DNA of 64,000 nucleotides from Candidatus Saccharimonadales bacterium (GTDB lineage: Bacteria; Acidobacteriota; Terriglobia; Acidiferrales; UBA7541), in NCBI GenBank assembly GCA_035317965.1, contig DATHFT010000197.1, positions 12,731-76,730 of the forward strand. Reading direction: 5' to 3'. Positions 1 through 64,000 of the stretch are shown here, one piece after another (within the stretch, counting starts at the first letter, position 1; each line of letters begins with the position of its first letter). Under the pieces are notes generated by a model. That model made no database searches and was not told where the DNA came from. It was given only the letters and a program-made list of their open reading frames with translations. The position numbers were made by a program, and so were the translations under genes.

Positions 1-1
1 G

Positions 2-1468
2 CGCTGGCGGCGAATTACAAATTCAATTCGCCAAGCAGTCCCCGTAGAGCAAGGGCGTGAAATTGAGTCGCTGCGCCGGGTTGAGCGGTCCGCAGGAGCG
101 CGGCGGCAGATTCCCCTGTTGGTTTCGGACAATTCTCTCGAACCAGGAATATTCGGGATCACCCGGCCTGTTTTGGTGTGGCCGCGCGGCATTTCCGATC
201 GGCTAGAGGATGCTCACCTTAAATCCATCCTGGCGCACGAACTGTGCCATGTGCGACGTCAGGACAATCTAGCGGCCGCAGCGCATATGGCGGTCGAAGC
301 CATCTTCTGGTTTCACCCGCTAGTCTGGTGGCTGGGCCATCGGCTGGTCACTGAGCGCGAACTGGCTTGTGACGAAGCAGTTCTGGAAATGGGTAGCGAG
401 CGCCAGGTCTACGCAGAGAGCATTCTGAAAATCTGCGAATTCTGCGTTGGCTCCCCGCTCAATTGCGTCTCCGGAGTTACCGGCGCCGATTTGAAAAAGC
501 GTATCGCCCACATCATGGCGGAGGATGCCGTGCACGGATTAGGCTTCAGCAAGAGGATTTTGCTCGGGACGGCAGGACTGGCTGCCTTCGGAGTGCCGCT
601 CGTATTCGGTTTGCTGAACGCGACGCAAACTCAGGCGCTGCCGCAAGCACAGACTGCGGATGTCGGGACGGCGGTGCCTGGTTACAAGAGCTCTTATATC
701 AAAATTAATCCGGAAGGCACGGAAGCCTTGCGAACCGGCGGAATTATTCATCAAAAATTGATGATCAATCCCGGTGAGTTCAGCGCGGAGAACGCTTCCC
801 TGCAGGACCTCCTTCGATTCGCCTACGGCGTCGAATACTTTCAGATCGTAGAAGTACCGGCGGCATTCTACGGTAAGTTGTTGGATGTTGAGGCAAAATC
901 CAACAGTTCGATAAAAAACGCGATGCAGAAATTGGACGAAAATCAGCGCCAACTGCAAAGTCAGCGGATGACCCAGGCGATCCTGGAGAACCATTTGCAC
1001 CTGAAAACTCATCGTGAGACAAGAAATCTGCCAACTTTTACCCTAAGCGTGGGTGAATCTGGAAAACTCCAAGAAGTCAAAATCGATTGCGATCGTTCCG
1101 TCCATCAATATGTCATGCAGAAACCAGGCATGCCGCTCACCGCATCGTGCGGAATGGTAGCACCCGGGCTTGGGATTCTTGCTGCAAATACCGTCACGAT
1201 GAAACAATTTGCGAAGTCTCTCTCGAGTATCACTGCCCGAATGGTCGCAGATAAAACCAATCTTGTGGGTAAATATAATATGAACCTGAGATGGAATCCG
1301 GATCCCAATCAATATCCAGAATATGGTGGCCCTCGCCCGCAAGCAGACCCCAATGGCTCGACGCTTGACGTGGCACTGCTGCAACAACTCGGCTTGCAGC
1401 TGGAACCCACGACAGCTCCAGTTGAAGTTCTCGTCGTCGATCACGCCGAATTGCCCGCAGACAACTAG
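2..1468 (+). CDS. BlaR1/MecR1-type M56 peptidase sensor fused to a TIGR03435-like C-terminal domain (5' end outside window)
   Basis: The frame is open from base 2, with no stop before the track's TTG at 119, so the gene starts upstream of the window. HELCH (HExxH) within AHELCHVRRQDNL, plus FWFHPLVWW, are M56 signatures. The C-terminal LQQLGLQLEP..VEVLVVDH tail resembles the soil-associated TIGR03435 family (from memory). Confidence 0.8.
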   Translation, partial: RWRRITNSIRQAVPVEQGREIESLRRVERSAGARRQIPLLVSDNSLEPGIFGITRPVLVWPRGISDRLEDAHLKSILAHELCHVRRQDNLAAAAHMAVEAIFWFHPLVWWLGHRLVTERELACDEAVLEMGSERQVYAESILKICEFCVGSPLNCVSGVTGADLKKRIAHIMAEDAVHGLGFSKRILLGTAGLAAFGVPLVFGLLNATQTQALPQAQTADVGTAVPGYKSSYIKINPEGTEALRTGGIIHQKLMINPGEFSAENASLQDLLRFAYGVEYFQIVEVPAAFYGKLLDVEAKSNSSIKNAMQKLDENQRQLQSQRMTQAILENHLHLKTHRETRNLPTFTLSVGESGKLQEVKIDCDRSVHQYVMQKPGMPLTASCGMVAPGLGILAANTVTMKQFAKSLSSITARMVADKTNLVGKYNMNLRWNPDPNQYPEYGGPRPQADPNGSTLDVALLQQLGLQLEPTTAPVEVLVVDHAELPADN

Positions 1469-1622
1469 CTCGCGGACGGAGGGGGCGAGATGTTTCTCTA
1501 CCTGCGCCCTACTCCTCGTCCCTGCAGGCTTATAACTTCTCGCTTTGCCTGAAAGCCAACCCGGCATAGGATGTGGCGCAACGTGCTCTCAATCGTTGTT
1601 CGTTCCTTCAAGGAGCCTCTCC

Positions 1623-2048
1623 ATGCACATGCACAATCTGAATCTGATCGCCATTTTTGTCGCCGCAGTCTCCACGATGATGGTGGGATTTCTTTGGTAT
1701 TCACCCATTCTTTTTGCGAAGCCCTGGGTGCGCGAAATGGGATACGACCTCAACGACAAGGCAAAAATGGATGAGATGAAGAAGAGCGCCGGTCCCGCCT
1801 ATTTTGGTTCCTTCATCGCCAGCATCGTTTCCGCTTTTGTTCTTGCACTTTTTTTACATGAAATGCGGGTACAAAATCTCGAAATCGGCTTATTGGTGAG
1901 CTTCCATGTCTGGTTGGGATTTGTCGCGACGGTGCAACTAACGGGAGTTCTCTTCATGAAACAGAGCATGAAGTTGTTCGCTATCAATTCGGGATACCAG
2001 TTGGTTTGCTACCTGGTAATGGGCGCAATTCTTACGGCATGGAAATAG
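1623..2048 (+). CDS. DUF1761 family membrane protein
   Basis: The ATG at 1623 gives MHMHNLNLIAIFVAAVSTMMVGFLWYSPILFAKPW, typical of DUF1761. Several hydrophobic helices are present. The upstream part of the track ORF (from 1545) looks non-coding. Confidence 0.7.
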   Translation: MHMHNLNLIAIFVAAVSTMMVGFLWYSPILFAKPWVREMGYDLNDKAKMDEMKKSAGPAYFGSFIASIVSAFVLALFLHEMRVQNLEIGLLVSFHVWLGFVATVQLTGVLFMKQSMKLFAINSGYQLVCYLVMGAILTAWK

Positions 2049-2075
2049 CAGAAGCCGAGCCGACCATTCGACTGG

Positions 2076-3209
2076 CTAATCCGCGCCCGATGCGGCCTGG
2101 GTCTCCTTGTAAAACGGATAGTCAATGTAGCCGCGCGCTTCAAATGTATAGAAAGTGTCGCGCTCCGCTGCGTTTAGCGGCAGCCCAAGCCTAATGCGCT
2201 CCGGCAAATCCGGATTCGCCACGAAATGCCGTCCGAATGCCACCAGATCGGCGTCGCCTTTTTCAACAATCGTCTCGGCCGTGTCCGGTTCAAATCCGCC
2301 GGCCGCGATAATCTTGCCGTTGAACACCTTGCGCAGTTGCTGCGCGGCAATGGGGGCCTGCCCTTCTGCGATCACCACATTGCCTTTCACTCGCGGCTCA
2401 ACAATATGCAAGTACGCCAGTCCGAACCGGTTCAGCGCTCTGGCCACATACGCGAACAATTCTACGGGATTGCTGTCATGCATTCCGTTAAACGTTCCGC
2501 TGGGCGCGATTCGCACGCCCAATCGATCTCCGCCCCACACCGAAGCCAGCGCTTCCACAACTTCCAGAAGAAACCGCGAGCGATTCTCAATCGAACCACC
2601 ATAGGCGTCGGTGCGCTGGTTGGTGCCATCCTGCAAGAATTGATCGATCAAATAACCATTCGCCGCGTGAAGTTCGACGCCATCAAAACCGGCCGCTTTC
2701 GCACGCTCAGCGGCTCTGCGATAGTCCTCGACAATTCTCGGAATCTCCGCAATGTCCAGCGCCCGGGGCGGCGATGGCTTCTGCCATCCACTCGGCGTCG
2801 AGACCACACCCTCAAACGGTTCAACGACCGACGCTGTAACAGGCGTGGATCCGCCGGTGGTAGTGACATGCGAAGCGCGGCCCGTATGCCACAGTTGCGA
2901 GAACATGCGGCCGCCCCTTGCATGAACAGCACTGGTAATTTTCTGCCATCCGGCCACCTGCTCGTCCGAATACATTCCCGGCGCTCCAAACCAGCCGCGC
3001 CCCGAAATCGAAATTGTCGTCGCCTCAGAAATAATAAGTCCGCCATTTGACGTCCGCTGCGCGTAGTACTCCAGCATCAAATCACCGGGAACATCGCCCG
3101 GCTGCAGAGAACGCGATCGCGTCAAGGGCGCCATCACGACTCGATGGCCCAAACTGATCGCTCCGATTTCGACCGGCGTAAAAAGCTTCTGCGCTTTCGA
3201 AACTGCCAT
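2076..3209 (-). CDS. Old Yellow Enzyme family NADH:flavin oxidoreductase (NemA/alkene reductase-like)
   Basis: Carries the OYE-family motifs MAPLTRSR, HTGRASH, GFDGVELHAANGYLIDQFL and AFGRHFVANPDLP. The full-length ORF is 377 aa. Confidence 0.85.
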   Translation of the reverse strand: MAVSKAQKLFTPVEIGAISLGHRVVMAPLTRSRSLQPGDVPGDLMLEYYAQRTSNGGLIISEATTISISGRGWFGAPGMYSDEQVAGWQKITSAVHARGGRMFSQLWHTGRASHVTTTGGSTPVTASVVEPFEGVVSTPSGWQKPSPPRALDIAEIPRIVEDYRRAAERAKAAGFDGVELHAANGYLIDQFLQDGTNQRTDAYGGSIENRSRFLLEVVEALASVWGGDRLGVRIAPSGTFNGMHDSNPVELFAYVARALNRFGLAYLHIVEPRVKGNVVIAEGQAPIAAQQLRKVFNGKIIAAGGFEPDTAETIVEKGDADLVAFGRHFVANPDLPERIRLGLPLNAAERDTFYTFEARGYIDYPFYKETQAASGAD

Positions 3210-3477
3210 AACTTGCTCCTTAACAATCCACTTGCGGGCTTTTGCGATTTTAAGCCGCTTTTATTCTGACCATATGGATGCTCTCGGGAACCCTGTGGAT
3301 ACAATTGCAGTCAATAAGCGGAAAATACAGTACCCACGGCCGGCCACATCCGATGCCAAGAGCCGGTCACTGCCGCTTGGCAGCAAAAACGCAATCTTGA
3401 AATCAGGAGTAAGATAGCCTGCCTGGGTTGCGATTCTGTTCCCGGGCTCGCGCGTTCCCAATGCAGGATATCCATCC

Positions 3478-4374
3478 ATGAATCAATCCGACTCCTGGCC
3501 GGCGCTTCCTCTGGCCGAATGGAAAAATACGTACGCGACTCTGCACATGTGGACGCAAGTTGTGGGCAAAGTGCGGCTTGCGCTCGCCCCGCCGGTCAAT
3601 CATTTCTGGGGCACAGCTCTGTACGTCAGCACACGCGGCTTAACAACTTCTCCCATCCCGTACCCGGGAGGCGTTTTTGATATCACCTTTGACTTCGTCC
3701 AGCACTCTCTGGAAATCACAACGAGCCTCGGCGAAACCAGGTCTTTCGCTCTCATTCCGCGTAGTGTCGCCAAATTCTACGAAAAGCTGATGGACGCCCT
3801 GCATTCACTCGACATTGCAGTCAAAGTCTGGCCCATGCCGGTGGAAGTTCCGAGCCCGGTGCGCTTTACGCAGGACGAAGCCCATGATTCCTACGACCGC
3901 GAGTACGCACACCGCTTCTGGCAAATCCTGGTTAGCGTTGACACTGTGTTGCACGAATTTCGCTCGCGATTTATTGGCAAGGTGAGTCCAGTCCATTTTT
4001 TCTGGGGCAGCTTTGATCTCGCGGTGACGCGGTTTTCTGGCAGACGCGCCCCCGCGCGCGCTGGTGCGGACTTTCTCACCAAAGAAGCCTATTCGCACGA
4101 AGTCATAAGTGTGGGATTTTGGCCGGGCGACGGCGAAATCATCAAAGATGCCGCTTTTTATGCTTACGCGGCGCCGGAGCCGTCTGGATTCAAAGAACGC
4201 CGGGTACAGCCGGAAAAAGCCTTTTACAACTCTGAGAAAAGCGAATTCTTCCTGATGTACGACGACCTCCGGACATCAGAAAATCCCAAGCAGGCGCTGC
4301 TCGACTTTTGTCAGAGCACTTACGAAGCCGGAGCAACTCTCGGAAATTGGGATCGCGCAAATCTGGAACGGTAA
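3478..4374 (+). CDS. DUF5996 family protein
   Basis: The N-terminus WPALPLAEWKNTYATLHMWTQVVGKVRLA is characteristic of DUF5996 (from memory). It is a clean 298-aa ORF. Function is unknown. Confidence 0.65.
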   Translation: MNQSDSWPALPLAEWKNTYATLHMWTQVVGKVRLALAPPVNHFWGTALYVSTRGLTTSPIPYPGGVFDITFDFVQHSLEITTSLGETRSFALIPRSVAKFYEKLMDALHSLDIAVKVWPMPVEVPSPVRFTQDEAHDSYDREYAHRFWQILVSVDTVLHEFRSRFIGKVSPVHFFWGSFDLAVTRFSGRRAPARAGADFLTKEAYSHEVISVGFWPGDGEIIKDAAFYAYAAPEPSGFKERRVQPEKAFYNSEKSEFFLMYDDLRTSENPKQALLDFCQSTYEAGATLGNWDRANLER

Positions 4375-4518
4375 GGCGTTGGCCGCAGACCAGCTTTTGC
4401 GGTTCTGCGGGCTAGCCTCCGGTAATTCCCCTTTTCTCGGAACGATTTTCGCGGTATGAAGACTGTTTGGCGGTCTGCGTCTATACTCATCAGCAGCGTC
4501 GCACCTTGAGGAGCCGTT

Positions 4519-5649
4519 ATGGAGCGCAGTGTTCGCGACATTCTCAACCTTTATAATCCGAACGACCCTCTCGACCAGGCCTGGACGATTCCTTCCCCCT
4601 GGTACTTCGATCCGCGCGTGGGAACCCTCGAAGAGCAGAGCGTCTTCGCGGCAACATGGCAGGTGGTGGGCAGAGCTGATCAAGTACGCGAAAAGGGAAA
4701 CTTTTTCACTGCCGACATTGCCGGTGAGCCGCTTGTTGTCGCCCGTGGTGATGATGGCGAACTGCGCGCGTTCTATAACGTCTGCCGGCATCACGCTGCC
4801 GCCGTTGTTACGGAAAAACAAGGCTGCGCCAAGCAGTTCCGCTGCCCCTATCACGGCTGGACCTACGGGACAGATGGCGCGCTAAAGGGGATGGTCGAAT
4901 TCGATGGTGTCTGCAATTTTGACCGAGGGAAGAATGGTCTGGTTCCCGTTCGTGTCGATATCTGGGAGAATTTCGTATTCGTCAACCTTGATGGCCACGC
5001 ATTGCCGCTCCGGGATTTTCTCGGCGCAGTCCCCGGCATCGTTGCGCCGCTGCAACTCACCCAGAAATTGCACTATTTCGACCGCCGCATCTACACGCTG
5101 AATTGCAACTGGAAGGTTTACGTCGACAACTATCTCGACGGCGGCTACCACGTGCCGCACGCGCACAAAGGACTCAGCAGCGTCATCGAATACACAAAAT
5201 ACACGATCGAGAATTTCGACCGGGCCTGTTTACAATCCAGCCCGCTGTCCTCCGACACCAGCTCGGAAGCAGGCGTCGCCGCCACGCGCCAGGGTCGCGC
5301 GTTTTACCTGTGGATTTATCCGAACTTCATGATCAACGCCTATGAAGGGGTAATGGACACCAACCTGGTTCTACCCATTGGCGTCAACAAGTGCGCCGTA
5401 ATCTTCGACTATTATTTCGGCGACGTCAGCCAATCCGCCGAGGCTCACAACAAAGAAAGCATCCGCATTAGTGAAAAAGTTCAGGATGAAGACGAAGCCA
5501 TTTGCGATGCCGTGCAACGCGGACTTGGCTCGCGGGCTTACGTGGCTGGCCGCTTGTCCGTGCGGCGCGAAGCCGGCGAGCATCTCTTCCACCGACTACT
5601 CCACAGCGATCTTACCGGTGCCCTCGAGCAACCCGCCGCAGCCGACTAG
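4519..5649 (+). CDS. Rieske [2Fe-2S] ring-hydroxylating oxygenase alpha subunit (choline monooxygenase-like)
   Basis: Has the CRHH...CPYHGW Rieske motif and the DNYLDGGYHVPHAH mononuclear-iron motif. A GAGGAG sits 5 nt upstream of the ATG. Confidence 0.85.
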   Translation: MERSVRDILNLYNPNDPLDQAWTIPSPWYFDPRVGTLEEQSVFAATWQVVGRADQVREKGNFFTADIAGEPLVVARGDDGELRAFYNVCRHHAAAVVTEKQGCAKQFRCPYHGWTYGTDGALKGMVEFDGVCNFDRGKNGLVPVRVDIWENFVFVNLDGHALPLRDFLGAVPGIVAPLQLTQKLHYFDRRIYTLNCNWKVYVDNYLDGGYHVPHAHKGLSSVIEYTKYTIENFDRACLQSSPLSSDTSSEAGVAATRQGRAFYLWIYPNFMINAYEGVMDTNLVLPIGVNKCAVIFDYYFGDVSQSAEAHNKESIRISEKVQDEDEAICDAVQRGLGSRAYVAGRLSVRREAGEHLFHRLLHSDLTGALEQPAAAD

Positions 5650-5660
5650 CAAGACGCGTT

Positions 5661-8498
5661 CTAGAAGAATACTCCCGGCGGATTGGTGATCAACTTGTCG
5701 AGCGCCGCCCCGACATCGGGAGCAGTACGGTCCCAGTAGTGGGTGTGCGATCCCAGGCCAATGCACATTTCCGCGCGTTCGCGATTCACATCCATCGCCA
5801 TCGCCGCTGGGTGGTGGTAGGTGGTCGTTGCATTGTGGCGGAGCCACTGGCCAATCCACAACGAGCGCCCTACGTAGTCGCCGCTTCTATAAATGTTCAG
5901 CCAGCCTTTTACCCGCATTTCCTCAGTGCGCGGCAAAGCTTGCGGGCTGATCGCAGGAATCGGAACTTCGGCTGCTGGACCTAAAGGATTTCCCAGCGAA
6001 TTGTCCGGCCGATCGGTCAGCCACCAGTATAGATGAGGAAAAAAGCGGTTCATCAATTGCCGCAGAGGGCTTCCCATGGTCATCAAGTAGATGGGAATTG
6101 GGGCTTGTCCGTGTTTTTGTCCAAAACCGAATGGCGCAAGTGTGCGGTCCTGCGTGGCGAGTCCGGTGCGATGCAAATAGCGAAAAAGATCAGTGGTAAC
6201 GAGCGTTCCCAGGCTGTGGGCCACCACAACCACCTTCGCATACGGGCGCCCCTGTGCATCGCGATAGGCTCCGATGTGGCGCAACAAGGATGTCACGCGC
6301 TCTGCAATTCGCGCACGGGGCGCAAGGTCGGCCGGCGAGGTTCGCAAATAATTGTCCACGTCGAGCAGCGTGTCCAGAACAGTTCCCAGATATTTCAATC
6401 CAACACCATAAATCGCCGTAGCGGAAATGGCGATGCTGGCCTGCTGCAAAATGGGAAGGGTCAGCCGGCTGGCAACAATCGTGAACCGATGCACGCCTTC
6501 CGGCGCCAAATCATTCCACACCAGCCAATCCAAGGCTCCGAACACGATGGGAATGGGAACAATGGCGAACCACAGCATGCGGGTAACGATGGCGGTGGAA
6601 TCCAAGCCGCGCGAGAGCCACTCTCCGAGCCATCCCGATTCGCGGTCCCCAAAATTGGGATTGGGATTCGGCGAGACTTCGTACATCAAGGAAGGCAAAA
6701 CCGCCCAGGTCAGAAGAAAAAAACCCAAGGTGGCGAGCAAAAGGGTAAGCGGCAGTCCGGGTGTGATGCTGATCAGAAGCAATCCTCGTAGATACGTGCT
6801 CCAGGGTCGATCCGGCAACGGCGCTTGTTTTCCTCCGTACTCCAGCGAGGGCCCGCAATGGCTGAGGGCGTCCCTTCGTCTGATGATGCGTCCTTTGATG
6901 GGCCCCGAGGCGTGGTCCATCCACGCTTCCAGATAGCAAACATCGGGAATGAAGTAGGACGCCACTACCCACGACGAAGGGCCTTCGATGGCTGCGGCGT
7001 GGGTGACGTGGTCAAAGACCTTCAGTTTGTCCGAGCCGGTGACCACGAGCGCAGTCCACAGAGAAAGCGTAACAACGAGAAAGAGCAATGCAGGAATCGC
7101 AAATGCCAGCCGGCCGGTGCGCATCGCGGCGCGGGCCCGCGCTTTCTGGTCATGGTTTTCCATTCTGAAACTGCAAAATTCTCCGACCGGCCAGCTGAGA
7201 AGCGCACATACCAGACAGGCAATCCAACAGAGCGACAACTCGCCGAAGAGCAGTTGCACGGACCAGAAGGCGGCGGTCGCTCCTTCATTGCAGGCGTTGT
7301 TTAGTTGCGCTGCCTTGTGCAGGAATATTCCGAAAAACAAGGCTACGTTTACGGAGTAGAGAAAAATGCTGAGCTTGAAGGAACCGGGGCGCATCGCTTC
7401 AAACTTGCTGGTGATCCAAAAAATCGTGGCTCCGGTTACCGCCAGGCCCGTCAGCAGAAGAAGAATCTTTCCGAAGTCCAGCGCCGGGGCCCAAAGGGAT
7501 TGATAGGCGTGGGCCAGGCCCAATAGGGCAAGAATTCCGGCGGCCGCTCCCAGAAACGGAATCAAAGCCCAATCCAAGGCCCGCGGCGGTGAAGACCTGT
7601 TTCGTCGCAGAACAAACGTGAGGGCGATGCCAAAAGCAGCCGCCAGCAACATTCCGATCGCGGTGGCGCTTCGTGTCGAAAACTTATCTGAAAAAGCGGC
7701 CAGGCCCAGGGCCAGCAGAGTCAAATTCAAGATCGGAATCCACATCACCAGCACGCGAATCGAAATCGCATGCACAGTCGCAAGAACTCCCCAACGATTC
7801 AATCGGTCGCCCGGAGGTGCGTTTTCTGCTTCCGCCCAATAGATCGCCTGCATGCTCAGGCTCGCCAAATGAAACAGCAATTGATAAAGCGCAAACAGGA
7901 AGCGCACGATTCCGTTCTGCGGCTTGCTTAGGTCAGAGTAATGCGAGTCGTAGATGTGAACTGCCGTCGAACCGGTGGCAGATTTGGCTTGCCCTTCCAG
8001 TCGTGCCGTTGAAAAGGTGCGGTCCGGTTCACCCCGATAGTTCACCAGCTGCGTGCGCATGAATTGATAACCAAATTCACCGCGGTCCGGTTCTTCCGGA
8101 CCGGGCTCCGGGGAAAGACTGTGCGTTCTCGATGCGCCTTTCCTTCGCCGTTCGCACAAAAATCCGCGCCGCTCGTCAAACATGTTCCAGATTCTTGACC
8201 AAAGGGAAGGCGGCCCGCTGCTGCCGGGCGCGAATGCCACTTCATGCGGCGTCTGAACGGGATGCAGGGCCACGTCTACGGATCTTGTTTCAAATCCGCT
8301 GTATGGCGGCGGGTCATGTGGTTTATGGACCCCGTTCTCGCGGCCGATGTTCAGCAGTAGAGTGGAAATCGCCTCGGCCGAAGCGCCCGGCGGATGCTTC
8401 CCAACGCCATGAATGGCAATTACGGCCACCGGCAGGTCTGCCGCCGGCGGCTCAGGGGTGGGGACGGAATGGAACGGTTCATTCGGAACGTTGGACAT
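5661..8498 (-). CDS. Large polytopic membrane protein with split alpha/beta-hydrolase (lipase-like) motifs
   Basis: The ATG at 8498 is preceded by GGGAG; the track ORF extends to 8558. The N-terminus has VAVIAIHGVG (oxyanion-strand-like). About 12-14 hydrophobic helices follow, then VVVVAHSLGT (nucleophile elbow), MGSPLRQ, SGDYVGR and GSHTHYW near the C-terminus. Confidence 0.75.
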   Translation of the reverse strand: MSNVPNEPFHSVPTPEPPAADLPVAVIAIHGVGKHPPGASAEAISTLLLNIGRENGVHKPHDPPPYSGFETRSVDVALHPVQTPHEVAFAPGSSGPPSLWSRIWNMFDERRGFLCERRRKGASRTHSLSPEPGPEEPDRGEFGYQFMRTQLVNYRGEPDRTFSTARLEGQAKSATGSTAVHIYDSHYSDLSKPQNGIVRFLFALYQLLFHLASLSMQAIYWAEAENAPPGDRLNRWGVLATVHAISIRVLVMWIPILNLTLLALGLAAFSDKFSTRSATAIGMLLAAAFGIALTFVLRRNRSSPPRALDWALIPFLGAAAGILALLGLAHAYQSLWAPALDFGKILLLLTGLAVTGATIFWITSKFEAMRPGSFKLSIFLYSVNVALFFGIFLHKAAQLNNACNEGATAAFWSVQLLFGELSLCWIACLVCALLSWPVGEFCSFRMENHDQKARARAAMRTGRLAFAIPALLFLVVTLSLWTALVVTGSDKLKVFDHVTHAAAIEGPSSWVVASYFIPDVCYLEAWMDHASGPIKGRIIRRRDALSHCGPSLEYGGKQAPLPDRPWSTYLRGLLLISITPGLPLTLLLATLGFFLLTWAVLPSLMYEVSPNPNPNFGDRESGWLGEWLSRGLDSTAIVTRMLWFAIVPIPIVFGALDWLVWNDLAPEGVHRFTIVASRLTLPILQQASIAISATAIYGVGLKYLGTVLDTLLDVDNYLRTSPADLAPRARIAERVTSLLRHIGAYRDAQGRPYAKVVVVAHSLGTLVTTDLFRYLHRTGLATQDRTLAPFGFGQKHGQAPIPIYLMTMGSPLRQLMNRFFPHLYWWLTDRPDNSLGNPLGPAAEVPIPAISPQALPRTEEMRVKGWLNIYRSGDYVGRSLWIGQWLRHNATTTYHHPAAMAMDVNRERAEMCIGLGSHTHYWDRTAPDVGAALDKLITNPPGVFF

Positions 8499-8600
8499 GA
8501 CGCTCCCAGCAAAGGAATAAATTGAGCGAAGTCTAATTATGGCTTTTAGACGTGTCAATCTTTAACTAGAAACAGCTCGAGCGGCGTAGCTTATTCGAAT

Positions 8601-9473
8601 TTATTCAAAAATAATCGTTTTGTTGCCATAAAGCAGAATCCGGCTCTCGATGTGCCAGCGCACGGCGCGTGAAAGTACTACTTTTTCCAGGTCGCGTCCT
8701 TTTTCAACGAGATCGTCGAGCGCATCGCGATGCGAAATTCGGGCAACCCCCTGCTCGATGATGGGGCCGTCGTCCAGCACCTCCGTTACATAGTGCGCCG
8801 TGGCCCCAATGAGTTTCACGCCCCGTTCGTACGCCTGCAGATGGGGTTTCGCGCCAATGAACGCCGGCAAAAACGAGTGATGAATATTGATGATCTGCTG
8901 TGGAAATTGCGCAATAAAGTCCGAGGAAAGAACCTGCATGTACCGCGCCAGCACAATCAAATCAATCTCGTTGGCCCGCAGCAGTCCAAGTTCGAGAGCT
9001 TCGGCTTCTGTTTTATTTTCCTTGTTCACCGGAACGACGTGATATGGCACGCCATGAAAATCAGCATGGCGCTTCGCGTCCGGATGATTGCTGATAATCA
9101 GCGGGATGTCGCACACCAGCTCCCCGTTGCGCTGGCGATAGAGCAGATCCACCAAACAATGGTCATACTTCGAGACCAGAATCGCCACGCGCGGCCGATA
9201 ATTGGAAAGCGCCAATTTCCACCGCATCGAAAACTTCGCCGCAATCGGCCCAAAGGCTCCGGCAAAATCTCTCAAATCCAGGGAGAACCCATCCAAATCC
9301 CATTCCACCCGCGCCAGATAATATCGCTCCTCCCCCGCCTGATGCTGCTCGAAATGCAGGATGTTTCCCTCATACCGAAAAATAAAATCAGCAATGGCCG
9401 CATCAAGCCCCTTGCGGTCAGCGCACTGCACTAGAAGGATGGCGCTATTTTTCAACGAAATTCCCCCACGCAC
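8601..9473 (-). CDS. purU: Formyltetrahydrofolate deformylase
   Basis: N-terminal ACT-like segment (ILLVQCADRKGLDAAIADFI) followed by a formyltransferase core (IINIHHSFLPAFIGAKP, IGATAHYVTEVLDDGPII). The start is GTG at 9473; a TTG at 9455 is an alternative. Confidence 0.9.
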   Translation of the reverse strand: MRGGISLKNSAILLVQCADRKGLDAAIADFIFRYEGNILHFEQHQAGEERYYLARVEWDLDGFSLDLRDFAGAFGPIAAKFSMRWKLALSNYRPRVAILVSKYDHCLVDLLYRQRNGELVCDIPLIISNHPDAKRHADFHGVPYHVVPVNKENKTEAEALELGLLRANEIDLIVLARYMQVLSSDFIAQFPQQIINIHHSFLPAFIGAKPHLQAYERGVKLIGATAHYVTEVLDDGPIIEQGVARISHRDALDDLVEKGRDLEKVVLSRAVRWHIESRILLYGNKTIIFE

Positions 9474-9515
9474 TCAGCATTCTACTGAACCTTGCCGCGC
9501 CCAGCGCCACTACAA

Positions 9516-9544
9516 TTGACGCTGTGTGACGTGTCGCCTATACT
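9516..9544 (+). promoter_or_regulatory. Sigma70-like promoter upstream of tig
   Basis: TTGACG (9516-9521), a 17-nt spacer, then TATACT (9539-9544). A 7-bp hairpin ACGCCGG-GGTTT-CCGGCGT lies in the roughly 170-nt leader. Confidence 0.4.
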
Positions 9545-9723
9545 CATTTATTCAGTTGCTGGGTGAATTTCTCACCTGTCTGGTCTCCTCTGAAATCCGT
9601 TGAACGCCGGGGTTTCCGGCGTGCACGCGACTAAGTGCTCCGGAAGCATCTTTGCGGAACGCAAGTTGTTGAGTCCAGCGAAGAAATCATTTCTGTCTAG
9701 CTGTTTGAGGAAAGGACCGTTGT

Positions 9724-11028
9724 ATGGCCGAAGCCACAGAAGCCACCTGCCGCCGCGAACTTGAACTCGAAATTCCCGCCGAGGAAGTCTCCAAGGCCAT
9801 GGAGCGTGTTGCGAAAGACTTCGCGCGCCTCGCCGCCGTTCCCGGATTCCGCAAAGGCAAAGCGCCCATTGCTCTGATTCGCCGGAAATTTGCCGACGAC
9901 ATCAAAGGCGAAGTCCTGCAGACTCTCGTTCCCGAAAAAGTGGAAAAAGCCGTTGTTGAACAAAAGTTTCAGCCCGTCTCGCAGCCGCAAATCGACCAAC
10001 TCGACTTCAACGAGGGCCAACCGCTGAAGTTTCGCGCGGTATTTGAAGTGCTCCCCGAGTTTGAACTGGGCAGCTACAAAGGCCTCGAACTCGAAATGCC
10101 TTCCGTCGACATCACCGAGGAAGACGTCACCAAAACCCTCGATGACATGCGCGAACGCAGCGCCACCTTTGCTCCCGTCGAGGGCCGCGCTGTCGAAAAT
10201 GGCGACTTCGCCCAGGTCAAGCTTAACGGCACACCCGAAGGCGAGGGCGAACCGCTGCAAGCCGACAGCGTCCTCTGCCATATTGGCGCAGAAGAGACCA
10301 TGGAGCCCTTCACCGCAAATCTCACGGGCGCGAATATCGGCGACCACAAAACGTTCGACGTAGACTACCCCGCCGACTATCCCGATCCCAAGCTCGCCGG
10401 CAAGAAATATCACTATGAAGTCGAAGTCCTCGGCATCAAGAACAAAAAGCTGGCCGACCTCAACGACGAGTTCGCCAAAGACGTCAGCGACGCGCAAACG
10501 CTAGATGAACTGAAAAGCAAAGTCCGCGAAGGCCTTGAGCATCAGCGCGACCACAAGCACCAGGACCTGCTCCGCGAAAAGGTCTTGGGTGAACTCGTCA
10601 AGCTGCATGACTTCCCTGTACCGGATTCGCTCGTCCAGCATCAAATGGATGTGCGGCTTGAACGTGTCGTTCGCTCACTCGCGCAACAAGGCGTGGACCC
10701 CCGCGCCGTAAACCTCGACTGGGTCGCCCTACGCGCTCGGCAACAGGACAAGGCTAAGGACGATGTCAAAGCCGAACTCATCATCGATCGCGTGGCCACC
10801 GCGGAAAACATTGACGTGACCGATGAAGAGGTCGAACACGAACTCGAACATCTTGCCAGCCATAGTGGCGAATCGGCGGAAGCGATTCGCGCTCGATTGA
10901 CAAAGCAGGGTGCGCTCGATAGGATGAAAGCTAAGCTGCGCAGCGACAAAACTCTTGACTGGATCGGACAAAACGCTAACGTCAAGACGGTTGCAGTGGC
11001 AGCGAGTGCGGCAACTGACTCAAAGTGA
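9724..11028 (+). CDS. tig: Trigger factor
   Basis: FRKGKAP motif, PPIase-like middle domain and a C-terminal helical arm. Conserved position upstream of clpP-clpX-lon. Confidence 0.95.
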   Translation: MAEATEATCRRELELEIPAEEVSKAMERVAKDFARLAAVPGFRKGKAPIALIRRKFADDIKGEVLQTLVPEKVEKAVVEQKFQPVSQPQIDQLDFNEGQPLKFRAVFEVLPEFELGSYKGLELEMPSVDITEEDVTKTLDDMRERSATFAPVEGRAVENGDFAQVKLNGTPEGEGEPLQADSVLCHIGAEETMEPFTANLTGANIGDHKTFDVDYPADYPDPKLAGKKYHYEVEVLGIKNKKLADLNDEFAKDVSDAQTLDELKSKVREGLEHQRDHKHQDLLREKVLGELVKLHDFPVPDSLVQHQMDVRLERVVRSLAQQGVDPRAVNLDWVALRARQQDKAKDDVKAELIIDRVATAENIDVTDEEVEHELEHLASHSGESAEAIRARLTKQGALDRMKAKLRSDKTLDWIGQNANVKTVAVAASAATDSK

Positions 11029-11063
11029 AACTTCCTGGCTACGCGCCCATTACCTCAACCTAA

Positions 11064-11684
11064 ATGAAAAATTTCGAAGAACCTGAATATCGCGGCACAA
11101 CTCTTGTACCGATGGTGGTCGAACAGACCAGCCGCGGCGAGCGCGCCTATGACATTTACTCGCGTCTGCTCAAAGAGCACATCATTTTTATCGGCACGCC
11201 GATCGATGACCACGTCGCCAACTTGGCAACCGCGCAAATGCTCTTTCTGCAGGCCGAGGATCCGGAAAAAGACATTCAGCTGTACATCAACTCCCCCGGT
11301 GGCTCGATCACGGCGGGTTTTGCAATTTATGACACGATGCAATTCGTGAAGCCCGACGTTGTCACCACGTGCATCGGTCAGGCCGCTTCGATTGCAGCGG
11401 TTTTGCTCGCCGGAGGCGCTGCCAAAAAGCGTTTTGCCCTTCCCAACGCGCGCATCCTCATTCACCAGCCCTGGATGTCCGGCCTCGGCGGCCAAGCAAC
11501 GGACATCGACCTGCATGCCAAGGAGATTTTGCGCATGCGCACCGTCATCAACGACATTCTTGCAAAGCACAGCGGCCAGCCGGTCGACCGCATTGAAAAA
11601 GACGTCGAGCGCGACTACATCATGAATCCGCAGCAGGCCAAAGACTACGGCATGATCGACGAGATCATCTATAAGCATCGCTAG
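11064..11684 (+). CDS. clpP: ATP-dependent Clp protease proteolytic subunit
   Basis: Sequence [30 protein letters not shown], with the catalytic Ser context [14 protein letters not shown] and His context ILIHQP. Confidence 0.97.
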
Positions 11685-11849
11685 GTTTGGCCGCGCTTCC
11701 GGGGGGCGCAGCGACACGGATTCTGGACAAAGGCGTGGTTCCAATAAGTTAGCAGCGTCTCTACTTTCTCTTTCTCACGAGGGATTTTTCGCTTAGAATA
11801 ATGGTTAGAGACTCCGTCGAAGCCCAGCGGAGACGAGGCCTTCACACCG

Positions 11850-13100
11850 GTGAAAAAGTACAACCCAGACGAGCCACTGCGCTGCTCCTTCTGCCATAAA
11901 ACGCAGGAGCAGGTCGAAAAGCTGATCAGTTCGCCTTCGGACTATCCGCGGGCCTACATCTGCAACGAGTGCGTCGGGGTTTGCCAGACCATACTTGAAG
12001 ACGAAAAGCGCGAGCAGGCCACGGCGCCCGCCAAGCAGCTCCCCCGCCCGCCCGAAATCAAACGCTTCCTCGACGGCTACGTCATCGGGCAGGACCGCAC
12101 CAAGAAAAAGCTTTCGGTTGCCGTCTACAACCACTACAAGCGTATTTTTTTGAACAAGCAACCGGGCGAAGTGGAATTGAGCAAGTCCAATATTCTATTG
12201 ATCGGCCCGACCGGAACGGGAAAAACACTGCTGGCGCAAACGCTCTCGCGCATGCTGGACGTTCCATTCGCCATTGTGGACGCCACGACCCTCACAGAAG
12301 CCGGTTATGTCGGTGAAGACGTCGAAAATATCATTTTGAAGCTGCTGCAAGCCGCCGACGGCGACGTGCAAAAGGCGCAGCAAGGCATCATCTACATCGA
12401 TGAAATCGATAAGATTGCCAAAAAGGACGAAAATCCGTCCATTACGCGGGATGTCAGCGGCGAAGGCGTACAGCAGGCCCTGCTGAAAATCCTAGAAGGT
12501 ACGATCGCCAACGTTCCTCCGCAGGGCGGCCGCAAGCACCCGCACCAGGAATTTACGCCAGTCGATACCACGAACATTCTATTTATCTGCGGTGGCGCAT
12601 TCGTCGGCCTGGAGAAAATTATCGAAAAGCGCGCGGGACGCAAAGCGCTCGGGTTCCACACCGACGCCACGCCAACCACAGCGCAACGCCGCAATACCGA
12701 ATTGCTTGAACATGTGCAGCCCGGCGATTTGATACGCTATGGCCTGATTCCCGAATTTGTGGGCCGCCTGCCGGTTGCTGGCGTGATGAACGATTTGGAC
12801 AAAGGTGCGCTCGTAAAAATCCTCACCGAGCCGAAAAACGCGCTGCTCAAGCAGTACCAGCGCCTCTTTGAATTTGAAAATGTGCGCTTGCGCTTTACCG
12901 ACGACGCTCTCGAGACCGTGGCAGAGTTAGCACTTCAGCGCAAGGTCGGCGCGCGCGGCTTGCGAATGATCCTCGAAGACCTCATGCTGGAACTGATGTA
13001 CCACCTCCCGATGCAGCGGAAGGTGCGCGATTTCGTCGTCACCGCAGAAATGGTCCGCACGCGCGAAATCAATTGGAGCTTGCTCGAGAAGGCCGGCTAA
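11850..13100 (+). CDS. clpX: ATP-dependent Clp protease ATP-binding subunit ClpX
   Basis: N-terminal zinc finger CSFCHK...CNEC, Walker A GPTGTGKT, and the IYIDEIDKI sequence. GTG start at 11850. Confidence 0.97.
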
Positions 13101-13223
13101 CAGGCGAGGCCGCAGGCCGTTCTAGCGTGCCGGCAGTTCACGATCTTCGGACTTTGAGTTCAGATTTTCTGAGGCAGGGCGCGCCGATTTGTAGGTTGCG
13201 AGTAGCGAATTCCAGGGGCTGTA

Positions 13224-15632
<2,409 letters not shown>

Positions 15633-15859
15633 TCAGCGCAGTCTGGGACCCGGCTCACCCTGTGGGCCGTAGTCGGTTCAAGTTTGCAGTGGCCCCTCTC
15701 TGCCGCAGGTTGTAGAAAGTCTGGTTTGCCCCACTCTGTCGTTTGTTTTACCCGCCAGTTTGGAGCGCCACCCCGTAAACAATCCGCATCTTCGTTGGCT
15801 GTTTCGCAGTCACCCAAGTAGTAAGGTCAATTCTTACAATCAAAACTAGCTAAGGATAT

Positions 15860-17155
<1,296 letters not shown>

Positions 17156-17331
17156 GCAGAAGTCATTTGTTTGGATGGCGGCGTGAGCCGCCGCCCACTG
17201 CCCTTCCCGCAAGCGCCCTCAGAGCCACGCTTGGTGTTTCTTGCCGTTCCGTCGCTGGAATAGCCGTTCGCGGGTCCGACTCCTGCGGCAGAGCCCTGCC
17301 GATTCGCGATCCGATGAAAATTGTCCCCTGC

Positions 17332-17366
17332 AAAAAAAATGGCGCGGCGAATCTCTCCGCCGCGCC
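17332..17366 (-). terminator. Rho-independent terminator downstream of rsr
   Basis: The minus strand reads GGCGCGGCG-GAGAGATT-CGCCGCGCC (9-bp GC stem) followed by A and T8. It lies 27 nt after the rsr stop. Confidence 0.75.
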
Positions 17367-17392
17367 GGCCCGTTGCCAGTCATTTACATCCT

Positions 17393-18721
17393 TTACTCCG
17401 CGGCTTCCTCCACCGCAGCGATGTAATCCAGTACCCGCTCCGACCATCCGTCGATATGCGTCCAACCATCCCCATAACTGATCCCCGGCTTGTACGGCGC
17501 CACGTTCACCACGTAGGCCTTTTCCGTCCACGCCGGCAGGATTCCGTCATGCGATTGTTCGTCCGTAATCACGATCAACCGGTCGAGTTCCTGCCATCCT
17601 TTCCGTTCGTGAAGTTCCGACAAAGCCCGCTTCAAATACGTCCCAGAGTGCGCCTGAGAATTCTCAATCGCATCGCGCAACGCAAATCCTCGGCGCGCCG
17701 GCACCTCCACACACTTGTCTGAAAACGTTGCCGCCGAAAACTCCTCCGCCTTTTCGCGGAGCAGAATCGCCAGCCCGCACGCCGCATCCACGCGCGTGGT
17801 CTCGCCCTTATTCGAAAGCCGGGAATTCATCGACCCGGATACGTCAACGAGCAGTCCCGTCGATCCCGCCAGCTTCCGAAGTCCGGCGATCCCCGCCAGC
17901 ATCGCCTCTTCGATGGCCTCCTCAAGCTTCGGAGCGTGCCGCGCCGCCGTCACAAATCGAAACGGCAACGCGCGCGCCACTCCTTTCCTGAGCCGGTCAC
18001 GGATCAGTTGCGGATCCACTCCCGCTGCCAGCATCAGACGCAGGTTCCGCAGGGTTGCCAATCCGCCCAGCTTGCACTCGCGCAGCAGACGTTCGAAGTT
18101 CTCGCGCTTGTCCTTCCCTGCGGACAAGACAACCTCCCAAGTGTCGGGAGATTCGAGCGTGTTCTCAACGAGCTTCTTCCAAACGGCTTCCTGCGCTGCA
18201 TCTTTCGGCTTCGCATGGCACAAAAACAGCACGTCGCGGAGCTTCACTTTCGCATCGCGGTTGTACTTCGCCAGCTGGTACGCGTCGAACTTCTGGAACG
18301 CACGCGCCAACCCGCGCTTTACTCCCGCCGAAAGCGGCTGCTTTTTGTCCTTCCAGTACAACGAAACGAACTCACCAAGCTCGTCCGCGCGCTGGATCAC
18401 CTGCTCAAGCGTTTGCGCCACCAGCGACCCCGTCCCTTTACGGCGCGCCAGTTCGCGTACCAGGAAGAGTGGAGCATGGCGCAGTTGCATCGCGTCGCGC
18501 GCTTCTTGTGCCACAGCGACCACCGTTTCTGGTTTGTTCTCTGCCACGAGTCTTGCAATTCGTTCCGCAATGTCGCTTCCCTTTTCGTAAAACGCGTCTT
18601 CCCACAACAAACACGTCGCCACCGTGCGCCGCAATTCGCGCTTCACGTCCACGCGCTGCGCCACTGCACCTTCATGCGTCCGCAACGGAAGCGTCTTCTT
18701 CCAGACATTCATCTTCGCCAT
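17393..18721 (-). CDS. rsr: Ro60-related protein (TROVE domain plus vWA domain)
   Basis: N-terminal THEGAVAQ...LLWEDAFYEKG...LRHAPLFLVRELAR matches bacterial TROVE/Rsr proteins. The C-terminal vWA has a DVSGSM (DxSxS) MIDAS motif. The ATG at 18721 is preceded by GGAGA. Confidence 0.85.
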   Translation of the reverse strand: MAKMNVWKKTLPLRTHEGAVAQRVDVKRELRRTVATCLLWEDAFYEKGSDIAERIARLVAENKPETVVAVAQEARDAMQLRHAPLFLVRELARRKGTGSLVAQTLEQVIQRADELGEFVSLYWKDKKQPLSAGVKRGLARAFQKFDAYQLAKYNRDAKVKLRDVLFLCHAKPKDAAQEAVWKKLVENTLESPDTWEVVLSAGKDKRENFERLLRECKLGGLATLRNLRLMLAAGVDPQLIRDRLRKGVARALPFRFVTAARHAPKLEEAIEEAMLAGIAGLRKLAGSTGLLVDVSGSMNSRLSNKGETTRVDAACGLAILLREKAEEFSAATFSDKCVEVPARRGFALRDAIENSQAHSGTYLKRALSELHERKGWQELDRLIVITDEQSHDGILPAWTEKAYVVNVAPYKPGISYGDGWTHIDGWSERVLDYIAAVEEAAE

Positions 18722-18768
18722 CACTGCACTTCTCCTTTCCGCCGCACGTGATCGAACCGTGCAGCTGC

Positions 18769-18777
18769 TTTCAGAAA
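18769..18777. repeat. TTTCAGAAA palindrome (copy 3 of 3 in the rsr upstream tract)
   Basis: Perfect TTTC-A-GAAA palindrome about 45 nt upstream of the rsr start. Related copies are at 19058-19068 and 19495-19509. Confidence 0.3.
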
Positions 18778-18919
18778 TCGCCGGACGGGAACTTCAGGCG
18801 CACTGCCATTCGGGGGCAGCCCGCACTGCTGGACCGGGCTGGCTGCCAACCGCTCCCTTCCCCGGCGTTCACCAGGGTGCTCTGCCGCAGTACGACTCAG
18901 TCCACCACACCGAAACTAC

Positions 18920-19055
18920 TTGCGGCGGGAATCGGCGGCGAGAGTCTTTCTCCGCTGCTCTGCCACTGAGCTACAGTGACTTTCGTCACCGGCAGGACTC
19001 GAACCTGCGACCAACGGTTTTCGTCGATGTAACTCACGCCTTCACCACGCCGCAA
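18920..19055 (-). ncRNA. YrlA-class bacterial Y RNA candidate with a circularly permuted tRNA-like domain
   Basis: The minus strand at 19012-18957 reads variable-like GGTC, T arm GCAGG-TTCGAGT-CCTGC, 7-bp acceptor-like helix CGGTGAC/GTCACTG closed by GAAA, then TA, then D arm GCTC-AGTGGCA-GAGC. The flanks can pair: TTGCGGCG at 19055-19048 with CGCCGCAA at 18927-18920. It lies about 200 nt upstream of rsr on the same strand. The exact ends are not determined. Confidence 0.7.
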
Positions 19056-19057
19056 AC

Positions 19058-19068
19058 TTTTCAGAAAA
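19058..19068. repeat. TTTTCAGAAAA palindrome (copy 2 of 3)
   Basis: Perfect TTTTC-A-GAAAA palindrome immediately 5' (minus-strand sense) of the Y RNA candidate's outer stem. Confidence 0.3.
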
Positions 19069-19328
19069 ACTCTTCTTTCACTCCTTCGTTGCTGGACTGC
19101 TTCTTTGTTTCGCGCTGTAGATACACCCCAACCCTTACAGTGAGCGCCGCGCTCACGTTCACCAGCTTTTCCGGGAGGAACCAGCGTCTACGGTCTCGGG
19201 GTTTCGGACCCCAGCCTTGCGGCTTCATCCAGCGAAGTATCCGTAAACTACGCCATCCCAGGAAATACCCTGTAGCGAAGTCAATGCATCGAAACGACTT
19301 GGGCGGTTTTGTTCGTTACGGTCGCGCG

Positions 19329-19457
19329 AAAAAAGCAGTGCACACGACGTTGCCGCCTTGCTTCAATCCGAATTGGCTTTTGTCGTCGTGTCTCATTCTC
19401 TGCTCTTCTCGCTCAGTGAGGACCTGCACAAAAATGCAGCAGGCGTACGACTGAGGT
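19329..19457 (-). ncRNA. Promoter-proximal structured RNA candidate (function unknown)
   Basis: It lies downstream of the TTGACA promoter. Stem CTCAGT/ACTGAG (19455-19450 with 19417-19412) encloses hairpin CCTGC...GCAGG (19443-19423). An 8-bp stem ACACGACG/CGTCGTGT (19391-19384 with 19349-19342) follows, then T6 at 19334-19329. The call is based on structure only. Confidence 0.25.
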
Positions 19458-19463
19458 AATCTG

Positions 19464-19492
19464 AAAGTAAACGGAGATCGCAAATCTGTCAA
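19464..19492 (-). promoter_or_regulatory. Sigma70-like promoter at the head of the rsr upstream tract
   Basis: The minus strand has TTGACA (19492-19487), a 17-nt spacer, then TACTTT (19469-19464). The -35 is perfect and the -10 is weak. It starts about 70 nt after the stop of the upstream MBL gene. Confidence 0.35.
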
Positions 19493-19494
19493 GC

Positions 19495-19509
19495 TTTTTC
19501 TCAGAAAAA
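19495..19509. repeat. TTTTTCT-C-AGAAAAA palindrome (copy 1 of 3)
   Basis: Perfect 15-nt palindrome directly abutting the -35 element of the candidate promoter. Confidence 0.3.
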
Positions 19510-19559
19510 CAGTAAAATTGGCCCATTTTTCGTATAACTTGTTAATTTTCAAGTACCTG

Positions 19560-20588
19560 TCATTTTTTTTCGTAGGTTTTACTAAATCCGTTTCGCGAAT
19601 TCAGCAAGGTGAACGTACCGTCGGCCGACGCCGTCGCTTTGATAAATTTTCCTTCGCACTTTTCCTCCACATTCGCAATCAACTCTTCCTTCGAGTTGTG
19701 TTCCTTACCCGCCGCAATCGCGTAGTGCAGTTGCCATACTTCGGGATTTCCTGGAGCATCATGCGCGATCTGCCAGGCTGCCGCGTCGCCACCTTTCTTC
19801 GCGCCCGTTTCCATTACGCTCGCCCGGGGATGCAGTGCATGTACCAGCGCTTTCGGATTCGAAGTATCTCCGCCATGGTGCTCCATCAAAAATAGATCCA
19901 CAGTCCCGACCAGATTGTTCGGACATACCAACTCCACTTCTTTCTTCTTGGTCAAATCTCCCAGATCGAGAAACCTGAATTTTCCAAATGTCACTAGTAT
20001 TCCCAGCGACTGGGCATTCTCACTCGGGTCAACTTCGGCCGCCGGCTCTGACCCGCACAACGGGTTGGCCTGTCCGGCCCCCGGCAACGCCGCGGAAATG
20101 TGCTGCCCTGCCGCGGTCATTACTTCAACCTTCATTCCTTTTGTGGGAATAAAATCGCCCGGCTTCACCGTCATCTGCCGATCCCCGGCCACCTTCTTGT
20201 ACGCGGCAAATATCTCCGGAGTATTTCCATCCGTCTCCACGCTCGCCCCATGATCGACAAATTTCCCAATCTTGATCTTCTCCGCCAGCTGCGGCACACC
20301 CCCGGTATGATCCATGTGATAGTGCGTCAGCACCACGTAGTCGATTTGCGTAAGCCCCGCATCCTTGGCCGCCGCCACAATCCGATCCGCATCCCTCCCG
20401 CCATTCCCCGGCCAGCCCGTATCCACTAGAATCGACTCGCCCGTCGGGCTCACAATTAAGGTCGACTGGCCGCCCTCCACGTCGATAAAATATATCTTTA
20501 ACTCCTTACCTGCGGCGGCCGATGTTCCCGCAAAAAGAATCAGCAACATCGTAAGGGTCTTGCGCATAAGTTTGCTGGATCGCTGCAT
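19560..20588 (-). CDS. Secreted MBL-fold metallo-hydrolase
   Basis: Signal-peptide-like N-terminus (MLLILFAGTSAAAG) and the HYHMDHTGG (HxHxDH) motif. Confidence 0.8.
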   Translation of the reverse strand: MQRSSKLMRKTLTMLLILFAGTSAAAGKELKIYFIDVEGGQSTLIVSPTGESILVDTGWPGNGGRDADRIVAAAKDAGLTQIDYVVLTHYHMDHTGGVPQLAEKIKIGKFVDHGASVETDGNTPEIFAAYKKVAGDRQMTVKPGDFIPTKGMKVEVMTAAGQHISAALPGAGQANPLCGSEPAAEVDPSENAQSLGILVTFGKFRFLDLGDLTKKKEVELVCPNNLVGTVDLFLMEHHGGDTSNPKALVHALHPRASVMETGAKKGGDAAAWQIAHDAPGNPEVWQLHYAIAAGKEHNSKEELIANVEEKCEGKFIKATASADGTFTLLNSRNGFSKTYEKK

Positions 20589-20682
20589 TGTGGGACCTCG
20601 CTAATTCACGCAAAGTGTTCAGACTAAATCAGCCCCAGTCTGCCCCATCCACGAATTTCCGGCAACCACATCCTCAGTCATG

Positions 20683-21366
20683 TCAGCCTCTTTTGCCCTC
20701 TGCCAACCGCGTCTGCAAATAACTCACCAACTCCGACCCCGAATTGGTCATCTCCGTTCCAAAGGCATCCATCTGACTCGTCAAATGGTTGTAGCACCAC
20801 ACAGCCGGCACCGCCACCGACAACCCAATTGCGGTCGTCAGCAGCGCCTCGGAAATCGACCCTGCAATTACCTTGATCACCGTCGTGTGCGCCAATCCAA
20901 TGTTCTTGAACGCATCCAGAATCCCGATTACCGTTCCAAACAAGCCCACGAACGGGGCCGTCGCTGCAATCGTCGCCAACCCGCTCAGCCCGCGCTTCAT
21001 CTCATCCTGCGTCGACGCTGCCGATCTTTCAAGGCTCAGCTTCACATTCTCGATCACTTCGGTCTGCGTCATCTTCGATGAAGCAGACGTAAAATCCAGC
21101 AAGCCTGCCGCTACCACGCTTGCAATGTGACTTTCCTTGCTGACCTCCGCGGCCGAAATCGCCTCCTCCAATTTTCCTTCTCGAAACGCCGCCGCCGAAC
21201 GTTCAATGTACAAAACCGATTGCCTCCGCGCCGCGCGATACCGCAGGAATCGACTCACCGCTACCACCGCCGATCGCAAGAACATCACCGCCAGCACGAT
21301 CACCACTCCGTGACACAACATCCCCATCGACTTCCACAACTCCACCAAGTTCGATTCACTATCCAT
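20683..21366 (-). CDS. MotA/TolQ/ExbB proton-channel family protein
   Basis: C-terminal GLATIAATAPFVGLFGTVIGILDAF...ALLTTAIGLSVAVPAV is the family signature. The ATG at 21366 (MDSESNLVELW) is preferred over the track start at 21456. Confidence 0.8.
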   Translation of the reverse strand: MDSESNLVELWKSMGMLCHGVVIVLAVMFLRSAVVAVSRFLRYRAARRQSVLYIERSAAAFREGKLEEAISAAEVSKESHIASVVAAGLLDFTSASSKMTQTEVIENVKLSLERSAASTQDEMKRGLSGLATIAATAPFVGLFGTVIGILDAFKNIGLAHTTVIKVIAGSISEALLTTAIGLSVAVPAVWCYNHLTSQMDAFGTEMTNSGSELVSYLQTRLAEGKRG

Positions 21367-21554
21367 AGCAATCCTCCTCGAATCGATATTTCGAGCGCAA
21401 TCCAGACACACCACCACGTCGCCGTCGGCGCGCGAAAAGCACACGCGAGCGATCATCCGTTCCGCTTCTATTTCATGGTTATTGACAATCCAGGACTTGT
21501 TAGCCTGGCGCCCTGCTATTCAGTAGACACCAGCACCCACAACAAAGTGCCCCG

Positions 21555-23381
21555 TCAGTTTTTGGCTCTCTCAGCGATCCACTGCTTGACGTCCCGTTCC
21601 AACACGCTGAGAGGAACCGCGCCATTTGCCAAAACCTCATCATGAAACCCGCGTTCATCAAACTTCGTGCCCAGCGATTTCTCCGCCTCGGTTCGCAGCT
21701 CACGGATCTTTAGCTGCCCCAGCTTGTACGCCAATGCCTGGCCCGGCCACACAATGTACCGGTCCACTTCGACGGTAATATCCTGATCTGTCTTCCCCGT
21801 GTTGTCTTTGAAAAACTGCAGCGCCTGCTCGCGCGTCCAGCCCATCGAGTGCATCCCGGTGTCCACCACCAGGCGTACCGCGCGCCACATCTCATACGAC
21901 AACTGTCCAAACTTGGAGTACGGATCTTTGTACAATCCCAACTCTTCTCCCAAACTTTCCGAATACAGCGCCCAGCCCTCGACGTAGGCCGAGTAGCTGT
22001 TGTTTTTGCGGAACTCCGGAACGCCTTCCAGCTCCTGCGCGAGCGAAATCTGCAAGTGGTGTCCCGGCACTGCTTCGTGGAGAGAAAGCGCGTCCATCTC
22101 CCACTTCGGCCGCGCGTGCAAATTGAAGGTATTCACGAAATAGCAACCTGGCCGTCCCACACTTGGCGCTCCCGGCTGATAGTAAGCCGTGGTCTGCGAG
22201 GGCGCCTTGAAGTCGGGAATTTTGCAAACCCCATACGTCAGCCGTGGCAATTTTCCAAACAAATGAGCCAGTCCCGGATCCACCGTCTTCGCAATAACCT
22301 TATATCCATTCACCAACTCTTCTGGCTGCTCATAATAAAAGCGAGCATCGGTCCGCAGAAATTCCGTGAAGTCGTGAAAGCTTCCTTTAAATCCGGCGGT
22401 AGCAATCACCTTATCCATTTCCGCGCGAATCCGCTTCACTTCCGACAATCCAATTTCGTGAATCTCCTTCGGCGTCAAGGTGGTCGTCGTCTGCCATCGC
22501 ACGTGGTAGGCATAAGCCGCGGCCCCATTTGGCAAAGCCGTCGCCGCAATCGATTCGCGACACGCCGGCAAATACGTCTTTACCACGTACTCATGCGCTT
22601 TTTGAAACGCCGGCGCCACGCTGTCCGTAAAAACGTTCTTCGCCCGCTCGGTCAGCCGCGCTTTTTCCGCTTCGGGAAATCCAGACGGGAATTGCGTGAA
22701 TTGCTGCAATAGCGGACTCGCCAGGGGGTCCGCTGGCGTCAAATCCGCAAGCTGCTTCGGCACATCGCGCAGCATCAGCTTCGGCGGCGTGTAACCTCTT
22801 TGCAATCCTTCCTGCATCAGTACGATATTCTGCTCGACCCATTTCGGCAAGGCTTCCAGACGCGCCAGAATATCTTCATAGTCCGCCACTGTCCGATTCT
22901 GCATGTTGGAAAGCGTATCCGCCGCACCTGTCTGAATTCCTTCCATCTGATTCATCGGCATCCACAAATTGCGCGGAACCACGCCGCGAATCGGCATCGG
23001 ATCATCGCCGTACGGCAAGCCCTCCTGCGCCGTCTCCAGAAGCTCCAGATACAGGTCGTAGTCCAACCGGTCACGTTGCGGCAGGGATTCGCGCGAAATC
23101 GATTTCAAATTGGACAAACTTTCCGCCAGATACTTTCTCCGCGCCGCAATTCCCTCCGGCGAATCGTCCGTCCACTTCCGGTTTTGCCCTGGATAACCGA
23201 CGGAGGTCGCCACATCCGGATACTCGACCATCCACTGTTTCCAATCGGCGTCCAGGTATGCGTGAAATTTCTGCGCCGCTTCCTCACCGGGCTTGCTGGC
23301 GCTTTGTGCAAGCACGAGCATTGGAAGAAAAAACATCCCACTTCCTGTCAAAGCCAAAACCACAAACACTGTGCGTATCAA
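21555..23381 (-). CDS. DUF885 family protein (secreted)
   Basis: Signal peptide MIRTVFVVLALTGSGMFFLPMLVLAQS. Contains LHEAVPGHHLQ and YVEGWALY, typical of DUF885. The start overlaps the cmk stop by 4 nt. Confidence 0.8.
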   Translation of the reverse strand: MIRTVFVVLALTGSGMFFLPMLVLAQSASKPGEEAAQKFHAYLDADWKQWMVEYPDVATSVGYPGQNRKWTDDSPEGIAARRKYLAESLSNLKSISRESLPQRDRLDYDLYLELLETAQEGLPYGDDPMPIRGVVPRNLWMPMNQMEGIQTGAADTLSNMQNRTVADYEDILARLEALPKWVEQNIVLMQEGLQRGYTPPKLMLRDVPKQLADLTPADPLASPLLQQFTQFPSGFPEAEKARLTERAKNVFTDSVAPAFQKAHEYVVKTYLPACRESIAATALPNGAAAYAYHVRWQTTTTLTPKEIHEIGLSEVKRIRAEMDKVIATAGFKGSFHDFTEFLRTDARFYYEQPEELVNGYKVIAKTVDPGLAHLFGKLPRLTYGVCKIPDFKAPSQTTAYYQPGAPSVGRPGCYFVNTFNLHARPKWEMDALSLHEAVPGHHLQISLAQELEGVPEFRKNNSYSAYVEGWALYSESLGEELGLYKDPYSKFGQLSYEMWRAVRLVVDTGMHSMGWTREQALQFFKDNTGKTDQDITVEVDRYIVWPGQALAYKLGQLKIRELRTEAEKSLGTKFDERGFHDEVLANGAVPLSVLERDVKQWIAERAKN

Positions 23382-24100
23382 GCGTTCCTCCCACCAGTCT
23401 CAGCCAATGCCTTTTCCCGCTCCTGTGCCAGCAGCACGATCAGTCGCGCGGTCTCCTCCGCATCCATGGCGGTGTTATCCACCAGCACCGCATCGGCGGC
23501 CCGCACCAAAGGCGAAACCGTTCGCTCACGATCACGCTTATCCCGTTCGTGGACTTCCTGCAAAACTTCGGCAAGCGAAAAATGCTCGCCTTTTTCTCCG
23601 TGTTCTTTCCAGCGCCGCTCGGCCCGCACCTCTACTGAAGCTTCCAGAAATATTTTCAACTCGGCACGAGGGAATACCACCGTACCGATGTCGCGCCCTT
23701 CCATCACCACGCCGCCGCCCGCTCCAGCCTGCTGCTGCTCCGCCACCAGAATCTTGCGCACCGCAGCAATCGTTGCCAGTTGGGAAGCCGCCTGCGCCAC
23801 TTCCGCCGTCCGAATCAATGGCGTTACCTCCAGTCCGTCCAGAAACACACAGTTCTTCGCGCCCGCCGATTCCATTTCAACAGTCGGCGGTTTCAATTCA
23901 ATGTGCGTTTTGGAAGCCAGCGTTTGCAGCGAGGAATCGTCGGCGAGTGCAACGCCGTTTTGCAGCGCCTTGAGTGCGAGAGCTCGATACATGGCTCCGC
24001 TATCGAGATACAAATATCCGAGAAGCGCAGCAGCACGCCGGGCTACGCTGCTCTTCCCCGAGCCTGCTGGGCCGTCAATGGCGATGGTAAGTTTTGGCAT
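23378..24100 (-). CDS. cmk: Cytidylate kinase
   Basis: IAIDGPAGSGKSSVAR P-loop and YLDSGAMYRA. Confidence 0.92.
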   Translation of the reverse strand: MPKLTIAIDGPAGSGKSSVARRAAALLGYLYLDSGAMYRALALKALQNGVALADDSSLQTLASKTHIELKPPTVEMESAGAKNCVFLDGLEVTPLIRTAEVAQAASQLATIAAVRKILVAEQQQAGAGGGVVMEGRDIGTVVFPRAELKIFLEASVEVRAERRWKEHGEKGEHFSLAEVLQEVHERDKRDRERTVSPLVRAADAVLVDNTAMDAEETARLIVLLAQEREKALAETGGRNA

Positions 24101-24208
24101 CGGCTCGAAGTGGGCACCAGCGTCGTGCCCCGTGTTGCAACCGGTTGGAGCTTTAATACCAAGGCTCCAGCAATATTCAGGTATTTTCTATTTTGGCAAA
24201 AGGCAATT

Positions 24209-24973
24209 CTAAAAACCCATGATGTTGTAGCCGCAATCCACATAAATCGTATCGCCGGTGATTCCTGAAGCTCCATCGGAAAGCAAGAATGCAGCTGTTG
24301 AACCAACTTCGGCCGGATTCACATTGCGCTTAAGCGGAGCGCGCTCCGCGTGGCCTTTAAGCATTTCACCGAGGCCGGAAATTCCGCGCGCGGCGAGTGT
24401 TTTGATGGGACCCGCAGAAATGGCATTCACGCGAATATTTTTGGACCCCAGATCGCTCGCCAAATAACGGACGGTGGCTTCGAGTGCAGCCTTGGCGACT
24501 CCCATCACATTATATTTGGGCACAACTTTCTCCGCGCCAAAATAGCTCATGGTCACGATGCTCCCGCCTGCGGTCATCAAAGGAGCAGCGGCGCGCGAAA
24601 CGGCAATCAGCGAATACACGCTGATATCGTGAGCAATGCGAAAACCTTCGCGCGAAGTATCCACAAACAATCCGCTCAAATCCGCAGCCTGCGCGAATGC
24701 CACGCTGTGCACCACACCGTGCAAGGTACCAAATTTCATCCGCAAATCTTCAAACAATCTGGCGATCTGCTCGTCCGAAGCCACGTCGCACATAAATCCG
24801 GCGGCACCCGGCAAATCACCGATTAAATCCTTGGCTTCCTGCTCCAGGCGCTCATTTTGGTAGGTGATCGCCAGCTTCCAGCCAGCCTCGCTCAGTTTTT
24901 GCGCAATGGCCCAGGCAATGCTGCGTTTGTTGGCGAGGCCAAAAATCACTGCAGTTTTTTGTGTTTCGGTCAT
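24209..24973 (-). CDS. fabI: Enoyl-[acyl-carrier-protein] reductase (NADH)
   Basis: Contains GLANKRSIAWAIA, the SYFGAEKVVPKYNVMGVAKAALE (Tyr/Lys) region, and NAISAGPIKTLAA. Confidence 0.93.
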   Translation of the reverse strand: MTETQKTAVIFGLANKRSIAWAIAQKLSEAGWKLAITYQNERLEQEAKDLIGDLPGAAGFMCDVASDEQIARLFEDLRMKFGTLHGVVHSVAFAQAADLSGLFVDTSREGFRIAHDISVYSLIAVSRAAAPLMTAGGSIVTMSYFGAEKVVPKYNVMGVAKAALEATVRYLASDLGSKNIRVNAISAGPIKTLAARGISGLGEMLKGHAERAPLKRNVNPAEVGSTAAFLLSDGASGITGDTIYVDCGYNIMGF

Positions 24974-25055
24974 TCGTCATGCTCCCTATGGCCGGGCGGA
25001 AGCCCGGGTTCTACGCGGACGAATCCAGGATTCGCCACTGCAAAATCACTGCACT

Positions 25056-27041
25056 CTAGATGCGGTGAAAAGCCTTTTCAATTTCCTTCACCGAGTAGCG
25101 CAACACCACTGGCCGGCCGTGTGGACAACTCATCGGACAGTCGGTTTTCGCCAGCGCATCGAGCAACCATTCCATCTTTGAGGGCTCAAGCGGCGTATTG
25201 ATCTTGATCGCTGCATGACACGAAGTGGACGCTGCAATCTTCGCTTGCAGCGTGTCGATGGAAATCGCCGCGTTTTCGCTCTCCGTACCATCGAGAATTT
25301 CTGTAAGTAATTGTTCGGCATCGCCCGCGATAATTCCCGCGGGAACGCTTTGGATGGCTACACTCTTCGGCCCCATCGGCTCAACTTCAAAGCCGTTGGC
25401 AGCAAGCTCTTCGGCAATCTTTTCATAAATCACGATTTGCCGCGGAGACAGTTCCACAATCATGGGCATCAGCATGCGCTGTGACTCTATTTTCCCCGCC
25501 CGGCGCGCTGCAAGGTGCTGCTCGAACAAAACACGTTCGTGTGCAACGTGCTGATCGACGATCCACAGCCCGTCGCCGTTCACTGCAACGATAAAACTCG
25601 CACTCACCTGACCCAGGGGTTTCAGGTCGCGAATCTGGTCCTGGCCAGGAAGCGCGGCAGGTGCATCAGCGCTGAGGGCGGCAAGATTCGCGGCCCAGGC
25701 GGCCGATGGCGGGGCGGGCGGCGCTATCGGCCCTGCGAGGTCTGCACCTGCGGCAAATGAAAATCGTTGTTCAACGGGGCGCACCGGCGCGCCGCTTAAA
25801 TCGAAACCGCCCCCCGCGCCAACTCCAGAATCGATTCCGATTCCTTCCATCGCGGGAATGCTGGCCCGCGGCACCGCCGAGTATCCGGGATTTGTGGAAT
25901 TGGGTTCCGGGAGCCCGGACAGGGGAGCAGCAATACCTGGCTGGTGCGAAGGCACCGAGGGCGAACCCGCGGCAGCCGTCGCAAAACTGGGAACGGGTCG
26001 GGCGCTCACAAGCGCCTGGCGAATGGTGTCCCGCGTGAAATCGTGGACGAATTGCGAGCGGCGAAAACGGACTTCAATTTTCGCCGGATGCACATTGACG
26101 TCAACTTCATCGTAGGGCATTTCAAGAAAAAGAAGCGTGGCGGGGAAAACGGTCGGTGGAAGAATATTGCGATACGCTTCGTGAATTGCGTGAAGAATCA
26201 AACGATCGCGGACCAGCCGTCGATTGACGAAGACATAAATGCCATTGCGGTTGGAACGCTGCACATCCGGCCGCGACGTAAATCCGCTGACGGTGAGTGA
26301 CGCCTGCTCTTCGCCTTCTTCAAGTTGCGGCTCGCTGATGGCTGCCCGAAAGGGCGCAGATGTAGCGGGCAACTCCAAAAGCTCATCGAGCGACAGCTTG
26401 CCGAAAAGTTGGTAAACGCGATCCGCAAGTTTTTCAGTCGGCGGACAGTTGATAACTTCCTGCGTCGGGGTAGTAAGCACAAACTGTTTGTCGGGATTGG
26501 CAAGCGCATAGTGGGTCACGAGCGAAGCGATGTGGCCGAGTTCTGTGGTATCCGATTTCAGAAATTTTCTACGCGCGGGAACCGAATAGAAAAGATCGCC
26601 GACACTGATGGTCGTGCCGGACGGCACCCCCGCCGCCTTCACATTGATCAGTTTGCCGCCGGCAAATTCAATCCGCGTCCCCTCAGCCTCACTGGCATCG
26701 CGCGATTCCAGCACCAGCCGCGAAACAGCAGCAATCGTGGGCAACGCTTCCCCGCGAAAGCCCAGCGTCGAAATAGAAAGTAGATCATCCGCCGATTTCA
26801 GTTTGCTGGTGGCATGGCGCTCAAACGCGAGGAGGGCATCGTCATGCATCATCCCGTGGCCGTCGTCAATCACCCGAATCATGCGCTTGCCGCCCACTTC
26901 AATTTCAATGCGAATCGATTTCGCGCCTGCGTCAATCGCGTTTTCGAGCAGTTCTTTCACCACCGACGCCGGACGCTCCACTACTTCGCCAGCGGCAATC
27001 TTGTTGGCTACCGCCTCCGGCAATATGCGAATTCGGCTCAT
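25056..27041 (-). CDS. mutL: DNA mismatch repair protein MutL
   Basis: The ATG at 27041 gives MSRIRILPEAVANKIAAGEVVERPASVVKELLENAIDAG (GHKL ATPase). The C-terminal dimerisation domain has CPHGRP. The track's 23-codon N-terminal extension is not typical. Confidence 0.93.
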   Translation of the reverse strand: MSRIRILPEAVANKIAAGEVVERPASVVKELLENAIDAGAKSIRIEIEVGGKRMIRVIDDGHGMMHDDALLAFERHATSKLKSADDLLSISTLGFRGEALPTIAAVSRLVLESRDASEAEGTRIEFAGGKLINVKAAGVPSGTTISVGDLFYSVPARRKFLKSDTTELGHIASLVTHYALANPDKQFVLTTPTQEVINCPPTEKLADRVYQLFGKLSLDELLELPATSAPFRAAISEPQLEEGEEQASLTVSGFTSRPDVQRSNRNGIYVFVNRRLVRDRLILHAIHEAYRNILPPTVFPATLLFLEMPYDEVDVNVHPAKIEVRFRRSQFVHDFTRDTIRQALVSARPVPSFATAAAGSPSVPSHQPGIAAPLSGLPEPNSTNPGYSAVPRASIPAMEGIGIDSGVGAGGGFDLSGAPVRPVEQRFSFAAGADLAGPIAPPAPPSAAWAANLAALSADAPAALPGQDQIRDLKPLGQVSASFIVAVNGDGLWIVDQHVAHERVLFEQHLAARRAGKIESQRMLMPMIVELSPRQIVIYEKIAEELAANGFEVEPMGPKSVAIQSVPAGIIAGDAEQLLTEILDGTESENAAISIDTLQAKIAASTSCHAAIKINTPLEPSKMEWLLDALAKTDCPMSCPHGRPVVLRYSVKEIEKAFHRI

Positions 27042-27213
27042 TTTGCGCCCAGGCTCGTCCAACTCACGCGGGGTCCGATCCGCGCAAGTCTTGCCCGCGA
27101 GATGGCCCACTGAAATACAGCAAACACCGCCAGGCAGAACAGCGAACTACAACCGAGGAGCTTGCAGGCCGTGTTCGCCAGCTCATAGTCAGGTTGGTGC
27201 GCCGTCATTTCAC

Positions 27214-28986
27214 TCAGTCCTTGATTTGAATACCCAGCTGGTTGAGTTGCTCCGTATCTACTTCGCTGGGGGATTCTGCCATTAAATCTTGGGCTTTGGT
27301 GGTTTTTGCAAAGGCGATGACTTCACGGATGCTGGTTTCGCCGGAAAGCAGCATGACGACCCGGTCCATGCCGAGCGCGATGCCGCCGTGCGGCGGCGTT
27401 CCGTAGCTGAGCGCGTCCACAAAAAAACCGAAGCGGCGGCGGAGAGTTTCTTCACTCAGGCCGAGCGCTTTGAAAAGACGTTCCTGAATGTCCTGGCGGT
27501 GAATTCGGATACTGCCGGAGCCCAGTTCTACGCCGTTGAGGACCAGGTCGTAGCCCTTTGAACGGACTTCCCACGGAGCCGTTTCGAGTTTTTCCAGATC
27601 TTCGTCGACAATTCCCGTAAACGGATGCTGCGCGCTGACCCAGGCTTGATCGGAATTGCTCCATTCAAAAAGGGGAAAGCCGGTGAGCCAGAGGAATTTC
27701 CACTGTGATTTGTCGATAACGCCAAGCGCCTCACCCAGTTGCAGCCGGAGTTGACCGGCGACCAGCGCCGCCGCTTCGGTCCCTTTGATTTCTTCCCTGG
27801 CGCTGACGGCAACCACCAGGTCACCCGCTTTTGCGGCACACAACCCGGCCAGCTTCCCTACATTGTCCGCGCCGATTAGCTTCTCGACCGTTGAAGTCGT
27901 GCCGTCGGCGGCGAGTTTTACGAAGTAGGCGCCCCGTGCGCCTGCTGCTTTGGCTTTTTCGGTCAGTTCATCGAGCTGCTTGCGCGAGTAGGAAGCCGCA
28001 CCGGGAGCGGCGAAGGCGAAAACATTCCCCTCGATTTGCAATTTGGTTTTTGCTTCCTGGGGAAACGCGTCGGTAACTTCATGGAGTTCCATGCCGAAAC
28101 GCATGTCGGGTTTGTCGCTTCCGTATTTGCGGATGGCGTCTTTATAAAGCATGTGCGGAAATGGCGCGGCCGCCTTCACTCCTGCGACAGCGCAGGCGCG
28201 AACCATCACGGTTTCAATAACGCTGAAAATATCTTCCTGACGCGGGAAGGACATTTCCAGGTCGAGTTGCGTGAATTCCGGCTGCCGATCGGCGCGCAGA
28301 TCTTCATCGCGAAAACATTTCACGATTTGGAAATAGCGATCGAGCCCGCCGATCATCAGGATTTGTTTGAAAATTTGCGGCGACTGCGGCAGTGCGTAGA
28401 ACTGTCCGTGATGCACGCGGCTGGGCACCAGATAGTCGCGCGCGCCCTCCGGCGTACTGCGCGTCAGCATGGGCGTTTCGACTTCAAGGAAACCCATCTC
28501 GTCCATCGTCTTGCGAATTTCAAGCAGGATCTTGTGCCGCAATGCCAGGTTACGGTGCGGCTTGGGACGCCGCAAATCGAGATAGCGATAGCGCAGACGC
28601 GTTTCTTCCGCCGCATTGGTTTCGTCTTCGATTTGAAATGGCGGGGTCTTCGCGTTATTTAGAATGTGCAGCTTGGTTGCGTTGATCTCAATTTCGCCAC
28701 TGGTCAATTCAGGATTGGCCTTCTGCCGTTTGATGACCCGGCCTTCGACTGCGACAACAAATTCGCTGCGTGCTTGCTCGGCTTTGGCGTGGGCCTGTGG
28801 TTGCGTTTCTTTGTTAAAGACCACCTGCACAATTCCGGTGCGATCGCGAATGTCGAGAAAGAGCAAGTTGCCGAGATCGCGGCGGCGCGCGACCCATCCC
28901 ATAATCACCGCCTCGCGATCGGCGTCGATGGCGCGAAGTTCTCCGCAGTAGTGGGTGCGTTTCAGATTGCCTAAGAAGTCCAGCAC
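27214..28986 (-). CDS. aspS: Aspartate--tRNA ligase
   Basis: OB-fold N-domain (GWVARRRDLGNLLFLDIRDRTG) and class II motifs (FRDEDLRADRQPEFTQLD, GGIALGMDR). Confidence 0.96.
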   Translation of the reverse strand: MLDFLGNLKRTHYCGELRAIDADREAVIMGWVARRRDLGNLLFLDIRDRTGIVQVVFNKETQPQAHAKAEQARSEFVVAVEGRVIKRQKANPELTSGEIEINATKLHILNNAKTPPFQIEDETNAAEETRLRYRYLDLRRPKPHRNLALRHKILLEIRKTMDEMGFLEVETPMLTRSTPEGARDYLVPSRVHHGQFYALPQSPQIFKQILMIGGLDRYFQIVKCFRDEDLRADRQPEFTQLDLEMSFPRQEDIFSVIETVMVRACAVAGVKAAAPFPHMLYKDAIRKYGSDKPDMRFGMELHEVTDAFPQEAKTKLQIEGNVFAFAAPGAASYSRKQLDELTEKAKAAGARGAYFVKLAADGTTSTVEKLIGADNVGKLAGLCAAKAGDLVVAVSAREEIKGTEAAALVAGQLRLQLGEALGVIDKSQWKFLWLTGFPLFEWSNSDQAWVSAQHPFTGIVDEDLEKLETAPWEVRSKGYDLVLNGVELGSGSIRIHRQDIQERLFKALGLSEETLRRRFGFFVDALSYGTPPHGGIALGMDRVVMLLSGETSIREVIAFAKTTKAQDLMAESPSEVDTEQLNQLGIQIKD

Positions 28987-29102
28987 GGTGTCTTGTTCCC
29001 TTTCCTTAGTCCTGGTGTTGTGCTCTCGATTGATTCAGTTTCCGTATTTACAAACCAGCTTACCAATCCTCTGCATCGAAGATGCCGTCCGCCAGGACGG
29101 CG

Positions 29103-30530
29103 CTACACAGCTTTGAGAAAGTCCAGCAGTTGCGCTTCGGTCAATTTTTGCTGCGTGCCGTCGGACAGGGTCTTCAGCGTCCACTGCCCTTCTTTGATTT
29201 CGTTCTCGCCCATAATGAGTGCATGTTTGGCGTTCATTTTACTGGCACGCTCCAGGGCTTTGCCGAATTTCAATTCTGTCGGCGGAAGCTCTACGCTGAT
29301 TCCGGCTTCCCGCAGTTTTTGCGCGCCGCGTACTGCTGTTTCATAGGCGCCTTGGCCCATCCAAGCGATGAACACACTCGGCCCCTGGGCGACGGGAGCT
29401 TTGCCTGCTTCCTGCAGGGAAAGAATCAGACGATCTTCTCCAATGGCGAAGCCAATCCCTTTTGTGGGCGGGCCGCCGAGGAGCTCGACCAGGCCATCGT
29501 AGCGGCCGCCACCGCAGACAGCATTTTGCGAGCCAAGTCCCTTGGCGGTGATTTCAAACGTGGTGCGCATGTAATAGTCGAGGCCCCGGACCAGCCGCCA
29601 GTTTTCCTGATATTTCACTCCGCGCAAATCCAGATTGTGTTTTACGGCGGCGTAGTGCGCGGCGCAGGCCGGGCAGAGATGCTCGGCGATGCGCGGCAGT
29701 TTTTCAATAATGGCTTGCTCGTGCTCAAGTTTCGAGTCGAGCACGCGCAATGGGTTCGTTTCAATGCGGCGCTGGGAGTCCGCGCCGAGATGGTCTTTCA
29801 CTTTGCGGAGTTCTTCGCGCAGCAACTCGACATACTTCGGGCGACAGTCCGGGGCGCTGTGACCGATGGAATTGATGCTCAGCTCGGTGCCTTCTAGTTG
29901 CAAGCGATCAAAAAATGTCATCACCATTTCGATGACTTCGGCGTCGATGGCTGGCGCATCGGTGCCACCGAGAACTTCGGCGCCGATTTGATAGAACTGG
30001 CGGTATCTTCCCTTCTGCGGGCGTTCGCGCCGAAACATCGGCCCGCGGTAATACAACTTCACTGGCTGCGGCAGTTGGCCCATGCTGTGCTCGATATAAG
30101 CGCGGCACACGGAAGCCGTGGCCTCGGGACGCAAACTAATGGAAATTGCTTCGCCATCTGCAGCCGCGGTTTGCGATGAACGCGGATCGGGCCGATCGGA
30201 GAATGTGTACATTTCTTTTGAGACTATATCGGTGTCTCCGCCAACGGCCCGTGCAAATAATTCGGTTGGCTCAAAAATTGGAACCCGGATTTCGCCGAAT
30301 CCGAAAGTGGCGAACACTTCATGGGCGGCTTGCTCGACGTGATTCCACAATTGCGTTTCGGACGGAAGAAGATCACGGGTTCCGCGTATGGACTGAAACT
30401 GCTTGTGCGTTGCGCCCATGCGGGATTCGGCAGGTGACTCTTGCCCTTTTTGTTTGGCAGCGGCTTTGGCGCGATTGATTTCTTCCCACTGGGCGCGCTT
30501 GGCAGCTTTTTCCTGCTCGCGATCGCTCAC
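29103..30530 (-). CDS. hisS: Histidine--tRNA ligase (with Lys/Ala-rich N-terminal extension)
   Basis: Contains IRGTRDLLP, the class II core (MFRRERPQKGRYRQFYQIG) and GGGRYDGL. The GTG at 30530 overlaps the upstream stop (GTGA) and has GAGGAA upstream. An ATG at 30419 is an alternative start. Confidence 0.9.
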   Translation of the reverse strand: MSDREQEKAAKRAQWEEINRAKAAAKQKGQESPAESRMGATHKQFQSIRGTRDLLPSETQLWNHVEQAAHEVFATFGFGEIRVPIFEPTELFARAVGGDTDIVSKEMYTFSDRPDPRSSQTAAADGEAISISLRPEATASVCRAYIEHSMGQLPQPVKLYYRGPMFRRERPQKGRYRQFYQIGAEVLGGTDAPAIDAEVIEMVMTFFDRLQLEGTELSINSIGHSAPDCRPKYVELLREELRKVKDHLGADSQRRIETNPLRVLDSKLEHEQAIIEKLPRIAEHLCPACAAHYAAVKHNLDLRGVKYQENWRLVRGLDYYMRTTFEITAKGLGSQNAVCGGGRYDGLVELLGGPPTKGIGFAIGEDRLILSLQEAGKAPVAQGPSVFIAWMGQGAYETAVRGAQKLREAGISVELPPTELKFGKALERASKMNAKHALIMGENEIKEGQWTLKTLSDGTQQKLTEAQLLDFLKAV

Positions 30531-31045
30531 GGAGTGGGTTCCTCGCGATAAATATTCTTGTATTCGACGTAGCGCACGGCGTAGTCGTCGATGGAGGAGG
30601 CTTCAAAGGCGGTCAGCGGACGCTTTACTTTTCCGGGACTGCCCATCACGAGGCTGCCCGCGGGAATCATCGTCCGTTCCGGGATCAGCGTGCCGGCGGC
30701 GATAATGCTGCCTTCGCCGATGCGCGCGCCGTTCAAAATAATCGCTCCCATGCCGATCAGGCAGCGCGACTCAATCGTGCAGCCGTGCAGCGTGACGGAG
30801 TGGCCGACGGTGACGTCGTCGCCGAGCGTGAGCGGCCATTCGTCGCGCATGACGTGCAGCATGGAGAGATCCTGAATGTTGGTGCGCGCGCCGATACGGA
30901 TGTGGTGCACGTCGCCGCGGATGACGGTGCAGGGCCAGACGCTGGAGTCTTCGCCGATGACCACGTCCCCGATGATGACGGCGGCGGGGTCAATGTAGGC
31001 GGAGTCGGCGATTTCCGGGCGCTTGCCGCGGTACGGTCTGATCAT
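30527..31045 (-). CDS. Gamma-carbonic-anhydrase-like hexapeptide-repeat protein
   Basis: The ATG at 31045 gives MIRPYRGKRPEIADSAYIDPAAVIIGDV. Left-handed beta-helix repeats are present (IGARTNIQD, VTVGHSVTLHGC). Confidence 0.85.
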   Translation of the reverse strand: MIRPYRGKRPEIADSAYIDPAAVIIGDVVIGEDSSVWPCTVIRGDVHHIRIGARTNIQDLSMLHVMRDEWPLTLGDDVTVGHSVTLHGCTIESRCLIGMGAIILNGARIGEGSIIAAGTLIPERTMIPAGSLVMGSPGKVKRPLTAFEASSIDDYAVRYVEYKNIYREEPTP

Positions 31046-31184
31046 GCTATCCCTTTGATTCGGCAGCACATAGAACGAGCATGGCGGATGGGCCACAGCG
31101 CGATTTAGGGGCTTGCGCGAATTAGCAAAGATAACATTCGCGGGTGGCAGGCGCAAGGAACCGAAGATTGCAAAAAACTGAATG

Positions 31185-31790
31185 CTATTGGCTTATGGCC
31201 GAAGCACGGGCTGCATAGTATTGGCGATAGAAAGGATCGAGCACCACCGTGCCGGCAATGCAGTCATGTACCGTTTGGCGCTTAAGATTCGCAAACATAA
31301 ATATAACTTCGATAGTTATCCATGAGGATTGATAGTCCATGCATCGATCGAAGGTCAGAGTTTTGGTCGTCCCCTGCAGGTGGTAATTCTGACCGGCATG
31401 TATCAACCAGAGAAGGGCCACAGAACTGGCAATTGCGGCAACTAAGGAGTAAATCTCACGCAAAAGCGCTTGTTTCAAGCTTGGATTGCCGGTTTCTGAA
31501 ATATTGTAAACCCTAATTCCCGTCATCCATTTTCCGACCGTTCGGCCAAAACGCGCATGCATAATCACGCGATAGAGGATCGGACTGTATAGGAGCAAAG
31601 AATCACGAAAAAAGGAAAGCGCTGCCAACTCTGACGGCTGGTAAAGATAAATACAGCAAATAGCTATGGGAGCCAGGACGAAGGCATCAATAACTAATGC
31701 AAAAAATCGCGCCCAGAACGTCCTGTATTCTGGCGCAACGATTGCGTCAGCGCGAAATGCAGCTGGCAATGAAATTTGCCATGAGGTCAT
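31185..31790 (-). CDS. RDD family membrane protein
   Basis: Contains RTFWARFFALVIDAFV, GRTVGKWMTGIRV and VHDCIAGTVV, the three RDD-family blocks. G+C is noticeably lower than in the flanking genes. Confidence 0.75.
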   Translation of the reverse strand: MTSWQISLPAAFRADAIVAPEYRTFWARFFALVIDAFVLAPIAICCIYLYQPSELAALSFFRDSLLLYSPILYRVIMHARFGRTVGKWMTGIRVYNISETGNPSLKQALLREIYSLVAAIASSVALLWLIHAGQNYHLQGTTKTLTFDRCMDYQSSWITIEVIFMFANLKRQTVHDCIAGTVVLDPFYRQYYAARASAISQ

Positions 31791-31875
31791 TCAATCCGCC
31801 AACAATACAGATTCGTTATCATGTCTGAATCTGCGAACAGGGGGCAATCTGTTTTATCTAGCAATGCCAGTAATG

Positions 31876-32721
31876 CTAGTCGATCTGAACCGTCGGTCCG
31901 CCTGAAGTCGGGCGAACCACATCAAGGCGCGCGGCAATGGCCCTAACGGCAGCGTAAATGCTTTTGGCAACAGGAGAATCTTCCCCGAGTGTAGCAACGG
32001 GTTTACCCGTATCACCGCCGATGCGGATGCGTGGATCGATTTCAATTTCGCCGAGTACAGGCACACCGTATTCCTGGGCGGTTTTCGTGCCTTCACCATG
32101 ACCGAAAATATCAATTGCCTCTTGGCAATGCGGACACTTGAAAGTGCTCATGTTTTCGACGACGCCGAGAACTTCCACGTTCACCTGTCGAAACATTTCA
32201 ATCGCCTTGCGCACGTCCGCCAGCGCAACAGTAGAAGGCGTAGTGACGATAACCGCTCCGGTAACGGCCACCGTTTGAATGAGCGTAAGTTGCACATCAC
32301 CGGTTCCCGGCGGCAAATCCAAAATTAAGTAATCGAGTTCGCCCCATTCGACATTGCGGAGAAATTGCGTGATGACGCTGTGCAGCATGGGACCCCGCCA
32401 AATCATCGGCTTGTCGGGCGGACTGAGCAGGCCCATCGAAATCATTTTCAGTCCTTGGACCTGAACCGGGATGATTTTCTTGTCCTGCGTGGCCTGCGGT
32501 TCGGCATTGGTACCAAGCATGATCGGAACGTTTGGGCCGTAGACGTCAGCGTCCAGCAAGCCGACCGTGTAGCCAAGTTTGGCAAGAGCGAGAGCCAGAT
32601 TGACCGCGATTGTGGTTTTCCCTACACCGCCTTTGCCGCTGGCGACGGCTACAAGATTTTTTACTCCGGGGATGGGGTGGCGTTCGGGTTGTTGTTGCTG
32701 GGGCGGGTGGCCTGGCGGCAT
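31876..32721 (-). CDS. Mrp/NBP35 family ATP-binding Fe-S cluster carrier
   Basis: Contains VASGKGGVGKTT and a CPHC motif. The ATG at 32721 is chosen because the track start at 32883 would overlap the 3' end of secA by 55 nt. Confidence 0.85.
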   Translation of the reverse strand: MPPGHPPQQQQPERHPIPGVKNLVAVASGKGGVGKTTIAVNLALALAKLGYTVGLLDADVYGPNVPIMLGTNAEPQATQDKKIIPVQVQGLKMISMGLLSPPDKPMIWRGPMLHSVITQFLRNVEWGELDYLILDLPPGTGDVQLTLIQTVAVTGAVIVTTPSTVALADVRKAIEMFRQVNVEVLGVVENMSTFKCPHCQEAIDIFGHGEGTKTAQEYGVPVLGEIEIDPRIRIGGDTGKPVATLGEDSPVAKSIYAAVRAIAARLDVVRPTSGGPTVQID

Positions 32722-32828
32722 TTTTCGTTTCCTTTTCGTTTGGCGAAAATCAAAATCTGAAAAACTTTTGTTGGTCGCCGAAATGAGGCGCAAATGTGGG
32801 GGCGTTCCCGGCCAAGGCCAGATCTCGT

Positions 32829-35807
<2,979 letters not shown>

Positions 35808-35989
35808 GAAGGTTTTCGCCGTTTCCTGACGTATTGTTCGAGCACCCGCATAGACCACCCCTCGCGGGCACAGCGCAACACCTTATTCTAACTGGTTGGA
35901 CGCGTCCGCGCCAATAAATGGCAGAAGGGTACCTTGTCCGGGGGGATTTGCGACGCTGTCTTGCGTGAGGGGCTGCCTCCCCGTTCGGG

Positions 35990-38791
35990 TTAGCGGGGGA
36001 CGGCAACGTCTACGGGCGCAGAACGTTCCGATTCGGAGTCAGAAACGGACGGGGCGGTCGCGAGGCTGTCGGCCAGCAGGCGCCGGTATTTGCTGCGCTC
36101 GTCCAGATTCATATCGACAATTTCAAAAGCAATGTCCTGGGCACGATAATCGCGCATCAGCGCGGTGACTTGCAGATTGCGCAAGCCCATTTGGAATTTC
36201 AGCTGGACAGACGTGCCGGGTGTCAGGTGCCGGCTGGAACTGGCAATGCCGCCGGCCAGACTGGCGGTTCTAATTTCAAGATGGCAGGCATCTTTAAGAT
36301 TGGTGCTGATGGCCCGTACCGGCCTTTGCAGACGCACGCGGGTGTGGCGCCGCTGCCGGACAAATTTCGAATTGGTTGGAATCTGCAGCGGGGCCAGGGT
36401 TAGATCTTCGCGCTCGATTCCGCTCCGCGGCAAGAATTCACGGGTCCATTCCAAGTCGAGCTTTTCAAGCGCCTGGAAGGCGGCAATGCGCATTTCCTGC
36501 TGCTGAACCCAGCCAAATACCCTACGAGATTCCACGATGCGTTTGAGCGTTGAAATGGACTCGGGAGCGTTGATGCGCCCGAGGGCTTCAACGCACTTCA
36601 CTTGCAGAAACGGGCCGCCGCCGGCGGGCAGATCACCATCGACAATGGTGAGCAGGCGGCCGAGCGCAATGCGATCACCGGCGACGCCGACTTCGTCAAT
36701 CACCAGGGGCATGATGAGCGGATCGACACGGTCCAGGAGTTCGAGAAGAATGCTGGAGCGTCCCACTGCGCCGCTTGCGGAAATCTGCCGCACAATGCGG
36801 TCCTGCGAAGTGCGCGGAAAATCCTTCATGCGGCCAGGAAGAAAAACGGCGACGGCGCGTGGATCGAGTTTGCTCAGAAGTCCCGCGATATCGACCGCTT
36901 CAGCCACGGGGCCGGCGCGCAATGCGCCCCGGAGATATTGCAAGCCTTCTTCACCAAGGTCGTGCGCAAGATTAGCCACATGTTCTGCATCATCGCGCAG
37001 CGTGCAGCGATTGAAACGCGCTGCCAGCTGTTCCATCGCGGTTTGCGGCATGAGCTTGAGAACGCTGGTAAGTCCGACCGCAACTTGCCGCGCGCGCAGC
37101 GCTTCTTCGACAAATTCCGGGACCCGCTCTTCGATCCCCATTTTTCCGCGTAAAGCCCGCGAGATGCCGGGTCTCTGGGTTTCGACTCCGGAGATCAGCT
37201 CCAGCGCTTGTTCCATGGCCGAGTAGGAACGCGTGCTCGCGGCTTGCTGGCTGAGGCGCACAAAAGCAGCGCTGACGAGCGATTGCAAATCCTTGTCCTG
37301 CTCAACACTCAGGCGAAGCCCCAGATGGCGGAGGGCGTCGCTTAAGAGTTTGGGATCCGCTTTGGCGTAAAGCTCAGCCAGTTCGGAAAGACCGACAGCC
37401 GTCTTCTTGCGCGCATCGAGGTCTTCATTGTCGGCGCACGAAGCATAATTTTGCAGAATGCTGATGGCTTGCGCGACGTCGCCTTTGTCGATCAGCTCGG
37501 CGACATAGGATTGGACATTCTTCGGCGGGATGCACCAGGCTTCATCGGAAAGCAGTACCGCTTGTTTTCCGCTTTCCGGAACGCCAGCCCAAAATTGACG
37601 ATCGAGAATTTCGCGATGCGTTTCGGCCAGCACGCCAGCCTCGGCCATCTTGTCTTCATGTGAACCAAGGATCTTGCGGAGACCTTCAATTTCCTGGTTC
37701 ATGCGGTCGAGCATCTGGCGAACCGCATTGACTTTCACTTCGCCCTTTTCAAAGCGTTCAATGGCAAACTTGATCGCCAGGTGTTCGGCAAGTTGCACGA
37801 GCACGGCTTCGTCCGGCTTGCCTGCCGGAGCTTGCGCGGCGAGACCGGCAATCGCCTGCTTCAGAGTGTCCTGCGCGTGGCCCGGAAGTTCGGCGAGCTG
37901 CTGTTGAAATGCAAATCCACCGGCTACCGCTCCTTGCCCCGCGGTGGTGTGTCCGAGGCTGGTTAGCGCGCTGAGAATGCCAAAAATCTCCTCTTCGCTG
38001 GGTTCGCCACCGGCGGCTTTTCCTTGTCCGAGCGCGGTAACGACTCCGGAAGCTTCCAAAGGACTGCCCGAGAAGCCTCCCGCAGCGCCTGTCCCGGCCT
38101 TTTCGCCCGTGCCGGGGCCCGGAGAGCCTCCCGCACCGTCAGGCGCGCCATCATCGCGCGCGTAGAAGCCACCGGAGGCCCGCCCGTTGCCGGTGCCGGT
38201 GCCGGAACCCGTGCCTTGCGAGCCTTGAGCAGCCGCAATCAATTCCAGGAGTTTTTGTGGATCGTTCAACCACCGCTTGAATTGGTCCTGGTCGTTGCCA
38301 AAAGAGGCCGCTGCCAACTGGGCAGCCATGCTGACGTCTTTCAAACGCGAATCGGTAGCCACAAAACAGATTTCGTTCAAACGGATCCCGTGGGCGTCGG
38401 CAAGAGCGGCTTTGAGTTGCAAGGCGAGTTCTGCAGGTTTGGCTTTTCCTGTGGGAAACGCGTGCGCGAACCGGATGAGCTCCGCCCGCGTCACCGACGG
38501 AAAAAATTGAATGCTGGCAAGCCCGGCCGCTGAGAGCAGCAGAGCGAATTGCCTTTCGGCAGGAGAGCCTTCTAGTGGTACGCCGTCCAGGATAAGTTGA
38601 TTCCCTGTGGCTCCGAGAAGCAGATTGGTGTCCGTGCCCGGAGGTATAGCGACTGCCAGCTCGCCAAACGCGGTATCCACCTGCTCTATTGTCCGCGCAT
38701 GGTCATGGCCGTACAGCCGCGCAAACTTCAGAAGGATGTTGAGGCTGCGTACAAAGGCCCGCGCCGAAGTCGTTTTGGTATCTGTTCTCAT
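35990..38791 (-). CDS. Large PilZ-domain protein, paralog A (unknown N-domain, Gly-rich linker, helical/HEAT-like region, C-terminal PilZ)
   Basis: 933-aa ORF. The C-terminus has RRHTR (RxxxR), then TASLAG about 24 residues later. HEAT-like segments such as VEALGRINAPESISTLKRIV are present. About half the residues I compared by eye are identical to the upstream neighbour. Confidence 0.75.
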   Translation of the reverse strand: MRTDTKTTSARAFVRSLNILLKFARLYGHDHARTIEQVDTAFGELAVAIPPGTDTNLLLGATGNQLILDGVPLEGSPAERQFALLLSAAGLASIQFFPSVTRAELIRFAHAFPTGKAKPAELALQLKAALADAHGIRLNEICFVATDSRLKDVSMAAQLAAASFGNDQDQFKRWLNDPQKLLELIAAAQGSQGTGSGTGTGNGRASGGFYARDDGAPDGAGGSPGPGTGEKAGTGAAGGFSGSPLEASGVVTALGQGKAAGGEPSEEEIFGILSALTSLGHTTAGQGAVAGGFAFQQQLAELPGHAQDTLKQAIAGLAAQAPAGKPDEAVLVQLAEHLAIKFAIERFEKGEVKVNAVRQMLDRMNQEIEGLRKILGSHEDKMAEAGVLAETHREILDRQFWAGVPESGKQAVLLSDEAWCIPPKNVQSYVAELIDKGDVAQAISILQNYASCADNEDLDARKKTAVGLSELAELYAKADPKLLSDALRHLGLRLSVEQDKDLQSLVSAAFVRLSQQAASTRSYSAMEQALELISGVETQRPGISRALRGKMGIEERVPEFVEEALRARQVAVGLTSVLKLMPQTAMEQLAARFNRCTLRDDAEHVANLAHDLGEEGLQYLRGALRAGPVAEAVDIAGLLSKLDPRAVAVFLPGRMKDFPRTSQDRIVRQISASGAVGRSSILLELLDRVDPLIMPLVIDEVGVAGDRIALGRLLTIVDGDLPAGGGPFLQVKCVEALGRINAPESISTLKRIVESRRVFGWVQQQEMRIAAFQALEKLDLEWTREFLPRSGIEREDLTLAPLQIPTNSKFVRQRRHTRVRLQRPVRAISTNLKDACHLEIRTASLAGGIASSSRHLTPGTSVQLKFQMGLRNLQVTALMRDYRAQDIAFEIVDMNLDERSKYRRLLADSLATAPSVSDSESERSAPVDVAVPR
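38057..38224 (-). repeat. Gly/Ser/Thr-rich low-complexity linker of paralog A
   Basis: Encodes GSQGTGSGTGTGNGRASGG...GGSPGPGTGEKAGTGAAGGFSGS, about 55 aa. Confidence 0.8.
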
Positions 38792-38988
38792 TCTCAGTCA
38801 GTAAGCCTGCAATAGAACTTTCCCACTAGTACCGTAAGGTCAGGACAGGTGCGCTGCAATGGTACAGAGGTCCCATGTGTCCGACAGGCCACGCGCCCAT
38901 TGGGGCAAACGCCAGACCTGAACTCTGGTACGGGTTTCAAAAAAGGAAGGACAGGCGGGAGATTCACGGCCCGCGGCTGGCGTGATAA

Positions 38989-41900
38989 CTAGTTCTTGTT
39001 CATCAAGGCAACGCGACCACGCCGGCGCGTCCGGTTCGTGACCGCCGCGGGCATCGGCAGACCGCCCATTTCGAGCAACAATTTTCGCAACCGCCCGCGC
39101 TCCTCCAAATCCATTTCCACAAATTCAAAGGCCATGGCCTGCGGCCGCGCGCCGCGAACGATAGCTTGCGCCTTGATGTGGCGAACACCGTGTGTGAACT
39201 TTAAGGTCAGAAGTGAGCCGGGAGCCAGATGGCGTTCTCCTGCTCCAATTCCGCCCCCTAGATTCAGTTCAGGAATGGACAATTTGAAATTCTCACGGAG
39301 ATTGGTGGAAATGGCGATGACATTCCGCGACAATTTCAAGCGGCCATAACGGCGCTGACGAATAACGGATGCATTGGGTTCGGGGTCGGAAGGTTCCAGC
39401 GCAAGATCTCTTCTGTCTATACCGCTGGCCGCGATCTTTTCTATGGCCATGGAAGGGTCGATGTGGGTAAGGGCTTGCGCTGCGGCGATGCGCAGTTCGG
39501 CAGGATAAACCCAGCGCCAGACCTGACGAGCCTCGAGGATCCGTTGCAGGATCGTGGTGCCCGCCGAAGCGCGGAGACGTCCCAGGCCTTCAACCGCCTT
39601 GAGACGCAGGTAGCCCGGAGTGTCGTCATCGGTGGCCAGAGTTTCCAGAAGCGGAATACACAGGCTTTCGCCGCTCATGCCCATCTCGTCAACGGCCAAC
39701 GGGCGAATGAGCACGTCCAGGGAGTCGAACAGGGTGGTCAGCAGACGTGCGCGGTTTTCCGAAGGCGCTGAAGAAAGCTGGCGCACAACGCGGTCATGTG
39801 CGGGGCGCGGCCATTGGGCCAGGCGCAGTGGCAAAATCTTTTCAACCGACTCGGGGGCCAGCTGCGTGAGCAAACCCACCACTTCGGCAGCCTCATTGGC
39901 AGGAGCAGTTTGCAGTGTTTCCTGCAAGCGTAAAACAGCTTCCTCACCAAGACCGCGCGCAATGTCACCGAGCAATTCGCAGTCTTCGCGGAAACCGCAA
40001 TGGCCGAAACGATTCGTGACGTAGTGAATCGTGGCCTTGGGCATCAGGTTCAGAATTTCGGACATGCCGTCGGCGATGTGCCCAACTTTCAAGGCTTCTT
40101 CGATAAATTCCGGCAGGCGTTCTTCCGCTCCGATGCGTGGGCGTAAGCTCTGCGTTGAGCCGGGGCGCTGCGCTTCCACACTGTCGAGCGACGCCAGGGC
40201 TTGCTGCATGGCTGGATAGCAGCGCTTGGACGCCGCTTCCTGGCTCATGCGGACGAATGCGGCGCTGATTAAGGTTTGCAGTTCCGGTTCCCGTTCGATC
40301 GCCAACTGATTGCCCAGCCGCCGGATCGCTTCCATGAGCGCGCTGCCATCACCGCTTCCGTACATTTCCGCAAGATCAGAAAGCCCAATGGCGGTGGTGC
40401 GTCGCGCTTCCGGAGCTTCAAGACTAATGCAAGCTGCGTATTTCAGCAGGACTTCGTTGACCGTCTTCAGCTCGCCGCGCCGCAACATATCTTCCATAAA
40501 GGCTCGTACGTTGCGCGGTGGTACGCACCAGGCTTCCTCAGATGTAAGAACTTCCTTTTTGTTCTCTTCCGGAACCTGCTCCCAGAATTCCTGGTCGAGG
40601 AGTTCGGTGAAGGACTGAACCTGGATGCCCGCGTTGGTCATCATCTGCTCTTGCGAGCCAAGTATTTTGCGCAACGCTTCAATTTCCGAATTCATGCGAT
40701 CAAGAAGCTGTTTGACCGCGTTCACCCGAAGTTCCCCGCGTTCATAGCTGTCGAGAGCAAAACGTATGGCCACGTGCTCGGCAAGCTTTAGAAGCATGGG
40801 CTTGTCCGGGGCCTCTGTAGGAGCTTGCGCGGCCAGTCCAGCAAGCGCCTGCTGCAGCGTGTACTGGGCGCGGACCGGCATGGCGCTTAAGCGCGATTGG
40901 AATGTTGGAACATCCAGCCGGGTGTCGCCTTCTTTGCGGGATTTTCCGAGCTGCGCGAAGAGCCCAAGCATGGAGCGAACATCTTCTTCAGCCACCATGT
41001 ACCCGCCCGCCGGCCCGCCGTGAACGTTAATGCCGCCCACAGTTCCCGCGGGGCTCGCGCCTCCAGCGCTCCGCAGCAAAGCAGAGGCTGTCACCCATTT
41101 TCCTGGAGGTTCAGTGCTCCCGGCACCGCTGCCCCCTCCTGTGCCGCTGCCAGCACCACCACCCACTCCCCCTCCACCGCCAGAGCCTGAACCGGAGCCT
41201 GTACCACCGCCAGTGCCAGTGCCGCCGCCAGTGCCCGTACCAAAGCCCGTGCCAGAACCTCCCCCAACCCCTGGGCCGCCGCCATTGCCCGGGCCGGATC
41301 CGCCGGTGACGCCTCCGGTTTCCCAGAGGCTTCCAGCGCCTCCCGGCGCACCCGTCGTTCCACCTCCGGGCACACCGCCTCCGCCTCCGAATCCTGGTCC
41401 GCTACCGCCGCTGCCGCCGGCTCCGCCGCGTGAACTTTCCGCGGCTAGAATCATCTGCAGAAGTTTGTTGGGATCGTCGAAGAAATCCTTGAATTTGTCG
41501 CTGCCTGCCCCGAGCACTTTGGCGGTTAGCTGGGCAGCAACTTTTATGCCGGCAACCGAAGCGTCTTCGGCTACATACCGAATTTCGTTGATTTTGATGC
41601 TGGTGTCTCCGGCAAGAGCGGATTTGAGTTGCTCTGCAAGAGAAGCAGGTTTGGCATTGCCGCTCGGAAAAGCCCGTACGAAGCGGGCAAATTGCGGTTG
41701 CGTGACGGCCGGTGAAAAGTGGATGCTGGCAATCCCGGAAGTGATCAGCATCTGGGCAAAGCTGCGTTCGCCTGCCGCCGTGCCGAGCGGCACTCCGTCT
41801 AGAAGAATTTGCGTTCCCGAAGCGCCCAGCAGAAGTCCGCTTCCTGAACTGTCGTCAAGAGCGTTGCGGAGTTCTTTCCAGGTAGTCTCAAATTGCGCAG

Positions 41901-42003
41901 CGGTGCGCACGTGTCCGAACTCATACAGACGCGCAAATTTTAGTAAGATGTTGAGGCTGCGGACGAAAGCCCGCGCGCCTCCTCCACGTGTATCAACGCT
42001 CAT
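38989..42003 (-). CDS. Large PilZ-domain protein, paralog B
   Basis: 1004-aa ORF with the same architecture as 35990-38791. Shares the N-terminus ARAFVRSLNILLKFARLY. The C-terminus has RRYGR (RxxxR) but a divergent second PilZ motif (ELNLGG). Confidence 0.75.
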   Translation of the reverse strand: MSVDTRGGGARAFVRSLNILLKFARLYEFGHVRTAAQFETTWKELRNALDDSSGSGLLLGASGTQILLDGVPLGTAAGERSFAQMLITSGIASIHFSPAVTQPQFARFVRAFPSGNAKPASLAEQLKSALAGDTSIKINEIRYVAEDASVAGIKVAAQLTAKVLGAGSDKFKDFFDDPNKLLQMILAAESSRGGAGGSGGSGPGFGGGGGVPGGGTTGAPGGAGSLWETGGVTGGSGPGNGGGPGVGGGSGTGFGTGTGGGTGTGGGTGSGSGSGGGGGVGGGAGSGTGGGSGAGSTEPPGKWVTASALLRSAGGASPAGTVGGINVHGGPAGGYMVAEEDVRSMLGLFAQLGKSRKEGDTRLDVPTFQSRLSAMPVRAQYTLQQALAGLAAQAPTEAPDKPMLLKLAEHVAIRFALDSYERGELRVNAVKQLLDRMNSEIEALRKILGSQEQMMTNAGIQVQSFTELLDQEFWEQVPEENKKEVLTSEEAWCVPPRNVRAFMEDMLRRGELKTVNEVLLKYAACISLEAPEARRTTAIGLSDLAEMYGSGDGSALMEAIRRLGNQLAIEREPELQTLISAAFVRMSQEAASKRCYPAMQQALASLDSVEAQRPGSTQSLRPRIGAEERLPEFIEEALKVGHIADGMSEILNLMPKATIHYVTNRFGHCGFREDCELLGDIARGLGEEAVLRLQETLQTAPANEAAEVVGLLTQLAPESVEKILPLRLAQWPRPAHDRVVRQLSSAPSENRARLLTTLFDSLDVLIRPLAVDEMGMSGESLCIPLLETLATDDDTPGYLRLKAVEGLGRLRASAGTTILQRILEARQVWRWVYPAELRIAAAQALTHIDPSMAIEKIAASGIDRRDLALEPSDPEPNASVIRQRRYGRLKLSRNVIAISTNLRENFKLSIPELNLGGGIGAGERHLAPGSLLTLKFTHGVRHIKAQAIVRGARPQAMAFEFVEMDLEERGRLRKLLLEMGGLPMPAAVTNRTRRRGRVALMNKN
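41116..41427 (-). repeat. Expanded Gly-rich low-complexity linker of paralog B
   Basis: About 104 aa of GGAGGSGGSGPGFGGGGG...GTGTGGGTGTGGGTGSGSGSGGGGG. The DNA is an imperfect GGN/GSN triplet repeat. The opposite strand gives the spurious Pro-rich ORF at 41030-42130. Confidence 0.85.
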
Positions 42004-42298
42004 AGATGTCTATGAGGAAACACTGCTTCCTCTGGTTCCCTCTACCTTAATTTCTCAGGCCCCTGGAAACAAGCATTGCAAAGGACATTGTACCCATCTG
42101 AGTACCATTGTGGAGACGGAAATCAGGTAAGGCCAGCGGAACGAGGGCCAGAACGCGCAAATGGCAATGACTGGTTCGACACGGTTGCTGTGCCAAATGA
42201 TCGGACATAGACTAGAGTTGAGTTGGCTATCGAGTCCTTCACCGCCCGTGGGCGGAAACGAATTTGAAAACAAGATTGTGAGCGCATAAGCGAGAAAA

Positions 42299-42991
42299 AT
42301 GCCCGAATCGCCGTCACCAGAACGTTTCAAAGCTGAAATGCCGGAAATACCCGGTGTTTCCTCGCAGCTTCCGCGCAAGAGTCCCGGCAGCCACCCCGCT
42401 ATTCGTTTGATTATCGGCCTGCTGGCTGTCCTGTTAGTCCTGTTTATCGCCATCCGCTGGGTGGTGCGGCCGAAGAATGTAGACCCGCCCGCACCCGAAG
42501 CTACCCCGCAAATTGAGGTTCCCGCTCCGGCTCCGGATCCAAGCGCCTCGCTTCCGCGGGCAACGGAAGCCGAGCCTGGAATTGCCGTCGTCAGCGAGCT
42601 CGGCAAACCGTGGACCAGTAAGGAATTTTTCTTTCGTAACCGGCTAACCGGGGAAAATATTCCAGCGCTGCTAGTCCGCCTGCCCGGAGGTTCCGGCTCG
42701 CAGGCCTCCGGATATTGGGCATTTGCCCTGAAGGCTCCCTACGGCAACTGCCAGATGGAATATGTTGAAGATATGGCGAAGCTCAAGGAAGTCTACGGGT
42801 TTGCGGGTGCTAAACATCCCATGGTGGGAAATCCCTGCAACCATACTCTTTTCGATCCCACTCGTATGGCCAGCCTTCCGGGAAACATCTTGGTCCGCGG
42901 AGCGATCGCCCAGGGCTCAGACTTGCGCCCGCCCTTGGGAATTGAAATCACCGTCAAAGGGAAGAATATCCTCGCACAGCGCATGGAATAG
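42299..42991 (+). CDS. Hypothetical single-pass membrane protein
   Basis: One hydrophobic helix (AIRLIIGLLAVLLVLFIAI), a Pro-rich spacer, then a roughly 130-aa globular part with 2 Cys. No family recognised. Confidence 0.55.
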   Translation: MPESPSPERFKAEMPEIPGVSSQLPRKSPGSHPAIRLIIGLLAVLLVLFIAIRWVVRPKNVDPPAPEATPQIEVPAPAPDPSASLPRATEAEPGIAVVSELGKPWTSKEFFFRNRLTGENIPALLVRLPGGSGSQASGYWAFALKAPYGNCQMEYVEDMAKLKEVYGFAGAKHPMVGNPCNHTLFDPTRMASLPGNILVRGAIAQGSDLRPPLGIEITVKGKNILAQRME

Positions 42992-43160
42992 CCGTTTCCG
43001 GGCGCGACATTGCATTCCACAATTGAAACAAGCAAACTTTTGCTAGAGGCAGGCCGCAACAACCTTCGTTTCGCGGGCAGACCCAGCGAAGGCTGCTTGC
43101 AGGTTTTACATTTGGGATTCCCGGTCCCCTGAACTTTTCTCCTGCCGAAGCGGAGGAATA

Positions 43161-44237
43161 ATGCGTAAATATAAACTCATAACCATGGCTCTAGCGGCAG
43201 CTCTCGTTTTGGGAGTTTCCTGCTCACACAGCGGGAAAAAAGCGGATGATGCGATCGTTACGGGCATCAAAGCCAAGATGTTTTCTGAGCCTGCTTTGAA
43301 TGCAGCAAATGTGGAGGTGGCCAGTCAGAGTGGAGTCGTTACCCTGGCCGGGCAGGTCCCTGACGAAGCGGCTCATCTAGCCGCTTACAAGATCGCTACG
43401 CAGACTGCTGGCGTATCGAAAGTAAACGATCAATTGAGCGTTGGAAATCCGCAACAGGCCATGGCGTCAGCTCCTTCACCTTCTGAACAACCCGCTGCAG
43501 CGCCTCCCCCCAGTAAAGTGAAAGCGAAGCCGTTATCGAAGTCCGCACAGCAGATTGAGAATTCAGAATCAAGTGCACCGCCGGATGCGGATACGCCTGT
43601 GCCTGCTCCCAGCCCGGAAGTTGCCGCTCCTCCGTCGCCCGCTCCTGCGCCGCAGCCAGTCAAGGTGACCATCCCGGCAAACACCATTGTTAGTGTGCGA
43701 ACCATCGACGGCGTGGACTCCTCCAAAGACCGGACAGGAGAAGTATTCAAGGCATCGGTCGACGCCCCGATCGTCGTCGATGAAAGGGCAATTATTCCCG
43801 TCGGGGCAACTGCCTACCTAAAACTCGTCAATGCCAGCTCTGCAGGACGCATGACCGGACGCAGCGAGTTGACTCTGGCCCTCATCAATGTTGTGTTCCA
43901 GGGAAAAACGTACAATGTTACCAGCAGCGACGTGAAGCAATCCGGCGCATCGCGCGGCAAGCGTACGGCGGCCACCGTCGGCGGCGGCGCAGCACTGGGA
44001 GCTCTGATTGGGGCGATTGCCGGCGGTGGCAAAGGCGCCGCTATTGGGGCCGGAGTTGGAGCAGGCGCGGGAACCGGCGTGCAAGTCTTCACCAAAGGTC
44101 AACAAGTGAAAATCCCATCGGAAACTCGTTTGGATTTCACCCTGCAATCACCCTTCGAGGTTACCTACATTTCAGGAAAACGATCGAAGCGGACCGCAGC
44201 CAGCGAAGAAGCGGCGGCCGAACAAGAACAGCAATAG
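43161..44237 (+). CDS. BON-domain lipoprotein with Pro-rich linker and C-terminal glycine-zipper
   Basis: GGAGGA RBS and lipobox LGVSC. BON-like segment VEVASQSGVVTLAGQVPDEAAHLAAYKIATQTAGVSKVNDQL. C-terminal GALIGAIAGGGKGAAIGAGVGAGAG. Confidence 0.75.
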   Translation: MRKYKLITMALAAALVLGVSCSHSGKKADDAIVTGIKAKMFSEPALNAANVEVASQSGVVTLAGQVPDEAAHLAAYKIATQTAGVSKVNDQLSVGNPQQAMASAPSPSEQPAAAPPPSKVKAKPLSKSAQQIENSESSAPPDADTPVPAPSPEVAAPPSPAPAPQPVKVTIPANTIVSVRTIDGVDSSKDRTGEVFKASVDAPIVVDERAIIPVGATAYLKLVNASSAGRMTGRSELTLALINVVFQGKTYNVTSSDVKQSGASRGKRTAATVGGGAALGALIGAIAGGGKGAAIGAGVGAGAGTGVQVFTKGQQVKIPSETRLDFTLQSPFEVTYISGKRSKRTAASEEAAAEQEQQ

Positions 44238-44309
44238 CACCCTGGTCTGATCCGCTCAGTGGGTAAAACTTGACAAGCCGGTTCCCTGCCAGCTAAATCT
44301 CTACCCGTC

Positions 44310-45617
44310 ATGTCCAACTCACTGATAAAAAATATCCCGTTGCCGTCGCGGCGACGATTTCTTCAAGGTGCTGCGCTGGCTTCGGCCTTGGCCGTGGGCA
44401 GCGAGGTTGGCTACTCCCAAGCAGATGGGAGCGGCGCTCTGCCAGCCGCGTTTGCATCGCTAAAACCGCTGGGCGCGCGGGTAAAGCCCATCACACCCCA
44501 AGAATTTCAAAGCAGGCTCGCGCACGGGCAGCAATTGATGGGCGAACTGCAGCCGCAGCTGGACGCCCTGTTTTTTTCTGCAGGCACTTCGCTCTACTAC
44601 TTCACCGGAATCCGCTGGGGCTTGAGCGAACGTCTGATGGGCATGGTTCTGCCCCGCAAGGGAGCGCCATTTTTGCTGGTGCCGGCTTTTGAAGAAGGGC
44701 GCCTGCGCGAGAAGTTGCGATTTCCAATCGCTATCCAGGTGTGGCAGGAAGACCAGAGCCCGACAAACGTTGCAGCCCGCGCGCTCGGAGAACTGGGGCT
44801 GCGCAGTGGACGAATTGGAGTGGAAGAAACGACCGGTTTTACGTTTGCCGATCACTTCCGCCAGGCAGCGCCCGCCTTTGCATTTGTTTCAGCCGATCCT
44901 GTCACAATCGCGTGCCGTGGACGCAAAACGGCGCACGAGTTGGAACTGATTCGCCTGGCTTGCGCTGCAACGTTCGACGTATTTCGCGCCGTCTTTGCTT
45001 CCCTCAAGGCCGGCGTCTCACAGGGGGAAATTGGCAGTTGGATTGAAAGCGGATTCTCAAGGATGGGATTGCGTGGAGGGGCGCTGGTTTTGATCGGAGC
45101 GTCCGCCGCGCTGCCGCATGGTTCTTCCAAACCGCAAACGTTGCGCGAGGGAGATGTTGTCTTGATTGATGGCGGCTGCAACGTAGAAGGTTACGAGTCG
45201 GACGTGACGCGGACCGGTGTATTTGGCAAACCTTCGGCGAAGATGCAAAGCGTATACGAAATCGTTCGCCGGGCGCAGGACGCCGCTCTCGACGCCGCTC
45301 GAGCGGGGAAATTATCCGGAACGGTGGACGACGGTGCTCGTGCCGTCGTCACCACGGCAGGATACGGCCCCGACTACAAGTTTTTCACGCATCGCCTGGG
45401 ACACGGAATTGGACTCGATGGACACGAACATCCCTATCTCGTTCGCGGAAGCAAAACGATCCTGGAACCAAACATGACGTTTTCCAACGAACCGGGAATC
45501 TATATTCCAGGGGAATTCGGCTTGCGCTGCGAGGATTTGATGGTCATTGCAGCGGACGGCCCGGCGCAATTGTTGACGGCGGGCTTTCCAGTTTCACTCG
45601 AAACGCCGCTCGGTTAG
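44310..45617 (+). CDS. M24 family metallopeptidase (Xaa-Pro peptidase/creatinase-like) with Tat signal
   Basis: Twin-arginine signal SRRRFLQGAALASALAV. M24 pita-bread motifs VLIDGGCNVEGYESDVTRT, HRLGHGIGLDGHE and EPGIY. Confidence 0.85.
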   Translation: MSNSLIKNIPLPSRRRFLQGAALASALAVGSEVGYSQADGSGALPAAFASLKPLGARVKPITPQEFQSRLAHGQQLMGELQPQLDALFFSAGTSLYYFTGIRWGLSERLMGMVLPRKGAPFLLVPAFEEGRLREKLRFPIAIQVWQEDQSPTNVAARALGELGLRSGRIGVEETTGFTFADHFRQAAPAFAFVSADPVTIACRGRKTAHELELIRLACAATFDVFRAVFASLKAGVSQGEIGSWIESGFSRMGLRGGALVLIGASAALPHGSSKPQTLREGDVVLIDGGCNVEGYESDVTRTGVFGKPSAKMQSVYEIVRRAQDAALDAARAGKLSGTVDDGARAVVTTAGYGPDYKFFTHRLGHGIGLDGHEHPYLVRGSKTILEPNMTFSNEPGIYIPGEFGLRCEDLMVIAADGPAQLLTAGFPVSLETPLG

Positions 45618-46600
45618 GTCTGGTGCGCACGGAGCGCTTCGCAGAAATCCACGATTCGCTGCTCCGCCCAAAAACGTTCGGCCCCGGCGTGTCTGGAAAT
45701 AAATCCACAATGGCCGCCGTGCCTGGTGGCCAGGAAACGAATGGCCGGATTGCGTTCAGGCTGCAGAGCCAGAAATGAAACATAAGGCACAAACGGATCG
45801 TCTTCCGACGTAATCAGAAGCGCCGGCACTCGCACTTTGTCGAGCAGTTGCATTGCGCTGGCAGCCTCGTAATACTCCTGCGCGTTGCGATAGCCGAAAT
45901 TCGGTGCGGTAATGGCATCGTCGAAGTCGCGAACCGTGCGAATCGGTCCAAATCCGTTGGCAGAATAGCGATCCGGAAACAGTTTCTGCTTCTTCGCGTA
46001 ACTCGCCATCAGATTGTTCACAAAATGCCGTTGATAGAAAAAATTGTCTCTGCGCTCAAGCGCATCCGCGCATGCCGCTAGATCCAGGGCAGGACACACC
46101 ACACCAATTCCGCGGAGCGCCGGGGGCGCGGAATCAGCCAGCTCTCCGGCCATTTTTGCGACCAGGTTCCCGCCCATCGAATATCCCGCGAAGAAAATCT
46201 GTTCAAATCCGTCCACTGTCGCGAGTTCTTCAAGGACGGCGCGATAGTCGCTGCTCATTCCGGAATTATAGAGCGTCGGCGTAAGTTTCTCAGAGCCCCC
46301 ACAATTGCGCTGGTTCACTCGAATTGCGTGAAAGCCGCGCGCAAAAGCCTTTTCCGCAATTCCCTTCATGTAATTCGAATCACTCGAACCTTCCAGGCCA
46401 TGCACGATCACAATCACCGGAGCATTTTTGTTTTTACCCGGTTGCCAATTGCACTGCGCCAGCAACTGGGACCAGGGATCAACACGAAACAGTCGTTTTT
46501 CCGGTACAGGAAGATCGAAACGGCGCGGCCAAAAGGCGGACCCGATCGTCATCCCATGCCCGCTGCGCAGGAATGGATACGGCTCAAAGGGAGTTTTCAT
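45614..46600 (-). CDS. YheT/ABHD-type alpha/beta hydrolase
   Basis: The ATG at 46600 gives MKTPFEPYPF. Contains VIVIVHGLEGSSDSNYM and the nucleophile elbow AGYSMGGN. The 59-codon upstream extension in the track ORF looks non-coding. Confidence 0.8.
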   Translation of the reverse strand: MKTPFEPYPFLRSGHGMTIGSAFWPRRFDLPVPEKRLFRVDPWSQLLAQCNWQPGKNKNAPVIVIVHGLEGSSDSNYMKGIAEKAFARGFHAIRVNQRNCGGSEKLTPTLYNSGMSSDYRAVLEELATVDGFEQIFFAGYSMGGNLVAKMAGELADSAPPALRGIGVVCPALDLAACADALERRDNFFYQRHFVNNLMASYAKKQKLFPDRYSANGFGPIRTVRDFDDAITAPNFGYRNAQEYYEAASAMQLLDKVRVPALLITSEDDPFVPYVSFLALQPERNPAIRFLATRHGGHCGFISRHAGAERFWAEQRIVDFCEALRAHQT

Positions 46601-46806
46601 AGGTCGTACATTGCATCTTACGTTTTCCGCAAGCTTCACCGCCGAGTTGCCATTTGCCGCCTCCGGGCAGTTTTCCCGCGACCCTCCGCCGGGCTGGCCA
46701 CAGGCCGCCGCAAGTATCGGCATTCGCACGTCAAGTTTACTCGCCAGGGCCGCAGACACGAATAGGACGCCCCGCAAAAGTTCAATGGAGGGAGCGCGGC
46801 GGCGAA

Positions 46807-46944
46807 TTACGGCTTCGGCGGTTCGGCAGGTGTAGGCGACGGTGTATAGGAGATTCTGCTTCCGTCACGACGCGGAGGAGGCAGCTTCGGAGCTTCTTTC
46901 TTAGGTTTCTTTTTTTCGCGATTTCGTGCGTCCTTGTTTCCCAT
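46807..46944 (-). CDS. Possible small Lys/Pro-rich protein (45 aa)
   Basis: Hand translation gives MGNKDARNREKKKPKKEAPKLPPPRRDGSRISYTPSPTPAEPPKP. It is not in the ORF track because it is under 60 aa. There is no convincing RBS and the composition is low-complexity. Confidence 0.2.
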   Translation of the reverse strand: MGNKDARNREKKKPKKEAPKLPPPRRDGSRISYTPSPTPAEPPKP

Positions 46945-47284
46945 GCATTAAAGATTGCCATACTTCACTAGCCATTGGTAGCGCTTTGCCATTCTGGCAA
47001 AAGACCGGCGGCCACGGCTGCTGTGTGCCGAATTTCTCCGGGCCGGAGCCAACTGTCAATCTGGTCGACGCTTTTTGGCCCACGCGCCCGGGAAAACGCG
47101 AGCTCGGCACTGCGTTTGACGGCATCCGCGGCGGCCAATCGGAATCGTCTGCTAGGACGGTTCGGCAAGGGCCCGCTGCCCGCATCCGATGGCCGCTACC
47201 GGGATCCTCGCTTCGGATGGCTTGCCGGCCGGACTGGCTCGTAAGACCGTCGGCGAACCGCGGCACCGGGAAACGGCTCGATCA

Positions 47285-47614
47285 TCACGAGCGAATCTCC
47301 AGCCGAAGGATCTGGTCATTGGCGAGCTTGAAAATGTGATCTACTTCGACCGGACTACCCGGGAACTTACCTGTCAGACGAGTGCGCACCCGCACCACAT
47401 CTCCGGCTACGAGCGCATTGAGAGGTTCAAGAACATACCGGTATTTTGTGTCCACCTCTTGCTTCCATTGTTGAATCGCGGCGCGTCCACGATGGTCTTG
47501 CCCCTCATCATGAACTACGGCATCTTCGGCGAAGCATAGAGCTAGCTTCTCGGCATCTTTAGTGTTCTCCGCCGCCAGATAGCTGGCAACGGGCTGCGGC
47601 ACTTTGAGGGGCAT
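47285..47614 (-). CDS. SnoaL-like / NTF2 family protein
   Basis: 109 aa. YLAAENTKDAEKLALCFAEDAVVHDEG...AAIQQW is typical of NTF2-like SnoaL proteins. Confidence 0.7.
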   Translation of the reverse strand: MPLKVPQPVASYLAAENTKDAEKLALCFAEDAVVHDEGQDHRGRAAIQQWKQEVDTKYRYVLEPLNALVAGDVVRVRTRLTGKFPGSPVEVDHIFKLANDQILRLEIRS

Positions 47615-47678
47615 TTTCAGTCTCCCGAGGGACCTAAGGTTGTTCTGCTGGACTCCCGCTTTGCGGCAGCGTCTTCTG

Positions 47679-47828
47679 TCAGAACTTCAAATCCGGCAAA
47701 GCCCTAAGAAGCGTCACATCTGTGGCGACCAGGCGCTCGCCCGATCGAAGGACCGCTTCAGCGATGCAGCGGCGCAAACCGCTCGCGCTTCCAGTTGCCA
47801 GCCAGACTCTGGACCTGAAATCCTCCAT
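47679..47828 (-). pseudogene. Truncated N-terminal fragment of a short-chain dehydrogenase/reductase
   Basis: MEDFRSRVWLATGSASGLRRCIAEAVLRSGERLVATD matches the SDR Rossmann start (TGxxxGxG-type), but the frame stops after about 50 codons. No remainder of the gene is visible. Confidence 0.4.
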
Positions 47829-48055
47829 TCCCTTGGATGCAGCGCATAACTGCCTAGGCACACCCGCTGCCGGAAACGCCGTGAACTTGACCGGAAGTGT
47901 TCAGAGACCTACAATGAAAGATTCACCGTGACGCATTGTTTCGATTTGATGAATTACGCTGACTGCTTCGCAGTCGCGCATTGTAACGTCGGCCCAGCGG
48001 CCACCCGCTGGGCTGCGGTGTTTTATGGCGCACACTTTGGCTTCGCGAGGATGGG

Positions 48056-49519
48056 ATGATAGACGGTCCGATTGTAGAAGGTCTTACGTTTGACGATGTG
48101 CTGCTGCTCCCGGGCAAATCGTCGGTTCTGCCGACAGAAGTAGACACCCGCACAAATTTCACGCGCACTCTGAAATTAAACATTCCCCTGGCCTCCGCGG
48201 CAATGGATACGGTTACAGAATCACGTCTGGCTATCGCCATCGCGCGACAGGGGGGCATTGGCATCGTGCATCGCAACATGCCCATTGACCGGCAAGGCGA
48301 GGAAGTGGACCGCGTGAAACGTTCAGAAAGCGGAATGATTGTTGATCCAGTCACGATTTCCCCGGACATCACGCTGCGACAAGCACTGGAAATCATGACC
48401 AAGTACCGCATCTCCGGATTGCCGGTGACGCGCGGTTCCCGGCTGACCGGCATTTTAACCAATCGCGATTTGCGTTTTGAAAAAAATCATACCCAACTCG
48501 TCGCGTCGGTGATGACGAAAGATAATCTGGTCACCGTTCCGGTGGGAACGACGCTTGAGGAAGCGGAAAGAATTCTGCAAAAGCATCGCATTGAAAAACT
48601 CCTGGTGGTCGATCAGGATTTTAATCTCAAAGGTTTGATCACCGTAAAAGATATTCAAAAAAAACTGGAATATCCCTATTCGGCAAAGGACGAACAAGGC
48701 CGATTGCGCGTAGGTGCGGCCGTTGGCGCGACCGGCGACTTTCTGGAGCGCGCTGTGGAAATGTCCAAGTCCAAGGCGGATGTGCTGGCCATCGATACGG
48801 CACACGGACATTCGCAGAAAGTTATGGACGCAATCAAAGCGATTCGCCATCGCTTGCCCGAAATGCAAATCATCGCCGGCAACGTCGCAACGTACGACGG
48901 AGCGAAAGATCTGATTTCCCTGGGAATCGACGGCTTGAAAGTCGGGATTGGCCCGGGCTCGATTTGCACGACCCGCGTGGTCACCGGAGCCGGTGTGCCG
49001 CAACTCACGGCCATTTCAGAAGCGGCCCGCGCGGCCAAAGGCACCAACGTTCCGATTATTGCAGATGGCGGAATTAAATATTCCGGTGATATTACCAAGG
49101 CAGTGGTCGCCGGCGCGAACTGCGTGATGATTGGAAGTCTGTTCGCCGGAACGGAGGAGTCTCCCGGCGAAACCATCTTGTTTCAGGGCCGCACTTTTAA
49201 GTCGTATCGCGGCATGGGCTCGATCGGCGCGATGAATGCAGGCTCCGACCGCTATTCCGTCGTGCAGGATTCCACCGAAAGCGGCAAATCCGTACCCGAA
49301 GGCGTCGAGGGCCGCGTACCTTACAAAGGTTCGCTCGGCGCACTGACCGATCAGCTTGTCGGCGGGCTAAAAAGCGGTATGGGCTACGCGGGCGCCGGAA
49401 CGCTCGCCGACTTGACGGAGCGTGGGCGCTTTGTGCGCATCACCGCAGCCGGCCTGCGCGAAAGCCATGTACACGACGTAATCATTACGCGCGAGGCTCC
49501 CAACTATCGGATGGAATAG
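48056..49519 (+). CDS. guaB: IMP dehydrogenase
   Basis: [11 protein letters not shown], tandem CBS domains, the catalytic loop [11 protein letters not shown], and [12 protein letters not shown]. Confidence 0.96.
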
Positions 49520-49625
49520 TGCATCCAATAGTATGAGTGAACGCTTCATTCTGAAATTCATGTGAACGGAGATTTTTTTCTGCATAGCTTGTTTGACAGC
49601 CTCTTGTTGCCCCTTTTGCACAGCG

Positions 49626-50189
49626 ATGGTTATGGCCATGAGTGATCAACCGTGGCGTCATCCTCGTCCTGCTCCTGAACTTTCGGAAATGCGCAGCCGC
49701 GTGGCAACCCCTCCGGCGCTGTCCTGGTTGTATGCCTGGTGGCCCGCTCTGGTGTGGGCGGCTGTAATTTTTTCCATGTCCACGGACGTATTTTCTGCCG
49801 AGCACACCGCAAATATGTTTGATCCGATCGTGCGCTGGCTGCATCCTTCAGTAACTGCCTACGGATTGGATCTGGTCAACCATGCAATGCGCAAGATGGC
49901 GCACTTCTCGGAATATTTTGTGTTCGGTTTGTTTCTGTATCGCGGAGTGCGCAAGGGCCGGAGCGGCTGGCGATGGACCTGGGGCTTGAGCGCATGGTTT
50001 GTCGCGGCGGTCTACGCGTCGCTCGACGAGGTGCACCAGGCCTTTGTCGCGAGCCGCACGGCTTCGCCTTACGACTCCCTGCTGGATTCGATTGGCGCGC
50101 TTTTCGCGGTAATTGTCATCTGGATTTATTTCAATTTCCCCAAGCGTCCGCAACCTTCGCCGCACGTGTCGCCCGCAATTCCAGAGTAA
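49626..50189 (+). CDS. VanZ family membrane protein
   Basis: Contains RKMAHFSEYFVFGLFLY and DEVHQAFVASRTASPYDSLLDSIGA. The start is ambiguous: TTG at 49593 in the track, or ATGs at 49626, 49632 and 49638. Confidence 0.7.
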   Translation: MVMAMSDQPWRHPRPAPELSEMRSRVATPPALSWLYAWWPALVWAAVIFSMSTDVFSAEHTANMFDPIVRWLHPSVTAYGLDLVNHAMRKMAHFSEYFVFGLFLYRGVRKGRSGWRWTWGLSAWFVAAVYASLDEVHQAFVASRTASPYDSLLDSIGALFAVIVIWIYFNFPKRPQPSPHVSPAIPE

Positions 50190-50252
50190 TGAATTCTTGA
50201 ACAACCAATAATCGGCGTATCCGCAGCCGATTCCGTTGCATCGAAACCTACT

Positions 50253-51305
50253 ATGGAATACCGACAACTTGGCAATTCTGGATTGAAAGTTCCCGTATTG
50301 AGTTTTGGGACGGGAACGTTTGGCGGGGGCACCGAGTTTTTTAAGGCTTGGGGTAGCAGCGATGTCGGCGAAGCAAAACGCCTGATTGATATCTGCCTGG
50401 AAGCCGGCGTGAACTTGTTCGATACGGCCGACGTATATTCGGACGGAGTATCTGAGGAGATTCTGGGCAAAGCGCTTGCAGGTAAACGCAATGACGTTTT
50501 GATTTCGACGAAGACCACGTTTCGCATGAGCAAAGCGAAGGTACCGAACGACGTGGGATCGTCGCGCTTTCATATCATTCAGGCGTGCGAAGCGAGTTTG
50601 AAACGGCTGGGCGTGGAGCATATCGATATTTATCACATGCACGGATTCGACGCGATGACTCCGGTCGAAGAAACCCTGAAAGCGCTCGATAATCTGGTGA
50701 CGAGCGGAAAAGTCCGCTATATCGCTTGCTCGAATTTTTCGGGATGGCATCTTATGAAGTCGCTCTCGGTTTCCGAGCGTTATGGCTGGTCGCGCTATGT
50801 GGGTCATCAGGTGTATTACTCGCTGGTGGGGCGCGAGTATGAATGGGAATTGATGCCGCTCGGGCTGAAAGAAGGAGTGGCTGCGCTCGTGTGGAGCCCG
50901 CTGGGTTGGGGACGCCTGACAGGAAAAATCCGGCGCGGCACGCCGGTTCCGAAAGACAGCCGCCTGCATAAAACTGCCGATTACGGACCGCAAGTCGTGG
51001 ACGAATATTTGTACAAGGTTGTTGATGCGCTGGACGAAGTGGTTAAGGAAACCGGGAAAAGCGTCCCGCAGATTGCGCTAAATTGGTTGTTGCAGCGGCC
51101 AACGGTGGCGAATGTAATTGTAGGCGCGCGTAATGAAGAGCAGTTGCGGCAAAACCTGGCGGCCGAAGGTTGGAATTTGACGACAGGGCAGGTCGCAAAA
51201 TTGGACGCGGCCAGCGACGTGACGCCGATTTATCCGTATTGGCATCAGCGACAGTTCACCGAACGAAACCCGTTGCCGGTCCCGGTGGCCGCTCCGAAGG
51301 GTTGA
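50253..51305 (+). CDS. Aldo/keto reductase
   Basis: MEYRQLGNSGLKVPVLSFGTGTFGG, DTADVYSDGVSEEILGKAL, and IDIYHMHGFD. Confidence 0.9.
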   Translation: MEYRQLGNSGLKVPVLSFGTGTFGGGTEFFKAWGSSDVGEAKRLIDICLEAGVNLFDTADVYSDGVSEEILGKALAGKRNDVLISTKTTFRMSKAKVPNDVGSSRFHIIQACEASLKRLGVEHIDIYHMHGFDAMTPVEETLKALDNLVTSGKVRYIACSNFSGWHLMKSLSVSERYGWSRYVGHQVYYSLVGREYEWELMPLGLKEGVAALVWSPLGWGRLTGKIRRGTPVPKDSRLHKTADYGPQVVDEYLYKVVDALDEVVKETGKSVPQIALNWLLQRPTVANVIVGARNEEQLRQNLAAEGWNLTTGQVAKLDAASDVTPIYPYWHQRQFTERNPLPVPVAAPKG

Positions 51306-51520
51306 TGTTACAGCGCTTCGATTTTTAGTCTCTAGGTTCAATCCCCTATCCCATTTCAAGCCGAATGGCGTTTAAAACATGATCCGGACCCCCTCCCTAA
51401 ACTCGCGGCGCTTTTCGCTGCTTCCGTACCCATCTGATGGACCGCGTCGATGCCAGCCCGGCCAACGGAGGCCAGCGCCACCTGCGCCGCTGCGGAAACT
51501 TAGCCAAATCAAGACAGGCA

Positions 51521-51685
51521 GGGCTGATCGACTCAGATATTTTAATTGAAGTTTCGCGCGCCAAAGACACGGCGATTCTCGCCAGATGGAACGGTTTGAG
51601 CCTGGGACTCCGTCAACGCCTGCCCCATTCACGACTGAAGTACTGCTTCCCGGCCCAATTGATTCAGCTTCTCAAACCGGTATGA
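51521..51685 (+). pseudogene. Possible remnant of a PIN-domain (VapC-like) toxin gene
   Basis: GLIDSDILIEVSRAKDTAILARW resembles the N-terminus of VapC/PIN toxins, including the first acidic residue. There is no start codon, and the frame decays after about 25 residues. A +2 frame gives TTEVLLPG, which may correspond to the second acidic motif. There is no room for a full PIN domain before rplQ. Confidence 0.3.
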
Positions 51686-51715
51686 GCGACGTCGAGTCGT
51701 TCCTAGAAACTGAGA

Positions 51716-51739
51716 AAGCCCGCGACATGATCGCGGGCT
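51716..51739 (-). terminator. Probable terminator of the alpha ribosomal operon (after rplQ)
   Basis: Minus-strand GC-rich hairpin AGCCCGCGA-TCATG-TCGCG(G)GGCT with one bulge, followed by TTCTCAGTTTCT. It lies 40 nt after the rplQ stop. Confidence 0.45.
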
Positions 51740-51779
51740 CGTAAAATTGGAAAGGAACTCAGTCTGGAATCTGTGAATG

Positions 51780-52205
51780 TTAACTGGCGGCCGCGGCCGG
51801 AGCTTCTTCCTTCTTGGTGACGCGTTCCTTCTTTTCTTTGGGTTTGTATTCGAAGCCGACGAGTTCGAGAATGGCAACTTTGGCATTGTCGCCGACACGG
51901 TTACCCGCGTGGATGATGCGGGTGTAGCCGCCGGCACGATCGGCGTACTTGGGCGCGATGTCCGTGAAGAGTCTTACTGTGGCCGACGGCTGGAGCAGGA
52001 ACGCAGCAGCCTGGCGGCGCGACTGGAGCGTGTCACGCTTGCCGAGTGTGATGATTTTCTCGGCCAGTGGGCGCGCAGCCTTGGCGCGCGTCAGCGTAGT
52101 AGTGATGCGGCCGTGTTCGAAAAGATTGGTGACCAGCGCGCGGAGTACGGCGCGGCGGTGGCTTGGGTCTTTGCCTAGTTTGGAGCCTGATTTTAGGTGG
52201 CGCAT
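51780..52205 (-). CDS. rplQ: 50S ribosomal protein L17
   Basis: MRHLKSGSKLGKDPSHRRAVLRALVTNL. Last gene of the alpha operon. Confidence 0.97.
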   Translation of the reverse strand: MRHLKSGSKLGKDPSHRRAVLRALVTNLFEHGRITTTLTRAKAARPLAEKIITLGKRDTLQSRRQAAAFLLQPSATVRLFTDIAPKYADRAGGYTRIIHAGNRVGDNAKVAILELVGFEYKPKEKKERVTKKEEAPAAAAS

Positions 52206-52380
52206 TCGTTGTTCCTTAGACGCTTCAGGGGCTAAAGCCCTTTTTTAAATGTGCTGCGGAATGTACGAGCGGAAGCTCGTATTTCCTCACGAAACTGCTA
52301 AAACTGAGCCCGTTATTCCCTACAAAACTGCCAGGTAGCACTTGGCGGCTCGCACGGACTGCAGTCTGCGTTACTAAAGG

Positions 52381-52410
52381 CTGCGGGACAGATCGAAATC
52401 TGTCCCGCAG
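52381..52410 (-). other. Perfect 13-bp hairpin with TTCG loop in the rpoA-rplQ spacer
   Basis: The minus strand reads CTGCGGGACAGAT-TTCG-ATCTGTCCCGCAG and starts 10 nt after the rpoA stop. No clean U-tract follows it. Confidence 0.6.
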
Positions 52411-52419
52411 GAAAAATGA

Positions 52420-53451
52420 TTACAAGGTGACGTTGTCGTCAGACGATGGGGCCTGGGTCTGGCTGGGGAGCGGCGGCCAGATGATGCGGCCGTGCTCATC
52501 GAACTTCATGCCCAGCGCGAGGCCCATCTTCACCAGTATATCCTTGATCTCGTTGAGCGATTTGCGGCCGAAGTTTTTGGTCTTCAGCATTTCATTCTCG
52601 CTCTTTTGCACGAGTTCGCGGATGGTCTGGATATTGGCGTTCTTCAGACAGTTGTAGGAACGCACGGAAAGTTCCAGCTCTTCGACCGAACGATCGAGAT
52701 ACTCAAGGCGCGGATCGTTGGAGGTGTTTTCGATGACGACATCGGAAACGTCCGTAGGCTCTTCGAAGTTGATGAAGATGCTCATGTGATCCTTGACGAG
52801 TTTCGCCGCAAGGCCGATGGAATCCTGCGGAGTGATGGCGCCGTTGGTCCAGACTTCAACCATGAGCTTTTCATAATCGGTCATTTGGCCGAGACGAGCG
52901 GCTTCAACGGAGTAGTTCACTTTGCGCACGGGCGAGTGGACGCTATCGACCGGGATGTAGCCGATCGGGAGGTCTTCGTCATAGTTGCGGTCGGCAGCGA
53001 CGTAGCCGCGGCCATTCTTGACGCGCATTTCGATCTGCAGTTTGCCGCCTTCGCTGACCGTGGCGATATAGACGCTCTTGTCGAGAACCGCGAAGTCGGA
53101 ATCTTCTTCGATTTGCGCGGAAGTGACGGGGCCCGGCTGCTCGACGTTGACGAAAATCGTCTTCGGCAAGTCCGTGTTGAGCTTGATGGGCACTTGCTTC
53201 AAGTTCAGGATGATGTCGGTTGCGTCTTCGACAACGCCAGGAATCGAAGAAAATTCATGCAGCACGCCTTCAATCTTAACGGCGGTGATGGCGGCGCCTT
53301 CGATGGAGCTGAGGAGAGCGCGGCGCAGACCGTTGCCGACAGTTGTTCCCCAGCCACGTTCAAATGGCTGCGCGGAAAACCGTCCGTACTTTTCGGTAAG
53401 CGATTCCAGCTCAGGAGCAAGACGCTTTGGTTTTTGAAAGCCCTTCCACAT
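52420..53451 (-). CDS. rpoA: DNA-directed RNA polymerase subunit alpha
   Basis: [26 protein letters not shown]. The C-terminal domain has [16 protein letters not shown]. Confidence 0.97.
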
Positions 53452-53556
53452 CGTAATCCTTCCTTCTGGGCCGTTTAGGCCGGCCCCACGCCCTGTTACC
53501 TGTGAGCGGTTTGCGCGGGAGGAAAATTTCCCGGGCGAAACGTTCAGCGATTGCGA

Positions 53557-54189
53557 TTACTTCGAATACAACTCGACGATGAGCTGTTCGTTAAATGGCG
53601 GAGTCTGCACGTCTTCGCGCTTTGGCAGCGCGACGACTTTGGCCTTGAACTGTTCGCGCTCCTGCTCGAGCCACGGTACTGTCGACTGGCTTTGAGCAAC
53701 GTTACGCGCTTCAAGGACCATGGCGTTGTCGTGCATCTTGTCCTTGATGGCGATCTCTTCGCCGACGTTCACGAGGTAGGAAGGAATGTTGACCTTCTTA
53801 CCGCTGACGCGGACGTGCCCGTGCAGCACGAGTTGCCGTGCCTGCGAACGAGAAGATGCCAGACCCGCGCGCCAGACGACGTTGTCGAGACGGCGTTCCA
53901 GCGTGATGATCAGGTTTTCGCCTGTCGGCCCCTTGGCGCGTTCAGCCTTTTCGAAATAGAGGCGGAACTGGCGCTCGAGGAGGCCATAGGTGCGCTTCAT
54001 CTTTTGCTTTTCGCGCAACTGCAAGCCGTAACCCGCAACTTTCGGGCGGCGCGACTGGCCGTGCTGTCCCGGAACGAAATTGCGCTTTTCAATGGCGCAC
54101 TTTTCCGTGAAACAACGCAAACCTTTTAGAAATAGTTTCTGCCCTTCCCTACGGCACAGGCGGCAGACTGCATCTCGGTGTCTTGCCAA
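53557..54189 (-). CDS. rpsD: 30S ribosomal protein S4
   Basis: MARHRDAVCRLCRREGQKLFLKG. The four-Cys cluster form (CRLC...CFTEKC). Confidence 0.97.
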   Translation of the reverse strand: MARHRDAVCRLCRREGQKLFLKGLRCFTEKCAIEKRNFVPGQHGQSRRPKVAGYGLQLREKQKMKRTYGLLERQFRLYFEKAERAKGPTGENLIITLERRLDNVVWRAGLASSRSQARQLVLHGHVRVSGKKVNIPSYLVNVGEEIAIKDKMHDNAMVLEARNVAQSQSTVPWLEQEREQFKAKVVALPKREDVQTPPFNEQLIVELYSK

Positions 54190-54297
54190 CTTCGATTCTC
54201 CCTTCCCAAAGCTTTCCTGGCGACCCGGAGTAAATTTCCGGGCTGCTCAATTTTTCTGTTGCAGCCGGCAGCAGGGCCGCCGCACTGCAATCCTCAA

Positions 54298-54759
54298 TTA
54301 CACGCGGCGGCGCTTCGGAGGACGGCAGCCGTTGTGCGGGATCGGCGTAACGTCGCGAATGACGACGATGTGCAGGCCAGCAGCAGCGAGCGCGCGGACG
54401 GCGGATTCACGGCCGGAGCCGGGACCCTGCACGCGAACTTCGACGCTCTTGACGCCGTACTGATCACGGGCCACGCCCGCGGCGGTCAGCGCGGCTTGCT
54501 GGGCGGCGTACGGAGTGCCCTTGCGCGAACCCTTGAAACCAACCGCACCGGCCGACGACCAGGTAATGACGCGGCCATCGGTGTCGGTGATGGTGATCTG
54601 CGTGTTGTTGAACGAAGCGGCGACGAACACGACGCCGTGCGGAACGATGCGGCGTTCGCGCTTCTTCTTGAATTCTTTTTTCCGCTTGGTAGCGGCTGCC
54701 GGTTTTCCACCTGCAGCGGATACGTCCGGCTTTTCAACTTGCTGCTGCTCTTTTGCCAC
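54298..54759 (-). CDS. rpsK: 30S ribosomal protein S11
   Basis: [18 protein letters not shown]...[14 protein letters not shown], with a Lys-rich N-terminal extension. Confidence 0.96.
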
Positions 54760-54849
54760 GTGTTGCTCCGTTTCTGAATATAGCCAAAATCTTGAAACTT
54801 GCCTGGAAGCGGGGTACGAAGCATCGCGCCCCGCTTCCAGGCCACTGAC

Positions 54850-55239
54850 TTAGCCCTTCTTACCGGTGACTTTCTTCTTGGCTGCGACCGCGCCACGGCG
54901 CGGACCCTTGCGGGTGCGCGCGTTGGTGTGCGTGCGCTGACCGCGAACCGGCAAGTTGCGGCGATGACGAATTCCGCGATAGGCCTGGATTTCAATCAGG
55001 CGGCGAATGTTCATCTGGATCTCTTTGCGGAGATCGCCTTCAACGCGGCCTTCTTTTTCAATTTCCTGGCGCAGACGGTTGGTTTCGTCTTCGGTCAGAT
55101 CGCGAATTTTTTTCTTAAAATCGACGCCGGCTTTTTCAGCCAGCTTCTTCGCGCGTTCCTGGCCGATGCCATAGATGGCGGTGAGGCCCACCCAGAGGCG
55201 CTTTTGCGGCGGAAGATCTACACCTGCGATACGTGCCAT
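54850..55239 (-). CDS. rpsM: 30S ribosomal protein S13
   Basis: [26 protein letters not shown]. Confidence 0.97.
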
Positions 55240-55297
55240 GACTTCTCCTGTGCTTCAGAACACTTTCACTACAAAAATCTTCTCGGCCTTGAAAAAA

Positions 55298-55411
55298 TTA
55301 TCCCTGGCGCTGCTTGTGCTTCGGGTTGGTGCAGATTACGCGCACTACGCCGCGGCGATGAATCACCTTGCACTTGTCACAAATCTTCTTTACCGACGCT
55401 CGAACTTTCAT
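55298..55411 (-). CDS. rpmJ: 50S ribosomal protein L36
   Basis: Not in the ORF track (37 aa). Hand translation of the minus strand gives [37 protein letters not shown], then TAA. It sits in the canonical position between infA and rpsM. Confidence 0.93.
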
Positions 55412-55449
55412 TGCTCTAGTCCCTCTGCGCTTTCGCAAGCGCGACTACC

Positions 55450-55713
55450 TTACTTGTAGCGATAAACGATCCGGCCTCGCGTTAAGTCGTAGGGAGAAAG
55501 TTCAACGGCAACTTTGTCGCCTGCGAGGATGCGGATGAAGTTTTTCCGCATTTTGCCGGAAACGTGCGCAAGAACCTTGTGCTTGTTTTCCAGCTCAACG
55601 CGGAACATCGCATTGGGCAACGGTTCGATAACCGTGGCCATTACTTCAATGGCGTCCTCCTTGGTGTTGCCAGAGTCGCCTTTCTTTTTGTCATCATCGA
55701 ACTGCTTTGCCAT
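55450..55713 (-). CDS. infA: Translation initiation factor IF-1
   Basis: S1-like core [60 protein letters not shown], with an acidic/Lys-rich N-terminal extension of about 15 aa. Confidence 0.95.
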
Positions 55714-55745
55714 AAGCTCCTGTGCTACCCCCGTCCTCTTTTATT

Positions 55746-56519
55746 CTACCAGGACGGTCCAGTCATCTCTTTCGGCCGCGTGAGAATCCACGGACCCTCG
55801 GCGGTGATCGCTACCGTATGTTCAAAGTGCGCCGAGGGGCTGCCGTCTGCTGTTTCCGCCACCCACTCACCGCGCATCCGAACTTCCGGGCCGCCCGCGT
55901 TTACCATCGGCTCGACTGCGATGACCATTCCTTCTTGCAGCCGTGCCCCGCGTCCTGCTTCCCCGTAGTTCGGGAGATTCGGCTCGTCATGCATCTTGGT
56001 GCCGATGCCATGCCCGACAAATTCCCGTACTACCGAGTAACCGTGTTGCTCCACCCAACTCTGCACCGCGTATCCGACATCGCCGAGGCGATTGCCCGGG
56101 CGCATTTTGTCGATCGCGCGGTCGAGCGATTCGCGGGTTACATCCAGCAGCTTCTGCAACTCCGGCGAAATTTTGCCGACCGGAACAGTAACCGCCGAAT
56201 CCGCATAGTATCCATCGAGTTCGATTCCGAAATCGATGGAAACCACTTCTCCTTCGCGCAACTTGCGTTTCTGCGAAGGAATCCCGTGAACGATCTCGCT
56301 GTTCACCGAAGTGCACAGCACGCAAGGGTAACCTTTGTAGCCCTTGAATGCCGCTTTGCCGGGCCGTCCCGCGATTTTTTCCTCGGCCAGCTTCTCGAGG
56401 TCCATCGTGGTGATGCCGGGCTCCACAGCCGCTCGCAGTGCCGTGAGAACTTCGTGCACTACGAGTCCCGAGCGGTGCATCTTTTGCAACTCTTCCGCGC
56501 TACGGAGATGAATCGCCAT
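55746..56519 (-). CDS. map: Type I methionine aminopeptidase
   Basis: MAIHLRSAEELQKMHRSG, FKGYKGYPCVLCTSVNSEIVHGIP, and HGIGTKMHDEP. The ATG at 56519 has GGAG 8 nt upstream. A GTG at 56528 overlapping the adk stop is the alternative. Confidence 0.92.
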   Translation of the reverse strand: MAIHLRSAEELQKMHRSGLVVHEVLTALRAAVEPGITTMDLEKLAEEKIAGRPGKAAFKGYKGYPCVLCTSVNSEIVHGIPSQKRKLREGEVVSIDFGIELDGYYADSAVTVPVGKISPELQKLLDVTRESLDRAIDKMRPGNRLGDVGYAVQSWVEQHGYSVVREFVGHGIGTKMHDEPNLPNYGEAGRGARLQEGMVIAVEPMVNAGGPEVRMRGEWVAETADGSPSAHFEHTVAITAEGPWILTRPKEMTGPSW

Positions 56520-56524
56520 CGGTA

Positions 56525-57226
56525 TCACTCCGCTCCGCGCACGATGTCCAGCACCCGCTGTGAAACTTCGCTAACACCTTTCGCCGCATCCACTTCGCGA
56601 AGACGTCCCAATCTTCTGAAATAAGCTGCCAGGGGCGCTGTCTGCTTCTCGTACGCCAGAAGCCTCGGTGCTACCACTTCTTCGCGATCATCCGGACGCT
56701 GTTCGAGTTCCCCTCCGTCACTATCGCAACGGTTCGGAACAATTGGCGGACGTTCGTATATATTGTAAATCTCGCCGCCAATCTTGCACATCCGCCGCCC
56801 GGTGATTCTGCGCATCAGCAGCGCAGGGTCAATCACGAAGTGCACAACCACCGGCTGCTTAAATCCATGCTGCTTGAGCAGTTCGCCGAGCCACTGAGCC
56901 TGCGTTACCGTGCGCGGAAAACCGTCAAAAACAAATCCGCCAGAACAATCCGGCTTTTCAATGCGGGCCGCCACCATTTTCAAGATGATGGAGTCCGGTA
57001 CGAGTTGCCCGGATTCCATCAAGGGCTTGGCCTGCACTCCGAGCGGCGTGCCTGCAGCGATATTTTCGCGCAGCATGTCGCCGGTTGAAAGATGCGGCAC
57101 ACAATACTTTTTGGCCAGCTCTTTGGCCTGCGTGCCTTTTCCGGCGCCCGGAGGCCCGAGAAAAACGACTGCGGCATTCAACTTCTCCCGGAGCCGCCCG
57201 TCCGGCGTAACTGCGCTCGTGTCCAT
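56525..57226 (-). CDS. adk: Adenylate kinase
   Basis: FLGPPGAGKGTQAKELAKKY and GFVFDGFPRTVTQA. The ATG overlaps the secY stop (TAATG). Confidence 0.95.
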   Translation of the reverse strand: MDTSAVTPDGRLREKLNAAVVFLGPPGAGKGTQAKELAKKYCVPHLSTGDMLRENIAAGTPLGVQAKPLMESGQLVPDSIILKMVAARIEKPDCSGGFVFDGFPRTVTQAQWLGELLKQHGFKQPVVVHFVIDPALLMRRITGRRMCKIGGEIYNIYERPPIVPNRCDSDGGELEQRPDDREEVVAPRLLAYEKQTAPLAAYFRRLGRLREVDAAKGVSEVSQRVLDIVRGAE

Positions 57227-58632
57227 TACCGGCGGCCACGCAACCGGCCCTTCCGAGCGAATCCTTCATAGTTGCGCATGACGAGCTGCGCTTCGAGTTG
57301 CTGTACGGTGTCCATCGCCACGCCTACCACGATCAGCAGCGAAGTGCCGCCAAAGTAAAACTGCACCCCCAGGCCCTTCAGGAACCACACGGGAAAATGG
57401 CGGTCAAACCAGCCGCCGATTCCCCAGGTTTGAATGTGATCGAGGTGGATACCGGCAATCATCCACTCGGGCAGCAAGCAAACCAAGGCCAGGTATACGG
57501 CGCCGATAAATGTGAGGCGTTTCAAAATCTTGCTCACATACTCCGACGTGTTGCGGCCAGGACGAATTCCGGGAATAAAGCCGCCGTTCTTGCGCATATT
57601 GTCGGCCAAGTCGGTCGGATTGAACACGATGCCGATGTAGAAGAACGCGAACACCAAAATCAGCGTAATGTACACGAGCGTATAGAGCGGTTCGCCCCAC
57701 TGCAGCTTGTCCTTGATCGTATCCACAAATGCGTACTTGTGGTTGAGGATCAGGGCAATCGTGGCCGGAAATGCCAGCAGCGAACTGGCAAAAATCGGCG
57801 GAATCACGCCGCTCGAATTGACGCGCAGCGGCAGGTAGGACGACTGGCCCCCCATGACCCGGCGGCCCACAACGCGCTTGGCGTATTGCACGGGAATACG
57901 GCGCTGGCCACCTTCGACAAAGACGATCAAGGCCACCACAGCAACCATCAATACGAGGAGCGCCAGGAGCACGATGGGCGTCAAGGCGCCCCACTGGCCG
58001 GATTTGGCCATTTCGTACAGATTCAGGATGGCATGGGGCAGGCCGACGACAATACCTACGAATATGATGAGCGACATGCCATTTCCGATTCCGCGTTCGC
58101 TGATCTGTTCGCCCAGCCACATGATAAAGGCCGAACCCGTGGTTAAGGTCAACACTGTCATTAAGATAAAGCCCATCCCGGGGTGATAGACCAGGGACTG
58201 CCCGCCGGTTGACTGGGCCTGCAGTGTGCCGGCAATCGAAAGCGACTGGATGACGCTCAATACGACCGTCAGGTAACGGGTGTACTGCGTAATCTTGCGG
58301 CGCCCGAGTTCGCCCTCTTTTTGCAGCTTTTCAAGATACGGGAACACCACCGTCATCAGCTGCAAGATGATGGACGAGGTGATGTACGGCATGATGCCGA
58401 GCGCGAAAATCGTCATCCGGCGGAAGTTGCCGCCACTGAAAAGATTGAAGATGCCGAGGACCGATCCTGCCGCCTGGTTGAACAACTGATCCAGCACCGC
58501 CGAGTTGATACCCGGGATGGGGATGTAGGCACCGATCCGGTAAACGGCCAGCAGGGCCAGCGTGAACAAGACGCGGTTCCGCAAGTCTTCGATGCGGAAC
58601 ATATTCTTCACGGCTTCTAGGAATCGTTTCAT
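57226..58632 (-). CDS. secY: Preprotein translocase subunit SecY
   Basis: Ten-TM protein. Contains IFALGIMPYITSSIILQL and FIMWLGEQISERGIGNG. Confidence 0.97.
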   Translation of the reverse strand: MKRFLEAVKNMFRIEDLRNRVLFTLALLAVYRIGAYIPIPGINSAVLDQLFNQAAGSVLGIFNLFSGGNFRRMTIFALGIMPYITSSIILQLMTVVFPYLEKLQKEGELGRRKITQYTRYLTVVLSVIQSLSIAGTLQAQSTGGQSLVYHPGMGFILMTVLTLTTGSAFIMWLGEQISERGIGNGMSLIIFVGIVVGLPHAILNLYEMAKSGQWGALTPIVLLALLVLMVAVVALIVFVEGGQRRIPVQYAKRVVGRRVMGGQSSYLPLRVNSSGVIPPIFASSLLAFPATIALILNHKYAFVDTIKDKLQWGEPLYTLVYITLILVFAFFYIGIVFNPTDLADNMRKNGGFIPGIRPGRNTSEYVSKILKRLTFIGAVYLALVCLLPEWMIAGIHLDHIQTWGIGGWFDRHFPVWFLKGLGVQFYFGGTSLLIVVGVAMDTVQQLEAQLVMRNYEGFARKGRLRGRR

Positions 58633-58681
58633 CGCTCGTCCTGAAATCTAATTCGGTAAAACGGATTCGCTTACGGCTACT

Positions 58682-59236
58682 TTAGCTCTGCAAAATTCGC
58701 TGTTGCTTGAGAATTTCAAACGAACCGCCCGCGGCCGTAATCTTTTCCTTGGCCGAGGCGCTGAACGCGTGAGCGTGAATGGCGATTTTTGCAGTCAATT
58801 CGCCATCACCGAGAACCTTGATCATGTCTTTCGCGCGACGAATAAAACCATGGGCGCGAAGAAGATCAGGGGTCACCGTTTCCCCAGCCGGAAATACATT
58901 GAGTTCTTCCAGATTGATGACCGAATAGGTGACACCAAACGGATTGTGAAAGCCGCGCTTCGGCATGCGACGGTGCAGCGGCATCTGGCCGCCTTCAAAT
59001 CCACGACGGCGCGAATAACCGCGGCGGGACTTTTGTCCTTTGTTGCCGGCGCCGGAAGTTTTGCCGAGTTTTGAGCCGATGCCGCGGCCGACGCGAACTT
59101 TCTTGATGCGCGAACCGGCGGGCGGCTGCAAATTCGAGAGTGTGTAGACGCGCGGAGCGCCTTTCACCGGACGTGCCGGCTTATGCTGCCCGCGCTTGCG
59201 TGATGCTCTGGGACCACTCGAAGATTTCTTGGCCAT
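58682..59236 (-). CDS. rplO: 50S ribosomal protein L15
   Basis: [24 protein letters not shown] core, with an extra basic N-terminal segment of about 30 aa. Confidence 0.95.
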
Positions 59237-59241
59237 TTGGC

Positions 59242-59481
59242 TTATCCCACCACTTCCACGAGGTGACGCACCTTATGAATCATGCCGCGAGTTTCCGGCG
59301 TGTCCTGGCGCTCCACCACCTGATGCATTCTTCGCAGCCCAAGGCCGCGGATCGTCTGCCGCATATCATCGGTGCAGCCGATAAAACTGACTACCCACTT
59401 CACTTTTACGGTGCCGCCCGCCTTCTTCACCAGTTTCTGGTTGCCGGCGTTCAGCTCCTTCGTTTTTTTCGAAGCTGGCAT
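59242..59481 (-). CDS. rpmD: 50S ribosomal protein L30
   Basis: [32 protein letters not shown] core, in the canonical position between rpsE and rplO. Confidence 0.93.
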
Positions 59482-60047
59482 TAGTTGCTCTCAGTCGCGG
59501 ACTTGGACTGCCGCCCGCTGATTTCATCTACGGTCTTGGACCGGATTTCGGCGATATGGGCCGCATCCTTGAGGCTCAAGAGCGCCGCAAACGTGGCCTT
59601 GATCACGTTATGCGGATTGGAAGTTCCGAGCGACTTCGTCAGCACATTGTGAATTCCGGCGACTTGCATGACCTTGCGAACCGGACCGCCGGCGATGACG
59701 CCGGTGCCTTCAGAAGCGGGCTTCAGTAAAACCTCCGCCGAACCGTACCGCCCCAGGACCTGGTGCGGAATCGTGGTGCCTTTCAGGTTCAACTTGATCA
59801 AATTCTTTTTGGCCTGCTCGATGCCTTTCTTGATGGCCATCGGTACTTCACGCGCCTTGCCCATCCCGAATCCGGCGTGGCCGTGGTTGTCGCCAACCAC
59901 GACGAGCGCGGAAAAACTCATGTTTTTACCGCCCTTAACTACTTTCGTGACGCGGTTGATGGCAATGACATCGTCTTTCAAATCTGAAAGATTTACGTCT
60001 AGAATCCGGCGAACGGCTAAACTTTCCCGCAAAATTTGCTTCGACAT
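59481..60047 (-). CDS. rpsE: 30S ribosomal protein S5
   Basis: [24 protein letters not shown]. The ATG at 60047 is chosen because the track start at 60083 would overlap rplR. Confidence 0.95.
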
Positions 60048-60051
60048 AGGC

Positions 60052-60432
60052 TTAGAACTGTAACCCCGCTTCCCGCGCCGCATCTGCGAGCGCCTTAACG
60101 CGGCCGTGGTACTTGTATCCGCCGCGGTCGAACACTACTTTGGAAACTCCGGCAGCTTTGGCGCGCTCGGCAACGGTCTTGCCAATGACTTTTGCCGCCG
60201 CAATATTTCCGCCGCCCTTTAGACCTTTTTTCGATTCCCCGTCAACCGAGCTGGCCGAAACCAAAGTCTTTCCGGACAGATCGTCGATGAGTTGCACATA
60301 AATATGGGCGGTCGAACGGTAAACACAAAGACGTGGCCGTTCGCTGGTGCCTTCAATCTTCACGCGCACGCGCTGGTGAATGCGCTTGCGATGCGCATCC
60401 TTCGATATTCTTCTCACTCTTGCCAGTGCCAC
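60052..60432 (-). CDS. rplR: 50S ribosomal protein L18
   Basis: [20 protein letters not shown]...[26 protein letters not shown]. Confidence 0.97.
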
Positions 60433-60482
60433 TGTATTCTCCTCAAACCTTTGCTAGGGGCCGCGAACCGGCGGCCGGAATT

Positions 60483-61028
60483 TTATGCTCCGCCGGCCTT
60501 TGCGCCTGCCTTGCCAGCCTTTTTCTTCAAACGCTCACCGGTGATGCGAACACCTTTTTGCTTGTAGGGATCTGGTGGACGCAAGGCGCGCATATCCGCA
60601 GCGACCTGGCCGACCTGGCCCTTGTCTGCGCCGCTGACGACGATGTGCGTCTGCTTTTCGACCAGGACCTGAATCCCTTCCGGAATCGGAAACTCAATGG
60701 GGTGCGACTTGCCGAGCGCGAAGGCGACAAATTTGCCTTTGAGTTCGGCGCGGTAGCCGACGCCAACGATATCCAGATCTTTTTTGAATCCGGTGGTGAC
60801 GCCGGTAACGGCGTTGGCCACCAGCGCCCTGGCCAGACCGTGCACGGCGCGTTGTTCTTCCGACTGGCGAACCGCGGTCAAAATGCCGTCTTTCTGCTCG
60901 AACGTAATACCGCCCGGAATCGCAAAAGACAGTTTGCCCTTGGGGCCGTGCACATCAATCCTTCCGCCCTGCGCGTTAACCTTCACGCCGGAAGGAAGTG
61001 GAATTGGTTTGCGTCCAATACGTGACAT
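60483..61028 (-). CDS. rplF: 50S ribosomal protein L6
   Basis: [17 protein letters not shown]...[11 protein letters not shown]. Confidence 0.97.
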
Positions 61029-61072
61029 CGTTTCAGTCCTTAACCCAAATTCGATTCTTGCAGCCTAATTCG

Positions 61073-61471
61073 TTACCAAACTTCGCAAAGCAGTTCGCCG
61101 CCGATGTTGGCCTTGCGCGCCGCGCGGCCGCTCATCAGGCCCTTCGGCGTGGTCATGATGCTGATGCCCAGTCCGCCGACAACCGGACGAATGTCCGTGA
61201 CGCCGAGATAGTGACGCTGTCCCGGGCGCGAAATACGCTTGATACCGGTGATGACGCTGCGACGGTCCGGTGTGTACTTCAGGAAAACACGCAGCATCTT
61301 GCGGGTCTTGTTTTCATCGACCAGCTTATAGGTCGAGATATAACCCTCGTCCTTGAGGATGCGCGCAATTTCCGTCTTAAGCTTCGAGACGGGAACGTCA
61401 ACGCGCTGGTGCTTGGCAGCCGAAGCGTTACGGATGCGTGTGAGAAAATCGGCGATGGGATCTGTCTGCAT
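61073..61471 (-). CDS. rpsH: 30S ribosomal protein S8
   Basis: MQTDPIADFLTRIRNASAAKH. Confidence 0.97.
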   Translation of the reverse strand: MQTDPIADFLTRIRNASAAKHQRVDVPVSKLKTEIARILKDEGYISTYKLVDENKTRKMLRVFLKYTPDRRSVITGIKRISRPGQRHYLGVTDIRPVVGGLGISIMTTPKGLMSGRAARKANIGGELLCEVW

Positions 61472-61489
61472 ATTTTTTCCTAAGTGCTC

Positions 61490-61675
61490 CTACCAGCTCG
61501 CTTTCGTTACGCCGGGGATTTCACCCTTCAGCGCCATACCGCGGAAACAAATTCTGCACATCTGAAACTTGCGAATGTAGGCGCGCGCGCGGCCGCAGCA
61601 ACGGCAGCGATTGCGCACGCGAACCTTGAACTTGGGCTTCTTGTGAGTCTTGGCAATTTTTGCGAGACGTGCCAT
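61490..61675 (-). CDS. rpsN: 30S ribosomal protein S14, type Z (zinc form)
   Basis: A 61-aa short form with CRCCG...CRIC and the C-terminal GVTKASW. Confidence 0.95.
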
Positions 61676-62233
61676 TTATTGAACGCTCCCTTTTTCGCGA
61701 AGAGGAAAACCGAGTCCTTTGAGCAGCTCGCGGCCCTGCTCATCGTTGCTGGCGGAGGTCGTGAGGGTGATGTTCATGCCCTTGATCTTATCGACGCGGG
61801 TGTAGTCGATTTCCGGAAACACCAGCTGGTCCTTGAGGCCCAGTGTGTAGTTGCCGCGGCCGTCGAACGCGTTCGGCGGCAATCCGCGGAAGTCGCGGAC
61901 GCGGGGCAGAACGACGTTGCAAAGACGGTCGAGAAACTCATACATCTTGTCGCCCCGCAAAGTAACCGCGCAGCCGATGGGCATGCCCTTGCGGATCTTG
62001 AAGTTCGCGATGGACTTCTTCGCCTTCGTGATCATGGCTTTTTGCCCGGTGATCTGGCCGAGTTCCTGGGCAGCAGTGTCCAGCAACTTGGCGTTCTGGC
62101 TGGCTTCGCCGAGGCCAATGTTGACCGTGATTTTCTGCAGCTTGGGCACGGCCATCTGGTTCTTCCACTCAAAGCGCTTCATCAGCGCCGGAATCGTTTC
62201 GCTTCTGTATTTTTCCTGCAATCTGCTCTTCAT
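61676..62233 (-). CDS. rplE: 50S ribosomal protein L5
   Basis: [21 protein letters not shown]...[28 protein letters not shown]. Confidence 0.97.
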
Positions 62234-62290
62234 TGCGATCCTTCTTGGTATAGGACCAAAAACGGCGGTCCAATTTCCGTCCGAAACCTG

Positions 62291-62644
62291 TTACTTATCC
62301 AGCGCTTCGCTACAGTGCTTGCAGCTGCGGGTTTTGCTGCCATCAGAATGAATCGTGTGTCCGATGCGGGTGGCCTTGCCGCAGCTGGCGCAAATGACCA
62401 TCACATTGGAAACGTTGATCGACGCTTCTTTTTCAACAATTCCGCCCTTGATGTTCTTTTGCGGATTCGGACGCGTGTGCCGCTTGACGATGGCGACGTG
62501 TTCGACCACCACGCGATTTTTCTTCGCGTCGATGGACAGAATGCGCCCGCTCTTGCCCGCATCTTTTCCCGCGAGCACTCGTACGTTGTCACCCTTGCGG
62601 ATGCCAATGGTGTGACGCTCAGCTCTTTCGTGTCTCAGTGTCAT
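62291..62644 (-). CDS. rplX: 50S ribosomal protein L24 (four-Cys form)
   Basis: KOW motif IRKGDNVRVLAGKDAGKSG, plus the C-terminal CASCGKATR...CKHC. Confidence 0.95.
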   Translation of the reverse strand: MTLRHERAERHTIGIRKGDNVRVLAGKDAGKSGRILSIDAKKNRVVVEHVAIVKRHTRPNPQKNIKGGIVEKEASINVSNVMVICASCGKATRIGHTIHSDGSKTRSCKHCSEALDK

Positions 62645-62647
62645 GTC

Positions 62648-63016
62648 CTACCAAACCTCCGGAGCCAGCGAAACGATCTTGGTATATTTGCGATCGCGCA
62701 ACTCCCTCGCCACCGGGCCGAAGACACGGGTCCCGACGGGTTCTCCTGCATCGTTAATCAAAACGGCAGCGTTGTCGTCAAACCGGATGTAGGTGCCATC
62801 CTTGCGCCGCGCTTCTTTCCGCATGCGCACGATCACCGCTTTCACGACGGTTCCTTGTTTCACTTGGCTTTCCGGTGTCGCTTCCTTCACCGACGCGGTG
62901 ATGACATCGCCCAAGCCGGCTTTAAGTCCAACGTCGCCGCCTACCGGCAAAATGCACATCAGCTTCCGCGCGCCGGAATTGTCGGCCACCGTCAGCCAGG
63001 TTCGCATCATGATCAT
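62648..63016 (-). CDS. rplN: 50S ribosomal protein L14
   Basis: [15 protein letters not shown]...[10 protein letters not shown]. Confidence 0.97.
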
Positions 63017-63037
63017 TGGTCTGCTCCCCTGTCCTTC

Positions 63038-63331
63038 TTACTCAGCTGACGCGTTCCGCGTCAGGACTTCTTTAAGCCGCCAGCGCTTCAATTTCGAAAG
63101 CGGCCGTGTGGATACAATGCGCACCGTGTCGCCGAGCTTTGCCTGGCTGGTTTCATCATGTGCGTAAAACTTTTTCGAGATCCTGACGACGCGGCGGTAC
63201 TTGGGATGCTGCACGAGCCGCTGAACTTCAACGACAATCGTCTTGGCCATCTTCGCGCTGGTGACTTTGCCGGTGAGGATGGTGCGCTCGCCGCGCTCTG
63301 CTGCCGGAGCGGATTGTGTTTCGGTTGCCAT
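63038..63331 (-). CDS. rpsQ: 30S ribosomal protein S17
   Basis: LTGKVTSAKMAKTIVVEVQRLVQHPKYRRVVRISKKFYAHDE. Confidence 0.96.
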   Translation of the reverse strand: MATETQSAPAAERGERTILTGKVTSAKMAKTIVVEVQRLVQHPKYRRVVRISKKFYAHDETSQAKLGDTVRIVSTRPLSKLKRWRLKEVLTRNASAE

Positions 63332-63594
63332 TACGCTTTACCTGCCTTCAAGGACCGCGATGCGGCCGATGTTTTCTGGGTCTTGGGAACGGACTCCAGT
63401 TCCTGTGCGCGGATCAGTGTCTTCACGCGCGCCAAATCCTTTTTTGACTCCCGCAGGCGCTTCAGTGCTTCGGCCTGGCCGGTGGACAGCTGGAAGCGCA
63501 AACGGAAAATCTGCTCCGTCAATTCCTTGTGCTGCGCCTGCAACTCGTCCTTGCCTGCTTCGCGAATCTTGTCAATGCGCCGCGTCATGATCAA
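63331..63594 (-). CDS. rpmC: 50S ribosomal protein L29
   Basis: [24 protein letters not shown] core with a C-terminal tail of about 20 aa. The start overlaps the rplP stop. Confidence 0.92.
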
Positions 63595-64000
63595 AACCCT
63601 CCATCGCGGGTAACGAATTTTGTGGGGATCGGCAGCTTCTGCGCGGCGCTCAACATGGCTTGTTTGGCCGTGGCCAAGTCAACTCCCGCCATTTCAAACA
63701 TTACGCGTCCCGGCTTTACAACGGCAACCCACTTTTCCGGAGCGCCTTTGCCCTTACCCATGCGGGTTTCCGCCGGCTTCTTGGTGTACGGCTTGTCCGG
63801 GAAAATCCGGATCCACAGCTTTCCGCCGCGCTTGATGAAGCGAGAAATCGCCACACGCGAAGCTTCAATTTGGCGGTCCGTGATCCAGGCGCATTCAAGA
63901 GCCTTGAGTCCGTATTCACCGAACGAGACTTCGCTCCCGCGCCACGCTTTGCCGCGGCGGCGTCCGCGCATCTGCTTTCTGTACTTCACCTTCTTGGGCA
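63591..64000 (-). CDS. rplP: 50S ribosomal protein L16 (start codon just outside the window)
   Basis: [30 protein letters not shown]. The frame stays open to base 64000, reading ..PKKVKYRK, so the ATG should begin at about 64001-64003. Confidence 0.93.

What the first reader, a model, noticed from the sequence alone, without database searches (positions are those of the whole stretch)
18725..19559. The 835-nt gene-free tract upstream of rsr looks like an array of structured RNA modules
No convincing ORF fills this tract, yet it is full of same-strand (minus) repeats and hairpins.

1. A TTGACA-17-TACTTT promoter lies at 19492-19464.
2. A promoter-proximal module follows (nested stems 19455-19412, an 8-bp stem 19391/19342, then T6 at 19334-19329). 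It could be a separate RNA of about 125 nt.
3. There are four copies of TGGTGRA: plus-strand TYCACCA at 19158-19164, 19041-19047, 18901-18907 and 18868-18874. They share extended similarity: AGCTGGTGAA-CGTGAG, GGCGTGGTGAAGGCGTGAGTTAC and GGTGTGGTGGA-CTGAGTCGTAC. From memory, the second resembles the 5' strand of human Y1 RNA (GGCUGGUCCGAAGGUAGUGAGUUAUC).
4. Several direct repeats occur: AGTCGTAC (19452-19445 and 18897-18890), GTAGTTT(A)CGG (19251-19241 and 18919-18910) and ACTTCGCT (19281-19274 and 19238-19231).
5. Downstream of the tRNA-like module, GTACTGC can pair with either of two GCAGTGC copies. Hairpins CCCTGG-TGAACG-CCGGGG and GGCAGCC...GGCTGCC could form a second Y-like RNA, comparable to the YrlB partner in Salmonella.
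6. A T-loop-like hairpin GCTGCACG-GTTCGATCA-CGTGCGGC (18765-18741) sits just before the rsr RBS.

The number and boundaries of the RNAs cannot be settled by eye.
Basis: partly seen in the sequence, partly recalled or inferred. Interest (0 to 1): 0.65.

Follow-up and report, generated by a model that had tools for sequence, protein, structure and literature searches.

The report
Y-RNA gene array upstream of rsr
The "empty" 835 bases upstream of the Ro60-like gene rsr in this soil acidobacterium hold a conserved promoter, a structured leader with a tiny reading frame and three tandem Y-RNA genes, one of them tRNA-like: a shortened copy of an array that has up to six Y RNAs in related genomes.

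Summary

On the minus strand the tract contains:
1. An invariant promoter, TTGACA-17-TACTTT (19492-19464).
2. A conserved leader of about 170 nt, "block A". Its T6 run is one strand of a helix, not a terminator. It also holds a 26-codon ORF whose reading frame is conserved but whose peptide is not.
3. Three Y-RNA-like modules that share one closing stem signature:
   - Y-C (19055-18920), a YrlA-type tRNA mimic.
   - Y-D (18915-18780), a degenerate copy.

Evidence:
- A covariance model built only from relatives scores Y-C at 127.8 bits. Rfam's YrlA model gives 48.3 bits, below its cutoff of 69.
- Covariation across 48 relatives' copies is strong.
- About 45 Candidatus Acidoferrum genomes carry an ordered array of up to six modules (B-C1-C2-D-E-F).
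- Soil metatranscriptome contigs begin just after the predicted start site. One 912-nt contig runs from the leader through four modules.

Rsr binding, processing into separate RNAs and the leader's role are inferred, not shown.

Verdict: a new variant of the known bacterial Y-RNA/rsr arrangement, of moderate interest. The frame-conserved leader ORF and the D-loop-permuted tRNA-like module in relatives are the new parts.

The parts
19536..19555 (-). Imperfect palindrome TACTTG-N8-CAAGTT just after the neighbouring gene's stop codon. Possible operator. The conserved cassette begins here.
   Evidence: Conserved in the 40-locus alignment. Single copy in the window; a match with up to 2 mismatches is not rare by chance, so the case rests on conservation. 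The upstream neighbouring gene itself is not conserved (0 of 94 loci). Function is inferred only.
19464..19492 (-). Sigma-70-type promoter: TTGACA (19492-19487), 17-nt spacer, TACTTT (19469-19464). Inferred start site near 19457.
   Evidence: Unique in the window, 0 of 100 shuffles. Both hexamers are invariant in 40 relatives while the spacer varies. In relative L011, RNA-library contigs give depth 0 upstream and begin 13-50 nt after the predicted start in 7 runs. The generic promoter scan did not call it because the -10 hexamer matches TATAAT at only 3 of 6 positions.
19285..19458 (-). Leader 'block A'. P1 is 19455-19450/19417-19412. P2 is a variable hairpin, 19443-19439/19427-19423. P3 is 19411-19400/19338-19327 and includes the T6 run. 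P4 is 19391-19384/19349-19342. An invariant tail CCGCCCAAGUCGUUUCGAU lies at 19306-19288.
   Evidence: 75-81% nucleotide identity in about 40 genome loci and at least 120 metagenome loci. The window fold has z = -4.5. 95% of cells are paired and 6 pairs show double changes, 0 of 500 shuffles. No Rfam match. Highest RNA depth of the locus in relatives.
19316..19396 (-). 26-codon ORF inside P3/P4 of the leader (ATG 19396-19394, TAA 19318-19316; MRHDDKSQFGLKQGGNVVCTAFFARP). Probably a regulatory upstream ORF (uORF).
   Evidence: 26 codons in 114 of 136 unique copies; start codon is always ATG, TTG or GTG. Every length variant measured from start codon to a conserved anchor is a multiple of 3 (66/69/72/75 nt). 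A few copies that fell outside that measurement are frameshifted. The window copy carries a -1 and a +1 indel that restore the frame. There is no codon periodicity and pN/pS is 0.83 against 0.88 and 0.85 in the other frames. No Pfam hit.
19169..19263 (-). Y-B, a Y-RNA-like module. Stem 1 is CUGGGA/UCCCGG with a bulged U (19255) and a GG/CC step. Stem 2 is 8 bp. Inside are a small hairpin and a degenerate T-arm-like hairpin (GGGGUCCGAAACCCC).
   Evidence: R1 33.8 bits, E 3e-6; R2 27.9 bits. In the 36-sequence alignment, 20 consensus pairs, 4 with compensatory changes. First module of the array in relatives. Covered by RNA-library contigs in relatives.
19056..19168 (-). Spacer between Y-B and Y-C, holding the hairpin GUGAGCGC/GCGCUCAC (19156-19140) and one TGGTGAA copy (19164-19158).
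   Evidence: No separate BLASTN match to most relatives. No covariance-model hit. Treated as a linker.
18920..19055 (-). Y-C, a YrlA-type Y RNA. Stem 1 is UGCGGCG/CGCCGCA with bulged U19047 and a GG/CC step. Motif GGUGAAG is at 19046-19040. Stem 2 follows, then UUAC (19032-19029). T arm 19008-18992. 7-bp acceptor-like hairpin with a GAAA loop, 18991-18974. D arm 18971-18957.
   Evidence: R1, built from 48 relatives' copies without the window, gives 127.8 bits, E 4.5e-29. Rfam YrlA RF02553 gives 48.3 bits, E 2e-9, below its gathering score of 69. Structure: 96.5% of cells paired; 15 pairs and 140 cells with double changes; 0 of 500 shuffles. Fold z = -4.26.
18780..18915 (-). Y-D, a degenerate Y-like module. 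5' strand UCGGUG-U-GG-UGGA (18913-18901). Stem 2 is CGUACUGC/GCAGUGCG (18894-18887/18806-18799). Anticodon-arm-like hairpin 18877-18860. GC-rich hairpin 18847-18815. 3' strand GUUCC-CGUCCG (18792-18782).
   Evidence: R2, built from 26 relatives' D modules without the window, gives 23.1 bits, E 1.3e-5. R1 gives only 4.9 bits, against 39-71 bits for relatives' D modules. Stem 1 has one C-C mismatch, read directly from the sequence. BLASTN homology to the 5' half of relatives' D modules. The T arm, the acceptor-like arm and the UAGCUCA element seen in relatives are missing.
18741..18765 (-). Hairpin in the rsr 5' UTR: GCUGCACG, a 9-nt loop, CGUGCGGC. It sits immediately before the Shine-Dalgarno sequence GGAAAGGAG (18740-18732).
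   Evidence: -14.5 kcal/mol, z = -2.6. Its sequence is not conserved, but many relatives have some hairpin at this position. Role inferred: protection of the rsr mRNA 5' end, or control of SD access.
17393..18721 (-). rsr, the Ro60 orthologue (TROVE plus Ro60 vWA domains). Start ATG at 18721. An intrinsic terminator-like site follows at 17366-17341.
   Evidence: Pfam TROVE 3.5e-13 and vWA_Ro60 1.9e-6. Homologues of 81-92% identity are named 60 kDa SS-A/Ro ribonucleoprotein or TROVE domain protein. Between the promoter and the end of rsr the scan lists no terminator-like site upstream of the coding region, and only two weak ones (5-6 bp stems) inside it.

Best explanation
The tract is the non-coding front end of an rsr operon. 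RNA polymerase starts at the conserved promoter (19492-19464). It transcribes a structured leader (block A) that holds a short, probably translated 26-codon ORF. It then transcribes three tandem Y-RNA genes (Y-B, the YrlA-type tRNA mimic Y-C and a decayed Y-D) and finally rsr, all as one precursor.

Each module closes with the same signature: a 6-7-bp stem, a bulged U, a GG/CC step, and an internal loop carrying GGYGNRG on the 5' side and G(N)3-4RUUCC on the 3' side. A second stem and a (Y)UAC element follow. This signature is the lineage's version of the Ro60/Rsr-binding module of Y RNAs.

After nucleolytic excision, Rsr is expected to bind and stabilise these stems. The differing apical domains would then recruit different partners: tRNA-like in Y-C, T-arm-like in Y-B, a hairpin cluster in Y-D.

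**Shown:** homology, covariation, promoter conservation, transcription and multi-module RNA contigs in relatives.
**Inferred:** Rsr binding, processing into discrete RNAs, the partners, and the leader ORF's regulatory role.

The window's locus is a reduced version of the family array B-C1-C2-D-E-F plus an 86-aa ORF. It has three modules and 740 nt between the -10 hexamer and rsr.
For: - **Context.** The rsr gene with TROVE and vWA_Ro60 domains lies directly downstream on the same strand.
- **Y-C.** Rfam YrlA E 2e-9. R1, built without the window, gives 127.8 bits. Across relatives' copies 96.5% of cells are paired, and 15 pairs and 140 cells show compensatory changes, above every shuffle and every slid control.
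- **Y-B and Y-D.** Models trained on other modules recognise them. Their alignments with relatives show covariation.
- **Family picture.** 205 R1 hits at E < 0.01 in 52 related loci, all on the rsr strand. The module order is fixed.
- **Promoter.** Both hexamers are invariant while the spacer varies.
- **RNA.** Seven soil metatranscriptome runs give zero depth upstream of the predicted start site. Contigs cover the leader and modules, and one 912-nt contig joins the leader to four modules. A 214-nt contig at about 95% identity to the window covers 19442-19230, across T6.
- **Precedent.** M. smegmatis YrlA and YrlB are cut from one precursor upstream of rsr. D. radiodurans Yrn1 and Yrn2 are polycistronic with a tRNA. 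GNCGAAN0-1G and YUAY are the conserved YrlA elements (PMC4201824; bioRxiv 10.1101/312249).
Against: - No RNA data exist for this exact organism. Only DNA runs hold the window at 94% or more of sampled words, and the one RNA run found for the tract holds 6% of them.
- Contigs cannot show discrete processed ends and may contain some DNA.
- Rsr binding is untested.
- The motif has U where the published GNCGAA has C.
- Rfam's score is below its gathering threshold (48.3 against 69).
- Y-D scores poorly, has a mismatch in its closing stem and has lost its tRNA-like half, so it may be non-functional.
- The folds of Y-B and Y-D on their own are no better than shuffles (z = -0.8 and -1.1).
- The leader ORF shows no protein-level constraint and no conserved Shine-Dalgarno sequence.
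Confidence: 0.8

Rival explanations
1. The tract is only a long, structured 5' UTR of rsr that controls rsr in cis. The Y-like folds act while still part of the mRNA, for example as Rsr autoregulatory decoys, and are never released as separate RNAs.
For: The scan lists no terminator-like site between the promoter and the rsr coding region. Multi-module RNA contigs exist. A hairpin abuts the rsr Shine-Dalgarno sequence. Block A also occurs directly upstream of rsr fragments or of a small ORF with no Y modules, as a cis leader would.
Against: RNA depth over the leader and Y-B is roughly 3-25 times that over the downstream modules in relatives, which fits differential stability or processing. Every characterised bacterial rsr locus yields discrete Y RNAs from a precursor (PMC4201824). 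Each module has its own self-contained closing stem, and module number varies from 1 to 6 between genomes without loss of rsr.
Confidence: 0.1
2. The promoter-proximal element is an independent small RNA of about 125 nt ended by the T6 run. The Y RNAs would then need read-through or a second promoter.
For: In the window a strong hairpin (z = -4.5) ends near a T6 run. Block A has the highest RNA depth in relatives.
Against: T6 is the 3' strand of helix P3, pairing with GAGAAGAG, and is not a tail after a stem. The U-run is not conserved; relatives have UUGUUC or UUAUUC. The terminator scan does not call it. RNA-library contigs run from block A into Y-B and beyond. No second conserved promoter was seen.
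Confidence: 0.07
3. Block A is conserved because it encodes a functional 26-residue protein, and the RNA structure is incidental.
For: Start codon, stop codon and length are conserved. All 7-8 independent indels that keep the anchor are multiples of 3.
Against: There is no third-position bias (entropy 17.25, 16.99 and 17.9 across the three codon positions). pN/pS is 0.83, about the same as in the wrong frames. The window copy and the L017-type copies read a different peptide through internal frameshifts. Conserved nucleotides coincide with helices P3 and P4, which show compensatory changes. No family match.
Confidence: 0.05
4. The tRNA-like pieces are decaying remnants of a former tRNA gene cluster next to rsr and have no present function.
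For: Proteobacterial relatives L047 and L049 have real tRNA arrays around rsr. Y-D in the window is visibly degenerate.
Against: ARAGORN finds no tRNA in the window. The T-acceptor-D order is the permuted YrlA order, not a tRNA order. Strong compensatory covariation across about 45 species argues for purifying selection on the fold. The modules are transcribed.
Confidence: 0.03

Closest known systems
YrlA (Rfam RF02553), the bacterial tRNA-like Y RNAs of Salmonella Typhimurium, M. smegmatis and over 250 other species (Chen et al. 2014, PMC4201824)
   Same: Lies on the rsr strand within 200 nt of rsr. Has a T arm, an acceptor-like hairpin and a D arm in that order, a conserved UA-containing YUAY element and a basal stem carrying a GNCGAA-like motif. 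The acceptor-like stem is 7 bp, as in M. smegmatis.
   Different: Scores 48.3 bits against a gathering score of 69. Rfam aligns it by deleting the model's 7-bp stem 2. The motif is GGUGAAG (U for C) and sits in an internal loop above an extra 7-bp stem with a bulged U, rather than inside the basal helix. In relatives it is one of up to three YrlA-type paralogues in the same array.
YrlB and Yrn2, the second, non-tRNA-like Y RNAs of Salmonella, M. smegmatis and D. radiodurans
   Same: Additional Y RNAs encoded beside YrlA upstream of rsr and made from one precursor. M. smegmatis YrlB also keeps a possible T arm, as Y-B does.
   Different: No sequence homology is known. The paper reports that YrlB cannot be found outside Salmonella by BLAST. 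Here Y-B and Y-D share a clear stem signature with the YrlA-type module, and their position in the array is conserved across about 45 species.
Metazoan Y RNAs (Rfam RF00019) and their Ro60-binding bulged helix
   Same: A closing helix with a single bulged pyrimidine. The 5'-strand motif (UGGUGAAGG here, UGGUCCGA in animals) followed by a second helix. The likeness to the human Y1, Y4 and Y5 5' strands is recalled from memory only.
   Different: Rfam reported no Y_RNA match at E <= 10. Animal Y RNAs are made by polymerase III from single genes. They have no tRNA-like domain.
Leader peptides and regulatory uORFs of bacterial operons (attenuators, erm-type leaders)
   Same: A short ORF at a fixed position in a structured leader, with the frame conserved.
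   Different: No terminator/antiterminator pair was identified, there are no diagnostic codon runs and no conserved Shine-Dalgarno sequence, and the peptide is unconstrained. What it would control is a non-coding RNA array.
Circularly permuted tRNA genes and tRNA-like elements
   Same: YrlA-type modules are tRNA-like domains opened at the anticodon stem. The D module of relatives reads as a tRNA-like domain opened in the D loop: GAGC, then an anticodon-like arm, a T arm, an acceptor hairpin, then UAGCUCA.
   Different: They are not processed into tRNAs as far as is known. The D-stem pairing in module D never varies, so it is untested. The window's own Y-D has lost most of this domain.

Membership tests
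YrlA (RF02553) | Encoded within 4 kb of rsr and on the same strand | tested here: met
   Y-C (19055-18920, minus) ends 199 nt upstream of the rsr ATG at 18721 (minus).
YrlA (RF02553) | T-arm-like and D-arm-like stem-loops separated by an acceptor-like stem-loop | tested here: met
   T arm 19008-18992, acceptor-like arm 18991-18974, D arm 18971-18957 in the Rfam and R1 alignments. These helices covary in relatives.
YrlA (RF02553) | GNCGAAN0-1G motif near the 5' end (proposed Rsr contact) | tested here: inconclusive
   The window has GGUGAAG (19046-19040), with U in place of C. Several relatives have an exact GGCGAAG at the same column. A second GACGAA at 19025-19020 lacks the closing G and is the one Rfam aligned.
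YrlA (RF02553) | Conserved YUAY / UA element between the Rsr-binding module and the tRNA-like domain | tested here: met
   UUAC at 19032-19029. Its T, A and C are at least 90% conserved in the 48-copy alignment. The element's role is described in bioRxiv 10.1101/312249.
YrlA (RF02553) | Score at or above Rfam's gathering threshold (69 bits) | tested here: not met
   48.3 bits in the window and 37-40 bits in relatives. No hit in gathering mode.
YrlA (RF02553) | Bound and stabilised by Rsr; modified by tRNA enzymes (TruB, DusA) | not testable with these tools
   Needs Rsr immunoprecipitation or gel shift, and modification mapping.
Metazoan Y RNA (RF00019) | Match to the Y_RNA covariance model | tested here: not met
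   The cmscan of 18500-19800 at E <= 10 returned only YrlA.
tRNA gene | Canonical cloverleaf found by ARAGORN or the Rfam tRNA model | tested here: not met
   ARAGORN finds 0 genes in the window. No RF00005 hit in the tract.
Intrinsic terminator (for T6 at 19334-19329) | GC-rich hairpin followed immediately by a conserved U-run, with transcripts ending there | tested here: not met
   The scan did not call it. The U-run is a helix strand and is not conserved. RNA-library contigs read through it.
Leader-peptide or uORF regulatory leader | Short ORF with conserved start, stop and frame at a fixed place in the leader | tested here: met
   26 codons in 114 of 136 unique copies, with ATG, TTG or GTG starts only. 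Length variants are 66, 69, 72 and 75 nt.
Leader-peptide or uORF regulatory leader | Evidence of translation (Shine-Dalgarno sequence, ribosome footprints) and a structure switch coupled to it | tested here: inconclusive
   The purine-rich GAAGAG / GAAAAG upstream of the start is not a conserved Shine-Dalgarno sequence and is paired in P3. No alternative pairing was identified. No ribosome footprint data are available.
Small protein gene | Purifying selection on the amino-acid sequence | tested here: not met
   Entropy by codon position is 17.25, 16.99 and 17.9. pN/pS is 0.83 against 0.88 and 0.85 in the other frames.

The most novel reading that the evidence does not exclude
The Acidoferrum-type rsr cassette may be a new regulatory and RNP design with three new elements:

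1. A leader in which a translated 26-codon uORF is nested in a conserved hairpin. Only the uORF's frame and stop position are under selection. It would couple ribosome status to expression of a Y-RNA array and rsr.
2. Up to six distinct Y-RNA paralogues that share one Rsr-binding signature but carry different effector domains. One of these is a previously undescribed tRNA-like domain permuted at the D loop, with an anticodon-like arm.
3. A conserved, unannotated 86-aa partner protein.

The window carries a pared-down version: the leader plus three modules.
Probability: 0.3. Interest if true: 0.65.

Novelty: new variant of a known kind. Interest (0 to 1): 0.5.

Why it matters
Bacterial Y RNAs have been studied experimentally in only three species, and only the YrlA class can be found by homology. 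The partner Y RNAs (YrlB, Yrn2) have had no recognisable signature.

This lineage is an abundant group of soil Acidobacteriota. It offers a natural series of one to six Y-RNA paralogues that share an explicit stem signature. That makes three things directly testable: what Rsr recognises, why a cell keeps several Y RNAs, and how the apical domains differ.

Rfam misses all of these loci at its curated threshold, so they are probably unannotated in hundreds of metagenome-assembled genomes. The tandem copies can even trigger a false tRNA call.

The frame-conserved, sequence-free leader ORF upstream of a non-coding RNA array is an unusual regulatory arrangement and worth a direct test.

Tried and rejected
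- **Rfam, gathering mode, whole window:** no hits.
- **ARAGORN:** no tRNA.
- **Generic promoter and terminator scan:** missed the real promoter and called nothing in the tract apart from an AT-rich site at 19552-19525.
- **Single-sequence fold of the whole tract:** not informative about module boundaries.
- **Short direct repeats** (AGTCGTAC, GTAGTTT(A)CGG, ACTTCGCT): these are 8-11-nt two-copy families of the kind expected by chance. They are not conserved as repeats in relatives.
- **The 78-aa ORF at 19552-19316:** rejected, because it spans the promoter.
- **Block A as a protein gene:** rejected on codon statistics.
- **Pseudoknot in block A** (loop AAGUCGRAAC / CAAGGCG pairing with the invariant tail): only weakly supported. 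PKa shows no covariation. PKb shows a few compensatory changes that the slid controls match equally well. It is kept as a lead only.
- **P4 alternative register** (CACGA/UCGUG): fits worse than GAGAC/GUCUC.
- **Other Y-stem or model hits in the window** (29517-29412 and 23149-23076): both lie inside long ORFs and were taken as chance.
- **RNA runs for the window itself:** only one was found, holding 6% of the sampled words.
- **Chen et al. supplementary tables,** which list the number of YrlA copies per genome: not held as text.
- **The 86-aa ORF of relatives:** no Pfam, NCBIfam or PDB sequence match.
- **Literature:** no paper in the library mentions both YrlA and Acidobacteria.
Full report
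**Setting.** The tract 18725-19559 lies on the minus strand. Upstream is a metallo-beta-lactamase-fold gene (19560-20588). Downstream is a 443-aa gene with TROVE and Ro60-type vWA domains, that is, rsr. The closest Rsr homologues, at 81-92% identity, come from soil metagenome-assembled genomes named Candidatus Acidoferrum or Acidobacteria. Rfam in gathering mode finds nothing in the 64-kb window, and ARAGORN finds no tRNA. In E-value mode the only Rfam hit in the tract is YrlA (RF02553) at 19027-18932, with 48.3 bits against a gathering score of 69 and E 2e-9. That alignment deletes the model's middle stem.

**Checking the observation.**
- The promoter string TTGACA-N17-TACTTT is at 19492-19464 and is unique in the window.
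Four in 835 nt of one strand is about 25 times the window's average density.
- The short direct repeats are two-copy 8-11-mers at chance level.

**Relatives.** A scan of one genome per species with the Rsr protein returned 52 loci. BLASTN of the tract against them shows three conserved blocks and the start of rsr:
- Block A, 19558-19285, at 75-81% identity. It begins right after the neighbouring gene's stop codon.
- Block B, 19264-19169.
- Block C, 19063-18903. This block is tandemly duplicated in many relatives.

The distance from the -10 hexamer to rsr has a median of 1582 nt in relatives (range 958-2785), against 740 nt in the window.

**The shared stem signature.** I searched for a six-base stem, then U, then GG on the 5' side, paired with UUCC plus the complementary six bases on the 3' side. 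Relatives show an ordered array of up to six modules, which I call B, C1, C2, D, E and F. The window has B and C by the strict pattern, and D if one mismatch is allowed (checked against the sequence). All modules share this layout:
- Stem 1 of 6-7 bp.
- A bulged U.
- A GG/CC step.
- An internal loop with GGYGNRG on the 5' side and G(N)3-4RUUCC on the 3' side.
- Stem 2 of 7-8 bp.
- A (Y)UAC-UUCG/AUCG element.

This is seen. Some relatives have an exact GGCGAAG, which is the published GNCGAAN0-1G motif. Chen et al. proposed that motif as the Rsr contact, and UAC matches their conserved YUAY (PMC4201824; bioRxiv 10.1101/312249).

**Module C (Y-C, 19055-18920).** I aligned 48 C1 and C2 copies from relatives and left the window out. 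My hand-drawn structure has stem 1, stem 2, a short junction stem, a T arm, a 7-bp acceptor-like hairpin and a D arm.
- 96.5% of cells are paired.
- 15 pairs and 140 cells show double changes.
- This is above all 500 shuffles and far above the slid controls.
- One example: stem 1 switches as a block from GCGGCG/CGCCGC to GCAGAG/CUCUGC.

The covariance model built from that alignment (R1) scores the window's Y-C at 127.8 bits, E 4.5e-29. Y-C is therefore a YrlA-type Y RNA that Rfam's model under-scores.

**Module B (Y-B, 19263-19169).** R1 finds it through its stems at 33.8 bits, E 3e-6. In a 36-sequence alignment the consensus fold has 20 pairs, 4 of them with compensatory changes. In relatives its apical part holds a T-arm-like hairpin (GGGUUCGAAUCCC). 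The window has a diverged GGGGUCCGAAACCCC.

**Module D (Y-D, 18915-18780).** In relatives D has its own architecture: GAGC, then a covarying anticodon-arm-like hairpin, a T arm, a covarying acceptor-like hairpin, then UAGCUCA. This reads as a tRNA-like domain opened in the D loop. 95.3% of cells are paired and 14 pairs show double changes. The proposed D stem never varies, so it is untested.

A model built from 26 relatives' D modules (R2) finds the window's copy at 23.1 bits, E 1.3e-5. R1 gives it only 4.9 bits. The window's copy keeps the 5' motif, the anticodon-like hairpin and the 3' UUCC closure. A GC-rich hairpin has replaced the T, acceptor-like and D-5' parts, and stem 1 has a mismatch. 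It may be a relic.

- Two are true stem motifs, those of Y-C and Y-D.
- One is the loop of Y-D's internal hairpin.
- One sits in the B-C spacer, which did not align to most relatives.

**Block A.** The hexamers TTGACA and TACTTT are invariant in 40 loci while the spacer between them varies. Downstream come these elements:
- P1 (CUCAGU/ACUGAG) enclosing a hypervariable but always paired hairpin, P2.
- P3, a long helix.
- P4.
- An invariant tail, CCGCYUAAGUCGUUUCGAU.

The window's block A folds with z = -4.5. On the alignment 95% of cells are paired and six pairs show double changes. The clearest is a G-C to A-U switch in P3, seen in 6 of 40 sequences and 9 of 143. A loop-to-tail pseudoknot is possible but weakly supported.

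**The small ORF in block A.** Inside P3 and P4 lies a 26-codon ORF (19396-19316). I scanned metagenome contigs with two invariant block A strings and collected at least 120 more loci.
- Among 136 unique copies in which the ORF could be located, 114 have exactly 26 codons. Every start codon is ATG, TTG or GTG.
- From the start codon to a conserved anchor the length is 66, 69, 72 or 75 nt and nothing else. That amounts to seven or eight independent in-frame duplications or deletions.
- The copies that break the frame are the seven-sequence L017-type group (a single +1 event), one short deletion (L172), and the window's own copy. The window's copy carries a -1 and a +1 indel that restore the frame.
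- Substitutions show no codon periodicity, and pN/pS is 0.83 against 0.88 and 0.85 in the other frames.

So the frame is kept but the peptide is not. I read this as a regulatory uORF. This step is inference.

**Variant cassettes.** The upstream neighbouring gene is not conserved (0 of 94 loci), so the conserved cassette starts at the palindrome at 19555-19536. Some loci carry block A directly in front of an rsr fragment, or in front of a conserved 86-aa ORF, with no Y modules. That fits block A being a leader rather than a Y RNA.

**RNA evidence.** All of it comes from relatives and from assembled contigs of RNA libraries.
- A sediment metatranscriptome contig at about 95% identity to the window covers 19442-19230. 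It runs across T6 from block A into Y-B.
- On relative L011 the predicted start site is near 994. Seven soil metatranscriptome runs give zero depth over the 200-400 nt upstream of it.
- Contigs then begin at about 1008-1047. Depth is highest over block A and Y-B (up to 322 and 123 in run X25), lower over the later modules, and continues into rsr.
- One 912-nt contig joins block A, Y-B, Y-C1 and Y-E.

This supports the promoter and co-transcription. Contigs cannot show processed ends.

**Mechanism.** One promoter drives the leader, the Y-RNA array and rsr. The scan lists no terminator-like site before the rsr coding region, and the strong one follows rsr at 17366-17341. By analogy with M. smegmatis and D. 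radiodurans, the precursor is cut into Y RNAs whose closing stems are bound and protected by Rsr, and whose apical domains recruit partners. Y-C's 7-bp acceptor-like stem makes it a candidate RNase P substrate. Translation of the uORF would open P3 and P4, and what that controls is unknown. Binding, processing and regulation are all inferred.

**Comparison with known families.**
- Y-C meets the structural definition of YrlA but not Rfam's score threshold, and it carries a variant motif.
- Y-B and Y-D work like the "second" Y RNAs (YrlB, Yrn2) but share no known homology with them.
- The metazoan Y_RNA model does not match.
- Block A matches no Rfam family, in the window or in relatives.

**Verdict.** The finding is real. 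It is a new variant of the known rsr/Y-RNA arrangement. The unusual features are the size of the paralogue array in relatives, the D-loop-permuted module, and a frame-conserved, sequence-free ORF in the leader.

Noticed in passing
L002:3068-3328 and homologues in 38 of 52 genome loci; absent from the window: A conserved 86-aa ORF (MKEVMSLEGPVLKV...LKIVIPEWLAGMLRIEEEDLV) lies between the Y-RNA array and rsr in most relatives, and in 50 of 120 metagenome loci. It has no Pfam, NCBIfam or PDB sequence match. It is a possible unknown partner of the Rsr/Y-RNA system. The window's cassette has lost it.
   Followed up: partly
L047 and L049 (Steroidobacteraceae-type MAGs), about 1100-5470: In these proteobacterial relatives (Rsr 52-53% identical), rsr and one YrlA-like RNA sit inside an array of about 15-18 genes that pass Rfam's tRNA threshold.
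   Followed up: no
L092, L113, L147, L167, L110, L154 and about 20 more metagenome loci; also L077, L086, L112, L120: Block A with its promoter also occurs directly upstream of a Shine-Dalgarno sequence plus a short rsr fragment (residues about 160-214), with no Y modules. It also occurs upstream of the 86-aa ORF followed by decayed rsr remnants. These look like truncated or decaying paralogous cassettes.
   Followed up: partly
window 19536-19555: An AT-rich imperfect palindrome TACTTG-N8-CAAGTT lies about 45 nt upstream of the -35 hexamer. It is conserved in most relatives even though the upstream gene differs. It is a candidate operator. There is only one copy in the window.
   Followed up: partly
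L002:2220-2356, L025:2226-2356: Rfam's tRNA model scores above its gathering threshold (44 and 37 bits against 29) on a stretch made of the D arm of one YrlA-like gene and the T arm of the next. Automated annotation could therefore call a false tRNA across tandem Y-RNA genes.
   Followed up: no
window 23076-23149 (minus) and 29412-29517 (minus): A weak R1 hit (18.8 bits, E 0.014; UUGCGGCGCGGAGAA...AAUCCCUGCCGCAA) lies inside the DUF885 ORF. A strict-pattern stem match lies inside a 475-aa ORF. Both were taken as chance.
   Followed up: partly
L011:2435-3430 and similar ORFs of 285-346 aa in L004, L009, L016, L027, L043: Some relatives carry an extra ORF of about 330 aa, with no Pfam match, between the Y-RNA array and rsr. 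RNA-library contigs cover it.
   Followed up: no
window 13224-17155: Lon protease (13224-15632, plus) and Rho (15860-17155, plus) lie just downstream of rsr and converge on it. Their relevance to the long untranslated Y-RNA transcript is only speculation.
   Followed up: no

What the first reader, a model, noticed from the sequence alone, without database searches (positions are those of the whole stretch)
18920..19055. Circularly permuted tRNA-like element just upstream of rsr: a YrlA-class Y RNA
On the minus strand, 19012-18957 reads 5'-GGTC GCAGG TTCGAGT CCTGC CGGTGAC GAAA GTCACTG TA GCTC AGTGGCA GAGC-3'.
- It has a canonical T arm (5-bp stem, TTCGAGT loop).
- A 7-bp acceptor-like helix follows (CGGTGAC/GTCACTG, one G.U), capped by a C(GAAA)G tetraloop.
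- A U8/A9-like TA follows, then a canonical D arm carrying the GG needed for the tRNA elbow.

This is tRNA order opened at the anticodon loop and closed at the acceptor end.

The flanks can pair over long range. TTGCGGCG (19055-19048) pairs with CGCCGCAA (18927-18920), and ATCGACG pairs with CGCCGAT further in. This gives a bulged stem where the anticodon arm would be.

The next gene on the same strand is a Ro60/TROVE-vWA protein. Bacterial Y RNAs of the YrlA class are known to be encoded next to rsr. They contain a tRNA-mimicking domain whose two ends emerge from the Ro-binding stem, which is the topology seen here.

Standard tRNA finders and ORF-based annotation would miss it.
Basis: partly seen in the sequence, partly recalled or inferred. 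Interest (0 to 1): 0.8.

Follow-up and report, generated by a model that had tools for sequence, protein, structure and literature searches.

The report
Y RNA (YrlA-type) beside Ro60 gene
This is a real 138-base non-coding Y RNA with a built-in, circularly permuted tRNA look-alike, sitting just upstream of the bacterial Ro60 (rsr) gene in a soil acidobacterium; it is a new member of a known RNA class, and it belongs to a larger tandem set of such RNAs.

Summary
Minus strand 19056-18919 carries a T arm, a 7-bp acceptor-like helix capped by GAAA, UA, a D arm, and an 8-bp terminal helix, 198 nt upstream of a TROVE+vWA Ro60 gene.

- **Family match:** Rfam YrlA matches at E=2e-9 but at 48.3 bits, below its gathering score of 69. 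ARAGORN finds nothing.
- **Conservation:** 46 orthologous copies from Acidoferrales-type genomes show compensatory changes in every helix. They also show covariation of the tRNA Levitt pair.
- **Permutation test:** re-permuting the sequence makes ARAGORN call a tRNA in 39 of 42 copies, against 0 of 840 shuffles.
- **One correction:** Comparative data support GGCGUGAG/CUCUCGCC, then UUAC, then a short CCGU/GCGG helix.

Verdict: a YrlA-class Y RNA, a new member of a known kind that Rfam's curated threshold misses.

Beyond the finding:
- The window holds a second Y module (19264-19168) and a degenerate third (about 18913-18768).
- All lie behind an invariant promoter and a conserved structured leader.
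- Relatives carry up to six Y modules in fixed order.
- One module class is a tRNA mimic opened in the D loop. I found no description of it in the held papers I read or searched.

Rsr binding and expression remain untested.

The parts
18919..19056 (-). Whole Y RNA module ('class a', YrlA-type), 138 nt
   Evidence: Own covariance model gives 114.5 bits (the window was part of the seed). Rfam YrlA gives 48.3 bits, E = 2e-9, over 18932-19027. It aligns end to end with 45 orthologous copies.
19048..19055 (-). 5' strand of terminal helix H1 (UUGCGGCG); pairs with 18927-18920
   Evidence: Invariant within class a. Covaries between paralog classes: GCGGCG/CGCCGC, GCAGAG/CUCUGC, GGACG/CGUCC, CCGGUG/CACCGG, CCGGGA/UCCCGG.
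18920..18927 (-). 3' strand of terminal helix H1 (CGCCGCAA)
19039..19047 (-). Bulged U (19047) plus the UGGUGAAGG motif. G19046 and G19045 pair with C18929 and C18928. This is the presumed Rsr contact site and a variant of the published GNCGAAN0-1G motif.
   Evidence: The GG/CC pairs form in 45-46 of 46 class a copies and 144-148 of 150 modules. UGG[UC]G is present in 138 of 150 modules, while the exact GNCGAAN0-1G is present in only 8 of 150. The motif is defined in PMC4201824.
19033..19040 (-). 5' strand of helix H2 (GGCGUGAG), the lower 'anticodon-region' helix; pairs with 18944-18937 with one U.U mismatch
   Evidence: 91% of cells paired. Column pair 24/135 is GC in 24 sequences and AU in 18.
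18937..18944 (-). 3' strand of helix H2 (CUCUCGCC)
19029..19032 (-). UUAC, the conserved YUAY element of YrlA RNAs, followed by conserved AUCG
   Evidence: UUAC in 36 of 46 class a copies. YUAY at the equivalent place in 135 of 150 modules. YUAY is described in PMC4201824.
19014..19017 (-). Upper anticodon-stem-like helix, 5' strand (CCGU); pairs with GCGG at 18955-18952
   Evidence: The first three pairs are CG in 40, CG in 42, and GC in 27 / AU in 16 sequences. The fourth pair is poorly kept.
18952..18955 (-). Upper anticodon-stem-like helix, 3' strand (GCGG)
19009..19013 (-). Variable-loop equivalent (UGGUC). Its last base C19009 is the '48' partner of the Levitt pair with G18966 ('15') in the D loop.
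   Evidence: Levitt columns are C:G in 25, U:A in 14, U:G in 4 and other in 3 of 46 copies. Across 85 tRNA-like modules A:U occurs 39 times and G:C 30 times.
18992..19008 (-). T arm (GCAGG UUCGAGU CCUGC)
   Evidence: 98.7% of cells paired, with 2 of 5 pairs showing compensatory changes within class a and 5 of 5 across all modules.
18974..18991 (-). Acceptor-like helix, 7 bp (CGGUGAC/GUCACUG, one G.U), closed by a GAAA tetraloop
   Evidence: 96% of cells paired, with 4 of 7 pairs compensatory in class a and 7 of 7 across all modules. In most copies the loop is GAAA, GCAA, GCGA, GAGA or GUAA, read from alignment A5 because the extraction dropped the last loop base; 2 of 46 parsed differently.
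18957..18973 (-). UA (U8/A9 equivalents, 18973-18972) plus the D arm (GCUC AGUGGCA GAGC) with A14, G15, G18G19 and A21 equivalents
   Evidence: Nearly invariant and 97.8% paired. D-loop variants all keep GG.
17393..18721 (-). rsr: Ro60 ortholog, 442 aa (ATG at 18721)
   Evidence: Pfam TROVE E = 3.5e-13 and vWA_Ro60 E = 1.9e-6, both above their cut-offs. Best solved relative is the Thermus phage phiLo Ro60, 9KOP/9L5Y, E = 3e-30 over residues 13-439.
19168..19264 (-). Second Y module ('class e', 97 nt, no full tRNA-like domain). It has the same kind of stem (UUUCCUGGGA/UCCCGGAAA, UGGCGUAG, helix UUUACGG/CCGUAGA, AUAC). It then has hairpins AGCC-GCAA-GGCU and GGGG-UCCGAAA-CCCC. In relatives the last one is a T-arm-like GGG-UUCGAAU-CCC.
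   Evidence: 35.5 bits with the family model, E = 4.3e-8 in the local search. Consensus fold of 30 copies. The single-sequence fold alone is not remarkable, z = -1.64.
18768..18913 (-). Probable degenerate or chimeric third module (d'). Its 5' part (UUUCGGUG UGGUGGA ... GUAC ... GGCAGAGC A CCCUGG UGAACG CCGGGG) is homologous to class d modules of relatives. Its 3' end (GUUCCCGUCCGGCGA) resembles the 3' end of class c modules. The middle is unique.
   Evidence: Alignments A3 and A4. No significant model hit (best 3.1 bits, E = 1.6, at 18765-18875). Fold z = -1.34. Blastn shows almost no conservation of the middle in 63 loci.
19464..19492 (-). Candidate promoter of the whole set: TTGACA (19492-19487), 17 nt, TACTTT (19469-19464)
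   Evidence: CTTGACAG is invariant in 24 aligned loci, and five of the six TACTTT positions are invariant with the sixth at least 90% conserved. The generic consensus scan did not list it because the -10 matches only 3 of 6.
19322..19457 (-). Conserved structured leader 'X' (about 135 nt) between the promoter and the first Y module
   Evidence: Found by blastn in 54 of 63 loci, always upstream of the Y modules. RNAalifold gives a 26-pair consensus, 4 pairs with compensatory changes. No Rfam match. Indels are not multiples of 3, so it is not coding.

Best explanation
Minus strand 19056-18919 encodes a YrlA-class bacterial Y RNA.

**Architecture.**
- The 5' and 3' ends pair into a bulged stem: an 8-bp helix, a bulged U, two G-C pairs and the UGGUGAAGG motif.
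- A second helix with one mismatch and the UUAC element follow.
- The interior folds as a tRNA opened at the anticodon loop and closed at the acceptor end. It consists of a short anticodon-stem remnant, a 5-nt variable loop, a T arm, a 7-bp acceptor-like helix capped by a GNRA loop, UA, and a D arm.

**Proposed mechanism (inferred from the studied Deinococcus, Salmonella, Mycobacterium and phage phiLo systems).**
- The bulged stem binds the outer surface of the Rsr (Ro60) ring encoded 198 nt downstream.
- The L-shaped tRNA-like domain acts as the effector or gate module. It would tether Rsr to a partner such as PNPase and control access of other RNAs to the Rsr cavity.

**Expression (inferred).** The RNA is probably made as part of one precursor that starts at the invariant promoter at 19492-19464. 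That precursor would run through a conserved leader, a short Y module (19264-19168), this module and a degenerate third one into rsr, and would then be processed.

**Shown here:** sequence, conserved secondary structure, tRNA-type tertiary covariation, and exclusive linkage to rsr.
**Inferred:** transcription, processing, Rsr binding, the partner, and tRNA-type modification.
For: - **Family model:** the only Rfam family matching the region is YrlA, with the full model length aligned, E = 2e-9.
- **Linkage:** the adjacent same-strand gene is a Ro60 ortholog. Its closest solved relative binds Y-like RNAs and forms a complex with PNPase (PMC12135203).
- **Exclusive position:** a model built from 23 related copies finds 256 modules in 63 rsr loci. 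All are on the rsr strand and upstream of rsr. None is inside or downstream of rsr or on the other strand, and there are only two in the 64-kb window.
- **Covariation:** across 46 orthologous copies, 94.7% of cells are paired against about 40% for slid controls, and 14 pairs show compensatory changes. Across 150 modules, 28 of 33 pairs are compensatory, with 96% paired against 79.5% in shuffles (that alignment is fitted to the model).
- **Tertiary structure:** the Levitt 15:48 pair covaries as G:C or A:U. The published crystal structure and alignments describe the same behaviour.
- **Permutation test:** I cut at the GNRA loop and closed the anticodon-like stem with one artificial base pair and a 7-nt loop. 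ARAGORN then calls a tRNA in 39 of 42 copies including the window's, against 0 of 840 shuffles and 0 of 46 native sequences.
- **Co-transcription:** no terminator-like site lies between the modules and rsr, and the upstream promoter hexamers are conserved. This fits the polycistronic Y RNA precursors reported in M. smegmatis and D. radiodurans.
- **Not coding:** antisense ORFs over the region have no family match.
Against: - The Rfam score (48.3) is below the curated gathering score (69). None of 18 related loci reaches it either.
- The published 5' motif GNCGAAN0-1G is present only as the variant GGUGAAG (C to U). The exact form occurs in 8 of 150 modules.
- The window's sequence was in the seed of my model, so its own high score is by construction.
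- There are no expression, end-mapping or binding data, because the organism is known only from metagenome assemblies.
- The stem within class a is almost invariant, so its covariation rests on comparison between paralog classes.
- Nothing in the window identifies the effector. No pnp, rtcB or rtcA lies within 5 kb.
Confidence: 0.87

Rival explanations
1. The element is not a free small RNA. It is a cis-acting structured part of the rsr 5' UTR. Rsr would bind its own leader to autoregulate translation or stability, and the tRNA-like fold would only stabilise the leader.
For: It is on the same strand, 198 nt from the start codon. No terminator-like site lies between it and rsr. A single conserved promoter lies about 770 nt upstream of rsr.
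Against: In the studied species, Y RNAs encoded upstream of rsr are cut out of polycistronic precursors and accumulate as separate Rsr-bound RNAs (PMC4201824). Relatives carry up to six discrete modules, each with its own closed terminal stem and short spacers. That looks like a set of excised units rather than one UTR. The two readings are not exclusive.
Confidence: 0.1
2. It is a circularly permuted tRNA gene, or a relic of one. It would mature into a working tRNA or tRNA halves, and its proximity to rsr would be incidental.
For: The acceptor-like helix has 7 bp, as in a real tRNA. All core tRNA nucleotides are present. The re-permuted sequence is called as a tRNA. M. smegmatis YrlA, with a 7-bp stem, is cut by RNase P and receives CCA.
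Against: There is no anticodon loop. The anticodon-stem remnant is 3-4 bp and runs into a conserved 40-nt stem with the Y RNA motifs. The acceptor end is closed by a conserved 4-nt GNRA loop with no CCA. All 256 related modules sit upstream of rsr. Native sequences are not called by ARAGORN.
Confidence: 0.02
3. It is a chance resemblance or a dispersed tRNA-derived repeat with no function.
For: The Rfam score is below the gathering score. The genome is GC-rich, so stems form easily.
Against: Fold z = -3.95. Rfam E = 2e-9. Helices covary. The location is strictly upstream of rsr in 63 loci, and there are no other copies in the 64-kb window.
Confidence: 0.01

Closest known systems
Salmonella Typhimurium YrlA (Rfam RF02553; tRNA-like domain structure PDB 6CU1)
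   Same: - Same order of parts: Rsr-binding 5' motif, lower helix, YUAY, upper anticodon-stem-like helix, short variable loop, T arm, closed acceptor-like stem, UA, D arm, and return strands.
- Levitt pair and D-loop GG are present.
- Encoded next to rsr on the same strand.
   Different: - An 11-nt insertion (AUCGACGAAAA) lies between YUAY and the upper helix.
- The acceptor-like stem has 7 bp rather than 6, with a natural GNRA tetraloop where Salmonella has a 3-nt loop.
- The motif is GGUGAAG rather than GNCGAA.
- Both strands of the terminal helix are well formed, with a bulged U. The paper says only the 5' strand is recognisable in Salmonella and M. smegmatis.
- There is no rtcBA/RtcR context.
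- It scores below the Rfam gathering threshold.
Mycobacterium smegmatis YrlA/YrlB
   Same: - Encoded upstream of rsr and, by inference here, processed from one precursor with a second Y RNA.
- 7-bp acceptor-like stem.
- The companion Y RNA has only a T-arm-like hairpin, like class e here.
   Different: [quoted passage not shown]
- Here the acceptor stem is capped by only 4 nt.
- Relatives of this window carry up to six modules rather than two.
Deinococcus radiodurans Yrn1/Yrn2
   Same: - Both strands of a bulged terminal helix are retained.
- Several Rsr-linked small RNAs are encoded upstream of rsr in one precursor.
- Tethering to PNPase is the working model for function.
   Different: Yrn1 has its T and D elements in the opposite order, with the anticodon-arm-like hairpin between them, and lacks a full D arm. 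The window's RNA has the YrlA order.
Thermus phage phiLo Yrl1/Yrl2 with phiRo60 (PDB 9KOP, 9L5Y)
   Same: The protein is the closest solved relative of the window's Rsr, E = 3e-30. Two Y-like RNAs are encoded just upstream of the Ro60 gene, with a CGAA-type motif in a stem-bulge-stem.
   Different: The terms 'tRNA-like' and 'YrlA' do not occur in that paper's main text, so it describes no tRNA-like domain for Yrl1/2. I did not compare the RNA sequences.
Metazoan Y RNAs (Rfam RF00019)
   Same: They share a terminal bulged helix bound by Ro60 and a large internal region. From memory only, the 5' strand UGGUGAAGGCGUGAGUUAC resembles human Y1 UGGUCCGAAGGUAGUGAGUUAUC. This is a lead, not a test.
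   Different: No Rfam Y_RNA match even at E <= 10. Metazoan Y RNAs have no tRNA-like domain.

Membership tests
YrlA-class bacterial Y RNA (Chen et al. 2014; Rfam RF02553) | Encoded within about 4 kb of, and on the same strand as, a Ro60/TROVE ortholog | tested here: met
   The element ends 198 nt upstream of the rsr ATG on the same strand. All 256 related modules are upstream of rsr on its strand.
YrlA-class bacterial Y RNA (Chen et al. 2014; Rfam RF02553) | Match to the curated covariance model RF02553 | tested here: inconclusive
   48.3 bits, E = 2e-9, with the full model 1-114 aligned, but below the gathering score of 69. No hit at the gathering threshold in the window or in 18 related loci. 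The printed alignment deletes the model's lower helix. It pairs CGACGA with UCGCCG, a register that the comparative data do not support.
YrlA-class bacterial Y RNA (Chen et al. 2014; Rfam RF02553) | tRNA-like T arm (5-bp stem, UUCRANY-type loop) | tested here: met
   GCAGG UUCGAGU CCUGC. 98.7% paired with compensatory changes. T-loop variants are listed.
YrlA-class bacterial Y RNA (Chen et al. 2014; Rfam RF02553) | tRNA-like D arm with the two G that form the elbow, preceded by UA (U8/A9 equivalents) | tested here: met
   UA GCUC AGUGGCA GAGC, nearly invariant in 46 copies.
YrlA-class bacterial Y RNA (Chen et al. 2014; Rfam RF02553) | [quoted passage not shown] | tested here: met
   7-bp helix plus a GNRA loop. 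96% paired, with 4 of 7 pairs compensatory. Re-permuted sequences are called tRNA by ARAGORN in 39 of 42 copies, against 0 of 840 shuffles.
YrlA-class bacterial Y RNA (Chen et al. 2014; Rfam RF02553) | Levitt-type 15:48 tertiary pair kept by covariation (G:C or A:U) | tested here: met
   The window has G:C. Class a shows C:G in 25, U:A in 14, U:G in 4 and other in 3 of 46 copies. Among 85 modules, A:U occurs 39 times and G:C 30 times.
YrlA-class bacterial Y RNA (Chen et al. 2014; Rfam RF02553) | GNCGAAN0-1G motif near the 5' end (presumed Rsr contact) | tested here: inconclusive
   The window has GGUGAAG, with U in place of C. The exact motif occurs in 8 of 150 modules, and the relaxed form G-N-Y-G-N-R-(N)-G in 141 of 150.
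YrlA-class bacterial Y RNA (Chen et al. 2014; Rfam RF02553) | Conserved YUAY between the Rsr-binding module and the tRNA-like core | tested here: met
   UUAC at 19032-19029. Present in 135 of 150 modules.
YrlA-class bacterial Y RNA (Chen et al. 2014; Rfam RF02553) | Long stem formed by pairing of the 5' and 3' ends | tested here: met
   8 bp, a bulged U and 2 bp, then an 8-bp helix with one mismatch. Supported.
YrlA-class bacterial Y RNA (Chen et al. 2014; Rfam RF02553) | Stable RNA bound by Rsr in vivo, carrying tRNA-type modifications (pseudouridine 55, dihydrouridine) | not testable with these tools
   No expression or binding data are available for this uncultured lineage.
tRNA (Rfam RF00005 / ARAGORN) | Cloverleaf in native order with an anticodon loop | tested here: not met
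   No tRNA is called in the window by ARAGORN or by Rfam at the gathering threshold. 0 of 46 native class a sequences are called.
Metazoan-type Y RNA (Rfam RF00019) | Match to the Y_RNA covariance model | tested here: not met
   No match at E <= 10 in 18500-19800.
Ro60/Rsr protein family (for the neighbouring gene) | TROVE HEAT-repeat ring domain followed by a Ro60-type vWA domain | tested here: met
   Pfam TROVE 50 bits (cut-off 23) and vWA_Ro60 28.3 bits (cut-off 27.7). Full-length match to phage phiLo Ro60 structures at E = 3e-30.

The most novel reading that the evidence does not exclude
The window's Y RNA is one unit of a clade-wide, fixed-order battery of up to six paralogous Y RNAs: leader X, then e, a, b, d, f, c, then rsr. 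All share one Rsr-binding stem but carry different heads.

One head type (class d) is a tRNA mimic opened in the D loop. It keeps a complete anticodon arm as well as a closed acceptor stem. The held papers I read or searched describe only the anticodon-opened YrlA and the Yrn1 arrangement; supplements and the 2020 review were not available.

If real, one Ro60 ring in these soil bacteria could be directed to several different tRNA-binding or RNA-processing partners by swapping Y RNAs. The modules also appear to evolve by recombination between neighbours, as in the window's d' and the L049 d/c chimera.
Probability: 0.5. Interest if true: 0.6.

Novelty: new member of a known kind. Interest (0 to 1): 0.42.

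Why it matters
- **Annotation gap:** the element extends the YrlA class to an abundant, uncultured group of soil Acidobacteriota (Acidoferrales-type genomes). The curated Rfam threshold and tRNA finders miss the whole group, so these loci are currently annotated as empty intergenic DNA. In some relatives they are annotated as spurious intron-containing tRNAs.
- **Family link:** these Y RNAs combine a YrlA-type tRNA-like head with a two-stranded bulged stem like that of Deinococcus and animal Y RNAs. That links the two bacterial Y RNA types.
- **Material for experiments:** the data set has 150 aligned modules of six classes, with natural variation in stem, loop and head. It is ready-made material for asking what Rsr recognises and what the tRNA-like head binds. 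The structural paper leaves that second question open.

Tried and rejected
The ATCGACG/CGCCGAT pairing is 66% paired with no covariation, so I rejected it in favour of H2.
- **Variable-arm hairpin.** The minimum-energy hairpin AUCGACG/CGUUGGU would correspond to a class II-like variable arm. It is 68% paired with no consistent covariation. It would also engage the variable-loop bases needed for the Levitt pair and base triples. I did not adopt it, but it is not excluded as an alternative conformer.
- **Third module.** The candidate at 18913-18768 gets no significant hit from the family model, folds unremarkably (z = -1.34), and has a unique middle. An exact 19-mer from that middle found 32 metagenome stretches, none with a Y module, so these are chance matches. 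I treat it as a degenerate chimera, not a confirmed Y RNA.
- **U-run after leader X (19334-19329).** This looked like an intrinsic terminator. The U-run is not conserved in relatives (CUGCUUGUUC in most), so I do not call it a terminator.
- **First re-permutation script for class d.** It mis-placed the acceptor strands and was corrected.
- **Literature limits.** Supplementary tables of Chen et al. 2014 are not held and the 2020 review could not be read. I could not check whether any Acidobacteria were in the original list. A full-text search for Y RNA + Ro60 + Acidobacteria found nothing.
- **Antisense ORFs.** Protein-coding readings of the antisense ORFs were rejected because they have no family match.
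Full report
**Observation**

The minus strand of the window between 19056 and 18919 reads as follows:

UUUGCGGCG U GG UGAAGG CGUGAG UUAC AUCGACGAAAA CCGU UGGUC GCAGG-UUCGAGU-CCUGC CGGUGAC-GAAA-GUCACUG UA GCUC-AGUGGCA-GAGC A GCGG AGAAAGA CUCUCGCC GCCGAUU CC CGCCGCAAG

The element is unlikely to be chance.
- The region folds 3.95 standard deviations better than dinucleotide shuffles, and none of 200 shuffles folds as well.
- ARAGORN finds no tRNA in the whole window.
- No Rfam family reaches its gathering score.
- With E-value reporting, the only Rfam family matching 18500-19800 is YrlA (RF02553). It scores 48.3 bits, E = 2e-9, with model positions 1-114 all aligned, against a gathering score of 69.

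**Surroundings**

- The next gene on the same strand (18721-17393) is a 442-aa TROVE plus Ro60-type vWA protein.
- Its closest solved relative is the ring-shaped Ro60 of Thermus phage phiLo, at E = 3e-30 over nearly its full length. That protein binds two Y-like RNAs encoded just upstream of its gene and assembles with PNPase (PMC12135203).
- The other neighbours are an MBL-fold hydrolase, MotA/ExbB and DUF885 upstream, and convergent rho and lon downstream. None has an obvious link to Rsr, and there is no rtcB, rtcA or rtcR.
- Rsr homologs at 80-92% identity come from soil Acidobacteriota labelled Candidatus Acidoferrum or Acidiferrales.
- Antisense ORFs over the region have no family match.

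**Comparative evidence**

I fetched 63 rsr loci from species-representative genomes and two closer contigs.
- A simple motif search already showed tRNA-like units upstream of rsr, with compensatory changes in the acceptor-like stem.
- An alignment of 23 units gave an RNAalifold consensus with 33 pairs, 15 of them with compensatory changes.
- A covariance model built from that alignment found 256 matches in the 63 loci. All are on the rsr strand and upstream of rsr, although both strands and the downstream halves of the loci were searched.
- In the 64-kb window the model finds two matches: 19056-18919 and 19264-19168.

**Structure of the window's RNA**

I aligned the window element with 45 orthologous copies, the class with the UUGCGGCG/CGCCGCAA stem, and counted three alternative structures on that alignment.

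The model supported by the comparison has these parts:
- H1, 8 bp, then a bulged U and two G-C pairs.
- H2, GGCGUGAG/CUCUCGCC. It is 91% paired, with a GC-to-AU switch in 18 sequences.
- A 3-4-bp upper helix, CCGU/GCGG, whose third pair is GC in 27 and AU in 16 sequences.
- A T arm, a 7-bp acceptor-like helix and a D arm.

The tertiary Levitt position (last base of the variable loop against D-loop position 15) is C:G in 25 and U:A in 14 of 46 copies. Across 85 tRNA-like modules it is A:U in 39 and G:C in 30. This matches the covariation reported for YrlA RNAs.

Two alternatives are not supported.
- The minimum-energy hairpin AUCGACG/CGUUGGU is 68% paired with no consistent covariation.

The cap of the acceptor-like helix is GAAA, GCAA, GCGA, GAGA or GUAA in most copies. 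So a GNRA tetraloop is selected.

Across all 150 best modules, 28 of 33 pairs show compensatory changes, with 96% paired against 79.5% in shuffles. The caveat is that this alignment is fitted to the model.

**A direct test of 'circularly permuted tRNA'**

I cut each class a sequence in the GNRA loop. I then joined the anticodon-stem-like strands with one artificial base pair and a 7-nt loop, and added ACCA.
- ARAGORN then calls a tRNA in 39 of 42 copies, including the window's.
- It of 840 controls in which the natural parts were shuffled.
- It of 46 native sequences.

**Comparison with the published family**

Chen et al. 2014 define YrlA RNAs by these features (PMC4201824):
- position next to rsr on the same strand;
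- a 5' GNCGAAN0-1G motif;
- a YUAY element;
- T and D arms with a closed acceptor-like stem-loop between them;
- a stem formed by the two ends.

The crystal structure of the Salmonella tRNA-like domain shows a lower helix, a kink at the UA of YUAY, and a 4-bp upper helix. It also shows a short variable loop and tRNA-type tertiary contacts (10.1101/312249). The window's RNA has each of these parts in the same order.

It differs in five respects.
- It has an 11-nt insertion between UUAC and the upper helix.
- Its acceptor-like stem has 7 bp, as in M. smegmatis YrlA, which RNase P cleaves. It also carries a natural GNRA cap.
- Its motif is the variant GGUGAAG. The exact published motif occurs in only 8 of 150 modules of this clade.
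- Its terminal helix is well paired on both strands with a bulged U. The paper ascribes that feature to Deinococcus and animal Y RNAs rather than to YrlA.
- The insertion, and the register that cmscan chose, explain the sub-threshold Rfam score. cmscan deleted the model's lower helix and paired CGACGA with UCGCCG. None of 18 related loci reaches the YrlA gathering score either.

I therefore file it as a divergent but genuine member of the YrlA class.

**How it most likely works**

The mechanism is inferred from the studied systems.
- The bulged stem with the UGGUGAAGG motif binds the outer face of the Rsr ring.
- The L-shaped tRNA-like head is the effector and gate module. In Deinococcus and Salmonella, Y RNA tethers Rsr to PNPase.
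- What binds the conserved D and T stems of YrlA is still unknown.

Transcription probably starts at TTGACA-17 nt-TACTTT (19492-19464). In 24 aligned loci the -35 hexamer is invariant, and five of the six -10 positions are invariant. No terminator-like site lies between the modules and rsr. This fits the polycistronic precursors described for M. smegmatis and D. radiodurans.

None of these steps is shown for this organism.

**What else is in the window**

1. **A second Y module at 19264-19168.** It has the same kind of stem, followed by two small hairpins. In relatives the second hairpin is T-arm-like, GGG-UUCGAAU-CCC. This recalls the T arm noted in M. smegmatis YrlB.
2. **A probable degenerate third module at about 18913-18768.**
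   - Its first 55 nt are homologous to 'class d' modules of relatives.
   - Its last 20 nt resemble the 3' end of 'class c' modules, and its middle is unique.
   - The model gives it no significant hit, and it folds unremarkably.
3. **A conserved structured leader of about 135 nt (19457-19322).** It lies directly behind the promoter, is found in 54 of 63 loci, and has no Rfam match.

**What the relatives show**

- Many loci carry six modules in a fixed order: e, a, b, d, f, c, then rsr. Examples are L053, L025, L002, L005, L057 and L031. The window has e, a and the d' remnant. Its two closest relatives still have class c directly before rsr.
- Class d is a different permutation of tRNA.
  - The Y stem enters through the D loop.
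  - The RNA runs GGUA-GAGC, then a complete anticodon arm, a variable loop, a T arm, a closed 7-bp acceptor stem, UA and GCUC-AA.
  - RNAalifold pairs GAGC with GCUC around a three-way junction.
  - 15 of 35 pairs show compensatory changes.
- Removing the Y stem and rejoining the D loop, with no artificial bases except a 3' ACCA, makes ARAGORN call a tRNA. This works in 7 of the 9 loci whose copy keeps the D-loop GG.
- This topology is not among those described in the two Y RNA papers I could read.
- L049 carries a d/c chimera. This suggests that recombination between neighbouring modules reshapes these sets.

**Verdict**

The element is a new member of a known kind, of moderate interest in itself. 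Its context (multi-module Y RNA batteries, a conserved leader, and a D-loop-opened tRNA mimic) is the more novel part and is worth a specialist's attention.

Noticed in passing
window 19168-19264 (-): A second Y RNA module ('class e', 97 nt). It has the shared Rsr-type stem but only two small hairpins as its head. In relatives the second hairpin is T-arm-like (GGG-UUCGAAU-CCC). It scores 35.5 bits, E = 4e-8 locally.
   Followed up: yes
window about 18768-18913 (-): A degenerate or chimeric third module. The 5' part is homologous to class d modules (stem strand, GGCAGAGC, anticodon-arm-like CCCUGG-UGAACG-CCGGGG). The 3' end is like class c modules, and the middle is unique and GC-rich. The model gives no significant hit, and no relatives were found with an exact 19-mer in metagenomes.
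   Followed up: partly
window 19322-19492 (-): A candidate promoter: TTGACA, 17 nt, TACTTT. In 24 aligned loci the -35 hexamer is invariant and five of six -10 positions are invariant. It is followed by a conserved structured leader RNA of about 135 nt, found upstream of the Y modules in 54 of 63 rsr loci. There is no Rfam match and the function is unknown. The window's U-run after it is not conserved.
   Followed up: partly
L065:97-241, L009:1002-1147, L029:1998-2176 and about 30 other loci: 'Class d' Y modules: a tRNA mimic opened in the D loop, with a complete anticodon arm and a closed 7-bp acceptor stem. Some have a long insertion in the acceptor loop. Rejoining the D loop makes ARAGORN call a tRNA in the subclass that keeps the D-loop GG. 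I found no description of this topology in the papers read.
   Followed up: partly
L053:1417-2565, L025:1435-2517, L002:1431-2540 and others: Up to six paralogous Y modules in a fixed order (e, a, b, d, f, c) between the leader and rsr. That is more than the two to four or so Rsr-linked RNAs reported for the studied species.
   Followed up: partly
L049:2447-2629: A class d 5' part fused to a class c D arm and 3' end. This implies a deletion by recombination between neighbouring modules at the shared UAGCUCA sequence. The window's d' may have arisen in a similar way.
   Followed up: no
L029:1795-1931, L002:1720-1856, L007:2313-2443, L049:2249-2380 and others: The Rfam tRNA model passes its gathering score on stretches of about 135 nt. 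Each joins the D arm of one Y module to the T arm of the next. This artefact could be mis-annotated as an intron-containing tRNA.
   Followed up: partly
L055 and L058 (Steroidobacteraceae-type genomes; whole loci): A more distant rsr (52-53% identity) sits inside a dense array of 15-20 tRNA genes on the same strand. A Y module lies directly upstream of rsr (L058:2715-2856, L055:2634-2775).
   Followed up: no
window 17393-18721 (-): By sequence, the Rsr protein matches only the Thermus phage phiLo Ro60 among solved structures, at E = 3e-30. Deinococcus Rsr and Xenopus Ro60 are not matched even at E <= 10. At 442 aa it is shorter than phiRo60 (500 aa).
   Followed up: partly
window 19140-19156 (-): A perfect short hairpin, GUGAGCGC-G-GCGCUCAC, in the A-rich spacer between the two Y modules. 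The spacer is only partly conserved in the closest relative. It may be a processing signal.
   Followed up: no
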